Shown here in pieces: positions 1 through 64,000 of a stretch of 64,000 nucleotides of DNA. The position numbers were made by a program, and so were the translations under genes. The first letter of the stretch is position 1; the number at the start of each line of letters is the position of its first letter. This stretch comes from Flavobacteriales bacterium (GTDB taxonomy: Bacteria; Bacteroidota; Bacteroidia; Flavobacteriales_F; PHOS-HE28): positions 2,869,284 to 2,933,283 of the forward strand of contig CP065018.1 of NCBI GenBank assembly GCA_016700415.1, in the 5' to 3' direction. The notes beneath the pieces were generated by a model, which saw nothing but the letters and a program-made list of their open reading frames with translations, had not been told where the DNA came from and ran no database searches.

Positions 1-86
1 CCGGGAACGTCCACCTCTTGCAGCCCTTGTGCCGCAACACCGCCTGCGCGGAGGAAGATCAAAAAGAGTAGAAGAAGTACGCGCAT
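1..86 (-). CDS. N-terminal 28 codons of a secreted protein; gene continues beyond window start
   Basis: Reverse-strand ATG at 84-86 followed by a classical signal peptide (MRVLLLLFLIFLRAGGVAAQG...). No stop before position 1. A 236-bp divergent intergenic region lies before the next gene. Confidence 0.3.
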   Translation of the reverse strand, partial: MRVLLLLFLIFLRAGGVAAQGLQEVDVP

Positions 87-322
87 GTCCAGTGACCCAT
101 CAACGTTGCAGGTTGACCTTGTAGTGCAAGCTACCATCGCGGGTATGACCCGGCCGGCCGGTTTCGCCGCTTCACCAGGTTGCTGCTTTGATCCTTGCAC
201 CCTCATGGCAACCTCTTCCCGAAGTCCGGGATCGGGAGCATGTGCGCACGCAACCGTGCCGATCTTCTGTTAAAGACTCCCGATCTCGAAGGAAATCGCT
301 CTCGAGGGCAGTAACCTTGATC

Positions 323-679
323 ATGCTCATGGATCGCCTTGTCCCCTTGTTGTTCATTGCGGCGTGCTGTTCTTGTGCTTGCGATCAGGATAGTAATGTT
401 GTATCGGGCGTACGGCTTCAGGAAGACCCCGTTATTGTATACAAGAACTCGGCCGGTGTGGAAATGAATGCTTTGACGTTCGATATCGTTCAACGCACCT
501 GTGCCATGTATTTCGCAGTGCGATCGCGGGCCATTGATGAGTCCATCGGCTTTGGCCGGGACCTCGATGAAGTCGATGTACACTGGAACAAGTGTCCGGG
601 CGGGAACATGGTGGCCTGCGCCAAGGTACCTTCCGCGAACGGCGACTCCACCCAGATGGGCATTCCTTGGCCGTATTGA
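323..679 (+). CDS. putative small lipoprotein (hypothetical)
   Basis: ATG at 323 in frame with ORF 188-679. N-terminus MLMDRLVPLLFIAACCSCAC resembles a lipoprotein signal/lipobox. Local GC is lower than the surroundings (~50%), so coding status is uncertain. Confidence 0.3.
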   Translation: MLMDRLVPLLFIAACCSCACDQDSNVVSGVRLQEDPVIVYKNSAGVEMNALTFDIVQRTCAMYFAVRSRAIDESIGFGRDLDEVDVHWNKCPGGNMVACAKVPSANGDSTQMGIPWPY

Positions 680-880
680 GGGGACGTGCCGAAGTCCGCA
701 TATTGCCACCTTGTTCGCCCACACGAAGCGCTTCAGTGCCCGCGTCAGGGACTGGTGAGCGGATACTCGAGGGCTGATCGGCCCATGAACCTCGGTATTC
801 CGTTCCGGAGGCCACGGTGGAGCCACGCTCTCCAAGCCTGACCATACACAACTGACGTCCGATCAATACCGGACCGCCAA

Positions 881-3337
881 CTATCCACCATGCACGAACA
901 CCCGTTTCACCCTCGGGCTGATGGAGGTGAGCGCCTCGTAAGGTATCGTGCCGAGGTCGCGGGCGTATTCCTGAACAGGATGTGCCGGGGAGAAGAGAAT
1001 GGCTTCATCGCCCACAGCGCAGGGGATGTGGGTGACATCCACCATGCACATGTCCATGCAGATCGCCCCTGTAAAACGTGCCTCCTGGCCATGTATCCAG
1101 AGGCGACCACGGCCTTCACCAAGTCGTCGTGAAAGTCCGTCCGCGTAGCCGATGGGCAGCACAGCGATGCGCGTTGGCACGGTGACACGGGTCTTGCGCC
1201 CATAGCTGATGCTGTCCCCGGCGGGGATCTCCTTCACCTGTGCGATCACCGTGCGGAGCGTTTCCACGGGTTGCAACAACGCCGTCTCTCCGGCATCGGC
1301 CCCGATGCCGTGCAGGCCGATCCCCAGCCGCACCATGTTGAACCGGGCCTCGGGAAAGCGCGTAACTCCAGCGGAATTGGCGATGTGCAACAACGGGGCA
1401 TAGCCCAGCACATCGGTGATGGTGGCGGAAAGCGAACGGAACAACATGATCTGTTCCCGCGTGAACGCATCGTGCTGCGGGTCTTCGCTGGCGGCCAAGT
1501 GGGAGAGGATGGAGGCCACGTGCAGCTTCTTCGTTCCGCGAAGCGCGTCCAGTACGGTGGGCACTTCTTCCGGCATGAAGCCAAGGCGGTGCATGCCGGT
1601 GTCCAGCTTGATGTGGACCGCCGGCGCGTCGGGCACATGCTCCGCGAAATCCAGCGCGGCCTTCAGTGATCGGGCGTCATACACCTCCGCCTCCAAGTGA
1701 TAGCGGTGCAGCGTTTCCATCGGCACTGGCTCGGGGTTCATCACCAGCACGGGCGTTCGGATGCCCTGCCTGCGCAGCTCGATGCCCTCGTCCGCGTATG
1801 CTACGCCGAGCCATGCCACCTGCTCGTGCGCGAAGAAGCGGGCCAGTTCCGCCGCGCCGCTGCCATAGCCGCCCGCCTTCACCATGGCCATGATGCGGAC
1901 GTCCGGACCGCACAGCTCACGATAGTGGTTCAGGTTGTGGCGCAGGGCCTCCACGTCGATCTCCATCACGGTGCCGTGGGTGCGTTCCTCCCAGCGCTCC
2001 ACCACGCGCTCCAGCTCGAAGCGGCGCGCGCCCTTCACCAAGGTCACAGCTCCGTCCACGGGCGGCTCCGGTAGTGCCTGCAGCAATTGTGCGGCATCGG
2101 TGAAGAAGCGTGTGGTGTCGGAGAAAAGCGCCGCGTGCTCCTGCATTCCTGGACCGATCGCGAACAGTTGTTCCACCTGCGCGGCCCGGAGCAGCCCGGC
2201 GATCCGTGCATACAGCTGCGCCGGTGCCTCACCGCTTTCCGAGATGTCCGATAGCACGACCGTCTTCGGCCGGCCGACGGCCATGCGGGTCAATTGCGAG
2301 AGCGCGATGGTGAGCGAGGCTAGGTCGTTGCTGTAGGCGTCGTTCAGCAAGGTGCCGTTATTCATGCCCGGCAACATCTCCAAGCGCATGCTCACGGGGC
2401 GAAGATGGTACATGCGGTCGGCGATGGTTCCCGGGGTGCGGCCCAACAGGAAGAGCAGGGTGATGCAGTGCAGGGCGTTCTCCACCGAAGCGCCGTCGGT
2501 GAAAGGAAGCAGCACATCGAACTCCTTCCCATTGCATTGCAGCGACAGGCGCGTATCGCTTTCCTCGATGTTCTCTTTCAGGATCCGCAGATAGGCCTCC
2601 TCCTTCCGTGACCATGCATGTAACGCTGGCCCGTTCAACTTCGCCAGTGCGGCATGCACGTCGGCATGATCGCGGCAATAGACCACGGACTTGGCGTCGC
2701 GGAAGAGCTTCGCCTTCTCTTCAGCCTTGGCCGTGTCGTTCGGGAAACCAGCACTGTGCGCCGGGCCGATGTTGGTGAAGATCCCGATGTCCGGCGCGAT
2801 GATGCGTGCAAGGGCTTGCATCTCACCGGGTTCGCTGATACCCGCCTCGAAGAGACCGAGGGTATCTTCTTCACTGATCTCCCAAACACTCAGCGGCACG
2901 CCCACTTGGCTGTTCCAACTTCCGGGGCTGCGCACGATCCGCTCTTCTTCCGCGAGCAGCTGGTTCAGCCATTCCTTCACCACGGTCTTCCCATTGCTTC
3001 CGGTGATGCCGATCACGGGCAGTTTGAACTGCGCACGGTGCCACGCGGCCAGGTCCTGCAGGGCCTTCAGGGTATCGTCCACCTCGATCACGCTGTCCCC
3101 TTCGGCCATGGGAACGGCACCGCGTTGCACCAGAAAGGCGTGTACGCCGCGCTGCCGGAGTTCCGCGATATAGCGATGCCCGTCGTGGTGCTTGCCGGTG
3201 AGGGCGATGAAGAGGCTGCCTTCCGCAGGGAAGGGCTGCCGCGTGTCGATACTGAGATGGTCGATGCGTTGGTCCGCGCCGTGCAGCACGCCCCCGGTGG
3301 CCGCAGCGATCCGGCTCAGCAGCCTGCCTTCGGGCAT
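881..3337 (-). CDS. murF: bifunctional UDP-N-acetylmuramoyl-tripeptide--D-alanyl-D-alanine ligase (MurF) / alanine racemase (Alr) fusion
   Basis: The N-terminal ~450 aa carry MurF motifs (GITGSNGKT, ligase middle and C domains). The C-terminal ~370 aa are a PLP alanine racemase (AMVKAGGYG..., YGR...). The likely start is the internal ATG at 3335-3337, which forms a TGATG overlap with the tdk stop; the longer ORF reaching 3403 would overlap tdk. Confidence 0.88.
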   Translation of the reverse strand: MPEGRLLSRIAAATGGVLHGADQRIDHLSIDTRQPFPAEGSLFIALTGKHHDGHRYIAELRQRGVHAFLVQRGAVPMAEGDSVIEVDDTLKALQDLAAWHRAQFKLPVIGITGSNGKTVVKEWLNQLLAEEERIVRSPGSWNSQVGVPLSVWEISEEDTLGLFEAGISEPGEMQALARIIAPDIGIFTNIGPAHSAGFPNDTAKAEEKAKLFRDAKSVVYCRDHADVHAALAKLNGPALHAWSRKEEAYLRILKENIEESDTRLSLQCNGKEFDVLLPFTDGASVENALHCITLLFLLGRTPGTIADRMYHLRPVSMRLEMLPGMNNGTLLNDAYSNDLASLTIALSQLTRMAVGRPKTVVLSDISESGEAPAQLYARIAGLLRAAQVEQLFAIGPGMQEHAALFSDTTRFFTDAAQLLQALPEPPVDGAVTLVKGARRFELERVVERWEERTHGTVMEIDVEALRHNLNHYRELCGPDVRIMAMVKAGGYGSGAAELARFFAHEQVAWLGVAYADEGIELRRQGIRTPVLVMNPEPVPMETLHRYHLEAEVYDARSLKAALDFAEHVPDAPAVHIKLDTGMHRLGFMPEEVPTVLDALRGTKKLHVASILSHLAASEDPQHDAFTREQIMLFRSLSATITDVLGYAPLLHIANSAGVTRFPEARFNMVRLGIGLHGIGADAGETALLQPVETLRTVIAQVKEIPAGDSISYGRKTRVTVPTRIAVLPIGYADGLSRRLGEGRGRLWIHGQEARFTGAICMDMCMVDVTHIPCAVGDEAILFSPAHPVQEYARDLGTIPYEALTSISPRVKRVFVHGG

Positions 3338-3945
3338 CACGTGAACAAGGTGTTCTTGGCTCCGGACTTTTCCGCGCGGGCCGCATCGAAGCAGTCGCGG
3401 CACAGCGGTTCATAGCTGTCCGTTTCGCCCAGCAGGATCAGGCGTTCGCTGGCGTTGGTCCGGTGGCTGAAGGTGGCCAGCTCGCCGCAGCGCATACATA
3501 TCGCGTGCACCTTGGTGACGAATTCCGCGATGGCCAGCAGTTGCGGCATCGGCCCGAAAGGGCGGCCTTGGAAGTCCATATCGAGGCCGGCGACGATCAC
3601 GCGCACCCCTTGTGAAGCGAGTTGCTCGCAAACACGCGGCAGGTGCTCATCGAAGAACTGCGCCTCATCGATGCCCACCACTTCCAGATCGCCGGCCTGT
3701 TGCAGCAGTGCAGCACTGTCGCGCACCGGGATGCTGGGGATGGTACGCTTGTCGTGGCTCACCACATCGGACTCGTGGTAGCGTGTATCAGTGCCGGGCT
3801 TGAAGATGCCCACGCGCTGTTTGGCGAACTCCGCGCGGCGCAATCGGCGGATCAATTCCTCGGTCTTTCCCGAGAACATGCTGCCGCAAACGACCTCGAT
3901 CCAGCCCTTCTTCCGTGAGCGATCACTGGTGTGTTCCAGGAACAT
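3337..3945 (-). CDS. tdk: thymidine kinase
   Basis: P-loop [14 protein letters not shown], a C-terminal zinc ribbon (CxxC...CRDC), and a length of 202 aa. Confidence 0.9.
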
Positions 3946-4033
3946 GTAACAGAAAGGCTAGACGGACTTGTGATGCAGCCATTTGGGAAGCGGCACGAAT
4001 TTAGCCAAATTCGCACGCACCGGAACCCACGAC

Positions 4034-4783
4034 ATGCCCCAGCAAAAAGCACTTGAACGCATGAACGAGCTGATCCGCTCCTTGCAACAGGCCATCGGCC
4101 GGTTGGGGGAGGGGAAGCTCGACCTGCCCGAACTCGAGCAATGCGCCGAGGATGCCCGGGCACTCTATGAACGCTTGGTGGTGCTGCGGCACAAAGCGCG
4201 GGAAGCCGCTGTGGTCGCGGGTAAGAAGGAAGCTGCGAACACCGCCGGGGTAAGGCCGGCCACCGTGGAGGAAGCCATTGCTGAGGCGGACGTGAAGGAA
4301 AGCGTGATCCGTCTGGACACGCGCCCGGCAGAGCTGTCACCGCACCAGACCTCGTTGATCGATGCGATCGCCGAGACCGAGACACCTCCCGTATCCAAGC
4401 CCACCACTGAGGCCGCGACGCCTCCCAGGCCTGCCACTGAGGCCCCTAAACCTTCTGCACAGCCCAAGCCCAAACCGCCGAAGGTCATCCCGGTGAAGGA
4501 GAAGCAGGAACAACCGATCAGCGTGGCCGACAAGATGGAGCACGCGCCTGTTGCCGACCTGCGTAAGGCGATCGCGTTGAGCCAGAAGTTCTGGTTTGTC
4601 GCGGAGCTTTTCGGCGGAGAACGCGACCGCTATGAGAAGGCCATCGACGCCATCAACGGCATGGGTAGCAAAGAGGAAGCCGAAGCTTTTATGCGCACGG
4701 AGGTAACGGGCAAACTGCCCAAGCCACCGGGCGAGGAGGTCGCCGCCACGTTCACGGACCTGTTGCAACGGCGATTCAGCTGA
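4034..4783 (+). CDS. hypothetical protein with a Pro/Ala-rich low-complexity central region
   Basis: ORF 3983-4783, with the first plausible ATG at 4034 (MPQQKALERMNEL). Codon usage is high-GC. Its stop overlaps the next gene's start by 1 nt (TGATG). Confidence 0.5.
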   Translation: MPQQKALERMNELIRSLQQAIGRLGEGKLDLPELEQCAEDARALYERLVVLRHKAREAAVVAGKKEAANTAGVRPATVEEAIAEADVKESVIRLDTRPAELSPHQTSLIDAIAETETPPVSKPTTEAATPPRPATEAPKPSAQPKPKPPKVIPVKEKQEQPISVADKMEHAPVADLRKAIALSQKFWFVAELFGGERDRYEKAIDAINGMGSKEEAEAFMRTEVTGKLPKPPGEEVAATFTDLLQRRFS

Positions 4784-6051
4784 TGCGTATCCCTGTTTTT
4801 ATCCTGCCATTGCTCCTGGCCGGCAAGCTCGCCGCGCAGGACATGCCTTCCGTGAAGGATCAGGCGAAGCAATATGTGGACACCCTTGCGGGTCCCGCCA
4901 TGTACGGTCGCGGCTACGTGCAAGGCGGCGACAGCCTCGCGGCGGAATGGATCGCCAAGCAGTTCGACCGGATCGGCCTTGAAAAGCTGAACGACAAGCA
5001 TTTCGAGCCGTTCACATTCCCGGTGAACAGCTTTCCGGACCCCATCGCACTGAGCGTTGACGGCACCTTGCTACAGCCCGGTATCGATTACCTCCTGGAT
5101 CCCGCCTCCGGCCCGGCGGACGGGAAGTACGACCTAATACATCTCGGCGTGAACGACCTGGCAACTCCGGAGCGCAAGGCCGTGACCATGGGCGTGGTGA
5201 GCGGCAATGCCGCCGTGCTGCATTTTCCGCACACCACCGATGCGGACAGCTTGGCGATGTACAACGATTGGGAGAACGAACTGGCGCGGGCGGTCCCCGT
5301 GATCCGCATCGGCGGCGAGAAGCTGACGTGGAGCGTGGCCGGAACCCAGACGCGCAACGCGGTGATCGAAATGCGCGCTGGCGTGATGCCGGATTCCGCC
5401 CGCACCGCAACGATCCATGTGCAGAACCGCTTCATTCCAAGGCACACCGCGCGCAATGTGCTGGGCGTGGCCAAGGCCAAGGGCGGCAGCAAGGACTGGC
5501 TACTGGTAACGGCCCACTACGACCACCTCGGCATGATGGGGCAGGCCCTGTTCCCCGGCGCGAACGACAATGCCAGCGGCGTCAGCATGCTGCTCAGCCT
5601 CGCGGAATGGTTTAAGAAACACCCCCCGAAGACGAACATCCTCTTCGTGGCCTTCGCCGCTGAGGAGGCCGGCTTGAAAGGCAGCCAATGGTTCGTGGCG
5701 GATCGCCCGATCGACCTTTCGCGCATCAAGATGCTCGTCAATCTGGACCTCAACGGCACAGGCGATGAAGGCATCACCGTGGTGAACGCCACGGCACAGC
5801 AGGGGATTTACGACCAGCTCGTCGCGATCAACGAAAAGACCCAGGACCTGCCGCAAGTGAAGTCGCGCGGACCGGCGTGCAACAGCGACCACTGCCCCTT
5901 TGTGCAGAAGGGCGTACCGGCCATCTTCATCTACACCATGGGCGGCGTCAGCTATTACCACGACGTGATGGACCGGCCGGAAACATTGCCGCTCACGAAG
6001 TTCGACGGGCTCTACCGCACCCTGGCCACGTTGCTCAGTACCTTGAAATGA
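4783..6051 (+). CDS. M28-family zinc aminopeptidase, secreted
   Basis: Signal peptide at the N-terminus. Metal-ligand motifs HYDHLG and NDNASGV, and a conserved EE pair (AEEAGL), typical of the M28 family. Confidence 0.85.
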   Translation: MRIPVFILPLLLAGKLAAQDMPSVKDQAKQYVDTLAGPAMYGRGYVQGGDSLAAEWIAKQFDRIGLEKLNDKHFEPFTFPVNSFPDPIALSVDGTLLQPGIDYLLDPASGPADGKYDLIHLGVNDLATPERKAVTMGVVSGNAAVLHFPHTTDADSLAMYNDWENELARAVPVIRIGGEKLTWSVAGTQTRNAVIEMRAGVMPDSARTATIHVQNRFIPRHTARNVLGVAKAKGGSKDWLLVTAHYDHLGMMGQALFPGANDNASGVSMLLSLAEWFKKHPPKTNILFVAFAAEEAGLKGSQWFVADRPIDLSRIKMLVNLDLNGTGDEGITVVNATAQQGIYDQLVAINEKTQDLPQVKSRGPACNSDHCPFVQKGVPAIFIYTMGGVSYYHDVMDRPETLPLTKFDGLYRTLATLLSTLK

Positions 6052-6734
6052 GCGTGGAGCGCGCGGGCGGAAGGCTCTTCTTAGTGCCCACGCCCATCGG
6101 CAATCTGGAGGACATCACCCTGCGCGCGAAGCGCATCCTGGAGGAAGCCGACGCGGTGATCGCCGAGGACACCCGCGTGAGCGGGAGGCTGCTGCAGCAC
6201 TACGGCATCAGCCGCCCCTTTATCGCTTTCCATGCGCACAACGAGCACAAGGTGACGGACCGCTTGGTGGAGCGCTTGGTGGCCGGTGAGCGCTTTGCGC
6301 TGGTCACCGATGCGGGAACGCCCGCGATCAGCGACCCCGGATTTTTGCTGGTGCGCGCTGCCGTAAAGCAGGGCGTCGTCGTGGAATGCCTTCCCGGCGC
6401 CACGGCCTTCGTTCCCGCCTTGGTGAACAGCGGCCTGCCCTGCGACCGGTTCACCTTCGAAGGCTTTCTACCGGTGAAGAAGGGCCGCCGGACGCGTATC
6501 ACCGAGCTGGTGAACGAGCCGCGCACGATGGTCTTCTACGAAAGCCCGCACCGCATCGTCCGCACCCTGCACGAATTGGCGGAAGCCTTTGGGGCGGAAC
6601 GCCAAGCCAGCATTTCACGCGAGATCACCAAGCTGCACGAGGAGACCTTGCGCGGCACGCTGCCGGAGCTGGCCGCGTACTTTGAAGTGCATCCGCCGAA
6701 GGGGGAATTCGTGTTGTGCGTGGCGGGGGCGTGA
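6048..6734 (+). CDS. rsmI: 16S rRNA (cytidine1402-2'-O)-methyltransferase
   Basis: LFLVPTPIGNLEDITLRA...ADAVIAEDTR is the tetrapyrrole-methylase-fold RsmI signature. The start makes an ATGA overlap with the upstream stop at 6048-6051. Confidence 0.9.
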   Translation: MSVERAGGRLFLVPTPIGNLEDITLRAKRILEEADAVIAEDTRVSGRLLQHYGISRPFIAFHAHNEHKVTDRLVERLVAGERFALVTDAGTPAISDPGFLLVRAAVKQGVVVECLPGATAFVPALVNSGLPCDRFTFEGFLPVKKGRRTRITELVNEPRTMVFYESPHRIVRTLHELAEAFGAERQASISREITKLHEETLRGTLPELAAYFEVHPPKGEFVLCVAGA

Positions 6735-6870
6735 GTGGTGGACATGTTCGACAGGCACGTGCGACCATGTCCACGGCAGGTCGACACACCAAGCTCGCGC
6801 TCGCGTGTTTTACTTTTTCTGCCAGTGCAACACTGATACCTCGCACACAGGAGCGCCCTTCACTAACCCC

Positions 6871-9800
6871 TCACGGCAACTGCTCCACACGCACGTTCGT
6901 GGTGATCACACCGCCAATGTTCTGAAGAATGGGGTCCCGGTCGTTCCCGGTGCCGGTATATTTCGCAGTGCCGTCCATGTTCACGTCGGATGATAAGTAG
7001 CCGTTCACCGTATTGGTGGTGACCCCCCCGACGACTTGCAGAATAGGGTCGCGATCGTTGTTGTTGCCGGTGTATTTCAATCCGGAAGGAGCTGCGACAT
7101 CCTTGGAGACATCACCGGCCCAAAGCACATGCGTGCTACCGATGGTCTTCGTGCCGCCCGTACCATAGGTCGCCGCACTGGTGAAGTCCACGGCGCTCAC
7201 GACCGTGGACAGCATCAGGGGGGCAGCGGTCATGGTTCCAAGGTGGTTACGGTGCCGAACTACGATGTGGTAGCTGCCTGCCGCGACGGGGAATGAGATC
7301 GGCGACACGCCATCCACCGCGACCACATCCCCATTCCGCTGAAGCAACGCCGCGCGGGTAGCCACGATGTTCGCTGGCGCACTTGCCTCCCTCAATTCGA
7401 CGATCACCCAATCCACGATGGCTGGGTTGCCTTCTTTCCGGAGCACGCCATCATGGATGCGCTCGCCGCCACCATCCGGTCTGTTGAAGCCCGATCCGGT
7501 GTACGGTTCATCTGCCGGTAACAGACCCGCAACACGCAGGTCGTCGCGCATCAACAGGGTCCCGGTAACATAGGGTCCTTCCAGCATCAGCTTTACGGCG
7601 AGCCGCACGCCGCTGTTCGTTATGGACACATTGTCCAAGTACAGGCGATCGCCATAGTCGTTCACTCCGGTGAACCGGATCACGACATTCATGCCATCGT
7701 ATGCGCTCAGGTCGATATCATGCAATTGCCATTGTTCCGCTGCAGTAGGGGACCAAGGGCTGGTACCCGTGGTCGTAGTACCCAGTGCAAGTGCCTCGGC
7801 GTAGTACAGCTGCGCCCAATTCGCTCCGCAATCCGTACTGATCTCAACACGCAGACCATCGGTATAATTGGCGCCATAAGGTTTGTAGGCGTGATGGAAT
7901 TTCAACCGTGTGCCTGCACTGCCCGCCAACGAGATCAATGGCGATACCAGGTGGTCCAACTGGCCCGGTGCGTTGTAGTAATAATAATCCATCCTCCAAG
8001 CTCGTGTGGGCAGACCATCTGCCCCGGAGGTGAGCGCTTGGTTGCTCCACGTGTCCAGATCATCCGGGTTCTTCAAGCTCCATCCGGCAGGGGCGATCAG
8101 CAGATCTTCGGCATCGGCGGTCACCGGTGTTGCGGCCGTACTGTTCAAGTACGTGATCTGATCACTGACCGTTCTGGTATGCGTTCCGTTCACATCGGTA
8201 ACTGTTAACGATACACCATAGGTGCCGGGTGCGCCGTATGTCACCACCGGATCGCGCACTGTACTGGTAGCCGGGTTTCCGCCCACGAAAGTCCATGCCC
8301 AAGTGGCACCGTTGCCGCTGAGCGCGCTGTTGTCGTAGAATTTCACGGTGGGTCCGAGGCACGTGACGGTCCTCCTGTCCACGGCGAAATTGGCGACCGG
8401 CGGAGCTGGTGCTTCCATTGCACTTTCCCATACGCTCCGGTCCGTTCCATTGCGGATCAAGCCATCGCGGTAGTTGATCAAAAGGCGTGTGCTGAAGATC
8501 TTGGCAGGCAGTCCAGCATTCCACAGCGACCATGCCGGAGCCGCATCGTTGCGCGTGTACACGGCACGACGCGTTCCGATGTAGACCACGCCATTGCTAC
8601 CATACTGATGCGTGATGTTCGTTGGCCATTCACCGTTCAACCCGGCATCCGTGATGTTGGTCCACGCACTACCTCCTGATGTGCTCTTGTACACCACGTA
8701 TCCGTTCAAGTTCGGACTATTCCCGTACTGCGAGGTGCGCACCAACCAGATCGTTTGTGGGTCCACAGCGCTGACAGCGATGTCGTACGGCACCCATGTG
8801 TTCCCGTTCAGAGCTGCACTTGTCGGGGTAATGTCCGTCCAGCTGCCGCCGGCATCCGTGCTGCGATACACGCGTTTCACGCCCCACCAGTCCACATACG
8901 TACATGCGTAGATCGTATTCGCATCGCTGAACGCGACTTCGATGTTCGTGACCTTCTCACCGAAATCATGCACTTGTGAAAAGCTCAGCCCATTGTCATT
9001 CGTGAGCCAAAGCGCGGTCCCGTTCCCCACGTATGCCGCATCGACCAAGTTCGGATGCCATGCCACTTCGCTGCTTTCGCCCACGATATAGCTCGCGTTC
9101 GGTTGTTTGCTCCACGTGCCGTTGGTGTTGTTCACATTGCGGTCTCCGCTCAACACTTTGTAGCCGTAGTCGCTCAATGCGCGTCGGTCATATTGGGGGT
9201 GAACGAAGCCTCGATATCCATCACCACCGTCAGTGCTGACCCAGCCGTTGATGTACGTATTGTTGTCCTTGAGCAAGGTGCCGTTGTGGTACGTGCCGCC
9301 GAGCATCACGTTGCTACCGGTCCATCCGCCTGCACCGAATCCCCAGAAGTCCGTTCCACTGATCCCGAACATGCGCCGTTCGAAGGTTGCGCCGCCGTCG
9401 CTGCTGTAGAACACGCCACCGTCGTTCGCAGCCCATACCTCGTTGGCCCCGTAGTAGCGGAAGTCGTGGATGTCCGCATGCAGGTAGTCCACTTTGTTGC
9501 TATGGCTCCATTTCGCGGGGCAGGTGAAGCTTGCACCACCATCGGTGCTCACCCAACGTTGCACACCGCACACGTTCACCTTGTCCGCGTTGGAGGGATC
9601 AACATCGAAGGCCAGATCGTAGTAGTACTGTCCGCCATCATCCTGTCCGCCATCGTCCCAACCCATCAAGTTGAAATTGGTGGGAGAGGGGACACCCGCC
9701 GGTTGCGCACCGCAACACTGAAAGGTCCAATTCGCACCTTGGTCAACGCTTTTGTAGACACCGTACAAGCCGCTTCCACCATTGGCATCGCCGGTACACA

Positions 9801-10812
9801 GTGCATAGACCATGTTGGGGGCGGCAGCGCTCACGGCGATCTCCGTCCGCTTTTGCTCGTCGGGCGAAACGGGTAACGGCCAACCGGTCCCGACCTGCGC
9901 AAATGTTGAACCATTGTTCGTGCTGCGCCAGAATTCGGTACGGTTGCCGATCTGCTTAATGGCGTACACCGTATTCGGATCGCTCGGTTTAAATTCCAAT
10001 TCCTGCCAGGCGCCGGCCTGCACCTGGGTGAACGTTGATCCGGCGTTCGAGCTGCGCCACAATCCTAGATCGCTCAACACATACAGCACTTGCGCGTTCG
10101 TCGGGTGGACCTGGATCTCCTTGAAAGCATGGGCCAAGCCTTGAAAGGTGGCATCCCCGATGGTATTCCATGTGGAACCGCCATCAAGGGTCTTCCAAAG
10201 ATCACCTCCTGCCCCGAAGTACACGATGTTGGCGTCCGTCCGGTCGATCTCCAGCGCATAAACTTCACCGACCATCATGCTTTTCGTAAGGTTCGTCCAG
10301 TTCAAACCTTTGTCCACGCTCTTCCAAAGCCCACTGTTCGCCGTGCCGGCATAGATCACATCCGGGCTGCTCGCACTCTGCTTCACGGTGTATACATGGG
10401 CCGCACCGCACGCATAGCTCTTCGCTACAGCGCCATGGTCCCAATCGAAAGGGCCGATGCAACCCCAATTTGCCGCACGTGAGCCGACAAGTTCCTCCGA
10501 TGCACGGAGGTAGACGTTCAATGTGGTCGCATAGTCCGCCCGTTGTTGCGGATCGAGGGGAATTTGATCATGGCCCAATTCACGCTTCCAGCGCTTATAG
10601 TATTGGGTATGGCCGTTCTTCACGAACGGGTGCGAGGCGTAGTAGGCAACGTACGCCTCCTCCACCGCTCCGGGGTCCGGGTCAGGTGCGTACATGAGCC
10701 TCACCCATTCCGGTAGCGATGGCCCATCCGCATTGTAACGAAGCGCCTCCAATTGTGCGCGGGACACGAGGAATAGGCAGATGAAGACGAGGAACAGTTG
10801 TGATCTCTTCAT
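6871..10812 (-). CDS. large secreted BNR/Asp-box (sortilin/VPS10-like) repeat protein with a PKD domain and a duplicated C-terminal KYTGxxNDRDPILQxxGG motif
   Basis: Signal peptide MKRSQLFLVFICLFLVSRAQ. There are more than 8 SxDxGxTW/F Asp-box repeats (STDGGASF, STDAGGSW, STSGGSAW, STNNGSTF, ...). A PKD-like segment (VTYGAPGTYGVSLTVTDVNGT) is present. The C-terminus does not match the canonical T9SS type-A CTD. Confidence 0.8.
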   Translation of the reverse strand: MKRSQLFLVFICLFLVSRAQLEALRYNADGPSLPEWVRLMYAPDPDPGAVEEAYVAYYASHPFVKNGHTQYYKRWKRELGHDQIPLDPQQRADYATTLNVYLRASEELVGSRAANWGCIGPFDWDHGAVAKSYACGAAHVYTVKQSASSPDVIYAGTANSGLWKSVDKGLNWTNLTKSMMVGEVYALEIDRTDANIVYFGAGGDLWKTLDGGSTWNTIGDATFQGLAHAFKEIQVHPTNAQVLYVLSDLGLWRSSNAGSTFTQVQAGAWQELEFKPSDPNTVYAIKQIGNRTEFWRSTNNGSTFAQVGTGWPLPVSPDEQKRTEIAVSAAAPNMVYALCTGDANGGSGLYGVYKSVDQGANWTFQCCGAQPAGVPSPTNFNLMGWDDGGQDDGGQYYYDLAFDVDPSNADKVNVCGVQRWVSTDGGASFTCPAKWSHSNKVDYLHADIHDFRYYGANEVWAANDGGVFYSSDGGATFERRMFGISGTDFWGFGAGGWTGSNVMLGGTYHNGTLLKDNNTYINGWVSTDGGDGYRGFVHPQYDRRALSDYGYKVLSGDRNVNNTNGTWSKQPNASYIVGESSEVAWHPNLVDAAYVGNGTALWLTNDNGLSFSQVHDFGEKVTNIEVAFSDANTIYACTYVDWWGVKRVYRSTDAGGSWTDITPTSAALNGNTWVPYDIAVSAVDPQTIWLVRTSQYGNSPNLNGYVVYKSTSGGSAWTNITDAGLNGEWPTNITHQYGSNGVVYIGTRRAVYTRNDAAPAWSLWNAGLPAKIFSTRLLINYRDGLIRNGTDRSVWESAMEAPAPPVANFAVDRRTVTCLGPTVKFYDNSALSGNGATWAWTFVGGNPATSTVRDPVVTYGAPGTYGVSLTVTDVNGTHTRTVSDQITYLNSTAATPVTADAEDLLIAPAGWSLKNPDDLDTWSNQALTSGADGLPTRAWRMDYYYYNAPGQLDHLVSPLISLAGSAGTRLKFHHAYKPYGANYTDGLRVEISTDCGANWAQLYYAEALALGTTTTGTSPWSPTAAEQWQLHDIDLSAYDGMNVVIRFTGVNDYGDRLYLDNVSITNSGVRLAVKLMLEGPYVTGTLLMRDDLRVAGLLPADEPYTGSGFNRPDGGGERIHDGVLRKEGNPAIVDWVIVELREASAPANIVATRAALLQRNGDVVAVDGVSPISFPVAAGSYHIVVRHRNHLGTMTAAPLMLSTVVSAVDFTSAATYGTGGTKTIGSTHVLWAGDVSKDVAAPSGLKYTGNNNDRDPILQVVGGVTTNTVNGYLSSDVNMDGTAKYTGTGNDRDPILQNIGGVITTNVRVEQLP

Positions 10813-11169
10813 TGGTCAACAGGATCTGCTTGTAAGATGGGAGGTCCTGAAGATCGCAGCGGAACAGATCTACCTCCGTATTGGGTTCCTATGGGTGTGG
10901 AAAGAGCGCTGGGGAACGCCCGACGAAATTCACCTCTTGACCCTCGGTGTTTCCGTGGCCCAGGCTGGGCTATGTTGATCTTGCCGACATGAAATTGACG
11001 AAGCACCATCTGCGTGATCCCGCGCTGCGGAACAGGTCCTGAGGTTACGTTGACCAGGAGCCCGCGGCCATCAGTTGTGCGCAACGCACGATCCCCCGTT
11101 GGCAAGCCGGGGCCGGTGCGGCTCCTGTCCGGGACCATATGCCACTATCTTTCGTCAAGTCCCGCCACC

Positions 11170-11751
11170 ATGCGCAGCCTGATCTTCCTTCTTACCCTCG
11201 GCCTCAGCTCCGGAGCGATGGCGCAGAACGTCATCTACCGTAACTATGGCGAGTACGTCGCCAAGCAGGGCGATTCGGTGGACGGCCCGGTCAGCGTGGT
11301 GCCGAACATGGGCCGCTTCGTGGTGAGCTATGTGAAAGAAGGATCGAAGAAGCACGTGGCCACCCGCAAAGTCTGGGGTTTTCTGAACAATGGTTTTCTG
11401 TATAGGATAGAGCCGGAGGGCCACCTCCCTGTGCGGTTGATGGCACAGGGCGCGATCTTCTATTGGGAGAACGGCTTCGCTCACTTGCGCATCCAACGCG
11501 ATTCCACAGGGGCGGCCGGGTTTAAGTACGGTTACGGTTCCTACCTCAGCCGGGAACTGCAAAGCGGGATCGTCCCCGCCAGCTTCAAGGCGGAGGACAC
11601 GAAGTCATCGTCCGCGAAGTTCAAGGAATCATGGCCGGCATACGCGGAGTTATTGGGCCGCATCGGAGAAGGTGCGGACATGGACAGTGTGCGCCAGTTG
11701 GTGGTGGACTATGAAGTTGCAGTGGAGGAAGGGAAAGTGGCGGGGCCGTGA
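11170..11751 (+). CDS. hypothetical secreted protein
   Basis: Internal ATG at 11170 gives the signal peptide MRSLIFLLTLGLSSGAMAQ. The upstream part of the ORF (from 11014) is not favoured because of the 357-bp divergent intergenic region. Confidence 0.55.
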   Translation: MRSLIFLLTLGLSSGAMAQNVIYRNYGEYVAKQGDSVDGPVSVVPNMGRFVVSYVKEGSKKHVATRKVWGFLNNGFLYRIEPEGHLPVRLMAQGAIFYWENGFAHLRIQRDSTGAAGFKYGYGSYLSRELQSGIVPASFKAEDTKSSSAKFKESWPAYAELLGRIGEGADMDSVRQLVVDYEVAVEEGKVAGP

Positions 11752-11760
11752 GGGAGGAGA

Positions 11761-11826
11761 GGATTAGCTGATAGGTTGCTCAATGCGACCATCAGCTAAT
11801 CGTCACATCAGCTCATCAGCTAATCA
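11761..11826 (+). repeat. conserved 3'-end hairpin motif, copy A
   Basis: Contains a perfect 11-bp inverted repeat, gattagctgat (11762-11772) and atcagctaatc (11791-11801), plus a second downstream atcagctaatc (11815-11825). It lies 10 nt after the upstream stop and before the qor-like gene. The same sequence architecture recurs at 44983-45029. Confidence 0.4.
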
Positions 11827-11848
11827 TCGGACCCCGTAGCTTTCGGCC

Positions 11849-12868
11849 ATGAAAGCATGGCAGCTCACCGCGCACGGCGATCCCGCGAAAGTCCTTGTAC
11901 TACGGGAGCTTCCCGACCCCGTGCCGAAGCCGGGCGAGGTGCTCATCCGCAGCGAGGGCTTCGGCCTGAACTATGCTGATGTGATGGCCGTGAAGGGCCT
12001 CTATCGCGATGCGCCGCCGCCGCCTTGCGTGATCGGTTATGAGACGGTGGGCCGTGTGGAACAATGCGGCGAAGGTGTTCCTCCGGAGCTGTTGGGCAAG
12101 CGCGTGTTGGCGATGACGCGCTTCGGAGGTTATGCGGAGCTTGCTTGTACGGATCATCGCGCCGTGGCTGTGATCCCGGAGGACATGGGGCTTGGCGAAG
12201 CCTTGGCCATGGCCACCCAAGGGGCCACGGCTTGGTACATGGCCATGGTGGCCTCACCGGTGCAGGCGGGCCAACGCATTCTTGTGCATAGCGCCGCCGG
12301 GGGCGTGGGGCAGTTGCTCACGCAGATGGCCGTGCATCAAGGATGTGAGGTTTTCGCCGTGGCGAACGGGGAGGAGAAGATGGCCTACTTGAAGCAGTTG
12401 GGCGCACAGCACGTCATCGACCGCAAAGCGGGTGACCATGCGGTGCAAGTCGGGAAACTATTAGGCAAGGAACGCTTGAACGCGAGCTTCAACGCGGTGG
12501 GCGGGACCACCTTCAAAAAGGACTTGAAGTTGATCGGCAGCGGTGGTCGCTTGTTGCTCTTCGGTGGTGCCGAGCGCGGCGCGGGCGGTGCGTTCGGCAC
12601 GTTGCGCTTCGTGTGGAACATGGGCCTGGTGATCCCGATCTTCCTGATGATGCGCAGCAAGAGCCTGATCGGCGTGAACATGCTTCGCCTCAGCGAGCAC
12701 AAGCCTTTGTTGGTGGCCACCTGCATGCAAGGTGCGCTGGACGCGATGCGCGAAGGCTGGCTGAAACCCAAGGTCCATCCACTTTTCAGCGCGGATCAAC
12801 TTCCGCAGGCGGTGGAGCTGCTGGGCTCGGGGAAGAGCATTGGGAAGGTGGCGGTGAAGTGGGCCTGA
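11849..12868 (+). CDS. zinc-type alcohol dehydrogenase / quinone oxidoreductase (MDR superfamily)
   Basis: MKAWQL...GEVLIR...GLNYADV N-terminal GroES-like fold, and a Rossmann motif (AAGGVG) in the middle. Confidence 0.85.
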   Translation: MKAWQLTAHGDPAKVLVLRELPDPVPKPGEVLIRSEGFGLNYADVMAVKGLYRDAPPPPCVIGYETVGRVEQCGEGVPPELLGKRVLAMTRFGGYAELACTDHRAVAVIPEDMGLGEALAMATQGATAWYMAMVASPVQAGQRILVHSAAGGVGQLLTQMAVHQGCEVFAVANGEEKMAYLKQLGAQHVIDRKAGDHAVQVGKLLGKERLNASFNAVGGTTFKKDLKLIGSGGRLLLFGGAERGAGGAFGTLRFVWNMGLVIPIFLMMRSKSLIGVNMLRLSEHKPLLVATCMQGALDAMREGWLKPKVHPLFSADQLPQAVELLGSGKSIGKVAVKWA

Positions 12869-12870
12869 TG

Positions 12871-13059
12871 CTATTCCTTCTCTTCCTTGGCGTCGGGGTC
12901 GTCCTCCACCGGCGTGGGGTCTCCGCCCACATTCTCCTCTTCCTCCTCTTGGCGCAGCCGCTCGTGCAGGCTGCCGGGCGGTAAGGTGGGCGAGAACGGG
13001 TCGGTGCTTTCGTTGCCGAGCGGGCGTGGCTTCGGGTCGGGTGTGGGCTTGGTGTCCAT
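12871..13059 (-). CDS. very small acidic/Pro-rich ORF (speculative)
   Basis: MDTKPTPDPKPRPLGNESTDPF...EEEEENVGGDPTPVEDDPDAKEEKE. It fits exactly between convergent/divergent neighbours. It is low-complexity and has no homology support. Confidence 0.15.
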   Translation of the reverse strand: MDTKPTPDPKPRPLGNESTDPFSPTLPPGSLHERLRQEEEEENVGGDPTPVEDDPDAKEEKE

Positions 13060-13142
13060 GGTACAGTGAATTGCTTTGTACAAGGTACGCACGAAAAGGC
13101 GTGCCGAAAAGGTCGGGCCTTGACCCAATACCTTTGCATCTC

Positions 13143-14309
13143 ATGCCGCTACTGAATATCCAGCCCGTTCCCTTCGCCGATTGGGGCATCGGCATTGATC
13201 GACCCTTGATCATTGCAGGCCCTTGCAGTGCTGAAAGCCGTGAGCAGGTGCTGGCCACCGCTGAAGGGATCGTGGAACATGCTCCACAGGTGAAGGTGTT
13301 CCGCGCGGGCGTGTGGAAGCCCCGCACCCGGCCCGGTGGCTTTGAGGGCGCGGGCGAGGCCGCCCTGCCTTGGCTGGCCGAAGCCAGGGAGCGCACCGGT
13401 CTGTTGACAATGGTGGAGGTGGCCACACCGCAACATGTGGAAGCCGCGCTGAAGGGCGGGGTGGACATGCTGTGGATCGGTGCCCGCACCACCCCGAACC
13501 CGTTCAGTGTGCAGGCCATTGCCGATGCGCTCAGCGGCACGGACATCCCGATCTTCGTGAAGAACCCCGTGAACCCCGACCTGCAATTGTGGATCGGTGC
13601 CTTGGAGCGCTTGTTCGCCGCCGGGCTGACGCGCGTGGCCGCCATACACCGCGGCTTCCATTGGTTCGAGCGCACGCCCTACCGGAACAGCCCGATGTGG
13701 GAGATCCCGGTGCGGCTCAAGGCGGCCTTCCCGGATCTGGAACTGCTGTGCGACCCCAGCCACATCGCCGGAAACCGGGAACTGTTGGCCGGCGTGGCCC
13801 AACAGGCCTTGGACCTCAACTTCAGCGGGTTGATGATCGAGACGCATATCGATCCCGAGGCGGCGAAGAGTGACGCGGACCAGCAGGTAAGACCACAGGA
13901 CCTTGCCACCCTACTGAACGGATCGACCTATCGCCGTTCCACCGCCGGCCCGGACCTTCGGGATGAACTGCAGGAGCACCGCGACCTGATCGATCGGCTC
14001 GATGAGGAGATCCTACAGAAGGTCGCGGCGCGCATGGAGATCTCCGAGCGCATCGGCCTGTTCAAACAGGCGCACAACATCGCCATACTCCAGCCCGAAC
14101 GTTGGCGGTACATCATGCGGGCCGCGCAGGCAATGGGCACGGAACTAGGGCATTCACAGCACTTCATCCAAGCGCTGATGGACGCCGTACATGACGAGAG
14201 CATCCGCAAGCAGACCGCCGTTTGGGAACGCGAACAACTTGCCGCAGGATACCAAGGATCGAGCGAGAATGGCATCGCCTCTCCTGACATTGGTCACGGA
14301 TCGGCATAG
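13143..14309 (+). CDS. bifunctional 3-deoxy-7-phosphoheptulonate (DAHP) synthase / chorismate mutase
   Basis: The N-terminal part is the KDSA/AroA(G)-type DAHP synthase (IAGPCSAES..., GVDMLWIGARTT). The last ~95 aa form an AroQ chorismate mutase helix bundle (LRDELQEHRDLIDRLDEEILQKVAARMEISERIG). A Bacteroidetes-type TAccTTTG -7 box sits at 13129-13136, immediately 5' of the ATG. Confidence 0.85.
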   Translation: MPLLNIQPVPFADWGIGIDRPLIIAGPCSAESREQVLATAEGIVEHAPQVKVFRAGVWKPRTRPGGFEGAGEAALPWLAEARERTGLLTMVEVATPQHVEAALKGGVDMLWIGARTTPNPFSVQAIADALSGTDIPIFVKNPVNPDLQLWIGALERLFAAGLTRVAAIHRGFHWFERTPYRNSPMWEIPVRLKAAFPDLELLCDPSHIAGNRELLAGVAQQALDLNFSGLMIETHIDPEAAKSDADQQVRPQDLATLLNGSTYRRSTAGPDLRDELQEHRDLIDRLDEEILQKVAARMEISERIGLFKQAHNIAILQPERWRYIMRAAQAMGTELGHSQHFIQALMDAVHDESIRKQTAVWEREQLAAGYQGSSENGIASPDIGHGSA

Positions 14310-14353
14310 CTTTCATGCTTGAGCCAACACAACATCGTTCCAACCCCGACCCC

Positions 14354-17155
14354 ATGATCAAGAACTACGCCTTCGTCCTCACGGCCTTGTTAATAGTCTC
14401 CCAAGCCACCGCCCAACCCGCCTTCACCGATGGCACCGCGATGCTGGGCCACACGGCCAACAGCGGTGGTTGCATGGCCGTCACGGACATGGACGGCGAC
14501 GGCCTGGACGATGTGGTGCAGTTGGATTTCGGTACACATGTCTACGTGCTCTATCAAGAGACCGACGGTAGCTTTACCACCGTGGACTACGGCTCTTTGG
14601 ACAATAGTTCCCAATGGGGCTGGGCCATCGGCGATCTGGACAACGACGGGCATAAGGACATCTGCGGCGGGGCCACCGGCCAACAGAATTTCCTCAGCAT
14701 CACCGCACGTGGGGTCTCCAGCTTCAGCAATTTGGACGGTCCGTCCATCTTCACCCAGTGCATGAGCATGGGCGACATGAACAATGACGGCCGGACGGAC
14801 ATTTTCGCCTGCCATGACAATGGGCCGCCCAACATCTGGTTCACCAATGCCAGCGGTGTCCCGGTGAACAGCAACAGCTACATCGATTGGAGCACCTCTC
14901 CTTCCAGCGACATGAGCGGGAACTATGGGAGCTGCTTTGTCGATTTCGACAACGATGGCGACCTCGACCTGTACATCGCACACTGCCGCCAAGGGGTGAA
15001 CAGTTCGGATGACCCACGCCGTTGGAACCGCTTGTTCGTCAACGACGGCACCAACCATTACACGGACCAAGCTGCTGAATATGGCGTTCAGGACCACGAG
15101 CAGACCTGGACATCCGATTTCGGGGACTACGACAATGACGGCGATCTGGACATGTTCAGCAACGAACACAGCACGGGTACGCAACTGTTCGAGAATGACG
15201 GGACGGGACACTACACGAACGTCACCGCCGGAAGTGGATTGGGCGTAGCAAGTTTCCCGCTACAGGGCATGTTCCGGGACATGGACAACGACGGCTTTCT
15301 GGACATCCTGATCGCCGGCGGAAGTGAATTTTATTACAAGGGCAATGGCGATGGGACCTTCACCCTGGTTGAAGGTCTGTTCCCCTCTTCCAAGGCCATG
15401 CACGGCTTTGCCTTCGGCGACCTCAACCGGGATGGCTTTGAGGATGTATATGCCAACTATGGCAGCGGCTATGTGGATGGCAGTGCCGGCAACCCGGACC
15501 GTCTCTGGCTGAACACGCCCAACGGCAATCACTTCTTCCGCGTGCGGCTGCAAGGCACCACCAGTAACCGGGATGCTATCGGCGCGCGCGTCACTATCAC
15601 CGGCCCGTGGGGCACGCAGATCCGTGAGGTGCGCTCCGGCGAGAGCTATGGCCTGGTGAACTCCTTCATCCTGCCCTTCGGTCTGGGAGCGGAGACCATT
15701 GTGCCGACGGTGACCGTGCGCTGGCCCAGCGGTCTGGTGGAGACCTTCAACGATCTGAACGCCGACCAGACCATCACCGTGGTGGAAGGCACCTGCGTCT
15801 CGCCGAACGTGGCCATTTCGGCCTCGCCTTCCGCCATCATCTGCCCCAGCAGCGGCCCTGTTCTGCTGACCGCCTCGCCGGGAACCGACTTCACGTGGAA
15901 CACAGGTGCCACAGGACCGACCCTCAGCGTGGACCAAGCGGGTGCCTATTGGATCATGACCGGCACCGGCACCTGCACCACCCAAGCGAACGTGAACGTG
16001 CTGGAGAGCCCGGATGAGACGCCCACCGTATCCGCCGCAGGTCCCACCACGATCTGCCCCTTGGATCAGGTGGTGCTCACCGCCAGTCCGGCATCCGGTT
16101 ATCTGTGGAGCAATGGAAGTGACCAGCAGAGCATCACGGTCAGTGCGGCCGGTAATTACACGGTGACGATCGAAGGAGCCTGCGCCGCGTTCACCTCGGA
16201 ACCCGTGGAGGTGACCCTGCTCAATGCGCCCGCCGCACCGATGAGCGAGGATGTGTCGATCCCCGTGGCCGGCACCGCGGTGCTCACCGCCACGGGCGAC
16301 AGCATTATTTGGTATGATGCGGAGGTGGACGGTACTCCCGTGGGCTATGGCAGCCCGTGGACCACGCCGTTCGTGGACACGAACACCCTCTTCTGGTGCT
16401 CGGACCTGGGCCAGAACGGCGGTGTGCCGCAGTATGGAGGAAAGACGGACAAGTCCGACATCGGGACCTACCAGAACAACGCCACGTACTACAACTATTT
16501 CAGCACCTACGAGGACATGGTGATCAAAAGTGCCAAGGTCTACGCGAACGGTGCCGGTGAGCGCCCGATCGCCGTCGTGGACCAGGGAACAGGCAACATA
16601 GTGGCCTCGGGGAACTTCTTCATCCCGGACGGTGAGAGCCGGGTGCAATTGGACCTGTTGGCTCCGGGCGGCGGCGCGTACGCCTTGCGGATCGTTTCCG
16701 GCGACCCGCAGCTTTGGCGCGATGGGGTTGGTAGCAACCCGGTATACCCGTACGACCTGGGCGGCTTAGGCGCGATCACGGGCTGCAACGCCGGTTCGGC
16801 CAATTACTACTACTACTTCTACAATTGGGAAGTTGCCTCGCCGGCTTCTTGGTGCGAAGGACCACGGACGCCGGTGGAAGTGCTGGTCGGTCCCACGGGC
16901 GTGGCGCCCGATGGTCAGGCCGAGGGCCTGCGTGTCTTCCCGAACCCGGCCACCGACAAGGTCACCATCTCCGGTAAACTGCCCGAAGGTGCTGCCACCG
17001 CGGAGTTCCTGGACGTGGCCGGCCGTGTCTGCCTCCGCGCCGCGATCACTCCCGCTGGTGTAACGATCGATGTTTCCTCCTTGGCCCCCGGTGCCTACAC
17101 CTTGCAATTACGCGGGGAAGATGGCATCAGCAACACGGCTTTCGTGAAGCGTTGA
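14354..17155 (+). CDS. FG-GAP/VCBS-repeat, ASPIC-UnbV (CRTAC1-like) secreted protein with a T9SS C-terminal sorting domain
   Basis: Signal peptide present. Seven DxDxDGxxD calcium-binding FG-GAP repeats. UnbV_ASPIC motif (RDAIGARVTITGPWGTQIREV). Ig-like repeats. C-terminal FPNPATDKVTIS...GAYTLQL matches the type-A T9SS CTD. Confidence 0.85.
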   Translation: MIKNYAFVLTALLIVSQATAQPAFTDGTAMLGHTANSGGCMAVTDMDGDGLDDVVQLDFGTHVYVLYQETDGSFTTVDYGSLDNSSQWGWAIGDLDNDGHKDICGGATGQQNFLSITARGVSSFSNLDGPSIFTQCMSMGDMNNDGRTDIFACHDNGPPNIWFTNASGVPVNSNSYIDWSTSPSSDMSGNYGSCFVDFDNDGDLDLYIAHCRQGVNSSDDPRRWNRLFVNDGTNHYTDQAAEYGVQDHEQTWTSDFGDYDNDGDLDMFSNEHSTGTQLFENDGTGHYTNVTAGSGLGVASFPLQGMFRDMDNDGFLDILIAGGSEFYYKGNGDGTFTLVEGLFPSSKAMHGFAFGDLNRDGFEDVYANYGSGYVDGSAGNPDRLWLNTPNGNHFFRVRLQGTTSNRDAIGARVTITGPWGTQIREVRSGESYGLVNSFILPFGLGAETIVPTVTVRWPSGLVETFNDLNADQTITVVEGTCVSPNVAISASPSAIICPSSGPVLLTASPGTDFTWNTGATGPTLSVDQAGAYWIMTGTGTCTTQANVNVLESPDETPTVSAAGPTTICPLDQVVLTASPASGYLWSNGSDQQSITVSAAGNYTVTIEGACAAFTSEPVEVTLLNAPAAPMSEDVSIPVAGTAVLTATGDSIIWYDAEVDGTPVGYGSPWTTPFVDTNTLFWCSDLGQNGGVPQYGGKTDKSDIGTYQNNATYYNYFSTYEDMVIKSAKVYANGAGERPIAVVDQGTGNIVASGNFFIPDGESRVQLDLLAPGGGAYALRIVSGDPQLWRDGVGSNPVYPYDLGGLGAITGCNAGSANYYYYFYNWEVASPASWCEGPRTPVEVLVGPTGVAPDGQAEGLRVFPNPATDKVTISGKLPEGAATAEFLDVAGRVCLRAAITPAGVTIDVSSLAPGAYTLQLRGEDGISNTAFVKR

Positions 17156-17241
17156 TTCCGGATGCATCCTCCACAAGAAGCCCTGGAACCCCCGGAGCTT
17201 TTTGCTGTCCGACCAAGGCGATCAGGTGGTTACTTTGCGGC

Positions 17242-17904
17242 ATGACCGACCAGGTGGACGAACAGCAACCGCTGAGGCTGCTCATAGTGGGCGCAGGGGC
17301 CCTCGGGAATGCATTGCTGCCGCGCGTCCTGCGCTGGAAATGGGACGGTATCACCATCATGGACGGTGATCGGGTGGAGGAGAAGAACTTGGTACGGCAA
17401 GAGCTCTTTGCACCCGTGGACATCGGCAGGCCGAAGAGTGATGTACTGGCGGCCTGGGTCCGCAACATGCCCGTTCCGGTGCACATGGCGTCCCGGGATG
17501 AATTCCTTGATGCGAACAACGCCGAAGCGCTCATTGCCGTGCACGACGTGGTGGCGGACTGTACGGACGATGCACATGTGAAGCGGTTGATCGACCGCAC
17601 CTGTGCTGAGTACGGCGTGGCGTTGGTGAGCGGGTCCGTCCACGGAAAGGAAAGTCAGGTGATCCTTTTGCACGCGGAAGGGGAGGACGAAAAGATCACG
17701 CGTGATGAGCTCTTCCATGGCAGACCCGGCGGGGAGCAGGACGGTTGCGACATGCGGAACGTGCCGATGGAGACCATCGAGGAAACAGGCCGGCGCATGG
17801 CACAACTGCTGCGCGCCGTGCGACAAGGCGAACCCGTGAAGAACGGCCGCATCGACCTCTTCGACGGTAAACGTTGGACCGCGATCGATCCCCCGGACCA
17901 CTGA
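17242..17904 (+). CDS. moeB: ThiF/MoeB/HesA-family E1-like adenylyltransferase; short and without zinc CxxC motifs or a rhodanese domain
   Basis: LLIVGAGALGN Rossmann motif and DxDxV..NL.RQ nucleotide motif. It is the first gene of the Moco cluster. The start was set at the internal ATG at 17242. Confidence 0.7.
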   Translation: MTDQVDEQQPLRLLIVGAGALGNALLPRVLRWKWDGITIMDGDRVEEKNLVRQELFAPVDIGRPKSDVLAAWVRNMPVPVHMASRDEFLDANNAEALIAVHDVVADCTDDAHVKRLIDRTCAEYGVALVSGSVHGKESQVILLHAEGEDEKITRDELFHGRPGGEQDGCDMRNVPMETIEETGRRMAQLLRAVRQGEPVKNGRIDLFDGKRWTAIDPPDH

Positions 17905-17907
17905 AAG

Positions 17908-18636
17908 ATGGACAGCACCTTGTTGATCCTCCTGATCGCCTTCGTCGCCTTCGCCTACGCCATGGTGGGCCACGGCGGTGCCAGTGGCTACCTCGCGTTG
18001 ATGGCATTGGCGGGCATGTCCGTGGTGGTGATGCGCCCCACCGCGCTGGTATTGAACCTCTTCGTCAGCGCCATCTCCTTCACGCTTTACGCGCGTTCAG
18101 GCCATTTCAAATGGAGCACCTTCTGGCCCTTCGCGGTACTGTCGATCCCGGCGGCGTGGCTCGGCGCGCACGTCGTGCTGGACCCCGTGATCTACAAGCG
18201 TATCCTTGCGGTCTGCCTGCTCTTTGCGGTCGCCAAGCTCTTCGGCTTTTTCGGAAAAGGCAAGGATGGCCTACGGCCCATCCCGTTGGTCTGGGGCTTG
18301 CTGATCGGCTCGGCGCTGGGCTTCGTCTCCGGCATGATCGGCATCGGTGGCGGCATCCTGTTGAGCCCGGTGCTACTGCTCTTCAATTGGGCGGACATGA
18401 AGACCACGGCGGCCACCTCGGCGCTCTTCATCTTCGTGAACAGCGCGGCCGGTATCGTGGGCGCTTTCGGCAACGGTGAAACGTTGGGCACGGAGATGGT
18501 GCCGTGGATCATCGCGGCAGTTCTGGGCGGTCTGCTCGGCAGTTGGATCGGCGCGAAGCGGTTGAACGAACTGCGCTTGAAGCAGGCCCTGGGCATCGTC
18601 CTCCTATTCGCCAGCGTGAAACTGATGATGGCATGA
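17908..18636 (+). CDS. TauE/SafE (DUF81) family anion-export membrane protein
   Basis: About eight TM helices with duplicated GxGGG motifs (MVGHGGASG, MIGIGGGIL). It is embedded between moeB-like and moeA with 4-nt spacings or overlaps on both sides. Confidence 0.8.
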   Translation: MDSTLLILLIAFVAFAYAMVGHGGASGYLALMALAGMSVVVMRPTALVLNLFVSAISFTLYARSGHFKWSTFWPFAVLSIPAAWLGAHVVLDPVIYKRILAVCLLFAVAKLFGFFGKGKDGLRPIPLVWGLLIGSALGFVSGMIGIGGGILLSPVLLLFNWADMKTTAATSALFIFVNSAAGIVGAFGNGETLGTEMVPWIIAAVLGGLLGSWIGAKRLNELRLKQALGIVLLFASVKLMMA

Positions 18637-19805
18637 TCGACGTGAAGGAGGCGAAGCGGCGTTTGATGGCCAACGTGCTGGTGATGCCCACGGAAGCCGT
18701 GCCGTTGCTCAATGCATTGGGCCGTTTTGCGGTGAACGACGTGGTCGCGCCATTCGATCATCCGCTGTTCGATTGCAGCGCGATGGACGGCTATGCGTTC
18801 AGGTTTTCCGAAGAGGTGAAGGCATGGACCGTGGTCGGCGAAGTGCCCGCCGGGGATGCTTTTTCACGCGGACTTCAAGCGGGTGAATGCGTACGCATCT
18901 TCACCGGGGCCATGATGCCTGAAGGTGCGGACACCGTGGTGATGCAGGAACTCGCGCAACGTTCCGGTGAGGCGATGACCCACACGGACGTGAAGTTGAA
19001 ACGCGGCGGCAACGTGCGCTGCAAGGGCGAGCAGTTGCGCACGGGTGATGTGGCCTTGCTGAAAGGAACGCCGCTGGATGCGCCCGCGATCGGGCTGTTG
19101 GCTTCGGTCGGTGTGCAGGAGGTGCTTGTGGCGAAGCGGCCGCGCGTGGCCTTGCTGATCAGCGGTGATGAATTCGCCGAGGGCGCGGTCCCTTCGCCGG
19201 GGAAGATCTTCGGGACCAATGGCATGATGTTGCAGGCGGCCTTGCGCAACGCGGGGATCGAGGCAAGCCTCGTGCAGGTCAATGATGACCGCGAAGCGTT
19301 GATCGCTGCATGGAAGCAAGCAGCCAAGGCACATGATCTCGTCATCTCCACCGGTGGGGTGTCCGTCGGTGATCATGACCTGATCCGGCCCGCCTTGGAA
19401 GCGCTCGGAGCGGAGTTCATCCTTCACGGCGTGAAGCAGAAGCCGGGCAAACCGATGCTCTTTGCGAAGCTCGACGGCACGCCGGTCTTCGGCCTGCCCG
19501 GCAATCCCCGCGCGGTGATGGTGCTGTTCGGTGAATACGTGCTGCCCTTCCTGCGGGCCATGCAAGGAGCAGCGGATCCCGGTCCATGTATTGAGCATCT
19601 TCCGATCGAACAAGCGTTGAAGGTCAAAGGAGACCGGGCGGAATTCCGCGCGGCGCTCGTGACGGAAGGGAGAGTGAAATTATTGGCCGACGAAGGCTCG
19701 CACATGCTGCGATCGCTCACCGAAGCAAATGCATTGGCGTTCATCCCGGCCGATGTGCGGGAGTTTAAAGCAGGGGACACGATCGAAGTACACCACATCC
19801 GGTGA
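18633..19805 (+). CDS. moeA: molybdopterin molybdenumtransferase
   Basis: The MoeA N-domain (FDCSAMDGYAF) and the MoCF-biosynthesis domain (GGVSVGDHD) are present. ATGA overlap with the tauE-like stop. Confidence 0.9.
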   Translation: MIDVKEAKRRLMANVLVMPTEAVPLLNALGRFAVNDVVAPFDHPLFDCSAMDGYAFRFSEEVKAWTVVGEVPAGDAFSRGLQAGECVRIFTGAMMPEGADTVVMQELAQRSGEAMTHTDVKLKRGGNVRCKGEQLRTGDVALLKGTPLDAPAIGLLASVGVQEVLVAKRPRVALLISGDEFAEGAVPSPGKIFGTNGMMLQAALRNAGIEASLVQVNDDREALIAAWKQAAKAHDLVISTGGVSVGDHDLIRPALEALGAEFILHGVKQKPGKPMLFAKLDGTPVFGLPGNPRAVMVLFGEYVLPFLRAMQGAADPGPCIEHLPIEQALKVKGDRAEFRAALVTEGRVKLLADEGSHMLRSLTEANALAFIPADVREFKAGDTIEVHHIR

Positions 19806-20374
19806 TGGGAAGCAAATACGCATGGACCGGGGTGGTGCTCGCTGGTGGCAAGAGCACGCGCATGGGGCAGGACAAAGCGCTGCTGGAAGTGAACGGGAAA
19901 CCGTTGCTGCTTCACGCCGTGGAGAAATTGAAGCCGCATGTGCGCGAGCTCTTCGTGATCGGGGAACCGCGCAAGTATGGCCACATCTGGCCGGACGTCA
20001 TGCCGGATGATATCCCCGGCCTGGGACCCTTGGGCGGCATCGTGACGGCCATGGGCAACGCACGGCACGACCGCTTGCTGGTGCTGGCAGTGGACGCGCC
20101 CGGTGTGAACGCGAGGTTGCTGGAACGTCTCACCCGCGAACTGCCGGATGACGCCGATGCCTTGGTGCCGCGCCACGACGACGAATTGGAGCCCTTGGTC
20201 GCCGCGTATCATCGGCGGTGTGCCGGTGCCTTCATGGACCACATCACACGCAGCCAGCTTTCCATGCACGGAGCCTTGGCTGATGTCAACGTGGCTTACT
20301 TAGACATCAAGCCCGGTGATGACGGCTGGCCGGAGGACCTCTTTTGCAACCTCAACAGTCCTGCCGACCTTTGA
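19802..20374 (+). CDS. mobA: molybdenum cofactor guanylyltransferase
   Basis: GVVLAGGKSTRMGQDKALL nucleotidyltransferase motif. GTG/ATG start overlapping the moeA stop. Confidence 0.85.
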   Translation: MMGSKYAWTGVVLAGGKSTRMGQDKALLEVNGKPLLLHAVEKLKPHVRELFVIGEPRKYGHIWPDVMPDDIPGLGPLGGIVTAMGNARHDRLLVLAVDAPGVNARLLERLTRELPDDADALVPRHDDELEPLVAAYHRRCAGAFMDHITRSQLSMHGALADVNVAYLDIKPGDDGWPEDLFCNLNSPADL

Positions 20375-20377
20375 GCC

Positions 20378-20602
20378 ATGGACATCATGCTTTTTGGATT
20401 GATCGCGGAGAAGGCCGGGACTGATCGGCTAACCATCTCGGCACCGGATACGGGCGCGTTAAGGCAAGCCTTGGAAGAACGCATCGAAGGACTTTCATCG
20501 CTGAGCTATGCGCTGGCCGTGGACCGGAAGATCACGCATGAAAATATTGAACTGAGCGGCAGCGAGGAGATCGCGCTGCTGCCCCCATTTGCAGGAGGAT
20601 GA
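20378..20602 (+). CDS. moaD: molybdopterin synthase sulfur-carrier subunit
   Basis: 74 aa, beta-grasp-sized, ending in the Gly-Gly carboxy terminus (...PPFAGG). Confidence 0.8.
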   Translation: MDIMLFGLIAEKAGTDRLTISAPDTGALRQALEERIEGLSSLSYALAVDRKITHENIELSGSEEIALLPPFAGG

Positions 20603-21069
20603 GCGAAACCAAAGCGCCCAAGAAACGGGACATCTTCACTGATGGTCCGATCGATCCGACCTTCATCGCGGAGAGCATCGCGAAGCACGCCACGCGCCAT
20701 GACATCGGCGCGCACGAGATCTTCCTGGGCCAGGTACGGGCGGACATGGCGGACGGTTCGGGCGGAAGATCTTCCGCCCGTACAACCGCCATCGCATACA
20801 CCGCTTACCGCGACATGGCCAACGAACAGATGATCCCCATCCGCGAAGAAGCCTTCGCACGCTGGCCCATCACTTGCTTGCACGTACACCACAGCCAAGG
20901 CATCATCAAGGCCGGTGAGCTATGCTTCTTCGTCTTTGCCTCATCGGCGCATCGCCAGGTAGCGCGCGAGGCCGTGGCCTATGTCACGGATGAAGTGAAG
21001 AAGCGCCTACCGATCTTCGGGAAGGAGGTTTTGGAGGATGGGGAGCATGTATGGAAGATAAATACATGA
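20599..21069 (+). CDS. moaE: molybdopterin synthase catalytic subunit
   Basis: Overlaps the moaD stop (ATGA). Length and conserved core (HDIGAHEIFLGQVR...) fit MoaE. Confidence 0.85.
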   Translation: MSETKAPKKRDIFTDGPIDPTFIAESIAKHATRHDIGAHEIFLGQVRADMADGSGGRSSARTTAIAYTAYRDMANEQMIPIREEAFARWPITCLHVHHSQGIIKAGELCFFVFASSAHRQVAREAVAYVTDEVKKRLPIFGKEVLEDGEHVWKINT

Positions 21070-21169
21070 TGATATCCCGCAGTGGTGACCGGTAGTTGGT
21101 GATAGGTGATCAGAACCGATCCGCGCCCAATCACCAATCACTATCCACCAATCACCCGACCAAACTCCG

Positions 21170-22093
21170 TTGCCTATGATCGACATCACACACAAGCCTA
21201 CCTCCCTCCGCGAAGCCATCGCCGAGGCCACCGTTAGCGTTAGCAAGCCGGAAACGATCGCAGCGGTGAAAGCCGGGACCGTCCCCAAGGGTGACGTGAT
21301 CGAAGCCGCACGCATCGCCGGTCTCTTCGGCATCAAACGCACCGCGGACATGATCCCGGACTGCCATCCTTTGCCAGTGGAACACGCCGAGGTGACCAGC
21401 AGCGTCCAGGAAATGGCCATCGTGGTCACTGTGAAAGTGCGGACCATCTACCGCACCGGTGTGGAAGTGGAGGCCATGCACGGCGCCAGCGTGGCAGCGC
21501 TCACCATCTACGACATGCTTAAGCCGATCGACAAGGGCATCACCATCGACCGCATCCGCTTGGTGGGGAAGAAGGGTGGCAAAAGCGATTGGAAAGATCA
21601 GTTCGACAAGATGCCAAGCGCTGCCGTGCTCGTCATCAGTGACAGCGTTTCAGCGGGCAAGAAGGAGGACAAGGCCGGAAAGACGATCGGTGAACGGTTG
21701 AAGACGCTCGGTGTGGAGTTCGCTGCAAATGCGCTGGTACCGGATGAGCCGGAGCAGATCGCCGCACAGGTGAAGGCATGGGCGGAGCAGGGCATCGACC
21801 TTATCCTCACCACCGGCGGCACGGGCCTCTCACCACGTGATCGCACGCCGGAAGCCATCGCACCTATTCTCGACCGCGAAGTGCCTGGTGTCATGGAGGC
21901 CGCACGCAGCTACGGCCAAGAGCGCGTGCCCCTCGCCATGATGAGCCGCGGCATCGCCGGGATGATCGGTCGTACGTTGGTGATCACCCTGCCGGGATCA
22001 ACAAGAGGTGCGCAAGAGACGATGGACGCGCTTTTCCCGTTCGTACTGCATGTGGTCAAAGTGCAGGAGATGGCGTATCGGCACGGTATGTAG
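21170..22093 (+). CDS. moaC: bifunctional cyclic pyranopterin monophosphate synthase (MoaC) / MogA-MoaB-type molybdopterin adenylyltransferase fusion
   Basis: The N-terminal ~150 aa are MoaC (MHGASVAALTIYDM). The C-terminal ~150 aa are MogA/MoaB (LVISDSVSAG...LILTTGGTG). Confidence 0.85.
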   Translation: MPMIDITHKPTSLREAIAEATVSVSKPETIAAVKAGTVPKGDVIEAARIAGLFGIKRTADMIPDCHPLPVEHAEVTSSVQEMAIVVTVKVRTIYRTGVEVEAMHGASVAALTIYDMLKPIDKGITIDRIRLVGKKGGKSDWKDQFDKMPSAAVLVISDSVSAGKKEDKAGKTIGERLKTLGVEFAANALVPDEPEQIAAQVKAWAEQGIDLILTTGGTGLSPRDRTPEAIAPILDREVPGVMEAARSYGQERVPLAMMSRGIAGMIGRTLVITLPGSTRGAQETMDALFPFVLHVVKVQEMAYRHGM

Positions 22094-22122
22094 GGTTACG
22101 CCGCCAGAAGGCTAAGGGGGCA

Positions 22123-22314
22123 TCAACCCTTGACTTTCTTCCGGATCACAAAGTTTTTGGTAGGTCGCTCCTTAGCGTTCGGATCAAACCGTTCATCGAA
22201 GCTGCGTAGGAACCATTGGAAGCGTTCACTCGGCGTCAGCGCCAAGAATTCGTGTTCCCTGCGGGGGTTGCTTTCTTCTTTGGTCTCGAAACGGATGCGG
22301 TTATCGGTAGACAT
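22123..22314 (-). CDS. small hypothetical protein (63 aa)
   Basis: ATG at 22312-22314 (MSTDNRIRFETKEESNPRREHEF...). The longer ORF would start at a TTG. There is no homology call. Confidence 0.3.
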   Translation of the reverse strand: MSTDNRIRFETKEESNPRREHEFLALTPSERFQWFLRSFDERFDPNAKERPTKNFVIRKKVKG

Positions 22315-22328
22315 GACGAATCTCAAAG

Positions 22329-23573
22329 CTATGGCACCACTACAACTCCGCTCTTAGGAACCGTCGCACCAACAAAGCGCCATAGCACGAATTGCCCGCC
22401 AGGCCACGAGATCCGTTGATCACTACGAGCATCTACTCGTACCGATCGCAGCACACGGCCCTGCGTATCGAACAACTCCAAAGTCCCGGCTTCACCGCCG
22501 TTGTGAATGGATAGGCCATTCACATCGCTGGTCACTCGGAAGGCCGAAGTCTGAAGTTCCGTGATGCCCGTTGTGGTGACGTCCACTTGGAAGATGCTGG
22601 TGTCGGCGCGTCCGCAATCGTCCGTGGCGATGTAAGTCACCGTGTAGTTGCCAACGGCAGTGTAGGTATGCGTGAAGCTGCTTTCCATATTCGTGCTGCC
22701 GTCGCCCAGGTCCCAGAAGTTGTTGGTGGTGTTCGTGGAATTCTCGCTGAAGGCCACTTGACCGCCGCCGAGGTCCGTGTGTTCCGGCAAAGCGACCGGA
22801 TCGTTGACGCCGATGTTCCATGTGCTCAAACTGTCCAGCACCACGGACGATGCAACCTGTTGCAGGGTGGCTGCGGTCGTTGCATCCAATGTGGAAGTGA
22901 AGGTTGCGCCCATGGTTGTTCTGCGGAAAAAAGTACTGTACATGGTGCAGGCCACCAAGTAGGAGCCGGCAACGCTTGGGTGACTGCCATCTGCTGCATA
23001 CAGGCCGATCGCCGGGAACTCTTCGCGCACGCGCTTCCACGCCATACCGGCGGGCGCACATGCGGTGCTATTGTCCTGCGCCATTTGCAAGTAGTTGATC
23101 CGTAGTTGCTCTTGCATGCCCTCGTATGTGCAGACCGGCGGCCAGGATGCGCAGTTGTCCGCATCGCCGTTCTCGCGGCCCCAGGTCATGTAGAACACGG
23201 GTTCCGCGCACGGGGAATGGGCACGGATGCTGTCCACTAATGCGGTCGCGTAGGGCAAGGATTCTGCGGCTACTTGCGCCGGCGGAAAGGAGGGAAGTTG
23301 GCTTTGCTCCTGCAACACCACGTAATTCCATCCGCCTTGGTCGATCAGGTTCTGCGTGGCCGTATTGGTGGTATGCCCGTTGAACGTGTAGCCGCCCGGT
23401 GTGGAGCTGTTGACGACCAACGTGTCCCCCAAGGAGAGCGCCAGTTGCCGGGTCAACTCCGGCAGGTTGTTCACTGCGGTGTAGCTGTTGCCGATAAAGA
23501 GCACGCGCGTGGTCTGCGCACTGGCGGAACCGATCGTTCCGAGGAGGATCAGAAATGCGAAGAGATGCTTCAT
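22329..23573 (-). CDS. secreted SGNH/GDSL-like hydrolase (DUF4886-like) with a PKD domain and a T9SS C-terminal domain
   Basis: Internal ATG at 23573 gives the signal peptide MKHLFAFLILLGTIGSASAQ. VLFIGNSYT is the SGNH block I. PKD segment (FTHTYTAVGNYTVTYIATDDCG). C-terminal beta-sandwich sorting domain. Confidence 0.72.
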   Translation of the reverse strand: MKHLFAFLILLGTIGSASAQTTRVLFIGNSYTAVNNLPELTRQLALSLGDTLVVNSSTPGGYTFNGHTTNTATQNLIDQGGWNYVVLQEQSQLPSFPPAQVAAESLPYATALVDSIRAHSPCAEPVFYMTWGRENGDADNCASWPPVCTYEGMQEQLRINYLQMAQDNSTACAPAGMAWKRVREEFPAIGLYAADGSHPSVAGSYLVACTMYSTFFRRTTMGATFTSTLDATTAATLQQVASSVVLDSLSTWNIGVNDPVALPEHTDLGGGQVAFSENSTNTTNNFWDLGDGSTNMESSFTHTYTAVGNYTVTYIATDDCGRADTSIFQVDVTTTGITELQTSAFRVTSDVNGLSIHNGGEAGTLELFDTQGRVLRSVRVDARSDQRISWPGGQFVLWRFVGATVPKSGVVVVP

Positions 23574-23679
23574 GGCGTGAAGGTAGAGGGTCATGGGATC
23601 AACGTCCGCACGGTCTTGCGAAGTGGCACCGCGAAAAGGCATTTCTTTGCGTTCTTCGTGCCCATAGCGGTAGAAAGAC

Positions 23680-24690
23680 ATGGTCAACGGCAAAGAAGCA
23701 TTCGTGGAGGAGTTCGTGCTGCATCGCATCGGTGCTGAGGGCGAGCCCAGCGTGTTCAGCGACTTCAGCGCGGTGATCAAGGGCGAATTGGAGCAGCAGT
23801 TCCTGCGGAAGCTCTTCCTGCGGCCCTTCACGAACATGGCCTTCACCTGCGAGTTCGCCTCGGAGAAGAGCACTTTGCGTCAGCTGTGCACGAAGATCTA
23901 TGACGGTGAAAGCATCGTGGAGAACTCCGTGGCCATCGCCAAACAGCTCATCGCCGTGGCCCAGGAAGACAAGATGCCGGGCGGTGATCTGATCGTGGCG
24001 AAGTTCAGCGCGGTGGAGGTCGGCGGCGCGGAACATGAGGCAGTGGGCATCTTCAAATTCGATGAGAAAGAAGTTTTTCTGGAAAGCAGACTGAAGGACG
24101 AAACCATCGTACTGCGCATGAAGCGAGGGCTGGGCAACAACAAGCCGAACAAGGCCTGCTTGGTGGTCTTCTCCGGGAACTCCCCCACGCTCTTCATCAT
24201 CGACAACCAGGCGAACACCGAATATTGGCAGAAGGATTTCATCGGATCACGGGCGAAGAAGGACCACGTGAACAGCACCAGCGATCGGATGCACATCACC
24301 AAGACCTTCATCACCGAACAACTACCGCAGGACTTCGTGGTGGAGAAGGCCGACCAGATCGACCTGCTGAACCGCTCCGTGGATTACTTCAAGAACCATA
24401 CGGAATTCGACCAGGACGAATTCACGCAGGAAGTATTCCAGGAAGAGAAGGCCATCCAGTCCTACAAAGAATACAGCGACCGCTACCAGAAGGAGAACGA
24501 CGTGCAGGTGCAGGACAACTTCGAGATCTCCTCTCACGCTGTGAAGAAGCAGGCGCGCGTGTTCAAGAGCGTCCTGAAGCTGGACAAGAATTTCCACATC
24601 TACATCCACGGCGACCGCAACAAGATCGAGCATGGCGTAGATGAGATCGGAAGGAAGTTCTACAAGATCTTCTACGAGCAGGAGTCGTGA
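23680..24690 (+). CDS. nucleoid-associated protein, NdpA/YejK family (Bacteroidetes-type)
   Basis: Conserved blocks LHRIG, LFLRPF, AVGIFKFDEKEVFLE, YWQKDFIG and a C-terminal KFYKIFY. The K/E-rich composition lowers local GC. Confidence 0.6.
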   Translation: MVNGKEAFVEEFVLHRIGAEGEPSVFSDFSAVIKGELEQQFLRKLFLRPFTNMAFTCEFASEKSTLRQLCTKIYDGESIVENSVAIAKQLIAVAQEDKMPGGDLIVAKFSAVEVGGAEHEAVGIFKFDEKEVFLESRLKDETIVLRMKRGLGNNKPNKACLVVFSGNSPTLFIIDNQANTEYWQKDFIGSRAKKDHVNSTSDRMHITKTFITEQLPQDFVVEKADQIDLLNRSVDYFKNHTEFDQDEFTQEVFQEEKAIQSYKEYSDRYQKENDVQVQDNFEISSHAVKKQARVFKSVLKLDKNFHIYIHGDRNKIEHGVDEIGRKFYKIFYEQES

Positions 24691-24791
24691 GTTCCATCAA
24701 CGTCTCACGCAGTTGACGTTGATGCCCTTTTGTAGCGTTGTAGTTCACGTGTCCTCAGGATCCCCTTCGGGAGATCGCTGAGGGAACTAGT

Positions 24792-25790
24792 TCACCCCCC
24801 GATGCTCACCATAGGTCTGCTGCTCAGATCGTGCAGCACTTCTTCCTGCTTGTCCAAATTGAACTGAGGTAATCCTCCCAGCATCTTGTGCTTCGCCAGC
24901 ACGTTCGCTTCGATCAAGGAGGAAACATCCTCACCGCTGCGCAACGCTGAAAGCAGGTCGGTCTCCTCGCGGGCGAAGAGGCAGTTGCGCAGCTTGCCTT
25001 CCGCCGTCAGGCGCAGGCGATCGCAGTTTCCGCAGAAGGGCTCGGTCACTGTGCTGATCACCGCGAAGGTGCCTTGCCAGCCTTTCACGCGGTAGGCCTT
25101 GGCGGTGCTGTGCGGGTCGTCGTCGAGCTTTTCGATCGTGTGCGCGCTGCCGATGCGGCCGAGCATTTCGCTGTACGTGTACACGCGCTCACGGCCCCAC
25201 AGATTGCCGGCGAAGGGCATGAACTCGATGAAACGCACATGCACCGGCCGGTCACGGGTAAGCTCCGTGAAGCGCAGCAGCTCATCATCGTTCACGCCGC
25301 GCATCACAACCATGTTCAGCTTCACGTGCAGGCCGCGATCGATCGCCTGTTCGATGTTCGCCAGCACGCGGTCGTGGCCATCGCGGCGGGAGAGGGTGCG
25401 GAAGCGCTCCGCATCAAAAGTATCCAAGCTGATGTTGACGCTCTTCAATCCGGCGGAGATCAGCTGGTCCAGGAAGAGGTGCAGGCGCGTCGCATTGGTG
25501 GTCAATCCCAGCTTCACCGGCAGTTGCGCCATGTCACGGACGAGATCCACCACGTCCGGCCGCATCAATGGTTCACCGCCTGTCAGTCGGATCTTAGTGA
25601 TGCCGTATTGCTCCACGAAGAGCTTTGCCAGTGTGCGGATCTCTTCCCGCGTCATCAGCTCATCGCGTTTCAGGAACTGCTGATCCTCGGGCATGCAGTA
25701 GGTGCAGCGCAGGTCGCACTTGTCCACGATGCTGATGCGCAGGTTGCGATGGGTGCGGGAATAGCGGTCGGTAAGCAAAGTCATGACCAT
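24792..25790 (-). CDS. moaA: GTP 3',8-cyclase
   Basis: Radical-SAM CDLRCTYCMP motif, a second C-terminal 4Fe-4S cysteine cluster (CGNCDRLRLTAEG), and a GG tail. Start at the internal ATG at 25790; the ORF upstream of it is antisense to tag. Confidence 0.9.
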   Translation of the reverse strand: MVMTLLTDRYSRTHRNLRISIVDKCDLRCTYCMPEDQQFLKRDELMTREEIRTLAKLFVEQYGITKIRLTGGEPLMRPDVVDLVRDMAQLPVKLGLTTNATRLHLFLDQLISAGLKSVNISLDTFDAERFRTLSRRDGHDRVLANIEQAIDRGLHVKLNMVVMRGVNDDELLRFTELTRDRPVHVRFIEFMPFAGNLWGRERVYTYSEMLGRIGSAHTIEKLDDDPHSTAKAYRVKGWQGTFAVISTVTEPFCGNCDRLRLTAEGKLRNCLFAREETDLLSALRSGEDVSSLIEANVLAKHKMLGGLPQFNLDKQEEVLHDLSSRPMVSIGG

Positions 25791-25877
25791 GCAAAGGTAC
25801 CGTGGTGTGGTCGGGACCGCCCGGACATTCTTCCGGCCCCTGTTATGGATGCCGGGGGATCCCCGAACTTCGCCTCC

Positions 25878-26450
25878 ATGAAGCCCGATGAAAAGGTGCG
25901 CTGTCCGTGGTGCCTGAAGGACGACATATACAAGCGTTATCATGATGAGGTCTGGGGCGTACCCGAGCATGACGACCGCAAGCTCTTCGCGAAGCTGATC
26001 TTGGATGGAGCGCAGGCGGGCCTGAGCTGGTATACCATTCTGATCCGTACGGAGAGCTATGCGAAGGCGTACAACAATTGGGACGCCAAAAAAGTCGCGC
26101 GCTATGGCGAGAAGGACGTTGAGCGCTTGATGAACGACGCAGGCATCATCCGCAACCGCTCCAAGATCATGGCCTCCATCAGTAATGCACAGGCGTATTT
26201 GAAGATCATGGAGGACGGCCCCGGCTCTTTCGATCGCTTCTTGTGGAAGCATGTACACGGCAAGACCAAGGTGAACAGGGTGAAGCAGATGAGCGATGTG
26301 CCTGTGTCCACGCCCGAAAGCGATGCCATGAGCAACGACCTGAAGAAGCATGGTTTCAAATTCACGGGCACCACCATCGTGTATGCGTTCATGCAGGCCT
26401 GCGGCATGGTGGACGACCATATGGTGACGTGCTGGAGAAAGAAGGGGTGA
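25878..26450 (+). CDS. tag: DNA-3-methyladenine glycosylase I
   Basis: Near-collinear with E. coli Tag (RCPWC..., YHDEVWGVPEHDDRKLF, GTTIVYAFMQACGMVDDH). Confidence 0.9.
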   Translation: MKPDEKVRCPWCLKDDIYKRYHDEVWGVPEHDDRKLFAKLILDGAQAGLSWYTILIRTESYAKAYNNWDAKKVARYGEKDVERLMNDAGIIRNRSKIMASISNAQAYLKIMEDGPGSFDRFLWKHVHGKTKVNRVKQMSDVPVSTPESDAMSNDLKKHGFKFTGTTIVYAFMQACGMVDDHMVTCWRKKG

Positions 26451-26455
26451 AGAAG

Positions 26456-27307
26456 ATGCGCACACCAGTGTCTCCTATACAGATCACACGCGTCGAACAT
26501 GGTTCGGCTACAGTGACCGATGATATCCTTGTCAGCGAAGAACCCTTGGAGATCCGCCTTGGCCATGGCCCGGAGGAGGACCGCAAGGAGATACAGCTGA
26601 GCGTAACCATGCGTACGCCGGGGAACGATGAGGAGCTGGCGATGGGATTTCTTTTCACCGAAGGCCTTGTCACGGACATGTCCCAAGTGCTGCGCGTGGT
26701 ACCGTGCGAGAACGTGAAGGAAGAGGAAAGGGGCAACGTAGTGCGTGTGGAACTTCATCCGGCCGTTGAGATAGAGCCTGCGAAGTGGCAGCGCAACTTC
26801 TACACCAGCAGCAGTTGCGGTGTATGCGGGAAGACCAGCATCGGCGCCGTGCATACGCAATGCGCACGGCCCATTGCCCCGTTCGGACCGATCGATCCGA
26901 AGGTGATCACCGCACTGCCCGGCCGCATGCGCGAAGCGCAGACCGTCTTCAAGCATACCGGAGGCATCCACGCGGCCGCACTTTTCGATCGCGAGGGTAA
27001 GCTGCTGATCCTGCGGGAGGACGTGGGCCGCCACAATGCCGTGGACAAGGTGATCGGAGCCTTGTTGCTGTCTACGCGCTCCCAGCCGGGGATCGGCCCC
27101 GGACAACTGACAACTGACAACTACCAACTCCTCGTAAGCGGCCGCGCCGGCTTCGAGCTCGTTCAGAAATGCCTCATGGCCGGAATTCCGATGATGGCCG
27201 CCGTGGGCGCACCTTCTTCATTGGCCGTACAGCTGGCGAAAAAAGGAGGGCTAACGCTGGTCGGCTTCCTGTCCGGGGAGCGCTTCAACGTCTACTCAGG
27301 CGGGTAG
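26456..27307 (+). CDS. fdhD: formate dehydrogenase accessory sulfurtransferase
   Basis: FdhD/NarQ family core, including the conserved cysteine in SSCGVCG and the GRHNAVDK motif. Confidence 0.85.
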   Translation: MRTPVSPIQITRVEHGSATVTDDILVSEEPLEIRLGHGPEEDRKEIQLSVTMRTPGNDEELAMGFLFTEGLVTDMSQVLRVVPCENVKEEERGNVVRVELHPAVEIEPAKWQRNFYTSSSCGVCGKTSIGAVHTQCARPIAPFGPIDPKVITALPGRMREAQTVFKHTGGIHAAALFDREGKLLILREDVGRHNAVDKVIGALLLSTRSQPGIGPGQLTTDNYQLLVSGRAGFELVQKCLMAGIPMMAAVGAPSSLAVQLAKKGGLTLVGFLSGERFNVYSGG

Positions 27308-27397
27308 CGCTTATTGGTAAGGAATCCTGATGATCGTCAGGATGCACCGTTTCCGGGCCGGATAACTTGCACCCTCATTTTGAAGGACGGATCGGAC

Positions 27398-27829
27398 ATG
27401 GACAACACCCCCCCGGAAAAGGCCTCTGGGCAGCCGCGCGAAAAGGGTGACATCCGGACGATCGAGGACGTTCGCCTCTTGGTGGACACGTTTTATGGCC
27501 GCGCCCGCTTGGATGAGCTGGTAGGCCCCATCTTCAACGATACCATCCAGGACCGTTGGCCGGAGCACTTGGCCAAGCTCTACAACTTCTGGCAGACCAT
27601 CCTCTTGGGGCAGCACACCTACAACGGAAGCCCTTTTCTGCCACACGCGAAGCTTCCGATCGATAAGCGCCACTTTGACCGTTGGTTGCAGCTTTTCCAC
27701 GGTACGTTGAGCGATCTTTTTGAAGGTCCCACGACCGAGGAGGCCAAACAACGCTCGGTGATGATGGCGCAGATGTTCCAATTCAGAATGGCCGAGCACG
27801 CGCGTGCTGGTACCACACCCGTCCGCTGA
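27398..27829 (+). CDS. group III truncated haemoglobin (Ctb-like)
   Basis: The tract FYGRARLDELVGPIFND...LYNFWQTILLGQHTYNGSPF...WLQLFHGTL aligns with the group III trHb helices B-H. A TTG further upstream opens the ORF; the first ATG is at 27398. Confidence 0.72.
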   Translation: MDNTPPEKASGQPREKGDIRTIEDVRLLVDTFYGRARLDELVGPIFNDTIQDRWPEHLAKLYNFWQTILLGQHTYNGSPFLPHAKLPIDKRHFDRWLQLFHGTLSDLFEGPTTEEAKQRSVMMAQMFQFRMAEHARAGTTPVR

Positions 27830-28308
27830 TGACGGTGGTGAAGCATCCGGTCGCTCTGGTCGCGGTGTTCACGTGGCTTGGGCTCGTTGTGGGGATCGCC
27901 TTCATGGCCTCCTGGCTCAAGTACCGCGCTTTCGGGGTTTCCCTTCCCGTGGGTGCGGGCATCGACATGAAGCTGCTACCCGCGTTGCTGCGGGTGGAGT
28001 GGGTGCTGGCCTTGGCCATTGTGGCCGATCTGCTCTTGGGCAAGTCCTCTATGCTCATGCTCGCCCTGGTCGCGGTCCCGTTGCTTTTGCTCGCCGTCCA
28101 GACCCTTTGGCTTCAACCGGCCATGGACGCCGACGCCTTGCTGGTGTTCCATGGACAGAGCGGTGCAGGCACCGGTCTTCGGACGGTGAATACCGCAGTG
28201 GAGGCCGTGAAGGTCACTGCGCTGGCCGCGCTGGGCGTCGCACAATTCTCACGCCTATCAACCCGCGCCGGGGACCCGGCGATCAACGACCAAAACACAC
28301 GATCATGA
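27829..28308 (+). CDS. hydrophobic membrane protein (4-5 TM; DUF4149-like)
   Basis: Starts with a 1-nt overlap on the trHb stop and ends with an ATGA overlap on the RIC start. Strongly hydrophobic; no catalytic motifs. Confidence 0.5.
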   Translation: MTVVKHPVALVAVFTWLGLVVGIAFMASWLKYRAFGVSLPVGAGIDMKLLPALLRVEWVLALAIVADLLLGKSSMLMLALVAVPLLLLAVQTLWLQPAMDADALLVFHGQSGAGTGLRTVNTAVEAVKVTALAALGVAQFSRLSTRAGDPAINDQNTRS

Positions 28309-29039
28309 AGATCACACCCGAACGGACCGTGGGGTCCATCGTCGCCGAGGATTATCGTGCGGCGGCCGTGCTCACCAAGTACGGCATTGACTTCTGCTGC
28401 AAGGGCGGCCGCTCCGTGCAGGAAGTTTGCGAGAACAAGAACATCGACCAGAACAAACTGGCCGAGGATATCACCACACTTCTGGCCCGTGATGCCAAGA
28501 GCGGTGACGATGCCCGCACCTGGCCCTTGGACCAGCTCGCGGACCATGTGGAGACGGTACACCACCGGTACGTGGAGGAGCGCGGACCGATCATTCAACA
28601 GTACTTGGCCAAGCTCTGCAGGGTGCATGGCGAGCGCCATCCGGAGCTGTTCACGATCAATGATGAGTTCAACGCTTGTGTGGGGGCCATGGCCTCACAC
28701 ATGAAAAAGGAGGAGCTGGTGCTCTTCCCCTTCGTGCGCAACCTGGCCAAGAGCGAGCGTAGCAATGAGCCGTTCAAGACACCGCACTTCGGAACGGTGG
28801 AGAACCCGGTTAACATGATGATGGAGGATCACGTCGCCGAGGGCGAGCGCTTCGAACGCATGGGTGCCGTCAGTGACAGCTTCACCCCGCCAGCGGACGG
28901 ATGTGCCACATATGCCACGGCCTTCAGCATGCTGAAAGAGTTCGAGGAGGACCTGCACCTGCACATTCACTTGGAGAACAACATCATGTTCCCCCGTGCG
29001 ATAGCGTTGGAGAGGAGCTTGGCGCATGTCGCCAATTAA
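28305..29039 (+). CDS. ric: iron-sulfur cluster repair di-iron protein (RIC; YtfE/ScdA family)
   Basis: The N-terminal ScdA_N domain (TVGSIVAEDYRAAAVLTKYGIDFCCKGG) is followed by a hemerythrin-like di-iron domain with H...HHxxEE...H...HxxxE ligands. Confidence 0.85.
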   Translation: MKITPERTVGSIVAEDYRAAAVLTKYGIDFCCKGGRSVQEVCENKNIDQNKLAEDITTLLARDAKSGDDARTWPLDQLADHVETVHHRYVEERGPIIQQYLAKLCRVHGERHPELFTINDEFNACVGAMASHMKKEELVLFPFVRNLAKSERSNEPFKTPHFGTVENPVNMMMEDHVAEGERFERMGAVSDSFTPPADGCATYATAFSMLKEFEEDLHLHIHLENNIMFPRAIALERSLAHVAN

Positions 29040-29493
29040 GCGACTTCCTGAACTACAGGGGATCAGCCGTGAGCACCACGACGGGCTCCTGCTGAGCTGG
29101 AAGATCAGGGCGGGCACCGCGAAAGGCGTGGCGCCCGCCCGCATACGCCGTTATTGCAGACGTTTTCTCCGGGAACAGCTCAAACCTCATTTCAACATCG
29201 AGGAAAGCGTGCTGTTCCCCGTCCTCGGCATGGATCATCCCGGCGTGCGCAAGGCCATGGCGGAGCACCGGCGCCTACAGCGGTTGATCAATGGCAACAG
29301 TGATGCGGTGGTGGCCGTGGCTTTGGTCGAGGAGGAACTGGAGGCGCACATCCGTTTTGAGGAACGGCATCTGTTCAACCTGATCCAGAAGGCGGCTACG
29401 CCGGAGCAGCTCGCGGAAATTGAGCGGGCGCATGCGGACCTGCCCCAGCAGGAGGCCAAGGGAGGCAAGCCGGAGGACGTATTCTGGGAGTGA
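29026..29493 (+). CDS. hemerythrin HHE cation-binding domain protein
   Basis: Overlaps the RIC stop by 14 nt. His/Glu ligand spacing (EHHDGLL..., HFNIEESVLFP, EHRRL, HIRFEERHLF). Confidence 0.7.
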   Translation: MSPIKRLPELQGISREHHDGLLLSWKIRAGTAKGVAPARIRRYCRRFLREQLKPHFNIEESVLFPVLGMDHPGVRKAMAEHRRLQRLINGNSDAVVAVALVEEELEAHIRFEERHLFNLIQKAATPEQLAEIERAHADLPQQEAKGGKPEDVFWE

Positions 29494-29500
29494 CCGCTGC

Positions 29501-29911
29501 TCAGCGGATCTTCAACAGCCAAGCGTGGCTCTGAGCACCGTCCGAGCTGATCCAGAAATAGCACAAGTAGGCTCCGGGATCTTTCAGCAGGGCCGCCAGT
29601 TCCGGATGTTCCTGGCTCGGATAGCACAGATGGAGACGCCCCTTTTCCTTGTCTAACCAAGGTGCCGGGGTTAGATCCGGGGTTTCCGCGATGGTGATCA
29701 AGGCGCTTTTTACGATACTGTGCTTGGAGCCGGGGGAGCCTTTGAAGAGCAATAGCTCCGGATGTTTACGCGAGCGGCGTTTGATGCTCAGTACTTCCAC
29801 ATGGCCGAAGGACCGAAGCGCCTTCCCGTCGGTGGCGGGCTGGTCATGGATCATAGGTGCTAAGGCCGAGGCCGGGTCCGACATGGGGCGATGATCTGAA
29901 CGATGCCCCAA
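29501..29911 (-). CDS. hypothetical protein
   Basis: Convergent with the hemerythrin gene (an 8-nt gap between the stops). Several possible starts (29911/29884/29854). No recognised motifs. Confidence 0.35.
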   Translation of the reverse strand: MGHRSDHRPMSDPASALAPMIHDQPATDGKALRSFGHVEVLSIKRRSRKHPELLLFKGSPGSKHSIVKSALITIAETPDLTPAPWLDKEKGRLHLCYPSQEHPELAALLKDPGAYLCYFWISSDGAQSHAWLLKIR

Positions 29912-29964
29912 AGTTGGTGGATCAGCACCGGAAATGCACGCACTTGGCCGAAAAAACCGGGATG

Positions 29965-31233
29965 TCAGTCAGGGCGGGGCTTTCCAGTGCGCCGCAACCA
30001 GCCCGGGGCCACGGCTGCCCCTACGAAGAGATAGAGGTAGTAGGTGAACAAGCGCCAGAGCAAGGCCACCACCACGAGCATCGCCCCGGCCGGAAGCAGG
30101 TCGCGCATAAAGCCTACGAAGGCGAACTCCGCCGCGCCGCTCGCACCGGGCGTGGGGCTGATGAGCAGGATCACCCACAGCACGATCTGGCGTGCATACA
30201 TCAGCAAGTGGTCGCTCACATTGAAGAACGCCGCTGCGATGAGGTTGAGCACGAGGAAGCGTGCGCCCCATGAGCACCAAGTGGCCGCGATCGCTTTCAG
30301 CCAGAAGCCGACCGACCTGCCCTTGAACTGATCGCTGGCCGCGATGAGATCGTCGCCGGCTTCGGCCATGTGCGGCCGGAAACGGCGGATCCAGCGGTGC
30401 TTGAAGAGGTTCACCAAGAACAGCTTGATCGCCCGGGGCCGGAAGAAGACGGAATAGAACACGGTGATCTTCATCACCGCGATAAATGCATAACCGATCC
30501 AGAAGAGCGCCTGCACGGGAAGCCCCCACATCGCTTCGTCCAGTTCCGGCGGGAACAGTCTGTCCATGCCTACGAGGAAGAACACCGCCGGTGCGAACAC
30601 GAGGAAGAACAACTCGTCGAGCATGGCGGTCACCAGCACGATCGCGGCGCTGCGCCCCAGCGGGGTACCGTCCTTGGCCATCACGTAGATCGCCACGCTG
30701 GTGCCGCCCACCACCGCAGGGGCCACCGCAGTGGCGAATTCCCAGAGCGCGATCACTTGGAAGGAGCGTTTCCAGCCGAACTCGCCGTCGGTGAGGATGC
30801 GCAGCCGCAGGATGTAGCCGTAGTCACGCAGGCCGTTGGCGATCAGCGCGCCGAACAGCAGCAACAGGCCCCAAGGCGCGAGATGGACGCTGCGCAAGCG
30901 CTCCATACCGCTCATCAAACGGTAGCCGCCGTGTACCGCAGGAACGAACTCCGCCGACGTGCCGAGGTCCACCTCGCCGTTGTGGTTGGCATCCGTCCAA
31001 GCGTAGCTGCCGGTGCCGGCCTCCACTTGCTCAAAGCCCTCCTCATGCAATTCATGCCACAGGAGAAAGGCCACCGCAAAAAGTCCGAACAGGATGGGCA
31101 GCACCGAACGCCACGCCCGGAACGAACGCCGCACCTCGCGCTCATCCTTCGGGTCGATGCCCAGCTCTTCTTGCACCACCTTTGCCACGGGGCCAAGATA
31201 TTCGCTGGCGCCCTGCTTCCGCCACACTTCCAC
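29965..31233 (-). CDS. UPF0104 / lysylphosphatidylglycerol-synthase-TM (flippase-like) family membrane protein
   Basis: About 8 TM helices with the family's central loop. The ORF opens with GTG at 31231-31233, which directly abuts the divergent EamA ATG, so the true start is probably an internal GTG/TTG. Confidence 0.6.
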   Translation of the reverse strand: MEVWRKQGASEYLGPVAKVVQEELGIDPKDEREVRRSFRAWRSVLPILFGLFAVAFLLWHELHEEGFEQVEAGTGSYAWTDANHNGEVDLGTSAEFVPAVHGGYRLMSGMERLRSVHLAPWGLLLLFGALIANGLRDYGYILRLRILTDGEFGWKRSFQVIALWEFATAVAPAVVGGTSVAIYVMAKDGTPLGRSAAIVLVTAMLDELFFLVFAPAVFFLVGMDRLFPPELDEAMWGLPVQALFWIGYAFIAVMKITVFYSVFFRPRAIKLFLVNLFKHRWIRRFRPHMAEAGDDLIAASDQFKGRSVGFWLKAIAATWCSWGARFLVLNLIAAAFFNVSDHLLMYARQIVLWVILLISPTPGASGAAEFAFVGFMRDLLPAGAMLVVVALLWRLFTYYLYLFVGAAVAPGWLRRTGKPRPD

Positions 31234-32148
31234 ATGCCTTCCCCGCTCGACCGCCGTTCCCTCGCGCTCGCCGCTCTCTTTTTCGTCAATCTGCTTTACG
31301 GCATCAACTACGTGGTGGCGAAAGGCCTGATGCCGGGCGTGATCGGGCCTTCCGGCCTCATTCTGCTCCGCGTTGCGGGCGCGAATCTCCTCTTCTGGCC
31401 GATGTGGTTGCTCAAGCGGGAACGCGTGGCCTGGAGCGATGCGAAGCGGTTGGTGCTCTGCGGTGTGTCAGGGGTGGCCATCAACCAACTGATGTTCTTC
31501 CACGGGCTCATGCGCACCTCGCCCGTGCATGCCAGCATCATCATGGTGGCCACGCCGATCCTCGTGCTGGTGCTCAGTGGCGTGCTCATCGGGGAGCGGA
31601 TCACAAGGAACAAGGCGCTGGGCGTGGGGTTGGGCGCGGTCGGCGCATTGATGCTGATCTTCCATGGCACCGCGCACAATGACGGTGCCACCATGCTCGG
31701 CGACCTCTTCATCCTCATCAACGCCAGCTCCTATGCGATCTTTCTGGTGATGGTGAAGCCGCTGATGTCGAAGTACTCCGCAGTGACCGTGATGGCATGG
31801 TGCTTCCTGGTGGGCAGTGTGATCGTGGTGCCTTTCGGCCTGCATGAGTTTTCCGTGGTGGATTGGCCCGGTCTCACCTGGCCACAGATAGGCGGCCTGG
31901 CGTTCGTGGTGGTGATGGTGACCTTCGTGGCCTACCTGCTGAACACATGGGCGCTCCGCGTGGTACAGCCCAGCGTGGCGGGCACCTTCATTTATCTGCA
32001 GCCCGTACTGGCCTTGTTAACGGCATACGTCGTGATGGACGGCGACCTCGGCCTGGGTTGGCCGCAGTTCACAAGCGCGGCGTGCATTTTCGTAGGGGTG
32101 TGGTTGGTGGGAAGAAGGGAGAAAAGGAGCGTTGCGGGATCACCGTGA
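31234..32148 (+). CDS. EamA/DMT-family transporter
   Basis: Ten TM segments with duplicated EamA halves (INYVVAKG..., VGSVIVVPFG...). The first in-frame ATG precedes TM1. The upstream 288 codons of the ORF are antisense to the neighbouring gene. Confidence 0.8.
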   Translation: MPSPLDRRSLALAALFFVNLLYGINYVVAKGLMPGVIGPSGLILLRVAGANLLFWPMWLLKRERVAWSDAKRLVLCGVSGVAINQLMFFHGLMRTSPVHASIIMVATPILVLVLSGVLIGERITRNKALGVGLGAVGALMLIFHGTAHNDGATMLGDLFILINASSYAIFLVMVKPLMSKYSAVTVMAWCFLVGSVIVVPFGLHEFSVVDWPGLTWPQIGGLAFVVVMVTFVAYLLNTWALRVVQPSVAGTFIYLQPVLALLTAYVVMDGDLGLGWPQFTSAACIFVGVWLVGRREKRSVAGSP

Positions 32149-32238
32149 ACCGGGCTTTCGAACCGGGGCATCCGCGTTCATCGTTCCCGCAGGATCGCCC
32201 GAGAGGACCCTGCGGGAAGCCTGCTACATTTGCGGCCC

Positions 32239-33108
32239 ATGTTGCGCTCCATGACCGGCTTCGGCCGCGCCGAAGGTTTAGTGAATGAGAAGAAGGTGAC
32301 CGTTGAACTGCGGTCGCTCAACAGCAAGCAGCTGGACCTGCAGGTGAAGTTGCCCGGAGCTTGGCGCGAAAAGGAAACGGAATTGCGGCAATGGGCCGGG
32401 GAGCGCGTGGTGCGCGGCAAGGCCGATCTGTACGTGGGCGCCGAAGGAACGAAGGTCGACAAGCGGACCACCTTCAATGCCGAGGTGATCAAAGCCTATT
32501 ATGATGAACTGCGCAAGGTGGCCGATACGGTCGCCCCGGAAAGCAGCACGGACCTGCTGGCCGTGGTGCTCCGCATGCCGGACGTGATGTCCACCGCCAA
32601 GGAGGAGTTCGACCCCGAAGAGTGGAAGTCCGTTTTTACCTTGGTGGAACAGGCCTGGGCCGCTTACGAGGAATTCAGGGCCGCCGAAGGTGCCAAGCTG
32701 CACGCCGAACTGAAGCAGCGCACCAACAACATCACGAACCTGCTGGCCGAAGTGACCGCGATGGACAGCGGCCGGATCGCACGCACCCGGGAGCGCATCC
32801 TTGCTCGGCTGGAAGAGCTTCAGGCGAAGGTGGACCAGGACCGCTTCGAGCAGGAGCTGGTGTTCTATCTGGAAAAAATGGACGTGACAGAGGAGAAGCT
32901 ACGCCTCGCCACCCATTGCGACTACTTCCTCAAGACGATGGAAGAGGAGGAATGCCAAGGCCGCAAACTCGGCTTCATCACGCAGGAAATGGGGCGCGAG
33001 ATCAACACGCTCGGCTCCAAAAGCAACGATGCGGAAATGCAGAAGCGGGTGGTGCTGATGAAAGACGAGCTGGAGAAGATCAAGGAGCAGATGCTGAACG
33101 TGCTGTGA
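32239..33108 (+). CDS. yicC: YicC/YloC-family stress-induced protein (endoribonuclease)
   Basis: MLRSMTGFGRAEG... is a YicC_N hallmark, with a C-terminal DUF1732 helix. Start aligned with the E. coli MIRSMTAY. Confidence 0.85.
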   Translation: MLRSMTGFGRAEGLVNEKKVTVELRSLNSKQLDLQVKLPGAWREKETELRQWAGERVVRGKADLYVGAEGTKVDKRTTFNAEVIKAYYDELRKVADTVAPESSTDLLAVVLRMPDVMSTAKEEFDPEEWKSVFTLVEQAWAAYEEFRAAEGAKLHAELKQRTNNITNLLAEVTAMDSGRIARTRERILARLEELQAKVDQDRFEQELVFYLEKMDVTEEKLRLATHCDYFLKTMEEEECQGRKLGFITQEMGREINTLGSKSNDAEMQKRVVLMKDELEKIKEQMLNVL

Positions 33109-33113
33109 GGAGG

Positions 33114-33689
33114 ATGGCGACGGAACAGGGCAAATGCATCATCGTCTCGGCACCGTCCGGCGCGGGGAAGACCACCATCGTGCGGCATCTGCTGGGGCGC
33201 GACCTTGATCTGGATTTCTCCGTTTCAGCCACCAGCAGGCCCAAGCGGGATTACGAGCGTGATGGCCACGACTACTTTTTCCTTTCCGCCGAGGAGTTCC
33301 GTAAGCGCATCGCTGCGGACGCTTTTGTGGAATGGGAGGAGGTCTACCCCGGCCGGTTCTATGGCACATTGCGCAGCGAGATCGAGCGCATCTGGAAGGA
33401 CGGGCGATACCCTATTTTCGATGTGGACGTAGTGGGCGGCCTTCGCCTGAAGGAGATCTTCGGTGAGAACGCGCTGTCGCTTTTCGTCTCGCCGCCTACC
33501 ATCGCCGCATTGGAACAGCGTTTGCTGTTACGCGGTTCTGAAACTCCGGAATCACTGCGGGTCCGCATGGACAAAGCCTCTCACGAACTCACCTTCACCG
33601 TCCACTATGACCAGGTGGTGATCAATGACGATATGCAGCTTGCCTGTGAAGAAGCATACTCGGCCGTATCCGGATTCTTGAGCGCATGA
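33114..33689 (+). CDS. gmk: guanylate kinase
   Basis: P-loop SAPSGAGKTT, SATSRPKR and YxF motifs. 191 aa. Confidence 0.9.
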   Translation: MATEQGKCIIVSAPSGAGKTTIVRHLLGRDLDLDFSVSATSRPKRDYERDGHDYFFLSAEEFRKRIAADAFVEWEEVYPGRFYGTLRSEIERIWKDGRYPIFDVDVVGGLRLKEIFGENALSLFVSPPTIAALEQRLLLRGSETPESLRVRMDKASHELTFTVHYDQVVINDDMQLACEEAYSAVSGFLSA

Positions 33690-34276
33690 AGATCGGTTGC
33701 CTGTTCGGTTCCTTCGACCCACCGCATCTGGGGCATGTGCTGCTGGCCAAGTACATGCGGGAGCACCAGGGCTTGGACCAGGTCTGGCTGGTGGTCACGC
33801 CACAGAACCCGTTCAAGCAGGACAGGAAGTTGAGCCCGGAGAAGCACCGCTTGGCCATGACGCACTTGGCCGTGCAAGGTTTGGAAGGCCTCAGCGCCAG
33901 CGGGCTGGAGTTGGACATGCCCCGGCCGAACTACACGGCGGACACGTTGACCTTCATGCGCAAACGCTGGCCGCAGCATAGGTTCTCGCTCATCATCGGG
34001 AGCGACAACTTGGCTTCCCTGCACGAATGGAAGGATGCCTCGCTGATGTTGGAGAAGACACCCGTGCTGGTCTATCCGCGCCCCGGGCTGGAAGAACACC
34101 TCGCCCAGGCGGACCTGCTCTACCACCCGTCCGTGACCGTTGTGCCCGATGCGCCGCAGACCCCCGTCTCCTCCACCGGCATCCGCGTGCGGCTCAGGAA
34201 CTGGCACCCGGTGGACGGGCTGTTGGACCCGAAGGTCCTGGCGTATATCCGCCAGAACGGGCTTTACGCAGGTTGA
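33686..34276 (+). CDS. nadD: nicotinate-nucleotide adenylyltransferase
   Basis: GxFDPPHxGH nucleotidyltransferase motif (GSFDPPHLGHV). ATGA overlap with the gmk stop. Confidence 0.9.
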   Translation: MKIGCLFGSFDPPHLGHVLLAKYMREHQGLDQVWLVVTPQNPFKQDRKLSPEKHRLAMTHLAVQGLEGLSASGLELDMPRPNYTADTLTFMRKRWPQHRFSLIIGSDNLASLHEWKDASLMLEKTPVLVYPRPGLEEHLAQADLLYHPSVTVVPDAPQTPVSSTGIRVRLRNWHPVDGLLDPKVLAYIRQNGLYAG

Positions 34277-34405
34277 TCGCTGACGATTTTTGGCGACCGA
34301 CAAACACGCGTCATAGCTCACGTTTGGCATTCTCCGCGCCTCCCTCTGCGCCCTCGCCTGGGCGTAGCCGCTTCGGCGTAGGACGGTCTGCGACCAAACT
34401 TCCGT

Positions 34406-35050
34406 TCACGCCGAAAGGGCCTCGAATTCGGGCACGCCGGTCTTGTGCATAAGGTGATCCCGCAGCACGCCCAACGCCCGTTCAAAATTGCTCTCGTTCA
34501 CCACGTGCAGGTCGCAATGGTTGCGATAGGGAAGGAGGTGCTCCCGGTAGGCGGGCATCACGTGGTTCTCCCACTGGTACAGCACGTCGGCCATGGCATA
34601 GCCGCGTTCACGGCCGTCCCGTGCGGTACGGCGGCTCAGCTGGATCTCCTCGCTGGCTTCCACGAACACCTTCAGGTCGAACAGCTCCCGCAGGCCGGGA
34701 TGTTGCAAAAGAAAAAGACCTTCCACCAAGATCACGCGCGCCGGGCGGATCTCCATCCAACGGGGCTCGGTGGCCATGTTGAAGTTGTATTCCTGGCGGT
34801 AAACCGCTTCTCCCGAGGCCAAGCAACGCAGGTCTTCGGCCAGCAGATCAAGGTCCAGCGCGCCGGGCAGATCGAAATTCACCTTGCCGTTGGCATCCTT
34901 CACCTGCTGCTCGATGGGCAGATAATAGTCGTCCTGGGATACGATGCACACACTTTCGGGGGGGAGCAGATCGCGGAGGGCGCGTACCAGGGTGGTCTTC
35001 CCCGATCCACTGCCTCCGGCCACACCAACTAGGTAGGCGCCGCGATGCAT
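34406..35050 (-). CDS. udk: uridine kinase
   Basis: P-loop GVAGGSGSGKTT. Start at the internal ATG at 35048-35050, matching E. coli Udk length. The upstream extension of the ORF is not supported. Confidence 0.85.
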   Translation of the reverse strand: MHRGAYLVGVAGGSGSGKTTLVRALRDLLPPESVCIVSQDDYYLPIEQQVKDANGKVNFDLPGALDLDLLAEDLRCLASGEAVYRQEYNFNMATEPRWMEIRPARVILVEGLFLLQHPGLRELFDLKVFVEASEEIQLSRRTARDGRERGYAMADVLYQWENHVMPAYREHLLPYRNHCDLHVVNESNFERALGVLRDHLMHKTGVPEFEALSA

Positions 35051-35475
35051 CGTCGCCAAATGTAGGGCGGGGAGGCTTTCCATGGAAGCCCGAAGAGGGG
35101 AAGCCCCTGAAATTCTCGCCGACATCCAGCAGGGACAAGACTTTCCGGGGTTTGGCATGGCATTGGCTTTGGGGTGAGCAAACCAATTCCCATCCCCGAT
35201 GAAACCCAATGCCGAACGTGCCCAAAAGCTGATGAACGCCGCCACCCGCATGATGATGGCCGGTGATGTGGAACGCTACCTGCACGCCTTGCGCCTGTTG
35301 TTCGCCTTGCGCATGCGGCCCGTGGCCATGGCCTGACCCTGCATCCGGTCAAAGCTTGGTGCGGCGGTGGGGTATTCCGCCACGTGCAAGGCTGAAATGC
35401 TCAATGCCGACGGGTACGGAAGGAAAATTTTCACCGGAATGGATCCTTTTGCCACGAGCTGCCGTTGAAAGTGCC

Positions 35476-35652
35476 ATGACGAAGAAGGACAAGATAGCCT
35501 TCATCAAGAGCAGCAAGCGCAAGTCGCATGTGTACAACGACCTGCAGCGGTACTCGGACCAACAGCTCGATGAGCTGATCCGGGAGATCGTGCAGGGGCT
35601 GGTAAGGGAAAGCGAGCTGATCGCCAACGCTTACATCAACGGCTACCGATGA
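35476..35652 (+). CDS. small hypothetical protein (58 aa)
   Basis: MTKKDKIAFIKSSKRKSHVYNDLQRYSDQQLDELIREIV... Lys-rich N-terminus with an amphipathic C-terminal helix. In frame within ORF 35263-35652. Confidence 0.3.
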   Translation: MTKKDKIAFIKSSKRKSHVYNDLQRYSDQQLDELIREIVQGLVRESELIANAYINGYR

Positions 35653-35771
35653 ACATGGCACTGGTGCTTCCCTCTTGACGGGGCTCAAAACGGACAGGTG
35701 GCAAGGCCTCGGCGAACAGCCGGGGCTTTCTCACGTTCAGTTGATCGTATGATCCTGCTCACACTGCGATC

Positions 35772-37421
35772 TCACCGATGCCTCTTCTGCTTCCCTACAG
35801 CTGGTGGAGGTGCACGCTTTACCGCCCCATCCTCATATTCCACCGTGGAGACCGCCTTGCCCGTGCCGTCGTACCTGGTCATGGTGCCGTCCAGTCGGCC
35901 GTTCCTGTAGTTCATCTCCTGAACGATGCGGCCCCTTCGGTCATACACGGTGCATTTGCCTTCCGGAGCGCCGTTCACAAAGCCTTGCACCCGTTGCTTG
36001 ACCCCGGCATCGTCATAGTAGGTCCATGGGCCGTTCGGGGTGCCTTTCACGTACATTCCCTCGCTCACAGGCACGCCGCGCACATTGTACACCTGCCAGT
36101 TGCCGCTCTTCAACCCGTCCGCGAAGCTGCCCACCTCATTCGGTTTTCCATTGTCGAACCAGCTTTTCCAAGGACCGTTCTTCGTGTTGTCCTTCCAGGT
36201 GGCCATATAGATCTGGGTGCCGTCGGGCAACCAGCCTTGCCAGATGCCGTCCATCTCTCCCAGTTTGAATGAGCCTTTGTCCTTTTGCTGCCCGTTCTCG
36301 AACCAGCTGTTCCATTCCCCTTCCTCCTTGCCGTTCACGTAATTGCCTTCCTGGAGTTTCTGGCCACTCTCGAACCAGGTGGTCCACTGGCCGTCTTTCT
36401 CTCCGTTCTTGAAGGTGCCGCGTTTCCAGTTCTGGCCTCCATCGTAGTAGTAGAGCCACTCGCCTTCCTGCTTGTCCGCCCGGTAGAGCCCGGTGGAGCT
36501 TAGCTGCCCATTGGGGTACCAATATTTCCAGAGCCCGTCCTGCAGGTCATTCTTGAAATGGCCGAGCATGTCGCGGTCGCCGGTGGCGGTGAACCAGGTC
36601 CAGGTACTGTCCCTTTTCCCTTCCCGGTAGAAGCCCTCGACATTCTCCTTGCCATCCGTGAACCACGCTGTGAAGGGGCCGTCCAGCTTGCCCTTGTTCC
36701 ATGTTTCACTCCGCTCATGAACGCTTTTGGAATACCAATGGTCCCATTTCCCGTGCTTCACGCCTCCGAGCCACAGACCTTTGGCCTTCAGGTTCCCAGC
36801 GGGCCAATATTCACGTTGCTCCCCACTATGTACGCCGAAATGGTAATGGCTCACCTCGGCGGTATCGCCGGTGGGGTAGTAGGTCCGGATCAACCCTTCC
36901 CCTTTCTTCAGTGTCTGCGTGCTGTCGCGGTCCCATGCGTCGAGGCTCAGGCAGATGCCCTTGCCCCAACGTTCGGTCAACAGGAGGTGCCCGCCCGGGT
37001 AATAGTAATTCCAGAGGCTGTCCTTCACGTCCTTCACATAGCTGCCTTCCTCCATCACCTGTCCGGTGCGGTAGTAGCTGTGCATCACGCTGTCCTGCTT
37101 GCCCTGGTGGATCCAACCATCATGCTGCACCTTGCCATTGTCGTAGAAGATCACCACGTGGCCGTCACGTTCGCCACTTTTGAAGTCGCTCTTTTCGGTC
37201 AGGCGGCCTTGGGTGTCCCAGAATTTCCATTCTCCCCATTCGCGTCCGTTCACCATCAGGCCCTCGCTCTTCTTCACCGTCTTCAGGCTGTCCCAATGGT
37301 CTACATAGGGCAGCACCGTCTGGGCTTGGGCGGGGGTGATGGTAGTGAGCCCCACGGCCAGCAAGATCACTTGGAGCAGGCGGTTGCCGGTAATGGTTGG
37401 AAGGGATGGTCGGACGATCAT
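35772..37421 (-). CDS. secreted MORN-repeat (YwqK-family-like) protein
   Basis: Signal peptide, then about 18 tandem ~23-aa repeats of the type G.W..(W|Y)..NGQ....G.Y..G...G.W. Confidence 0.8.
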   Translation of the reverse strand: MIVRPSLPTITGNRLLQVILLAVGLTTITPAQAQTVLPYVDHWDSLKTVKKSEGLMVNGREWGEWKFWDTQGRLTEKSDFKSGERDGHVVIFYDNGKVQHDGWIHQGKQDSVMHSYYRTGQVMEEGSYVKDVKDSLWNYYYPGGHLLLTERWGKGICLSLDAWDRDSTQTLKKGEGLIRTYYPTGDTAEVSHYHFGVHSGEQREYWPAGNLKAKGLWLGGVKHGKWDHWYSKSVHERSETWNKGKLDGPFTAWFTDGKENVEGFYREGKRDSTWTWFTATGDRDMLGHFKNDLQDGLWKYWYPNGQLSSTGLYRADKQEGEWLYYYDGGQNWKRGTFKNGEKDGQWTTWFESGQKLQEGNYVNGKEEGEWNSWFENGQQKDKGSFKLGEMDGIWQGWLPDGTQIYMATWKDNTKNGPWKSWFDNGKPNEVGSFADGLKSGNWQVYNVRGVPVSEGMYVKGTPNGPWTYYDDAGVKQRVQGFVNGAPEGKCTVYDRRGRIVQEMNYRNGRLDGTMTRYDGTGKAVSTVEYEDGAVKRAPPPAVGKQKRHR

Positions 37422-37768
37422 GCGGTCAAAAGTAGAAGCGTGCCGTGATCCATGCTCGGACCTAACGTGGAAGCATCAACGATGGTGTGCGGGAAAGTGA
37501 TGAGTGCGTCAATGTCCGCTCCGGGTTTGAACCCTGGATGGACACGGATGAACTCGGATGGGGAGCACATCATGGATGCATGCGGACAGTCACATTTGCG
37601 GGGACTTCTGTCAGGTAGAGTATTTCGTTGCGTGCCCTGCTGTTGAACCTCTGCTCTTGTGACTCTTTATCCGTGTTCATCCGTGGTTCTTTCAGGAAAA
37701 GGTCCGGGGTCGATCCGGCCCTGAACGACACATTTCAGGTTCAACCACGTATACCTTCGCCATCCGGA

Positions 37769-39721
37769 ATGCGCCGTTCCTCCCTTTTCCCTAAAAAGCT
37801 CCGTGTGATCACGGGGCTGGGCGTCTTGGTGCTGTTGCTCGTAGGCTGGTCCGCTGCGACCACCCCCGTGAAGGGCCCGCACAGCCCGTTGGAGCTGTCC
37901 ATTCTCCGCGAACAGATCCAAGGGCTCGATGTGCAATTCGGCACTTATTTCGTCACGGCGGGGCGCTGCTCCGGTTGCCATGGGCACGATTCGCTGGGCA
38001 TCGCCATGGTGGCCGGGGAGGGCGAGGATGTGAACGTGACCGACGACTGGCGCAGCAGCATGATGGCGAACAGCGCGCGCGACCCCTTCTTCTTAGCCAA
38101 GGTCGAGCACGAGGGCCTGGTATACCCCGGGCACAAGGAGGCGATCGAGCACAACTGCATGAAGTGCCATGCTCCGTTAGCGGTCTTTGAGCAGAAGATG
38201 CTGGGCAACCCGCCCTTCACCCTGGCACAGTACGATACGAGCGTGATGGCACAGGACGGGGTCTCCTGCTTGGCCTGCCACATGCAGAACCCGGATTCGG
38301 CGGGGCGCTTCTTTTCCGGGGATCTGCATTTCGACAGCGCACGTGTCTGGGGGCCGTACACCCAGGACCAGATCAACCCGGACATCATGCAGTACTTCGT
38401 GGGCTTTACGCCGGACCAAGGTTCGCACATCCTCGACGGCCGTGTCTGTGCCGGATGTCACACGGCGATCAACAGGACCTTGGACCTCGAAGGCAACTTT
38501 ACGGGAGGGTATTTCTACGAGCAGACCATGTGGCAGGAATACGAGAATTCGATCTACTTCGGAACAGAGCAGAACTGCCGCAGCTGCCACATGCCACGGA
38601 TCCAGGACTCCATCGTGCTGGCATCGGAGTACATCTTCCTGAGCGGCCAATCGCCCTTCGGCAAACACCACCTCGCGGGCGGCGGCAATTTCATGTTGAA
38701 GCTGATGAAGAGCCACATCAGCACACTGGGCATCCCGGCCACGACCGCCCAGTTCGACAGTACCATCGCACGCACCCAGTACCAGCTGGAACATGCCTTG
38801 GAACTGCATACGGAGGTCGCGGAACGCACGGACGACACCGTCTTCGTGGACGTACACCTCACCAACATCATCGGCCACAAGATCCCCAGCGGTTTCCCGA
38901 ACCGGCGTGCGTTCGTGCAAGTGATCGCGCTCACCGCCACCGGCGACACCCTCTTCCAAAGCGGCCGATGGGACGGGACCTACGAGGTGTACGGGCACGA
39001 CGCGGACTATGAGCCGCACCACGATGTGATCACCCAGGGCGACCAAGTGCAGATCTATGAGTTCGTGATGGGGGACGTGAACGGTGATGTGACCCGTGTC
39101 CTCAATCGCGCGGCGATACGGGTGAAGGACAACCGCCTTGTGCCGATCGGCTACAGCACTTCACATTTCAGCTATGACACCACGGCGATCGCGGGCCGGG
39201 CATTGACCGACCCGGACTTCAACCACGATGCCGGCGGTGTGGAGGGCAATGGCGGCGATATCGTCCATTACCACATCGCGACCAACGGATACGCGGGGGC
39301 GGTGCATGTGACGACGAAAGTGTTCTACCAGCAGGTGCCGCCCTTGTGGAATTCGGAGATGTTCAACCTCCACGGACCGCGGATCGACACGTTCCGCACG
39401 ATGTATGACAATGCCGATGGCACCCCGGACCTGATGGCGACGGATTCGCTGACGGATATCGGAACGGGTATCCACGCTGCACGGTACATCGCCGCACAGG
39501 TTTTCCCGAATCCCACGCGCGACGGCTTCGTGCTGATCACCATGCCGGAGACCACCAAGGTCATCGCCTACGATGCCGGGGGCAAGCGTGTGCCGCTGAG
39601 AACATCGCGACACGGCGATGGCTGGCGTTGCGAACTTCCTGAGCAGGTCGGCGTGTATCACTTGGTGATCACGACACCGCAGGGTGATCGCATGGTACGT
39701 GTGGTGCGGACCGCGCCATGA
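37769..39721 (+). CDS. secreted pentaheme c-type cytochrome with a T9SS C-terminal sorting domain
   Basis: Signal peptide/anchor MRRSSLFPKKLRVITGLGVLVLLLVGWSAA. Five CxxCH motifs (CSGCH, CMKCH, CLACH, CAGCH, CRSCH). The terminal ~75 aa, VFPNPTRDGFVLI...GVYHLVITTPQGDRMVRVV, match the type-A T9SS CTD. Confidence 0.8.
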   Translation: MRRSSLFPKKLRVITGLGVLVLLLVGWSAATTPVKGPHSPLELSILREQIQGLDVQFGTYFVTAGRCSGCHGHDSLGIAMVAGEGEDVNVTDDWRSSMMANSARDPFFLAKVEHEGLVYPGHKEAIEHNCMKCHAPLAVFEQKMLGNPPFTLAQYDTSVMAQDGVSCLACHMQNPDSAGRFFSGDLHFDSARVWGPYTQDQINPDIMQYFVGFTPDQGSHILDGRVCAGCHTAINRTLDLEGNFTGGYFYEQTMWQEYENSIYFGTEQNCRSCHMPRIQDSIVLASEYIFLSGQSPFGKHHLAGGGNFMLKLMKSHISTLGIPATTAQFDSTIARTQYQLEHALELHTEVAERTDDTVFVDVHLTNIIGHKIPSGFPNRRAFVQVIALTATGDTLFQSGRWDGTYEVYGHDADYEPHHDVITQGDQVQIYEFVMGDVNGDVTRVLNRAAIRVKDNRLVPIGYSTSHFSYDTTAIAGRALTDPDFNHDAGGVEGNGGDIVHYHIATNGYAGAVHVTTKVFYQQVPPLWNSEMFNLHGPRIDTFRTMYDNADGTPDLMATDSLTDIGTGIHAARYIAAQVFPNPTRDGFVLITMPETTKVIAYDAGGKRVPLRTSRHGDGWRCELPEQVGVYHLVITTPQGDRMVRVVRTAP

Positions 39722-39836
39722 TGCCGACCACGATCGCTTCCATCAGCACTCCGCTCAAACTCATGCGGGTCATTGGGTGTTCCACTGAAAGGCAGAGCCT
39801 CTTGTTCCCCTATCTTTACAGCACAAGGCCATACCC

Positions 39837-40043
39837 ATGAAAGAGATCATTTTTCTGGTTGAGGAATCCCCCGAAGGCGGTTTGGAGGCCAAGGCATTGG
39901 ACCATTCAATTTTCACCGATGGTGCGGACCTTAAGGAGTTGGAGGCAAATGTCCGCGATGCCTTGATCTGCCATTTTGAGGACAGCGAGCGCCCGAAGGT
40001 GGTGCGCTTACACATGGTGAAGGAAGTGGTGTTCGCTGCATGA
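39837..40043 (+). CDS. hicB: HicB-family antitoxin (UPF0150)
   Basis: 68 aa, RNase-H-like HicB N-domain pattern (IIFLVEESPEGGLEAKALDHSIFTDGADLKELEANVRDAL). Overlaps hicA by 4 nt. Confidence 0.65.
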   Translation: MKEIIFLVEESPEGGLEAKALDHSIFTDGADLKELEANVRDALICHFEDSERPKVVRLHMVKEVVFAA

Positions 40044-40288
40044 GGATTCCACGCGACCTCGACGGTAGGGAGTTGATCGCCGCCCTTGGGAAACTGGGTT
40101 ATGAGGTCACTCGACAGAGCGGCAGCCATATTCGTTTGACGACCTCCCGCAACGGTGTCCATCACATCACTATCCCGGAACACCGCCCACTGAAGGTGGG
40201 GACATTGTCCGCAATATTGCGTGATGTCGCCGTCCATCATAGCCTGAGCAGGGATGCTCTGATGGCCTCGCTCTTCAGTAAGACCTGA
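40040..40288 (+). CDS. hicA: HicA-family mRNA interferase toxin
   Basis: YcfA/HicA motif ...GSHIRL... with a conserved His, dsRBD-like size (82 aa). Confidence 0.72.
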   Translation: MRIPRDLDGRELIAALGKLGYEVTRQSGSHIRLTTSRNGVHHITIPEHRPLKVGTLSAILRDVAVHHSLSRDALMASLFSKT

Positions 40289-40352
40289 ATGTGAACCGGC
40301 AATTGCGGGAGCGATGACCTCGATCCGTAAGGCTGACCCCGGTTCTTCTTCC

Positions 40353-41153
40353 ATGACATCGCCCACCACGCTCGCTTCCATCCACATCTACCCGGTCAAA
40401 TCCTTAGGTGGATTTTCTGTTCCGGACATACGCTTGACGGACAGAGGTTTGGAGCACGATCGCCGCTGGATGCTGATCGATCCCGATGGCCGGTTCCTGT
40501 CGCAACGGGAATGCCAGGCCATGGCATGCCTGCATTGCGCAGCGCACGGTAACGGGTTCCGTGTCACCGATGTGCGGAATGGGAATACGGTCGATGTACC
40601 GTGGTCTCTTCAGGAGGCGGAACGCGTCAAGGCCAAAGTCTGGGACGATGATGTAGACCTGATGCTCGGCCCTGCTTTCATGCATCAATGGTTCAGCGAA
40701 ACCCTGCAACGCCCGGTGCGACTGGCCTACATGCCAGACAGTACGGTGCGCACCACGGACCCGACCTACGCCGATGTCCCCGTGGCGCTCAACGACGGTT
40801 ATCCGTCCCTGATCATTTCGCAAGCCTCGTTGGACGACCTCAATGCGCGGCTGGGAACACCGGTGCGGATGGACCGCTTTCGCCCCAACTTCGTAATTAC
40901 AGGCGGCGCGCCGTTCCAAGAGGATGATTGGAAAACCATCATCATCGGCGAGACGCACTTCAACATCGTGAAACCCTGCGCGCGTTGCGTCATCATCACC
41001 ACGGACCAGCGAACGGGCGAGCGCTCGAAAGAGCCCTTGCGAACGTTGGCCACCTTTCGCTCCGTGGGGAACAAGGTGCGTTTTGGGATGAATGCGACAT
41101 TTGCTGAAATGGGGACGATCCATGTCGGTGTCCCCGTGCAGGTGAACGCATGA
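40353..41153 (+). CDS. MOSC domain-containing protein (YcbX-like, Moco-dependent)
   Basis: MOSC N-terminal beta-barrel (IHIYPVKSLGG) and MOSC domain with the conserved cysteine (VKPCARCVIITTDQRTGER). Confidence 0.8.
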   Translation: MTSPTTLASIHIYPVKSLGGFSVPDIRLTDRGLEHDRRWMLIDPDGRFLSQRECQAMACLHCAAHGNGFRVTDVRNGNTVDVPWSLQEAERVKAKVWDDDVDLMLGPAFMHQWFSETLQRPVRLAYMPDSTVRTTDPTYADVPVALNDGYPSLIISQASLDDLNARLGTPVRMDRFRPNFVITGGAPFQEDDWKTIIIGETHFNIVKPCARCVIITTDQRTGERSKEPLRTLATFRSVGNKVRFGMNATFAEMGTIHVGVPVQVNA

Positions 41154-41938
41154 TCCACGCGATACTCAACGATAAGGCCACGCGCCTCTATATCATCCTC
41201 GGCTCCTTCTTTGTGGCCAGCGCCATCGTCGCGGAGATGATCGGTGTGAAACTCTTCCAGTTGGAGACCGCGCTTGGCATCGACAAGGCGGATTTCACCT
41301 TGTTGGGCCAGCATCATTTGTCCTTCGTGCTCAGCGTGGGCGTGCTGCCGTGGCCCATCATCTTCATCATGACCGATGTGATCAACGATTACTTCGGTGT
41401 GCGCGGCGTACGCTTCCTCACCTTGATCACTGCGGGATTGATCGCCTTCACGTATGTCCTGATGTGGTTCGCCATCCACATGCCCCCGGACCTCGGCTGG
41501 TGGATGACGAGTAGCGCAGGTCAAGGCGTACCGGACATGCAGGCGGCGTTCAAGAGCATCTTCGGGCAGGGCAACAACATCATCATCGGTTCACTTACGG
41601 CTTTCATCATCGGGCAGCTTGTGGACGCGAGCATCTTCCGCAGGCTCAAGCGCATCACTGGTGACAGGCGCATTTGGCTGCGCGCCACCGGCAGCACGCT
41701 CATCAGCCAGCTCATCGACAGCGTTGTGGTGACCTACGTGGCGTTCTGGCTCTTCAAGGGCATGCCTTTCGCGCAATGCACCGCGTTGGTGATCACGGCA
41801 TACAGCTATAAATTCGTCGTTGCCCTTTTGTCCACTCCGGTGATCTACCTCGTTCATGCGAGCGTGGAGCGCTATGTGGGGAAGGAACGCGCGCACGCCA
41901 TGCGGGAGGCCGCGATGGTGCTGAGGGCCGACCAGTGA
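41150..41938 (+). CDS. yhhQ: queuosine-precursor transporter (YhhQ/DUF165, VUT family)
   Basis: Six TM helices with a VUT-family conserved tract (IIGSLTAFIIGQLVDASIF...LISQLIDSVVVTYVAF). ATGA overlap with the MOSC gene stop. Confidence 0.65.
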   Translation: MIHAILNDKATRLYIILGSFFVASAIVAEMIGVKLFQLETALGIDKADFTLLGQHHLSFVLSVGVLPWPIIFIMTDVINDYFGVRGVRFLTLITAGLIAFTYVLMWFAIHMPPDLGWWMTSSAGQGVPDMQAAFKSIFGQGNNIIIGSLTAFIIGQLVDASIFRRLKRITGDRRIWLRATGSTLISQLIDSVVVTYVAFWLFKGMPFAQCTALVITAYSYKFVVALLSTPVIYLVHASVERYVGKERAHAMREAAMVLRADQ

Positions 41939-41942
41939 ACCG

Positions 41943-42923
41943 CTATTCGGCGGGTGACCAGTACTCCACCTTCGTTGCCACGGCGGGTACCGTGCGTAGG
42001 TGGTCGTAGATCGCGCCTAGGTCCTGCTCGGTCATGCCGGCGTACATCATCCAAGGCATCACTGTTTGGAAGTCTCCTGCTTTCCAGTCGATCGGGGCAG
42101 GCACGTAGCTGCTGTCCGCGAACTGCTTGAACTTGCGGATGAAGGTCGCCTTGTCCCATTCGCCGATGCCGTTCACCGGATCCGGTGTGATATTGGAGGA
42201 GCGTAAGGTGGCGCCGTTCGGGAAGCGGAACTCGAATCCGCCGGCGAAGGGCTCGCCCACCATCTTGCCCTTTTCCTGCTTGGTGTGGCATTCGCGGCAG
42301 CCTGCGGCATTGGTGATGTACGCGCCGTACCCCGGGTCCGTGAGCTTTGGCAGCGGCACGGGGTGCGCCGGTTCCGGGATGGTGTGCAGAATGATGTTCA
42401 TCGGGAAGTCCGCCTTGGAATCCCCGGGGTGGCTCTCGATGGACGGCAACGAACGCACATAGGCAATGATGCTGTACACGTCCTCCGTCGCCAGTTTGCT
42501 GTAGTAGAGATAGGGCATCACCGGGAAGAAGGCGCGGCCATCCTTATCCACCCCACTGGTGATCGCACGGTATATCTCCCCGTCGCTCCAGCCCTTCAGG
42601 TTGAACGGGGTGATGTTCTTTGCCACGAAACTACCGGGGAAACCCATGGTCTGGTCGAACATCTCGCCTCCCTTCCCCAGCGTGCCGGGCTCCGGTGGTG
42701 CGGCGAATTTGTTCCAGTCGCGGGTGCTGTGGCAGTCCATGCAGACCGCTACATGGTTGGCTAAGTATTCCCCCCGGGCCAAGCGCTCCGGTGTTAGCTC
42801 CACATGCAGGTCTTTAGGCACCGGAATGTCCGGAAGGGCCTGTGTGATGTAGGTGAGGCCACCGATGATGATGAGCACCAGCACGGCCAACAGAATGCCG
42901 ATGACCTTCAGGAACTTTTTCAT
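41943..42923 (-). CDS. membrane-anchored dihaem c-type cytochrome
   Basis: N-terminal TM anchor, two CxxCH motifs (CMDCH, CRECH), ~326 aa. Confidence 0.8.
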   Translation of the reverse strand: MKKFLKVIGILLAVLVLIIIGGLTYITQALPDIPVPKDLHVELTPERLARGEYLANHVAVCMDCHSTRDWNKFAAPPEPGTLGKGGEMFDQTMGFPGSFVAKNITPFNLKGWSDGEIYRAITSGVDKDGRAFFPVMPYLYYSKLATEDVYSIIAYVRSLPSIESHPGDSKADFPMNIILHTIPEPAHPVPLPKLTDPGYGAYITNAAGCRECHTKQEKGKMVGEPFAGGFEFRFPNGATLRSSNITPDPVNGIGEWDKATFIRKFKQFADSSYVPAPIDWKAGDFQTVMPWMMYAGMTEQDLGAIYDHLRTVPAVATKVEYWSPAE

Positions 42924-43010
42924 GTTATTGTGGTTTGCGAAGCGAAAACTAATTTCAGCGAGAGCGGAAATGCAACTGTCGAGGTGGTTGTGTCGCAATT
43001 TTGCAGTGTC

Positions 43011-43178
43011 ATGGCGAAGAAGCGCATCACCAAGAAAGAGCTCCTACAGATCGAGCAAGCCGCCGTGCGTGAAGAGCGCAAGGAGCAAGGGGCGCTGGAC
43101 GGGCGCTTCCGGGAGAAGGTGGAGAAAAGCAAGAAGTCCTATACGCGCACGACCAAGCACAAGAAGAAGGGGCCGTGA
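43011..43178 (+). CDS. small highly basic hypothetical protein (55 aa)
   Basis: MAKKRITKKELLQIEQAAVREERKEQ...KHKKKGP. Sits in the 300-bp gap between two minus-strand genes. Confidence 0.3.
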   Translation: MAKKRITKKELLQIEQAAVREERKEQGALDGRFREKVEKSKKSYTRTTKHKKKGP

Positions 43179-43223
43179 GCACTTATACCGCCTTGCGGGG
43201 TGCCTTGATCACAAAGGAATGAT

Positions 43224-43622
43224 CTATTTGAGCGTAGTGCCGACCGCGCCGTACCACGGATGGATCTCATACTTCAACCGGCCGGCCTTCACGAACGGGT
43301 CCATCCGGAGGTAGCCTTCGACCTCCTCACGGGAATCGCAATCGTAAAGCAGCAACCCTCGCCAGTCGCCATCATCACCGAATGGCCCTGCCATTTGTAT
43401 CAAGCCCCGTTCCGCCTGCTCTTCCTGATGTTCCAAATGCTGTTTCAGCGTGAGCGCGGAAGTGGCACTGTCCAATGGCGGCGCATCGCCGCTAGTGTAC
43501 AGCACGAACCAGTACTGTTTCATGTGGTAGGTGCTGTCGGCGATCGTCACATCGAAGGTGCGTTGTGCATAGGAAGCGCAGCTAAGGAGCAACGATAGGA
43601 GGATGCTTGCCGTTAAGCGCAT
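43224..43622 (-). CDS. secreted YciI-like (Dabb/stress-responsive alpha+beta barrel) domain protein
   Basis: Signal peptide MRLTASILLSLLLSCASYAQ. The C-terminal tract ...MAGPFGDDGDWRGLLLYDCDSREEVEGYLRMDPFVKAGRL... resembles the YciI family. Confidence 0.55.
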   Translation of the reverse strand: MRLTASILLSLLLSCASYAQRTFDVTIADSTYHMKQYWFVLYTSGDAPPLDSATSALTLKQHLEHQEEQAERGLIQMAGPFGDDGDWRGLLLYDCDSREEVEGYLRMDPFVKAGRLKYEIHPWYGAVGTTLK

Positions 43623-43894
43623 GTCAGGGTCGTTCGGTCAAATGTCCCAATGTGGTGAAGTGTGGTAAAAGTAATCGCGACACATCAAGGTGCCTCTTTG
43701 GCGTGGGGGGATGTGGAGGTCTATTGGCCGGGTCGGACCTGCCCCTGTCCAATGGACTTGCCGATCCACCTTCCGTGATCAACCAACATTTCGGACTGAA
43801 CGCAGTGGTGAACGCATCTGCCCACTTCTTCCAACTTCGCGGTTGGCGCATATTGGGATAAGTAAATGGCCGCACAAAACGCGACCTTTGCACC

Positions 43895-44989
43895 ATGAAC
43901 GCCAAGCCCATCGACCTTCGTGAACTTTCCAAGGAGGAGGTCATAGCCCTCGTTGCCGAGCTGGGCGAGAAGCCTTACCGCGCCGCGCAGGTGTGGGAGT
44001 GGTTGTGGAAGACGCATGCGCCCTCGATCGAGGCGATGAGCAATCTTTCCAAAGACTTCCGGGCGAAGTTGGCCGAGCGAGCCGTATTGCGCCCACTGGT
44101 GATCGCCGAGCAGCAGAAGAGCGACGACGGCACCATCAAATGTGCTTTCCGCACATGGGACGGCCACATCGTGGAAGGTGTGCTGATCCCCACGGAAAAG
44201 CGCATCACAGCCTGCGTCAGCTCGCAGATCGGGTGCAGCCTGGATTGTGACTTCTGCGCCACGGGCAGGCTGAAGCGTGTGCGCAACCTGAGCGCAGGCG
44301 AGATCGTGGACCAAGTGGTGCAGATCGCACGCTTGGCCGAGGAGCATCTCAAGCGCCCGCTCACCAACATCGTGTACATGGGCATGGGCGAGCCGCTGCT
44401 GAACTATACCAACACCATGCGCAGCGCCGAGCGCATCAACGCGGAGGACGGCCTGGGCATGAGCTACCGCCGGATCACGGTGAGCACTGCGGGCCTCGCC
44501 AAGCAGATCCGCGAACTCGGTGATGACGGGGCCAAGTTCAATCTCGCCCTTTCGTTGCACGCCGCCACTGATGAGAAGCGCAGTAGCCTGATGCCGATCA
44601 ACGACACCAACAACCTGGAGGAGCTGCTTTCCGCGCTGCGCCACTACACGCGCCTCACACGCAAGGACATCACGTTCGAGTACATCCTCTTCCGGGACTT
44701 CAACGACTCGCTTGAGGACGCGCGTGATCTGGTGCGCCTCTGCAGCAAAGTGGACGCCAAGGTGAACCTGATCGAGTACAACGCCACCGATGACGGGCGT
44801 TTCCAGCGCACACCGATCGAGCAGGCCTTGAAGTTCCAGAACTATTTGGAGAGCAAGGGCATCACGACGCGCATCCGCCGCAGTCGCGGTCGTGACATCG
44901 ACGCGGCCTGCGGACAGTTGGCCAACAAGAACGAGCCGGCGGTGAAGGGCGGGGAACGGGTGATGAAGTCGGCGGTTACAAAGGATTAG
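43895..44989 (+). CDS. rlmN: 23S rRNA (adenine2503-C2)-methyltransferase / tRNA m2A37 methyltransferase
   Basis: Radical-SAM CSLDCDFCATG cluster, and conserved RlmN N-terminal (YRAAQVWEWL) and C-terminal Cys motifs. Confidence 0.9.
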   Translation: MNAKPIDLRELSKEEVIALVAELGEKPYRAAQVWEWLWKTHAPSIEAMSNLSKDFRAKLAERAVLRPLVIAEQQKSDDGTIKCAFRTWDGHIVEGVLIPTEKRITACVSSQIGCSLDCDFCATGRLKRVRNLSAGEIVDQVVQIARLAEEHLKRPLTNIVYMGMGEPLLNYTNTMRSAERINAEDGLGMSYRRITVSTAGLAKQIRELGDDGAKFNLALSLHAATDEKRSSLMPINDTNNLEELLSALRHYTRLTRKDITFEYILFRDFNDSLEDARDLVRLCSKVDAKVNLIEYNATDDGRFQRTPIEQALKFQNYLESKGITTRIRRSRGRDIDAACGQLANKNEPAVKGGERVMKSAVTKD

Positions 44990-45029
44990 CTGATGGGTGC
45001 TCCGGTTGGAACCATCAGATGATCGTCAC
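44983..45029 (+). repeat. conserved 3'-end hairpin motif, copy B (includes the rlmN TAG stop)
   Basis: ggattagctgatgggtgctccggttggaaccatcagatgatcgtcac. A 7-bp inverted repeat ctgatgg/ccatcag. It shares the GGATTAGCTGAT...CCATCAG(C/A)T(A/G)ATCGTCAC framework with 11761-11806. Confidence 0.4.
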
Positions 45030-45046
45030 TTAAGCTGTTCAACTGT

Positions 45047-45763
45047 TCAAAAGCCGTAGCCGATCTTCACGCCGAGGAACACCGCCAATACGTTATCGTG
45101 GGTCTCCTCCACGGAGTAACTCCAGCGGCGGTCGGCTAGGTCCAGCCGCTCATCCACCAAGGTGAGCGAGCGGTTCCGGAAACCTAGGCCGCAGTATGCG
45201 TCGAAAAGCCAATTGTTGGTGCTGGCCAAGCGCTGGTAGCCAAAGTAGAGGCGGACATCGTTGTACAGCCGTTGGTCGCGCAGGGTCTCATCCGTGAAAT
45301 GCCCGGAGCTGTCCTTCTTGGAGATGTCTTTGCTATGATCCAAGTAAGCGAACTCGCCTTGGACGTAAATGCCCTGTGGTTCAATGTCATCCGTGAGGTA
45401 CCAGCGGAGGCCCACATGGAACGACGGCTTGGCGATGATCTTCGTTCCAGCGCTGAAATCATCCGCCTTGTCACCGGTGAAGCCGCCGCCTAAATAATTC
45501 CGGAAGGTGACGCCAACGGCGATCTCGGCGCTGAGCCGGTGGGAGAGGGCACGCTCGTAATACAGGGGGATCTCACCGCGCAAGAACAACAACGGGTTGA
45601 TCTTGAGGACGTTCTTCACGCAGTTTACCGTATCCCATTGGGCGGCCAGCCGGTCCTTGTACAGCAACACTTTCGTGGTCTTTCCGCCGGTCTGGGCCAT
45701 CACACCGCCCCCGGAACAGGCCAAGGCGAATGCCAAAAACAAGGGTAGAACACGGCGCGTCAT
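45047..45763 (-). CDS. putative outer-membrane beta-barrel protein (DUF3575-like)
   Basis: Internal ATG at 45763 gives the signal peptide MTRRVLPLFLAFALACSG. Alternating hydrophobic beta-strand pattern and a C-terminal aromatic residue (...KIGYGF). Confidence 0.55.
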   Translation of the reverse strand: MTRRVLPLFLAFALACSGGGVMAQTGGKTTKVLLYKDRLAAQWDTVNCVKNVLKINPLLFLRGEIPLYYERALSHRLSAEIAVGVTFRNYLGGGFTGDKADDFSAGTKIIAKPSFHVGLRWYLTDDIEPQGIYVQGEFAYLDHSKDISKKDSSGHFTDETLRDQRLYNDVRLYFGYQRLASTNNWLFDAYCGLGFRNRSLTLVDERLDLADRRWSYSVEETHDNVLAVFLGVKIGYGF

Positions 45764-45863
45764 GTGCCGAATGTACGGGGCGGAGCGTTCTCCCGGACCG
45801 GTCCTGACCTTCCGGGGCGGAATTCCCGGCGGCTCTTCGCCCGTGCCTGCCCATCTTTGCGGG

Positions 45864-46874
45864 ATGAACGCCGCATCCCCTGTGCGCGAAGTCGCGGTCC
45901 CGCTTTCCATGGCGGAGATCCGCGGTCCGGTGGCCGCCGAGATGGACCTCTTCGAGGGGCGCTTCCGCGAGGCCATGCGCAGCAAGGTCGCTTTGCTGGA
46001 CCGGGTGATGCACTACATCGTGCAGCGGAAGGGCAAGCAGATGCGGCCACTGTTCACCTTGCTGAGCGCCCGGCAATTCGGGCCGATCAACGAGGCGGGC
46101 TATACTGCGGCCTCGCTGATCGAGCTTTTGCACACCGCCACATTGGTGCATGACGACGTGGTGGACGACAGCAACATGCGGCGGGGCTTCTTCAGCATCA
46201 ATGCGCTGTGGAAGAACAAGATCGCCGTGCTCGTGGGCGACTACCTGTTGAGCAAAGGGCTTCTGCTGGCGGTGGAGAAGGAACAGTTCGAACTGCTCCG
46301 CATCGTGAGCACCGCTGTGCGCGAGATGAGCGAAGGCGAGTTGCTTCAGCTGGAAAAGGCGAGGGGGCTCAACTTCAAGGAGGACGTGTATTTCGACATC
46401 ATCCGGAAGAAGACCGCCAGCCTTATCGCAGCCTGCTGTGCCAGCGGCGCCCATGCCGGCGGGGCCAGTGTGCAGGAGACCGCCCTGATGCACCGCTTCG
46501 GAGAACATGCCGGCACGGCTTTCCAGATCAAGGACGACCTGTTCGACTACGGGGCCGGGCAGGACGTGGGGAAACCCACCGGCATCGACATCAAGGAGGG
46601 TAAGCTCACATTGCCGTTGATCTTTGCACTGCAACACGTGGACGCCAAGGACCGCCGATGGATGGTGCGCACCGTGAAGCACGAAAGCACCGACAACAAG
46701 GCCGTGGCCCGCTTGGTGGCCAAGGTGGTGGAGGTCGGCGGCATCGCCCATGCCCGCGGACGGATGTATGAACAGCGCGATCAGGCACTCGCAATTCTGC
46801 ATCAATTGCCCGCCACCGATGCACGTTATTCCCTGGAGGGCCTGTTGGAAATGACCGTGGAACGGAACAAATGA
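45864..46874 (+). CDS. ispB: polyprenyl (octaprenyl/solanesyl) diphosphate synthase
   Basis: FARM motif LVHDDVVDDSNMRRG and SARM motif GTAFQIKDDLFD. An alternative start is at 45909. Confidence 0.85.
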   Translation: MNAASPVREVAVPLSMAEIRGPVAAEMDLFEGRFREAMRSKVALLDRVMHYIVQRKGKQMRPLFTLLSARQFGPINEAGYTAASLIELLHTATLVHDDVVDDSNMRRGFFSINALWKNKIAVLVGDYLLSKGLLLAVEKEQFELLRIVSTAVREMSEGELLQLEKARGLNFKEDVYFDIIRKKTASLIAACCASGAHAGGASVQETALMHRFGEHAGTAFQIKDDLFDYGAGQDVGKPTGIDIKEGKLTLPLIFALQHVDAKDRRWMVRTVKHESTDNKAVARLVAKVVEVGGIAHARGRMYEQRDQALAILHQLPATDARYSLEGLLEMTVERNK

Positions 46875-47335
46875 GCACCATTTTCCCGAAGATCATGATC
46901 CTTGTGATCGCCTTGACGGTCCTTAGCTGTGGCGGCAACTCAGGGAATTCAGGCCATCAAGCGGAAGGGAACAAGCCTGAAGGAGCAAAGACCCGCTCCG
47001 ATCCACGGGATACCGTGAAAGTGATCAATGGCCATGACAAGGTGTACAGCCCGGAAGGTTGGCTGCGGATGGAAGGTGACATGAAGGACGGCAAGCGCCA
47101 CGGTATATGGACGAGCTTTACCCCCCAGGGCCGCGTGAAGAGCCGGAATGAATACCGCGACGGCGTGCTGGAAGGGCTCTCCGCCGTCTTCCGCGACAAT
47201 GGCGCCATGTACTACACCGGCCAGTACCGCAACGATAAACAGGTGGGCCGCTGGGAGTTCTACAATGAAGAAGGGAACTTGGAACGCACGGCACACTATG
47301 ACACCAGCGGGGCAGTTATCAACGATCCCCGATAG
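46871..47335 (+). CDS. MORN-repeat lipoprotein (YwqK-family-like)
   Basis: Lipobox LTVLSCGG, then G.W..(W|Y)...G repeats (GRWEFYNEEGNLERTAHYD...). ATGA overlap with the ispB stop. Confidence 0.7.
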   Translation: MSTIFPKIMILVIALTVLSCGGNSGNSGHQAEGNKPEGAKTRSDPRDTVKVINGHDKVYSPEGWLRMEGDMKDGKRHGIWTSFTPQGRVKSRNEYRDGVLEGLSAVFRDNGAMYYTGQYRNDKQVGRWEFYNEEGNLERTAHYDTSGAVINDPR

Positions 47336-47393
47336 GGCAGGAGCGGTTAGGTAAATTCGCGGTCCCGAAAAGTTCGGGCCTTCCCCTTACGCC

Positions 47394-49346
47394 GTGATCA
47401 AGCAACATTCCGTCCAGCAGGTCAAGGATACCGTCCGCATTGAGGAGGTGCTGGGCGAATTCCTGGACCTGAAGCGCAAGGGGCCGCGGTACCTCGGGCT
47501 TTGTCCCTTCCACAACGAGAAAACGCCCTCGTTCAATGTGAGTCCGCAGCTCGGCATCTACAAATGCTTCGGCTGTGGGGAAAGCGGCGATGCCATCACC
47601 TTCTTGGAGAAGCAGGAGCATCTCTCCTTCGTGGAGGCGATCCGCTGGTTGGCAAAGCGCTACCAGATCGAGCTGGAGGAAGAGGAGCAGTCGGAGGAGC
47701 AGCAACTGGAGCAGAGCGAGCGTGAAAGCCTCGGCGTGGTACAGCAGTGGGCGCTGAACTGGAGCGTGGACCAGCTATGGAACACCGAGGAAGGCAAGCA
47801 GATCGGTCTGGCCTATTTCGTGGAACGCGGTTTCCGTGAGGATACGATCAAGGAGTTCCAGCTGGGCTATGTGCCGGAGAAGGGTGATGCTTTCGCCAAA
47901 GCGGCCATCGCCCATGGCTTCGCGCCGGACCTGTTGGAGAAGGCGGGCTGGATCAAGCAACGCGACAACGGTTCGCCGTGGGATTTCTTCCAGGGCCGGG
48001 TCACCTTTCCCATCCACGGCCTCACGGGCCAGCCCATCGCGTTCGGGGCCCGCACGCTGAAGAGCGACAAGAAGCTCCCGAAATACTTCAACAGTCCCGA
48101 GAGCACGCTCTATGTGAAGAGCCGCTCGCTCTACGGGATCTCCTTTGCGAAGAAGGCGATCGTGGAGCAGCAGAACTGCCTGTTGGTGGAGGGCTACACG
48201 GACGTGATCAGCCTGCACCAGGCCGGGATCGCCAACGTGGTGGCCAGCAGCGGCACCAGTCTCACCGTGGACCAGGTGCGGCTGATCAAGCGCTATTCGC
48301 CGGCGGTCACCATCCTTTACGATGGCGACGCCGCAGGGATCAAGGCCTCGTTGCGCGGCATCGACCTCATCATCGCCGAGGGACTCAACGTGAAGGTGGT
48401 CGTCTTCACCGAGGGCGACGACCCGGACAGCTTCGCCCGCAAGCATTCCAGCAGCGAGATCACGGCATTCCTCCAAGAGACCGCCAAGGATTTCCTCGTC
48501 TTCAAGACGGACCTGTTGGTGAAGGAAGCCGGGGAGGACCCGGTGCGCAAGGCCGCTGCCATCCACGAGCTGGTGGCGAGCATCGCGCTGGTGCCGGACC
48601 ATGTGCTGCGCTCGCTCTACATCAAGCAGTGCTCCAATATGCTCGACGTGGGCGAGCAGGCGCTGGTGAGCGAGATGAACAAGGTGCTGCGGAAGGGCTA
48701 CCGCAAGCACCTGGGCGGGGATGCCCCACCGATCGAGGAATTGGTGGATCCGGCCATCGCCGCGCCGCAGCCCCAGGTGGAGGACCTCGGCACCACGCCG
48801 CAGGAGCGCGACCTCTTGCGCATGCTGATCGCTTACGGCCATGAGCGCGTAACGGTGCCGATGCAGGAAGAGGACGGCACTTCGTCCGACGAGGAGCTTT
48901 CCGTGGCCGAGTTCATGTTCCAGTCCATGGCCATGGACGACATCACTTTCGATGAACCCGTGTTCCAAGCCATCTACCGCGATTACAGCTTCGCCCACAA
49001 GATGGGGGAGGCCGTGGCGCCCGCCCGCTATGTGGCCAACGATAAGGAGGAGTGGCGCAATCTCAGCATCGACCTGCTCACCGAGCGGCACACGCTCAGC
49101 CCCAACTGGGAGGCCAAGCACAAGATCCACGTCACCCATGAACGGGACCAACTGCTGGATGCCGTGGATCAGGCCCTGAACATGTTGAAGGAACGCCGTG
49201 TGGACCGCATGCTCAAGGAAAAGCAGGAGCAACTGAAGGAGTTCACTGACGAGGCGGATATCGACATGGCCTTGCGCACGCTTGTGGCGCTGCAAGAGGC
49301 GAAGAAGGCCTTTGCCAAGGTCACCGGGCGTGTGGTGGTGGGTTAG
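47394..49346 (+). CDS. dnaG: DNA primase
   Basis: Zinc ribbon CPFHNEKTPSFNV...CFGCG, and the TOPRIM domain (EGYTDVISL...DGDAAG). Confidence 0.9.
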   Translation: MIKQHSVQQVKDTVRIEEVLGEFLDLKRKGPRYLGLCPFHNEKTPSFNVSPQLGIYKCFGCGESGDAITFLEKQEHLSFVEAIRWLAKRYQIELEEEEQSEEQQLEQSERESLGVVQQWALNWSVDQLWNTEEGKQIGLAYFVERGFREDTIKEFQLGYVPEKGDAFAKAAIAHGFAPDLLEKAGWIKQRDNGSPWDFFQGRVTFPIHGLTGQPIAFGARTLKSDKKLPKYFNSPESTLYVKSRSLYGISFAKKAIVEQQNCLLVEGYTDVISLHQAGIANVVASSGTSLTVDQVRLIKRYSPAVTILYDGDAAGIKASLRGIDLIIAEGLNVKVVVFTEGDDPDSFARKHSSSEITAFLQETAKDFLVFKTDLLVKEAGEDPVRKAAAIHELVASIALVPDHVLRSLYIKQCSNMLDVGEQALVSEMNKVLRKGYRKHLGGDAPPIEELVDPAIAAPQPQVEDLGTTPQERDLLRMLIAYGHERVTVPMQEEDGTSSDEELSVAEFMFQSMAMDDITFDEPVFQAIYRDYSFAHKMGEAVAPARYVANDKEEWRNLSIDLLTERHTLSPNWEAKHKIHVTHERDQLLDAVDQALNMLKERRVDRMLKEKQEQLKEFTDEADIDMALRTLVALQEAKKAFAKVTGRVVVG

Positions 49347-49357
49347 GCTCAGAAGCT

Positions 49358-49377
49358 GGCCAAGACCTTGGCCTTTT
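49358..49377 (+). terminator. intrinsic terminator after dnaG
   Basis: GGCCAAG-ACC-TTGGCC stem-loop followed by TTTT, 12 nt after the dnaG stop. Confidence 0.6.
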
Positions 49378-49403
49378 AGCGGTGGAAGATGGCAAAGTTC
49401 GGA

Positions 49404-49540
49404 GACCCCGAAGGGGTCGCAGAAATTAGGATCGTGCGCGCAAGTCTCGACCCTGCAAGGGTCGCAGCCAGCCATAGTCCCGTGTGATAATGTATTTCTT
49501 TAGTGCAAAATGGTCCATGGGATCAGACCCCGAAGGGTTC
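49404..49540. repeat. REP cluster (three palindromic units) on the 3' side of the RAYT gene
   Basis: gaccccgaaggggtc (49404-49418), gaccctgcaagggtc (49449-49463) and gaccccgaagggttc (49526-49540). Each is a GACCC(C/T)-N3-GGG(G/T)TC hairpin, and the first two are followed by GCAG. Confidence 0.7.
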
Positions 49541-49624
49541 AAAGAGATCAGCTGATCATGTGTGCCGTTGCCTACCCTTCAACGGGTTGCAGGCCAACCT
49601 GCGGATTCGAATATATGTTCCGCC

Positions 49625-50068
49625 TCATACAAAATACTTGAGGTCGTATTCAACACCATGGTCCGCCAACAGGCTGAGCAATTCTTCCTTGTATGTCCGT
49701 GTGCCGTGGTGTTCCTCTTGCCGATCGATGTAGCTCCTTATCATCTCCCGCTCCCGATGGCTTACGGTAAAGGCGGCGTAGCCTTCCTGCCAGTGGAAAT
49801 TCCGCAGCCCGACCTCGTCGCGCAACCAGACGGTGGATGCCTTTTTCAACTCTCTCACGATATCTGAAAGGACGTGGGTGGCTTTAAGCCCAAAGAGCAG
49901 ATGCACGTGGTCGTTCCAGCCACCGGTGTTCTGTGGGAATCCGCCAAGACCTTTTATCGTTCCGCCCATGTAGCTGTGCAATTGATCTCGCCATTTCCGG
50001 TCAAGACAGGGCACTCGGTTTTTAGTGGAAAAGACCACATGGTAATGCAGGCTGAGGTAGGTGGACAT
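49625..50068 (-). CDS. rayT: REP-associated tyrosine transposase (RAYT; IS200/IS605-like Y1 HuH)
   Basis: 147 aa. YHVVFSTKNR N-terminus, the HuH motif in NDHVHLLF, and the catalytic Tyr region EGYAAFTV. Flanked by REP palindromes. Confidence 0.85.
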   Translation of the reverse strand: MSTYLSLHYHVVFSTKNRVPCLDRKWRDQLHSYMGGTIKGLGGFPQNTGGWNDHVHLLFGLKATHVLSDIVRELKKASTVWLRDEVGLRNFHWQEGYAAFTVSHREREMIRSYIDRQEEHHGTRTYKEELLSLLADHGVEYDLKYFV

Positions 50069-50079
50069 GATGCCGCTGT

Positions 50080-50151
50080 GACCCCGTTGGGGTCAGGTAA
50101 GGTAGAAGGTGCGTGGGGGATGAACTAATTTCTGTGACCCCTTCCGGGGTC
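50080..50151. repeat. REP cluster (two palindromic units) on the 5' side of the RAYT gene, inverted relative to the other cluster
   Basis: ctgtGACCCCgttGGGGTCag (50080-50094) and ctgtGACCCCttccGGGGTCgg (50136-50151). GTGACCCC heads; the orientation is opposite to the units at 49404-49540. Confidence 0.7.
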
Positions 50152-50188
50152 GGTGGTATTATTTGCTGTGCCCGTGTTCAACAGATGC

Positions 50189-50323
50189 TCATGCCGCCAC
50201 CCGCTTCAGTGCCTTCTCCAACGCGTACTTGTCGAACTCAATGGCCCCTACCACGTCCCATCCGGCATTTTTTAATCCGAGGGTGAGACCACCGGCACCG
50301 GAAAACAGGTCTATGGCTTTCAT
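50189..50323 (-). pseudogene. N-terminal remnant (44 codons) of a cytosine-5 DNA methyltransferase
   Basis: MKAIDLFSGAGGLTLGLKNAGWDVVGAIEFDKYALE... is C5-MTase motif I (FxGxGG) and the start of motif II. It then terminates, and the REP unit at 50136-50151 follows 38 nt after the stop. Confidence 0.6.
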
Positions 50324-50458
50324 GTGATGATCGGCAAAATATCCGTCAACTGTTGTAGCTAAACATAGCCATTCCGGAGCGTCGTTGTTTTGGGTTGTCC
50401 GCAGAAATGATCAACAATTCAAGAGTGGCCGCGATCACACGCCATCTACCTTCGCGCC

Positions 50459-51364
50459 ATGCCCAACGAACACGCGCATGACCACGGGCACGCCGGGCAT
50501 AGTCATGCCAGCGGCGCCAGCAATCTGCGCTTGGCGTTCTTCTTCAACCTGGCCTTCACGCTCATTGAGATCGCTGGCGGGCTATGGACCAACAGCCTGG
50601 CCGTGCTCAGCGATGCGTTCCACGACATGGGCGATGTGCTGGTGCTCGGCGCTGCGTGGTACCTGAGCCATCTGGCCGTTCGCGGCCGCGACGGGAAATA
50701 CAGCTACGGTTATGGTCGCTACGGCATGCTCGGCGGCTGGCTAACCTCACTGGTGCTGGCCATCGGTGCGTTGGTGCTCATGGGCTTCACGCTCTCGAAG
50801 ATCAACGATGTGCATGCCCCGCATGCCAACGGGATGATCCTGTTGGCCGTGTTCGGGCTGGCGATGAACGGCTTCGCGGCGTGGAAACTGCACGGCGGAT
50901 CTTCACTGAACGAGCGCGGAGCCTTCCTGCACCTGATGGAGGACGTGCTGGGCTGGGCCGCGGTATTGGTGGGCGCGATCATCATCCGGTTCACCGGGCT
51001 GGGCATCGTGGACCCGCTGCTCTCCATCGCCATCAACCTGTACGTGCTGTACAATGCTGTGGGAACGTTGCGCAAGGGCACGGGTATTTTGATGCAACGA
51101 CTGCCGGAGGGCTTCGATGAAAATGCCGTCACCGAAGCTTTGCGCGCCCTGCCTCATGTGGTGGGCTCCCACGATCAGCATGCATGGACGCTCGATGGCG
51201 AATACATCGTGCTCACCGTACACCTCGAGGTGGACACCCTCGATGCCACAGAACGGTCTACGGTGACGAACTCGGCCCGACGGATTCTGAAGGGGAGGGG
51301 CGTGCATCACGCCACGATCGAGCTGGAGCTGCCACAGGATGAATGCGCCCTGCAACACCACTGA
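50459..51364 (+). CDS. czcD: cation diffusion facilitator (CDF) family metal efflux transporter
   Basis: His-rich N-terminus (HAHDHGHAGHSH), six TM helices with HD/HD motifs in TM2 and TM5 (SDAFHDMGD..., HLMEDVLG), and a C-terminal cytoplasmic domain. Confidence 0.85.
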   Translation: MPNEHAHDHGHAGHSHASGASNLRLAFFFNLAFTLIEIAGGLWTNSLAVLSDAFHDMGDVLVLGAAWYLSHLAVRGRDGKYSYGYGRYGMLGGWLTSLVLAIGALVLMGFTLSKINDVHAPHANGMILLAVFGLAMNGFAAWKLHGGSSLNERGAFLHLMEDVLGWAAVLVGAIIIRFTGLGIVDPLLSIAINLYVLYNAVGTLRKGTGILMQRLPEGFDENAVTEALRALPHVVGSHDQHAWTLDGEYIVLTVHLEVDTLDATERSTVTNSARRILKGRGVHHATIELELPQDECALQHH

Positions 51365-51367
51365 CCG

Positions 51368-51517
51368 ATGTCTCTGCGCAAACGCATATTCCGCATCCTT
51401 GCCGCCATCAACCGGAAAGTATTGCCCAAGCAATGGCACCGCGACCTTACGCGCTTGAGCAAGGCCCGCATGGCCTTGGTGGCCTACCGGTACTGGGTGA
51501 CGCGCAACGCCCTGTGA
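51368..51517 (+). CDS. small basic hypothetical ORF (49 aa), speculative
   Basis: MSLRKRIFRILAAINRKVLPKQWHRDLTRLSKARMALVAYRYWVTRNAL. It begins 4 nt after the czcD stop and ends where the next gene ends. Confidence 0.2.
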   Translation: MSLRKRIFRILAAINRKVLPKQWHRDLTRLSKARMALVAYRYWVTRNAL

Positions 51518-52894
51518 TCAACGCACCATCAACCGCTGCGTCGGAACGCTCTTGCTGCCGACGAGCTTCACGGTATAGGCGCCAGGGGCCAAGGGGGTGA
51601 GGTCCAGCACCTCGCGAACGGACGTGCCGGTCCCGTTCAATGCCCGACGCAGCACGATCTTCCCGTTCACATCGGAAAGTTCGATGAACTGCTCCTTGCC
51701 GGGATGCATGCGCTCGATCACCACCACCACCTTGTCCGTGGCCGGGTTCGGGGCAAGGCGCATGAGGTCGCCGGTGCTTGATCCGCCGGAGATCCCCAAG
51801 GTACAGGGAGGGCCGTTCAGGGTGACGGCGACATAGGCGGTGTCCGCAGGGCAGGGGGGTGTTTCGACCACGTAGCGGTAGACGCCTGCACCGAACGTGG
51901 AGACATCGACCGGCTGGTCAAAAAAAGTGATCCCTGCTCCGTTCGGTTCATACCAAATGCCTGTTATATCCTCGCCGGTGACGTAGTTGCTGAGGTTGGC
52001 GGCCGTTTCGTCAAAGCAAAAGACAGCAGGGCTTCCGACGCCGGGGTTGGACGGAGGAGCACCGACCACGGTCACGGTCGCGGACGGGTTGGAACAAGGC
52101 GGGGTCCCGGTGACATGGTACACGTATTGACCCGGTTGGCTCGTGCCCGGGATGAAGATGCCGGTGGTATTCGGTCCGGTCCATGTTCCACCGGGGTTCG
52201 GGGTGCCGCCCAGCTGTGTGAACAGGTTCACTGGCGGGGCCCCGGGGGCGGTGCAAAGGGTAACGCTGGCGTTCACACCGGCCGACGTGTTGGGGTTGTA
52301 CGTGATATAAAGGGATTGGTATTCCGCAATGCACGGCGCGGGAATGTCGAAGTAGTACTGATAGTCCCCCGCGATGCTCGTGCCCGGCACGAACATGCCG
52401 TTGGGCACGGGTTGGAGCACGGGGTTGAGCCACAGACCTCCGGGGTCGGGCGATCCGCCCAGACGGGAGAGAAGTGGGAAGGGTGCGTCATTCGGGCATA
52501 CCGCGATCTCGGTATAATTGCCCACATTGGGTGGATCGGCCGGAAGGACCGTAAAGTTGCCCGTCCAAGTGTCCGTGATCACAGTGCCGAACTTCAAGCT
52601 GACGGTCAAGGCATAGGTTCCCTCGTTGTACGGCCCGATGGGCCCGATGGGCTGGTTGAAGGAAGAGGATCCATTGCCGGCACTGACAGTGGCGACCAGA
52701 GTAACGCTGTTGGCCGTGTTGGAGGTTTGGACGAATGTGAAGCTCAGGCCCGGCGCACCTGTGCCCATCACATGGTAAGTGGCCCGCTCGCAAGCATGCA
52801 GCGGCGAGGGGGCAATGGTCACATTGGTGATCTGCTGGGCCTGAACAAAGCAGGCCGAGAGGAAGAAGGAGGAAAGGAACAGGGTGTGCCGCAT
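51518..52894 (-). CDS. T9SS C-terminal-domain secreted protein with Ig-like/SprB-like repeats
   Basis: Signal peptide. Repeated LGG(S/T)P(D/N)PGG(L/T)W modules, several CxxxC segments, and a C-terminal LAPNPATDKVVVV...GAYTVKLV type-A CTD. Confidence 0.75.
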   Translation of the reverse strand: MRHTLFLSSFFLSACFVQAQQITNVTIAPSPLHACERATYHVMGTGAPGLSFTFVQTSNTANSVTLVATVSAGNGSSSFNQPIGPIGPYNEGTYALTVSLKFGTVITDTWTGNFTVLPADPPNVGNYTEIAVCPNDAPFPLLSRLGGSPDPGGLWLNPVLQPVPNGMFVPGTSIAGDYQYYFDIPAPCIAEYQSLYITYNPNTSAGVNASVTLCTAPGAPPVNLFTQLGGTPNPGGTWTGPNTTGIFIPGTSQPGQYVYHVTGTPPCSNPSATVTVVGAPPSNPGVGSPAVFCFDETAANLSNYVTGEDITGIWYEPNGAGITFFDQPVDVSTFGAGVYRYVVETPPCPADTAYVAVTLNGPPCTLGISGGSSTGDLMRLAPNPATDKVVVVIERMHPGKEQFIELSDVNGKIVLRRALNGTGTSVREVLDLTPLAPGAYTVKLVGSKSVPTQRLMVR

Positions 52895-52953
52895 GGACTG
52901 ATTTTATGACCCCAAATGTAGCAGCATTCGGCAGGACCCTCTAATTTGCCCCG

Positions 52954-55011
52954 ATGCGCCATTGGACCTGCACGCTGTTCCTGCTCTTGGCCACATGGCT
53001 CCAAGGGCAAGTGCGGATCAATGAAGTGCAATGTACCCGGTCGCCGAACAGCGATGGGAGCGGCGCGGCAGGGGATTGGGTTGAACTGTACAACGCCGGG
53101 TCCAAGACCGTGGACCTCGGTGGGTACCGGCTCGTGCTTAACGGGCTCACGCAGCGTTTGAAACCGGACCTGTTTGTCGCTCCGAAGGGAGTTTGTATTC
53201 TTTGGTGTGACCGTGCTTCGGACCTGGGCGCGGACCATGTTGACCTGCGGCTTTCCCGCAACGGCGGCACCTTGCTCTTGATCGCGCCCAACGGCTCCAC
53301 CGTGCTGGATCTGTTCCAGTGGTCCGCATTGCCACCGGGCGTTTCCATCGGAAGGAGGACGAACGGGGCTCCCACTTGGGGTTATTTCCGAAACCCCACC
53401 CCGGGCTTTTCCAATGGCGGCTCCGTCGCGGTTTCACGCGTGCTGAAGCAGCCTGTGATCAGCGAGCATGCCGGCACGTTGCGGATCACTTCCGAAGACC
53501 CGTCCACCGCCCTTCACAACACCGAGGATGGCAGTCTTCCGGGTCCGGGTTCCACGCGGTACAATGGCCCTGTACATTTTCCCAGAGGTACCGTGGTGCA
53601 TGCGCGGTCGTTCGCCGCGGATGCTTTGCCAAGTCCTTGCGCCGTGATCACCATGGGATTGCCGGACACAGCTTGGGCGCTGGTGGTGGCACCCAAAGAC
53701 CTCGTCGGCCCGCTCGGCATTGCCGATGTGCTTTCCGGGAATCATGCACGCAAGGGCCCGGAATGGCAGCGCCAAGCCTGGTCGCAGCAAGGGGGGGACA
53801 GCAAGCCCGTAGGGATCGCCATCGCTGGCAGTGGTTCCCGCAGCTTGCCCAAGCGGAATTTCAAATTGATGGTGCGGGACCGGTTCTCCGGCGAAGGCCC
53901 GTTGGTCTTGCCGGACGGAACGGCGTGGAAGGATGTGGTCTTGCGCGCCGATGGCTCCCCCAATGCCTTCCTGCGAAATCTGTTCATGGAGGAAACGGCC
54001 AGACGGAGCGGCTCATGGGTGGATGTTCAGCCCAGTTTCCCCATACCGCTCTACCTCAATGGACGATACGATGGCCTTTACCGCGCGATGCCCGCCAAGG
54101 GAAAGGAATGGGTGCGCAGCTTGAACGCCGGGGAGGACGTGGATGTCATCGAAGGGCCTGGCGCGCTTGCCGTGAGCGGCCGGAACAAGCACTACTTGCG
54201 GATGCTAAAGGCCCTCACGGACGGCCAAAATAGCGACAGCCTGGCCCGTATCCTGGACTTGGGGAGCTTGGTGGAGATGGCCTGCTTCGACCTTTGGACG
54301 GGCCGTGCGGACCATGACCTCAATGTGCGCTGCTGGCGTCCCCGTTCACGTGGCGGACGCTGGCGCTGGGTGATGTTCGACATGGACCAATGGGCGCCTG
54401 TGGACGACCGGACCGTGTTGCGTATGTGCAGTGCGAGCGCTCCGGAGACCCCTTTCCTGCCGCAGTTACTTACGGGACCAAACACCCGGGACCGGTTGTT
54501 GGCACGCTTTTCCGCATTGGCGGCCACCACCTTGAGCGCGGACCGTGCCAAACTCTTGGCCGATTCTCTCTATCTACGCTACCGTGATGCCATGGAGCAG
54601 GATCACACCCGGTGGAAGAACGAAATGGTACAGCCCGCGCCGGAGGTCTCCTACGCCGACCTGCTCACGCACATCGCAGGAAGGAACACGGCACTCTTCG
54701 AGCAGTTGTCGCGTTACACCGGGCTTGCGCAACGCTCGATCGCGGTGCGCGTGGAGCCGGCCGGGGCCGGAACGGTCGAGTTGGAGGACCTGATGCTAAC
54801 GGTATCGCAGTGCGAATTTTCCGTATTTGCCGGTGTGCCGCTCCACTTCAGCGCTATGGCCATGCCCGGGATGGAATTCGCCGGTTGGAAAGGTAAGGAA
54901 GGCGAGGGGCAAGAGTTGGTAGTGGCGCCACTACGGAACCTGCGCATCACGGCGATGTTCCGTCCAGTAGGCGTATCACGCCATGGCGGCCTGCAGCAAG
55001 GACTCGAATAG
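52954..55011 (+). CDS. secreted lamin-tail-domain (LTD) + CotH-family (atypical kinase) protein
   Basis: Signal peptide. LTD motif INEVQ...WVELYN..S..VDLGGYRL. A CHB_HEX_C-like segment (RYNGPVHFPRGTVVHARSF). CotH core (KRNFKLMVRDRFSG...YLNGRYDGLY...DHDLNVR). Confidence 0.75.
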   Translation: MRHWTCTLFLLLATWLQGQVRINEVQCTRSPNSDGSGAAGDWVELYNAGSKTVDLGGYRLVLNGLTQRLKPDLFVAPKGVCILWCDRASDLGADHVDLRLSRNGGTLLLIAPNGSTVLDLFQWSALPPGVSIGRRTNGAPTWGYFRNPTPGFSNGGSVAVSRVLKQPVISEHAGTLRITSEDPSTALHNTEDGSLPGPGSTRYNGPVHFPRGTVVHARSFAADALPSPCAVITMGLPDTAWALVVAPKDLVGPLGIADVLSGNHARKGPEWQRQAWSQQGGDSKPVGIAIAGSGSRSLPKRNFKLMVRDRFSGEGPLVLPDGTAWKDVVLRADGSPNAFLRNLFMEETARRSGSWVDVQPSFPIPLYLNGRYDGLYRAMPAKGKEWVRSLNAGEDVDVIEGPGALAVSGRNKHYLRMLKALTDGQNSDSLARILDLGSLVEMACFDLWTGRADHDLNVRCWRPRSRGGRWRWVMFDMDQWAPVDDRTVLRMCSASAPETPFLPQLLTGPNTRDRLLARFSALAATTLSADRAKLLADSLYLRYRDAMEQDHTRWKNEMVQPAPEVSYADLLTHIAGRNTALFEQLSRYTGLAQRSIAVRVEPAGAGTVELEDLMLTVSQCEFSVFAGVPLHFSAMAMPGMEFAGWKGKEGEGQELVVAPLRNLRITAMFRPVGVSRHGGLQQGLE

Positions 55012-55665
55012 CTGCCTGCCCGCCGTGTTGCCTAAGCGTTCGTCCGCCGCGCGCTCCGGATGGGGCATCATGCCGAAGACGTTGCGCCCTTCGTTGCACA
55101 CGCCGGCGATGTTCTCCACGCTCCCGTTGGGGTTGGATTCCTCTTTCAGCCAGCCTTCGGCATCGCAGTAGTGGAAGAGCACGCGGTCCTCTTCGTTCAG
55201 TGCTTTCAATGTTTCACCGTCCGCATGGTAGCGGCCTTCACCATGTGCGATGGGGATCAACAAGGGCTTGGACTTGAGGCCTGCGGTCAATGGCGTGTTG
55301 AACGTCGCCGGGCGGATCCAGGTGTTGCGGCACACGAACTTGCGGCCTTCGTTGTGGAGCAGTGCGCCGGGCAACAATCCGGCCTCGCAGAGCACTTGGA
55401 AGCCGTTGCAGACGCCGAAGACCAGCCCGCCCCTTTTCGCGTGCTGGGCGACCTCCTGCATGATGGGCGAGAAGCGCGCGATCGCGCCGCTGCGCAGATA
55501 GTCGCCATAGGAAAATCCGCCCGGAAGCAGCACCATGTCGCAACCGCGCAGATCGTGCTCCTTGTGCCAGAGGCGCTCCACGGGGCGTTGCGTCAAGGAT
55601 TCCACGGCTTGGGCCATGTCCTCATCACAATTGGAACCGGGGAAGGTGACGACGCCGAATTTCAT
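54976..55665 (-). CDS. purQ: phosphoribosylformylglycinamidine synthase subunit PurQ (glutaminase)
   Basis: MKFGVVTFPGSNCDEDM N-terminus. Class-I GATase catalytic Cys in GVCNGFQVL, and HGEGRY/HPER motifs. Confidence 0.9.
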   Translation of the reverse strand: MKFGVVTFPGSNCDEDMAQAVESLTQRPVERLWHKEHDLRGCDMVLLPGGFSYGDYLRSGAIARFSPIMQEVAQHAKRGGLVFGVCNGFQVLCEAGLLPGALLHNEGRKFVCRNTWIRPATFNTPLTAGLKSKPLLIPIAHGEGRYHADGETLKALNEEDRVLFHYCDAEGWLKEESNPNGSVENIAGVCNEGRNVFGMMPHPERAADERLGNTAGRQLFESLLQAAMA

Positions 55666-55715
55666 GGGTGTAATTTGCTTGCGCGGCCGTGCCGCATGGA
55701 GGCTGCGAAGGTAGT

Positions 55716-56723
55716 TCAGCCCGCCCACCTCGCCCAGATGGCCAGCAGGATCAGGCTCCAAACCGCAGCGTCCGCCCAGGCCGTGCGCTTCGCCTGCAAC
55801 AATGGATAGGTCAACAACAGCGCCGCCGGCAAGGCCAGCAGCACCGGCGGCACCCGTTGGTCCAGCCACCATGCGAAGAGCGCCAGCAGTCCCATGGCGA
55901 AGGCGAACGCCAGGAAGGCGGCACGGAGGTTTTTCTCCCACATCACGCTGCGTGCGTACACTGCGGCGAAGGAGATGAGCACGCTCACGGCGAGTATCAA
56001 CAGCACGACGACCAGGATCACGCGGTACATCCAGTGCCCTTCCGGCACAGCGGGCGTGCCCGGGCCGAAATGCATCGAGGCCACCGGCCGCCACGTTCCC
56101 GGAGCGATGAAATGGACCGCGCCCCAACCTAGGAAGAGCATCACCGCCATGCCGATCAGGGGCAGGACGTATTCCCGCCAATTCACCGGGCGTGTCACCG
56201 ACAAGGTGGCCCAGATCACCACCACGAGGAATGCATAAGGGAGGTAGAAAAGCCCGGCGATCCCCAGCAGAAGACCGGCATCGAACAAGGCGGACAAATT
56301 GTTCTTCCGCCCCAAGGAGGTCCAGGTGCGTGCCAGCGCCCAGATCAAGGCCCAGGAGCCGAGCAAAGCCGGGCCGGGCACGAGCCCGAAGGGACAGATG
56401 GACAGGAGAAGGGGAAAGAGCAATACCGGCAGGTGGTTGCGGCGTTCAAAGAGCTCGGAATCGTTCGCCATCCGGTTCAGGCTGTAGGAAACGCCCAGTA
56501 AAAGCAGCAGGCATACGCCGAACGCGGTCCAAGGCCCCAGTTCGATCAACCAGCGCACGGGTGCATACAGCGGCATGCCCGTCACCACTTGGTCGGCCAC
56601 GCCAGCAGCCGCTTTGAACGGCCAGCCCCCGGTGGTGCCGGCGCCGGGCCAAAGCAGAAGTATCAGTAATGGGAAGGGCAGATAAGCGGTAGGCTGGTCC
56701 TGCCGGAAAAAGCGTGTCAGCAT
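55716..56723 (-). CDS. integral membrane protein (about 10 TM), hypothetical
   Basis: Strongly hydrophobic, with no catalytic motifs. Sits between purQ and purD. Confidence 0.55.
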   Translation of the reverse strand: MLTRFFRQDQPTAYLPFPLLILLLWPGAGTTGGWPFKAAAGVADQVVTGMPLYAPVRWLIELGPWTAFGVCLLLLLGVSYSLNRMANDSELFERRNHLPVLLFPLLLSICPFGLVPGPALLGSWALIWALARTWTSLGRKNNLSALFDAGLLLGIAGLFYLPYAFLVVVIWATLSVTRPVNWREYVLPLIGMAVMLFLGWGAVHFIAPGTWRPVASMHFGPGTPAVPEGHWMYRVILVVVLLILAVSVLISFAAVYARSVMWEKNLRAAFLAFAFAMGLLALFAWWLDQRVPPVLLALPAALLLTYPLLQAKRTAWADAAVWSLILLAIWARWAG

Positions 56724-56795
56724 GGCCGGCCCGGGAGGGGACCGGGCAGCGGCTCCCGGTCGTTATCTTTGCCGCTCCTCAACGTGTGATATACC

Positions 56796-56975
56796 ATGAC
56801 CAACTTTTTCTTCGGCCTCGGCCATTTCCTGCAATGGACGTTCGAGTTCATCGTAGCGGCCAATTGGACCATCCCGGTGCTGTTCATTGCCGTCCTGCTT
56901 TTCGGCATGGCCTTCTGGTTGAGGACACAGACGGTGCTCTCGCGCAAGGCGAAGGACCGCGACGCGTTCATTTGA
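56796..56975 (+). CDS. small membrane protein (59 aa), not in the supplied ORF list
   Basis: ATG at 56796. MTNFFFGLGHFLQWTFEFIVAANWTIPVLFIAVLLFGMAFWLRTQTVLSRKAKDRDAFI has one or two TM helices and a basic tail. It has better coding character than the antisense ORF 56717-56971. Confidence 0.4.
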   Translation: MTNFFFGLGHFLQWTFEFIVAANWTIPVLFIAVLLFGMAFWLRTQTVLSRKAKDRDAFI

Positions 56976-58290
56976 TCGCCATCTTGGCCCCGCCGCCCTT
57001 GCCCGCCGTGGCGCGCAAGAGGTCGTGACCGATGTCGGTGCGGTTCGTTTTTCCTTCGAAGTCGATCAATGAGGCGCTGGCGTAGGCGTTGAGTATGGCA
57101 TGCTCGGTGTCCTTGCCGAAGGCCGTCACGCTGAGCACCCGCCCGCCCGCGGTCACTAATTCATCCCCTTTCATGGCGGTGCCGGATTGGAAGATGTGTG
57201 CGGCCTGCACCCTTTCAAGCCCCACGATGGGCTTTCCCGTTTCCACCTTTCCCGGATAACCTTCCGAGGCCAGCACCACGGTGGTGCTCGTGCGGTCGTC
57301 CACGTCCACGTGCCGTTCGCTCAGGGTGCCCGTGGCGATGCCCTCGAAGAGGTCCATCAGGTCGCTGCGCAGGCGCGGCAGAATGGCTTGCGCCTCCGGA
57401 TCGCCGAGGCGCACGTTGTATTCGATCACGTAAGGCTCGCCGCCCACGTTCATCAGCCCGATGAAGAGAAAGCCCTGGTAGGGAATACCCTCGCTGCGCA
57501 GGCCGCGGATGGTGGGCACCGCGATGCGGTCATTGACCTTGCCCATGAATTCTTTGTCCGCGAAAGGAACGGGTGAGACCGCGCCCATGCCGCCGGTGTT
57601 CGGCCCGGTGTCGCCGTCGCCGATGCGCTTGTAGTCCTTGGCCACGGGAAGCATCTTGAAGGCCTCGCCATCGGTGATGAGGAAAGCCGATACCTCTACG
57701 CCCGTGAGGTGCTGTTCGATCAGCACGCGTTCCGCGGCGGCACCGAAGCTGTCACCGCCGAGCATCGCGTTCAGCGTCGCTTCGGCCTCCTTGCGGTCCG
57801 CGCAGATCACCACGCCCTTGCCTTGCGCTAGCCCGTCCGCCTTGATCACGTACGGTGCCTCCATGCGGCCGATGTGTGTGATCGCCTCGGCCAACTGGTC
57901 CTTACCGAAGGCGCGGAACGCCGCCGTGGGGATGTTGTGCCGGAACATGAACTCCTTGGCGAATTCCTTGCTTCCCTCCAGTTGCGCACCGGCAGCCTTC
58001 GGGCCGATCACCGTCACTAAGCCCTTGAGCTGCGGGTCCGCCGCGATGCGGTCGTGCAGCCCGTCCACCAGCGGACCTTCAGGGCCCACCACCACCATGC
58101 GGATGCGCTTGTCGATGATGAGCTGCCGCACCGCGCGCTGGTCCTTCAGGTCCAGCTTCACATTGCGCCCGTGCCGCACCGTGCCGGGGTTCCCCGGGGC
58201 CACATACAGCTCGTCCAACATGGAGCTCTGCGCCAGTTTCCAGGCCAAGGCATGTTCCCTGCCCCCGCCGCCGATCAACAATACGTTCAT
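56968..58290 (-). CDS. purD: phosphoribosylamine--glycine ligase
   Basis: MNVLLIGGGGREHALAWKL N-terminus and the ATP-grasp core. Start at the internal ATG at 58290. Confidence 0.9.
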   Translation of the reverse strand: MNVLLIGGGGREHALAWKLAQSSMLDELYVAPGNPGTVRHGRNVKLDLKDQRAVRQLIIDKRIRMVVVGPEGPLVDGLHDRIAADPQLKGLVTVIGPKAAGAQLEGSKEFAKEFMFRHNIPTAAFRAFGKDQLAEAITHIGRMEAPYVIKADGLAQGKGVVICADRKEAEATLNAMLGGDSFGAAAERVLIEQHLTGVEVSAFLITDGEAFKMLPVAKDYKRIGDGDTGPNTGGMGAVSPVPFADKEFMGKVNDRIAVPTIRGLRSEGIPYQGFLFIGLMNVGGEPYVIEYNVRLGDPEAQAILPRLRSDLMDLFEGIATGTLSERHVDVDDRTSTTVVLASEGYPGKVETGKPIVGLERVQAAHIFQSGTAMKGDELVTAGGRVLSVTAFGKDTEHAILNAYASASLIDFEGKTNRTDIGHDLLRATAGKGGGAKMAIK

Positions 58291-58339
58291 GGTCCTGTGC
58301 CTTTCGCACAAAGGAAGAACCCTTCCGCTGGGAAAGGAA

Positions 58340-59107
58340 ATGAAGTTTCCAACAATTCAAGAAGTGACCGAGCGGGAAGCGGCACGAGCGCTGGGTTTGG
58401 ACTGCACCCTAACCCCGGCCCTCAGCACCTTCTACAACTACGCCGCGCTGCTCGGCCTAAAGCGCAAGCGACTTAAAGGGCTGGTAAAGAGGCAGGGTAT
58501 CCGGGCCACGACCCCTAATGAATACCTGCATGTGGATACCACCTTCTGGGGTTTGGACCATGACCTGAAGGCCGCGATCGTGCTGGTGAGTGATAACTTC
58601 TCAAAAGCCATTTTGGGGTGGAACATCGCACTCGGCAAGCACGCCGTCAATGTGGTGGAAGCGCTGCGCCAGGCCATCACTACCATTCACCAATACCATC
58701 CTGGGCAGGTGAACGCCAACCTTGTCGCCGACGCAGGTGGTGAAAACCATGCGGACTGTGTTGAGGCACTCCTGGATGCTACCAAGGATCCGCTCATCAC
58801 CAAGTTGATCGCGCAGCGGGACATTCGCTTTTCCAACTCCCCCATCGAGGCCATCAACAAGATCCTCAAGCAATATCTGCGGCATTACAACCCGCGCACA
58901 CTCCCCGCCTTAAAGAAGGTGCTCATCCAGTTCGTGCAGGATTATAATTCCGTAAGGCCGCATGGCACGCTCAAAGGCCTGACCCCGATGGAGGCGTACG
59001 TACACCCGGAGCTGAAACCCAATTTCCGAAAACCGGTCCAAGAGGTGAGGGGGATCCGATTGGAAGAGAATAGGAAAGGGAATTGTGGCGGTTGCATGAA
59101 CCAATAG
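58340..59107 (+). CDS. IS3-family OrfB-like DDE transposase (rve integrase core); lone, probably a remnant
   Basis: The tract ...TPNEYLHVDTTF...SDNFSKAILGW...SNSPIEAINKILKQ...YNSVRPHGTLKGLTPMEAY is the rve fold. There is no OrfA/HTH part upstream because purD starts 50 bp away. The upstream 700 nt of the ORF are antisense to purD. Confidence 0.72.
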   Translation: MKFPTIQEVTEREAARALGLDCTLTPALSTFYNYAALLGLKRKRLKGLVKRQGIRATTPNEYLHVDTTFWGLDHDLKAAIVLVSDNFSKAILGWNIALGKHAVNVVEALRQAITTIHQYHPGQVNANLVADAGGENHADCVEALLDATKDPLITKLIAQRDIRFSNSPIEAINKILKQYLRHYNPRTLPALKKVLIQFVQDYNSVRPHGTLKGLTPMEAYVHPELKPNFRKPVQEVRGIRLEENRKGNCGGCMNQ

Positions 59108-59270
59108 GGGATGGGCCACAGACCTCAAGCGGGGGAGAATGGGTCTTGGAATACGATCCGACGGAACTTCGATGGGATGATGGCGATCCGTTTCGGATCC
59201 CGGGTCCTTTCTTCCGCGATCCAATGACGGACAACTGATCAAGATGCGGTCCACACCTCCTTAAAACTGC

Positions 59271-59290
59271 CACTTCGAAATTTCGAAGTG
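59271..59290. promoter_or_regulatory. perfect 20-bp palindrome CACTTCGAAATTTCGAAGTG
   Basis: Read directly from the sequence. It lies in the non-coding stretch between the transposase remnant and the low-GC gene. It could be an operator or a terminator hairpin. Confidence 0.3.
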
Positions 59291-59403
59291 TTCATTCCGG
59301 GTTTCTCTTGGAAGTAGCACGGGTAACTCACGCTCTGCATTACTCTCCTGCACAAGGGTTTGCTTGTGACTACTGCCCAACTACCCACCAAGTGCTGCAA
59401 GAG

Positions 59404-59859
59404 TTATGCACTTTTCAATGGCGGGACGGGTGGGTGCAAAACATTCTCCACAACACCGGACGGGGATAACATCTTATCGCCTTGCATTCTCGTGAATAAC
59501 TCTCGCAGTGAAGCGTAATCAACAGGATAATGATGGCCCTTGTATGAAACGGTATCAATGCCACACGATTCTAAATATGTCCCGATACGCCATGAGTCTA
59601 TGCCATTTGGCACTTCAACCATCGCAGCGTGCGCGTCCACCACCACACCGCTCCTTGGCTGCTTGAACGTTATTCCAGATCCGTGAACGTGATACTCCCA
59701 ATACTCATTGGTTGTCACAAATCCAGATTTAGGAATAGATGAAACAAAGTTTTCACGCCCTGATGGGTGGTCATGATTAGCGAATATCCTATCAACAAGC
59801 TCCTTCTGTATTCTTGCATATTCGACCAATAACCTGATTATGTCTTTGGTGCCGGTCAT
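59404..59859 (-). CDS. hypothetical protein in a low-GC islet (possible orphan immunity/accessory gene)
   Basis: 151-aa ORF whose DNA has 38-45% GC against ~63% for the window, and is flanked by transposase genes. No motif recognised. Confidence 0.5.
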   Translation of the reverse strand: MTGTKDIIRLLVEYARIQKELVDRIFANHDHPSGRENFVSSIPKSGFVTTNEYWEYHVHGSGITFKQPRSGVVVDAHAAMVEVPNGIDSWRIGTYLESCGIDTVSYKGHHYPVDYASLRELFTRMQGDKMLSPSGVVENVLHPPVPPLKSA

Positions 59860-59952
59860 CTTCGAAGCGTTTCCCTTAGATATTGGGCCTCGGATACTTG
59901 GGCGGCTCGTAAAGCTGATTGTTGCGGGCTAAGAGAAATAGTGTTTACAGGC

Positions 59953-60026
59953 CCCACGCTCCCGCAAGTCTTCCCGGCCAGCAAAAACTTGCGTTCCAAC
60001 ATGGATAGCCGGGGCGACTTGTGGGT
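59953..60026 (+). repeat. hairpin repeat copy 1 (left end of the IS200-like element)
   Basis: cccacgctcccgcaagtcttcccgg...ccggggcgacttgtgggt. The arms are mutually complementary (17-nt stem, 3 mismatches). About 88% identical to 63641-63714. Confidence 0.65.
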
Positions 60027-60085
60027 GCTGTACGATGCTTCCATCCATGCTTATCCGTGAAGTCTTCGGACTTCACACCAAGACC

Positions 60086-60634
60086 TTAATACGGCTCCAA
60101 TTTAAGCAGACCCGGCTTTCCTGCAATGGCCGGTGCTGAGCTGTAAACGTAATCCTCCGCCTGTTCCACATAACCCTCCACCGCCGGGTTATCGTGCAAG
60201 TAATTCAACTTCTGCGTGATCACCTCCCCAGAGATCAACTGTACGGGTCGATCGTCTTGTCGCCAAAACTGGTAATGCATGTTGTTCGAGTTGGCCGCGC
60301 CGGCCTTGGCAAAGATCGGCAGCATCCATTCCTTGCGGCTCTCTTGGTTGTTATCTGCAATGGCCTTTAAGATCTGCGAGGATGTGAATTTCTTGAGGTC
60401 CCGCAGGATGTCCGGCAAGGCATGGCCTTCTGCCGCCGCCGCGATCAAATGCACATGGTTGCTCATGATCACCCAGGCGTACAACAGCAGGCCTTTCTTC
60501 TCCTGGCAATGTCTCAGGCTGTCCACAATGATGTCCTTGTATTCGCGCCGAGTGAACACGTCCACCCACTCGACGGTGGCGAAGGAAATGAAGTAGGTTC
60601 CTTCGGGATCGTGGAACTTGTAGCTACGGCTCAT
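60086..60634 (-). CDS. tnpA: IS200/IS605-like Y1 (HuH) transposase, Bacteroidetes 'TnpA_REP' type
   Basis: 183 aa. MSRSYKFHDPEGTYFISFATVEWVDVFTRREY..., the HuH motif in SNHVHLI, and the catalytic Tyr in YVYSS. Confidence 0.85.
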   Translation of the reverse strand: MSRSYKFHDPEGTYFISFATVEWVDVFTRREYKDIIVDSLRHCQEKKGLLLYAWVIMSNHVHLIAAAAEGHALPDILRDLKKFTSSQILKAIADNNQESRKEWMLPIFAKAGAANSNNMHYQFWRQDDRPVQLISGEVITQKLNYLHDNPAVEGYVEQAEDYVYSSAPAIAGKPGLLKLEPY

Positions 60635-60713
60635 GCAGCTCCGAAGGTAGTTCCGTGCGGCAGTCTGAAGACTGCCGGAAGCTTCCGTGCCTTTATCGGC
60701 TTCTGAGCGTATG

Positions 60714-60808
60714 CCCACAAGTCGCCCCGGCCTGTATGGTCAGGAGCCATGCCTGCGGCAGACAGGCTCACTTTACCGTTGGGCCGGGAAGACTTGCGGG
60801 AGCTTTGG
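60714..60808 (-). repeat. hairpin repeat copy 2 (inverted; right end of the IS200-like element)
   Basis: gcccacaagtcgccccgg ... ccgggaagacttgcgggagc is the reverse complement of the copy-1 arms, with a longer internal loop. Confidence 0.6.
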
Positions 60809-61135
60809 GGTTCGTTGAACGAATTCGTAGAAAGCGTTGCCTTGGCGACCAACAACATATACACAACCGGCATCAACAGCAGTTCGGATGTCGACTATGA
60901 CCCCTCTGCGGAGCATGTATTGCCGTTGACCGCTGCCGGCGATAATGACATCCTCCTTCTGCATTACCCACTTTCAGGCAAGGTGATCGGCGATGAGCGA
61001 CCACCTGTCCGGAAGTGGTGGCCCATACCGAAGCCCCACATTCCCTATTACATCGGTGCGGCGATCATAGGGATCATGGTCATTGTCTTAGTGCGCGTGA
61101 AGCGCCGTCGCGGAGGAGAGGGGAACGGTGCCTAG
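60749..61135 (+). CDS. hypothetical single-pass membrane protein (speculative; its start lies inside repeat copy 2)
   Basis: C-terminal TM helix plus a basic tail (IPYYIGAAIIGIMVIVLVRVKRRRGG). The only in-frame ATG is inside the inverted repeat, so the ORF may be an artefact. Confidence 0.2.
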   Translation: MPAADRLTLPLGREDLRELWGSLNEFVESVALATNNIYTTGINSSSDVDYDPSAEHVLPLTAAGDNDILLLHYPLSGKVIGDERPPVRKWWPIPKPHIPYYIGAAIIGIMVIVLVRVKRRRGGEGNGA

Positions 61136-61269
61136 TGCTTGTTGAACCGGCGCAGTGTGTCCGTCGTTTATGATCGTAAACGCAGCGTGAACGTGGCTCT
61201 CTGCTGCTGCCCCGATGCAATGATGTACCGGTCACGATCGTGATCGATCCCCGATTGAAGGAGCAGGGT

Positions 61270-63186
61270 TCATTGCTCGGCGATAAGCACTTTGCCGGTC
61301 ACGACCACAGCATTGTAGCTCACGCGCACGCTGTACACGCCTGGCGTCGGGGACTGTAGCTTCACCTGTGTATTGCCCGTGGCCCCCGGCAGCACATCCA
61401 CTGCGACCAACCTGCCCAGCGCATCCCGAACATCGATCACGGCGCCATCAGGAACGCTCGATACCATGAACGCTCCATTGCTCGGGTTCGGATAGCATAG
61501 CAATGCGTCCTGGATCAATTGCACCGGGACCACCGGCGAGAACTTGAAGCTCCCGTCCAAGTCCACGGTCCGCAGCCGATAATAGCTCAAGCCCGGCAGC
61601 GGCGCATGGTCCGTAGTGGCGTAGCGGATCGGCATCTGTGAGTTCCCCGCCGCGTCGACCACATCCACTTTTTCCCAGGTCCCCGTATCGCCGGAGCGTT
61701 CCACATCGAAGTGCGAACTGTTCAACTCGCTCGCCGTGACCCACTCCAAAGCCACATCCCGGTCGATGGCCTTGGCCTCGAAGGATAAGAGCTCCACGGG
61801 CAACGGAGAACAACTCACCCCGGCAGTGCCACCGAACTGCAGGGGTACCGTAGTGGTCACAGAACTCCAATTGCTGAAGCAGATGAGCCATTGTGTATTG
61901 GCCCCTACGTTCAAGGGTGGCTCGAAATTGCTCGGATCCCCCCCGGCGGGAGGTGTGGTTGCCAAGCCGGTCCCCCCGAACGAAACGCCGTTCCAATTGC
62001 AGCGTACCGGCGCGAGTGCATTGGACGCAACGGCACCGCACGCACTGGCATCGTACGGGTACATGGCCCAGTCGTAGAAGCCTGTTTGTGTGCCCAAGCC
62101 TCCGAAAGTGAAGGCCAACGAGCCGCCGGTGAGCACGTTCACCACCATCCACGTACTGTTCAATTCCTCGTTCCGCAAGCAGCCTTCGTTATAAGTGCCC
62201 CAGGGATTGTAGTACGGTGGCGTGAACGAGAAAATGCCATAGTCGGGATTGCCATAGGAGCCGAGCGGAGGGATCTCATTGGTGTTTCCGAAGCCATTGG
62301 GGTCGATCTGGAAATCGATGTTCGTGCACACGGGCACTGCCAGAATGCAATCGCTGGCCGTCACCGGAGGGGGTACCGAGGAAACGGTGATGCTGAACGT
62401 ACCCGGGCAGGGGCTCTGAGGTGTGGGCCACGTATCGAAGATGATCCAATACTGCACCCCGGCCGTCATTGTTACGACGAGGCTCTGAGCGGTGCCAGTA
62501 CCACTTACCGACCCCTGGCACATTCCCCCGGCAGCAGGGCATGCACCACTGTATACCCAGATCGAACTGTAGCTCTGTCCGGCGTAATTGATCACGTAGT
62601 TGTCCGTGGTGGTGGGCGTCACCGAGTACAGGGCTTCGTTGCCTCCAAGATAGAGCGTACTGCCCGAGCCGCAGATCCCCACGTTCGTGCTCGTAAGCAG
62701 ATCGGAAGCGTGACAGATAACGGCCTGTCCGGTCACGGGCAGGCTCGGGATGCTCACCGCCGTGCACTGTCCTGGAGGAGGGGGGCATGAAGTACAGGCG
62801 ATCGTCGTAGTGCAACAGTTGCTCGCCGTTCCGCAAGCTGCGTTGGTGTTCCAGTGCAAGTAATAGGTGCCGGCCGTCGGTGCCGTGAAGGTCAATGGCG
62901 AATTACCGTTCGCGACAAACGTCCCGTTGTAGGTGACTCGTCGCACGGTGATGTAGCCTCCGCAGTCACTGGTGACCGTGTATGACGTTCCCGCGACGAT
63001 GCCCGTTATGGTGCTGTATTCCGACTGGAAACTGCAAGTGCTGATGGTGACCGGGGTAGTGCTCGTGGGGGCGGCGGCGGAGCCGTATGCCGTGGTATTC
63101 GTACACTGCCCACTCGCTGTGATCATGCATCCGACGGCCATCGCGCACAACAGGGGGCGGAGGATGGATGTCGGGAGGTTTGCCAT
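61270..63186 (-). CDS. Cys-rich secreted protein with a T9SS C-terminal sorting domain
   Basis: Internal ATG at 63186 gives the signal peptide MANLPTSILRPLLCAMAVGCMITASGQ. There are many Cys and Thr/Ser-rich Ig-like segments. The C-terminal tract LLCYPNPSNGAFMV...GVYSVRVSY...VLIAEQ is a type-A CTD. Confidence 0.75.
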   Translation of the reverse strand: MANLPTSILRPLLCAMAVGCMITASGQCTNTTAYGSAAAPTSTTPVTISTCSFQSEYSTITGIVAGTSYTVTSDCGGYITVRRVTYNGTFVANGNSPLTFTAPTAGTYYLHWNTNAACGTASNCCTTTIACTSCPPPPGQCTAVSIPSLPVTGQAVICHASDLLTSTNVGICGSGSTLYLGGNEALYSVTPTTTDNYVINYAGQSYSSIWVYSGACPAAGGMCQGSVSGTGTAQSLVVTMTAGVQYWIIFDTWPTPQSPCPGTFSITVSSVPPPVTASDCILAVPVCTNIDFQIDPNGFGNTNEIPPLGSYGNPDYGIFSFTPPYYNPWGTYNEGCLRNEELNSTWMVVNVLTGGSLAFTFGGLGTQTGFYDWAMYPYDASACGAVASNALAPVRCNWNGVSFGGTGLATTPPAGGDPSNFEPPLNVGANTQWLICFSNWSSVTTTVPLQFGGTAGVSCSPLPVELLSFEAKAIDRDVALEWVTASELNSSHFDVERSGDTGTWEKVDVVDAAGNSQMPIRYATTDHAPLPGLSYYRLRTVDLDGSFKFSPVVPVQLIQDALLCYPNPSNGAFMVSSVPDGAVIDVRDALGRLVAVDVLPGATGNTQVKLQSPTPGVYSVRVSYNAVVVTGKVLIAEQ

Positions 63187-63203
63187 CTTCACCCTATGTT
63201 CGT

Positions 63204-63599
63204 TCACCGGTTCAGCGCAGGGCCGCAGTTGCATGCCTGGGGATCCAAATGCTTGAATTGGCCGCTAGGGGCGAGGGGTCCGCGCTTGAAGCAGTGTGCG
63301 CTCACCCCGAATGGCTGGATGAGGGTGTTTATAGCGCCCAGGTCAAGCGTGCATTCCGGCAAGGCATGGATCAGCAGGTTCTTCGTGTACATATCGGTCC
63401 TGCTCATCACTACGTTAGGCTGGGCCGCCAACACCGCATTGATCTCGGCTGCGTGTTGTGGCGAAACGATACCCGTGATCACCGCTTGGATCTGGTCCAC
63501 CTGACAATGGCTGGCGGGGGAGAAGGTGATGACGCATACCACTAGGAGCGCCATCCTCAGCACCGCTGCGGACCATCGACGCGAATATCTACTGGCCAT
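63204..63599 (-). CDS. hypothetical secreted protein
   Basis: N-terminus MASRYSRRWSAAVLRMALLVVCVITFSPASHCQ looks like a signal peptide. No recognised domain. The solo hairpin repeat lies 42 bp upstream. Confidence 0.4.
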   Translation of the reverse strand: MASRYSRRWSAAVLRMALLVVCVITFSPASHCQVDQIQAVITGIVSPQHAAEINAVLAAQPNVVMSRTDMYTKNLLIHALPECTLDLGAINTLIQPFGVSAHCFKRGPLAPSGQFKHLDPQACNCGPALNR

Positions 63600-63640
63600 G
63601 AACTAACAAAACAAGTGAATTATCACGATGTACACAAGGT

Positions 63641-63714
63641 CCCACGCTCCCGCAACTCTTCCCGGTCAGCAAGATCTTGCGTTCCGGCATGGTCAGCCGG
63701 GGCGACTTGTGGGT
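63641..63714 (+). repeat. hairpin repeat copy 3 (solo, MITE/REPIN-like)
   Basis: 74 bp, ~88% identical to 59953-60026 with the same arm sequences. There is no adjacent transposase. Confidence 0.65.
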
Positions 63715-63753
63715 AATGCGAAATACTTTTCTCCAATCCTATCCGTGCAGGCT

Positions 63754-64000
63754 TCACTCCCGCTTCACGCTGCACCCGATGTTGCGCGTGGTGGCCGGTT
63801 CCGGTGCGCGCCCTTCCACTACGGCGGTGATGGCGTTCCGCAGCCACGGCTCTTTCACGCCGTCGGCACTTTTCACGTTATCGTCGATCGCGCCTTTGTA
63901 GACCAGCTTCATGTCCTTGTCGAAGAGGAAGACATGGGGCGTGGTGCGGGCACCGAAGGCATCGGCCAGCGCATGGCCTTGGTCCAGCAGGTAGCTACCA
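63754..64000 (-). CDS. thioredoxin-fold (TlpA/redoxin-like) protein, C-terminal 81 codons; N-terminus lies beyond the window end
   Basis: Reverse-strand translation ...SYLLDQGHALADAFGARTTPHVFLFDKDMKLVYKGAIDDN...NIGCSVKRE* shows the TPHxFLxDKDGKxVYxGAIDDN redoxin signature. Stop codon at 63754-63756. Confidence 0.55.
   Translation of the reverse strand, partial: GSYLLDQGHALADAFGARTTPHVFLFDKDMKLVYKGAIDDNVKSADGVKEPWLRNAITAVVEGRAPEPATTRNIGCSVKRE

Follow-up and report, generated by a model that had tools for sequence, protein, structure and literature searches.

A REP-associated tyrosine transposase gene bracketed by inverted two-hairpin modules in a Flavobacteriales genome: a probable REPtron

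The analyzed stretch of DNA, referred to below as the window, comprises 64,000 nt of the forward strand of a Flavobacteriales bacterium (assembly GCA_016700415.1, contig CP065018.1, positions 2,869,284 to 2,933,283). It contains a gene for a REP-associated tyrosine transposase (RAYT, or TnpA_REP) bracketed by two inverted, hairpin-forming modules, which we designate L and R, with a third, solo copy nearby. We judge it probable (about 0.8) that this R-RAYT-L cassette is a REPtron, that is, a RAYT/TnpA_REP gene of the HUH Y1 family bracketed by its cognate structured repeats. A RAYT with its hairpin repeats is a known kind of bacterial mobile-DNA system, and the locus is a little-studied Bacteroidota version of it. 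Work on REP/RAYT systems has, to our knowledge, been devoted almost wholly to Proteobacteria.

The gene occupies 60086..60634 on the minus strand and encodes 182 amino acids when read from its ATG, or 210 from an upstream GTG. A reading made from the sequence alone had called the product a 183-aa IS200-like Y1 transposase. Its size estimate was close, and the assignment to the Y1/HUH class held, with the Pfam model Y1_Tnp (PF01797) scoring 31.5 bits against a cutoff of 23. The likeness to IS200 did not hold: the protein scored 90 bits with the NCBIfam model REP_Tyr_transpos (NF047646; cutoff, 80) and only 25.6 bits with the IS200 model (NF033573; cutoff, 55). Since the curated RAYT model was passed and the IS200 model was failed, the window protein is, as judged by these profiles, a RAYT and not an IS200 transposase, and the annotation of the gene should carry the RAYT name. 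The source of the protein is a set of assemblies named Flavobacteriales bacterium. We found 3,447 homologs; those with a name were called "REP-associated tyrosine transposase" or "RayT."

The HuH motif of the protein is NHVHL (H60 and H62), as the sequence-only reading had proposed, and NHVH is invariant among homologs. In 17 homologs, down to 59% identity, residues H60, H62, Y145, H147, N149, and P150 are invariant, and likewise Y162 and Y164. The W motif reads FWRQ, and the conserved C-terminal tail reads DYVYSS. The best solved match of the family profile was the Escherichia coli TnpA_REP structure 4ER8 (E value of 1.3e-5), with about 30 extra RAYT residues between the aligned regions. In this profile alignment, the DYIYINP helix of 4ER8 is matched with NYLHDNP of the RAYT, so that the catalytic tyrosine, as predicted from the E. 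coli enzyme, is most likely Y145. The tyrosine of YVYSS, which had been put forward for this role, was dropped in favor of Y145 on the same alignment; YVYSS is the conserved C-terminal "SS" tail motif. Another Y1 gene of the window (49625-50068) encodes an IS200-type protein that is 33% identical to the RAYT over 39 aa only, and the palindromes of the two loci differ. Thus, the repeat family at 49.4-50.2 kb is independent of the one described here, as had been suspected.

Repeat searches recovered 28-nt inverted arms that are 93% complementary (59952-59979 and 60782-60809) and perfect 18-nt arms (60008-60025 and 60714-60731; third copy at 63696-63713), confirming that the transposase lies between two inverted copies. 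These arms belong to larger units. The L module (59952..60081, plus strand, about 128 nt; nhmmer score, 138 bits) forms the 3' flank of the RAYT gene, and the R module (60640..60809, minus strand, about 155 nt; 119.6 bits) forms the 5' flank and extends to the ATG start codon, the two facing each other as inverted repeats. The third copy is a solo L module without a transposase (63640..63755, plus strand; 98 bits), detected also as a 119-nt direct repeat of 80% identity (59949-60067 and 63637-63755).

Each module consists of a long A/B hairpin and a short AGTC-TTCR-GACT hairpin. The long hairpin has the foot (CCCCAC)GCTCC, a stem, CCCGCAAGTC..GACTTGTGGG, that spans about 17 bp and includes conserved G.T pairs, and a loop of 31 to 54 nt. 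In L, arm A (59952-59979) is separated from arm B (60008-60025) by a 31-nt loop region, and a conserved linker, TTCCATCCATGC, connects the long hairpin to the short hairpin hp2 (60057..60076, plus strand, GTGAAGTC-TTCG-GACTTCAC), located 9 nt from the stop codon of the RAYT gene and conserved in every full L module. In R, arm A lies at 60782-60809 and arm B at 60714-60731, the loop holds an extra 20-nt stem-loop, and the short hairpin hp1 (60659..60676, minus strand, GGCAGTC-TTCA-GACTGCC) is found 25 nt upstream of the ATG. The core AGTC-TTCN-GACT is common to the long and short hairpins and is a candidate recognition element. Thus, the repeat described earlier as a 74-bp element is real, but the unit reaches farther inward and, with its second hairpin, measures about 128 to 155 nt.

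Arm A pairs with arm B only, and neither arm folds alone. Because the arms themselves are not palindromes, the unit is a single long hairpin and not a doublet of palindromic REPs, and a REPIN in the strict sense, which would consist of two imperfectly palindromic REPs inverted about a spacer, is ruled out. What stands of the earlier label "REP/REPIN-type system" is a REP/RAYT-type system with a dispersed nonautonomous repeat, on the strength of the RAYT model and the recurring architecture. The canonical 5' GT[AG]G tag is absent from the hairpin foot, and the E. coli model of recognition through a guide sequence is therefore not directly transferable.

The A/B stem comprises 17 to 18 bp, including two G.T pairs and one mismatch, in agreement with the 17-bp stem proposed before. 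When folded as single-stranded DNA, the left and right hairpin copies were stable on both strands (-22 to -26 kcal/mol; z scores of -2.2 to -3.9), and the solo copy was no better than shuffled sequence (z scores of -0.5 and -1.9). The complete L module folded at -31 kcal/mol (z score of -4.8) with both hairpins predicted, and the R module at -38.7 kcal/mol (z score of -4.4). Stem positions were paired in 96% of cases in 17 L modules and in 92.6% in 18 R modules, compared with 31 to 46% in slid controls; hp2 (helix 3) was paired in 94.9% in the 17 L modules. The R modules contained 12 compensatory cells (A-T to C-G and C-G to G-C), a count reached in none of 500 shuffles. The L-module stems are nearly invariant, with one compensatory pair in 2 of 17 sequences, and the covariation test was uninformative there because the stems hardly vary. 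Overall, the covariation evidence is modest, as the sequences are related and the L modules almost invariant.

The solo copy differs from the left copy at 8 positions over the 73-nt hairpin core (about 89% identity), close to the 88% over 74 bp given before. This copy shows decay, with two substitutions in arm A that weaken the stem, and the module breaks off within hp2, where the stop codon (63754) of a thioredoxin-family gene lies. Its actual neighbors are this gene and a 131-aa open reading frame; the T9SS cargo gene beside which it had been placed lies one gene beyond the immediate neighbor. We also considered the T9SS cargo genes between the R module and the solo L module as passengers of a composite transposon. 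This was ruled out because the outer ends of both modules face these genes, which places them outside both elements.

A second RAYT paralog of the same genome, with a 90% identical protein and three modules at its locus, was found in assembly GCA_016716825.1. Both paralogs in this assembly are intact, and each has complete R and L modules. The R-RAYT-L arrangement recurs at four further RAYT loci of other assemblies (L053, L056, L031, and L131). An nhmmer search of the fetched loci returned 156 module matches with 98 distinct outer flanks, and the arms were conserved among approximately 100 distinct copies from many assemblies and metagenomes. Further copies thus exist and their arms are conserved, the reverse of the two outcomes that the sequence-only reading had named as counting against it. 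In gene-called loci, all modules lie between genes. Related genomes also contain solo modules and 18 distinct R+L composites of 255 to 381 nt that lack the RAYT, some of which retain its 5' or 3' codons. As tandem duplications at L131 and L155 show, modules are multiplied by recombination or slippage as well.

Within this species, the copy number of the modules appears low; a REPIN family would be expected to number tens to hundreds of copies per genome. About 85 kb of this genome together with a 317-kb contig of the same species yielded one solo copy outside the RAYT loci, and exact B-arm matches in that contig were confined to the RAYT locus. A degenerate 18-mer searched over genome contigs gave, among the matches listed, mostly single chance matches in unrelated phyla. 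Clear MITE forms, namely, the R+L composites, were observed only in related genomes. The earlier suggestion of a MITE spreading in this genome did not gain support from these counts.

Among related Flavobacteriales assemblies, cassettes were located in five or more genomic contexts that are unrelated to one another, and the homology does not continue past the ends of the cassette. At one orthologous site, the AhpC-purD intergenic region, the position is empty in L138 and L139, occupied by a solo R module in L136 and L137, and occupied by R-RAYT-L in the window and L053. Ten same-species assemblies, collinear and 99.3 to 99.8% identical, showed no insertion polymorphism at this locus, and therefore nothing shows current activity. 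Target-site preferences, which the sequence-only reading had suggested looking for, did not emerge: the 98 distinct outer flanks held no conserved motif apart from CCCCAC, itself partly conserved, at the tip of the element, and their base composition was random beyond position -6. Around the composites, we saw no duplication of the target site.

By analogy with E. coli TnpA_REP and the TnpA proteins of the IS200/IS605 family, the modules would fold into hairpins when the DNA becomes single stranded, for example, on the lagging-strand template, and would then be bound by the RAYT. DNA cutting and rejoining by the enzyme would proceed via a 5'-phosphotyrosine link, with Y145 as the probable residue, so that modules would be excised and reinserted without target duplication. 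Copies lacking the gene (solo modules of either type and, in related genomes, R+L composites) would be mobilized in trans. Of this account, the protein family, the anatomy and conservation of the modules, their hairpin potential with some covariation, their dispersal to many extragenic sites, the filled or empty state of one orthologous site, and the second paralogous cassette are observed, and the single-stranded intermediate, the positions of cleavage, the choice of hairpin by the RAYT, and any present-day activity are inferred.

Several other explanations were weighed against the REPtron. The one closest to it, which we hold to be possible but doubtful, takes the whole R-RAYT-L cassette as an autonomous insertion sequence, now or recently active, rather than a domesticated single-copy RAYT; it overlaps the main explanation and differs in the identity of the mobile unit. 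The R+L composites would then be deletion-derived miniatures comparable to the palindrome-associated transposable elements (PATEs) of IS200/IS605, and the solo modules would be decayed ends. The two intact paralogs with complete R and L modules in one assembly, the unrelated contexts in which homology ends at module ends, and the empty orthologous site all speak for it. So do the composites, which keep both complete flanks along with variable remnants of the RAYT coding ends, a pattern that points to repeated internal deletions of full cassettes. At L131, moreover, TACTTC is joined to CTCACGCTCCC, the exact outer end of an R module, within a remnant of the RAYT 5' coding region. However, paralogous proteins that are only 90% identical argue against recent copying, and near-identical cassette copies were not seen among the loci compared. 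The purD-adjacent position is common to two species with RAYTs of 92% identity, consistent with vertical inheritance; the inverted-repeat ends are unlike the asymmetric ends of IS200/IS605, and the composites may have arisen by decay of RAYT loci in situ. Our suggestion that R-RAYT-L of this Flavobacteriales lineage is still self-mobile, with two-hairpin ends, and spawns gene-less R+L miniatures is accordingly a tentative one. If it is true, the cassette would be a living intermediate between an autonomous IS200/IS605-type insertion sequence and the "domesticated," vertically inherited single-copy RAYTs of Proteobacteria.

It is very improbable that the repeats are host structural or regulatory elements (terminators, mRNA stabilizers, or protein-binding sites) retained for such a role and multiplied by recombination, with an incidental transposase. 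The modules are extragenic, several directly following stop codons, tandem duplications exist, and REPs elsewhere are known in such roles. Yet no intrinsic terminator was found by a scan of 59850-60900, a T tract is absent from all three window modules, and an Rfam scan of 59000-64000 (E value of ≤1) gave no match. A scan of the cassette for sigma-70 promoters, which does not cover Bacteroidota promoters, found none. Copies lie in both orientations relative to neighboring genes, and in all cassettes examined the module sequence accompanies this RAYT lineage; the R module reaches the RAYT start codon, and some composites hold RAYT codon remnants. The chance that the window copies reflect a local duplication or a fortuitous palindrome without a wider family is negligible. 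All three lie within 4 kb, but the B-arm 18-mer occurs 5 times in the window with up to 3 mismatches, against 0.2 expected, and the A-arm 20-mer 3 times, against 0.01 expected, and the roughly 100 distinct copies in many assemblies and metagenomes refute this reading.

Taken as a REPtron, the locus and its relatives provide a concrete anatomy: two-hairpin ends, an AGTC-TTCN-GACT core, gene-less composites, and paralogous cassettes. Such traits open the rules of recognition to tests with a few oligonucleotides and bear on whether the RAYTs of this phylum still move as units. The modules also mark intergenic DNA that is prone to rearrangement, and short-read assemblies have contig breaks at them.

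Inverted cognate palindromic repeats, two or more in number, are expected around a RAYT gene (Nunvar 2010, PMC2817692), and such repeats were found in the window and at L053, L056, L031, and L131. Extragenic repeat copies elsewhere, a further mark of RAYTs, are represented by the solo module at 63640-63755 and by the three modules at the second RAYT locus. E. coli TnpA_REP (4ER8) with its REP/BIME repeats is a REPtron of RAYT Group 2, or subclass 2.2. Like the window system, it has an enzyme of the HUH Y1 type whose tyrosine sits on a YxxxNP helix and a gene flanked by inverted palindromic repeats that also occur in extragenic DNA elsewhere. However, the sequence similarity is very weak (E value of 0.06 with the single sequence), the GTAG guide tetranucleotide is missing here, the modules are two-hairpin structures of 128 to 155 nt as opposed to REPs of about 35 nt, and copies are apparently far fewer than the hundreds in E. 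coli.

The REPINs of Pseudomonas fluorescens (Bertels and Rainey 2011, PMC3116915) are likewise extragenic hairpin elements of about 70 to 100 nt that are associated with a RAYT and presumed to be mobilized in trans, and their decayed copies also lose stem pairing. Unlike in REPINs, arms A and B have no hairpins of their own but together form one long hairpin. The module is made complete by a further, short hairpin in direct orientation, and abundance in this genome looks low. IS200/IS605 elements (IS608 and ISDra2) and PATEs resemble the cassette in having a Y1 HUH transposase that acts on single-stranded DNA hairpins, as the RAYT presumably does, in lacking a visible target-site duplication, and in giving rise to deletion derivatives that keep both structured ends. 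They differ in that the window protein fails the IS200 model and has a YxxxNP rather than a Y---Q motif. The cassette ends are 28-nt inverted repeats with 93% complementarity as opposed to distinct left and right ends with subterminal hairpins. Its 98 distinct flanks contain no conserved target tetra- or pentanucleotide, and near-identical multiple copies are lacking, the two cassettes of GCA_016716825.1 encoding 90% identical proteins.

By its motifs, the basis on which we assign membership, the RAYT matches the Bacteroidetes subclass 2.6 of Quentin et al. 2018 (PMC6006769), the equivalent of Group 5 in the RAYT scheme of Bertels et al. 2017. This subclass is characterized in the former paper by a length of about 179 aa, the motifs NH[LIV]H and YIH[QN]NP, an insertion between helix C and strand 4, a proximal tail with SS, and a typically missing GT[AG]G. 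The window protein has 182 aa, NHVH, YLHDNP, a DYVYSS tail, extra residues before the FW motif, and a Bacteroidota host, and its gene is similarly flanked by atypical structures that lack GT[AG]G and that also occur at other genomic sites; the W motif of the protein is FWRQ, whereas WQ is tabulated. The repeat of Belliella baltica AFL82922, a 122-nt nested hairpin (Table S1 of that paper), has a CAGTCTTCAGACTG core that is also found in hp1, and the foot GCTC and the stem base CCGC/GTGG of the modules recur in the Flavobacterium indicum repeat, GCTC-CCGCGCGAA..TTCGCGTGG. The L and R modules with their two hairpins, the R+L composites that lack the RAYT, and the paralogous cassettes go beyond what the accessible part of that paper describes.

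The open reading frame between the repeat arms (60086-60634, minus strand, 182 aa from its ATG) encodes a REP-associated tyrosine transposase (RAYT). It matched Pfam Y1_Tnp at 31.5 bits and the NCBIfam model for such enzymes (NF047646) at 90 bits, above the cutoff of 80, whereas the IS200/IS605 model reached just 25.6 bits against a cutoff of 55. The label "IS200-like" of the sequence-only reading is therefore replaced. A database search returned 3,447 homologs; those with names were "REP-associated tyrosine transposase" or "REP element-mobilizing transposase RayT," and the closest came from assemblies labelled Flavobacteriales bacterium. Among 17 aligned homologs (lowest identity, 59%), the invariant residues were H60 and H62 (NHVH), W124, Q126, Y145, H147, N149, and P150 (NYLHDNP), and Y162, Y164, and S166 (DYVYSS). 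The profile of this alignment found E. coli TnpArep (4ER8) to be the best solved relative, with NYLHENP opposite DYIYINP and DYVYSS opposite DWPFST. By analogy with the E. coli enzyme and from the family YxxxNP motif, Y145 is the most likely catalytic tyrosine. The one in YVYSS, named in the sequence-only reading, sits in the conserved C-terminal "SS" tail.

Another transposase, encoded at 49625-50068 (minus strand, 147 aa), is of the IS200/IS605 type (NF033573, 67.8 bits; cutoff, 55). It shares just 33% identity over 39 residues with the RAYT, and its flanking GACCCCGAAGGGGTC-type palindromes are unrelated to the RAYT modules. The two systems are separate, as proposed. Its tyrosine motif, YIDRQEEHH, marks the transposase as subclass 1.2 in the scheme of Quentin et al. 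2018 (PMC6006769), whose members mostly have no terminal hairpins or REPs according to that paper. Yet, within 49400-50150, five short GACCCCGAAGGGGTC-like palindromes and a 24-nt inverted repeat (49406-49429 and 50125-50148) flank the gene.

Repeat searches of the window found inverted 28-nt arms, 93% complementary, at 59952-59979 and 60782-60809; perfect 18-nt arms at 60008-60025 and 60714-60731, matched without a difference a third time at 63696-63713; and a 119-nt direct repeat of 80% identity (59949-60067 versus 63637-63755). With up to three mismatches allowed, an arm B 18-mer matched five times in the window versus 0.2 expected, and an arm A 20-mer three times versus 0.01 expected. Thus, the gene does lie between inverted repeat copies, with a solo third copy nearby. 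Arms A (CTCCCGCAAGTCTTCCCGGC) and B (GCCGGGGCGACTTGTGGG) are near reverse complements and pair into a stem of 17-18 bp that includes two G.T pairs and one mismatch, in line with the 17 bp claimed. As single-stranded DNA, the copies on the 3' and 5' sides of the gene folded at -22 to -26 kcal/mol (z, -2.2 to -3.9); the solo copy, with two substitutions in arm A, folded no better than shuffled sequence.

The repeated unit is longer than the 74 nt first assigned to it. Alignments of copies at many loci defined two types of module, each with two hairpins. The L module (59952-60081), 3' of the RAYT gene, comprises the long A/B hairpin, then TTCCATCCATGC as a conserved linker, and, 9 nt from the RAYT stop codon, the short hairpin hp2 (60057-60076; GTGAAGTC-TTCG-GACTTCAC). 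On the 5' side of the gene, and reaching its start codon, is the R module (60640-60809, minus strand); its long A/B hairpin has a longer loop, and its short hairpin is hp1 (60659-60676; GGCAGTC-TTCA-GACTGCC). Because the core AGTC-TTCN-GACT is common to both, the long hairpin resembles the short one with an expanded loop. The entire L module folds at -31 kcal/mol (z, -4.8) and the entire R module at -38.7 kcal/mol (z, -4.4), with both hairpins predicted in each. Neither arm A alone nor arm B alone had a fold of its own; the unit is therefore one long hairpin instead of a pair of palindromic REPs. Of the REP/REPIN-type system proposed earlier, the REP/RAYT part stands, and a REPIN in the strict sense was rejected.

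Some modules have small insertions within their hairpin arms: in arm B, a palindrome of 16 nt (GCCGATAGGCATCGGC or GCTGATAGGCCTCGGC), and in arm A, GTGCCACCAGGCA. Examples among the fetched loci (L-numbers) are L031 1776-1919 and L058 3867-4059; and L056 2767-2904, L101, and L183. Identical insertions reappear across different assemblies.

In 17 L modules, 96% of stem cells were paired with hardly any variation; one compensatory pair, C-G to A-T, occurred in two sequences. The stems of 18 R modules were paired in 92.6% of cells, 12 of them compensatory: pair 16-108 was A-T in 10 sequences and C-G in 6, and pair 20-89 was C-G in 15 and G-C in 2. The R-module values were not reached in any of 500 shuffles, and pairing fell to 31-46% when partners were slid. 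As the sequences are related, the R-module covariation is supportive of the stem rather than decisive. No Rfam family matched the module region, and a pattern scan of the cassette found no sigma-70 promoter or intrinsic terminator patterns.

An identical RAYT protein occupies the same locus in at least 10 assemblies, 99.3-99.8% identical across 20.5 kb. A pattern scan of one genome per species gave chiefly single chance matches among those listed, and paired A/B matches in at least about ten MAGs of Flavobacteriales or Bacteroidetes; searching metagenomes with a 19-mer added another 55 stretches. Among the fetched loci, profiles of both module types yielded 156 matches, which have 98 distinct outer flanks between them. 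The R-RAYT-L cassette was present in seven distinct forms, with 570-577 nt between modules; in four of these, RAYT identity to that of the window was 92% in L053, 90% in L131, 85% in L031, and 84% in L056. The L131 cassette adjoins dnaE on contig 1 of GCA_016716825.1, an assembly whose contig 3 carries the cassette of the window. Two intact paralogous cassettes are therefore present in this genome. In L131 (9646-10045; the same in L148, 2257-2656), the R module and the first 45 nt of coding sequence form a tandem duplication upstream of the second RAYT paralog. Its junction, between TACTTC and CTCACGCTCCC, falls at the second R module's outer tip; the origin is either insertion of a cassette into an older copy, at the 5' end, or a local duplication.

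RAYT-less composites, with L and R in cassette arrangement, took 18 distinct forms of 255-381 nt with linkers of 30-90 nt (for example, L088 1354-1674 and 2958-3295, L028, L076, L058, and L155). RAYT coding ends can still be recognised in some linkers: L165 keeps about 75 nt of the 3' end, and L088 and L125 keep ATGAGCC of the start. Composites therefore arose from full cassettes via internal deletions with differing breakpoints. None was found in the examined parts of the genome that contains the window. L and R modules standing alone were also common, and modules were intergenic at every locus with gene calls. The short-read contig L053 starts about 415 nt ahead of its R module, and contigs L020, L125, L134, L135, L142, L144, and L174 end within or at a module. 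Thus, assemblies break at the repeat, and counting exact matches in MAGs gives too low a number.

The content of the region from a thioredoxin-family (AhpC-like) gene to purD varies by species. The two genes are 150 nt apart without a module in L138 and L139, are separated by a solo R module in L137, and have an rve_3 fragment plus a solo R between them in L136; in L053, R-RAYT-L is immediately upstream of purD. The order in the window is solo L, three genes (one a T9SS cargo gene), R-RAYT-L, DUF6896, and an rve_3 gene. Orthologous sites have thus undergone gains or losses in the course of evolution; these data do not extend to present activity. Cassettes of different lineages occupied at least five unrelated genomic contexts, with similarity ending at the cassette ends. 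Across the 98 distinct outer flanks, no target sequence was conserved beyond the tips and composition was random past position -6. No target-site duplication was seen around composites, as expected for HUH single-strand transposition.

The intergenic region between the thioredoxin-family gene and purD (window 57000-64000) is a rearrangement hot spot in the clade, as seen from L136, L137, L138, L139, and L053. The window elements listed above amount to about 5.4 kb of inserted DNA there, versus the empty 150 nt of L138 and L139. Between its L module and purD lie the DUF6896 gene (59404-59859) and the rve_3 integrase-type transposase gene (57638-59107), both absent from that position in L053; the shorter rve_3 fragment of L136 is on the opposite side of a solo R module. 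Within 63740-63770, the solo L stops inside its short-hairpin loop, exactly at the thioredoxin-family stop codon. The 3' end of that gene (GTGAAGCGGGAGTGA) resembles half of the short hairpin and is also found in relatives without a module.

The best-supported reading is that the window locus is a REPtron of the Bacteroidota RAYT subclass. Its protein family, module anatomy, dispersal, and site polymorphism are established here. The end modules would form hairpins in single-stranded DNA and be recognised by the RAYT, which would cut and rejoin module DNA via a tyrosine link and mobilise gene-less copies in trans. In this scheme, the single-stranded intermediate, the cleavage sites, and the hairpin recognised are inferred from E. 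coli TnpA_REP and IS200/IS605 precedents. The chief competing view overlaps with this one: the entire cassette would still act like an insertion sequence, and the composites would be miniature elements derived from it. The complete ends of both paralogs, the unrelated contexts that hold cassettes, and one empty orthologous site would fit such behavior; however, the paralogs are just 90% identical, near-identical copies were not seen, and the position beside purD is common to two species. A purely structural or regulatory role of the modules is poorly supported, and so is chance resemblance of the repeats. The REPtron reading upholds the earlier interpretation in substance, with corrections to the enzyme class, the catalytic tyrosine, the unit's size and nature, and the claimed spread in this genome.

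From its motifs and features, the window RAYT appears to fall in subclass 2.6 in the scheme of Quentin et al. 2018 (PMC6006769), the equivalent of Group 5 in Bertels et al. 2017. Its length, NHVH, Y[IL]HxNP, and SS tail are features of this subclass, and some 30 extra residues between two 4ER8-aligned stretches, the host phylum, and the missing GT[AG]G tag at the locus also fit. In Table S1 of PMC6006769, the Belliella baltica repeat is a 122-nt nested hairpin built around CAGTCTTCAGACTG, the core of one window hairpin, and the Flavobacterium indicum repeat, GCTC-CCGCGCGAA-TCCT-TTCGCGTGG, has the GCTC foot and CCGC/GTGG stem base of the long window hairpin. Some of the anatomical detail was not found in the literature consulted (PMC6006769, PMC5581495, and PMC2817692). 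On a 317-kb metagenome contig 99% identical to L131, exact B-arm 19-mers occurred at the RAYT locus only, and the 64-kb window holds one solo module besides the cassette. The family thus looks low-copy in the window's species, although exact searches miss diverged copies, and the spread within this genome suggested earlier is not borne out. In contrast to this apparent low copy number, enterobacteria and pseudomonads carry hundreds of REPs.
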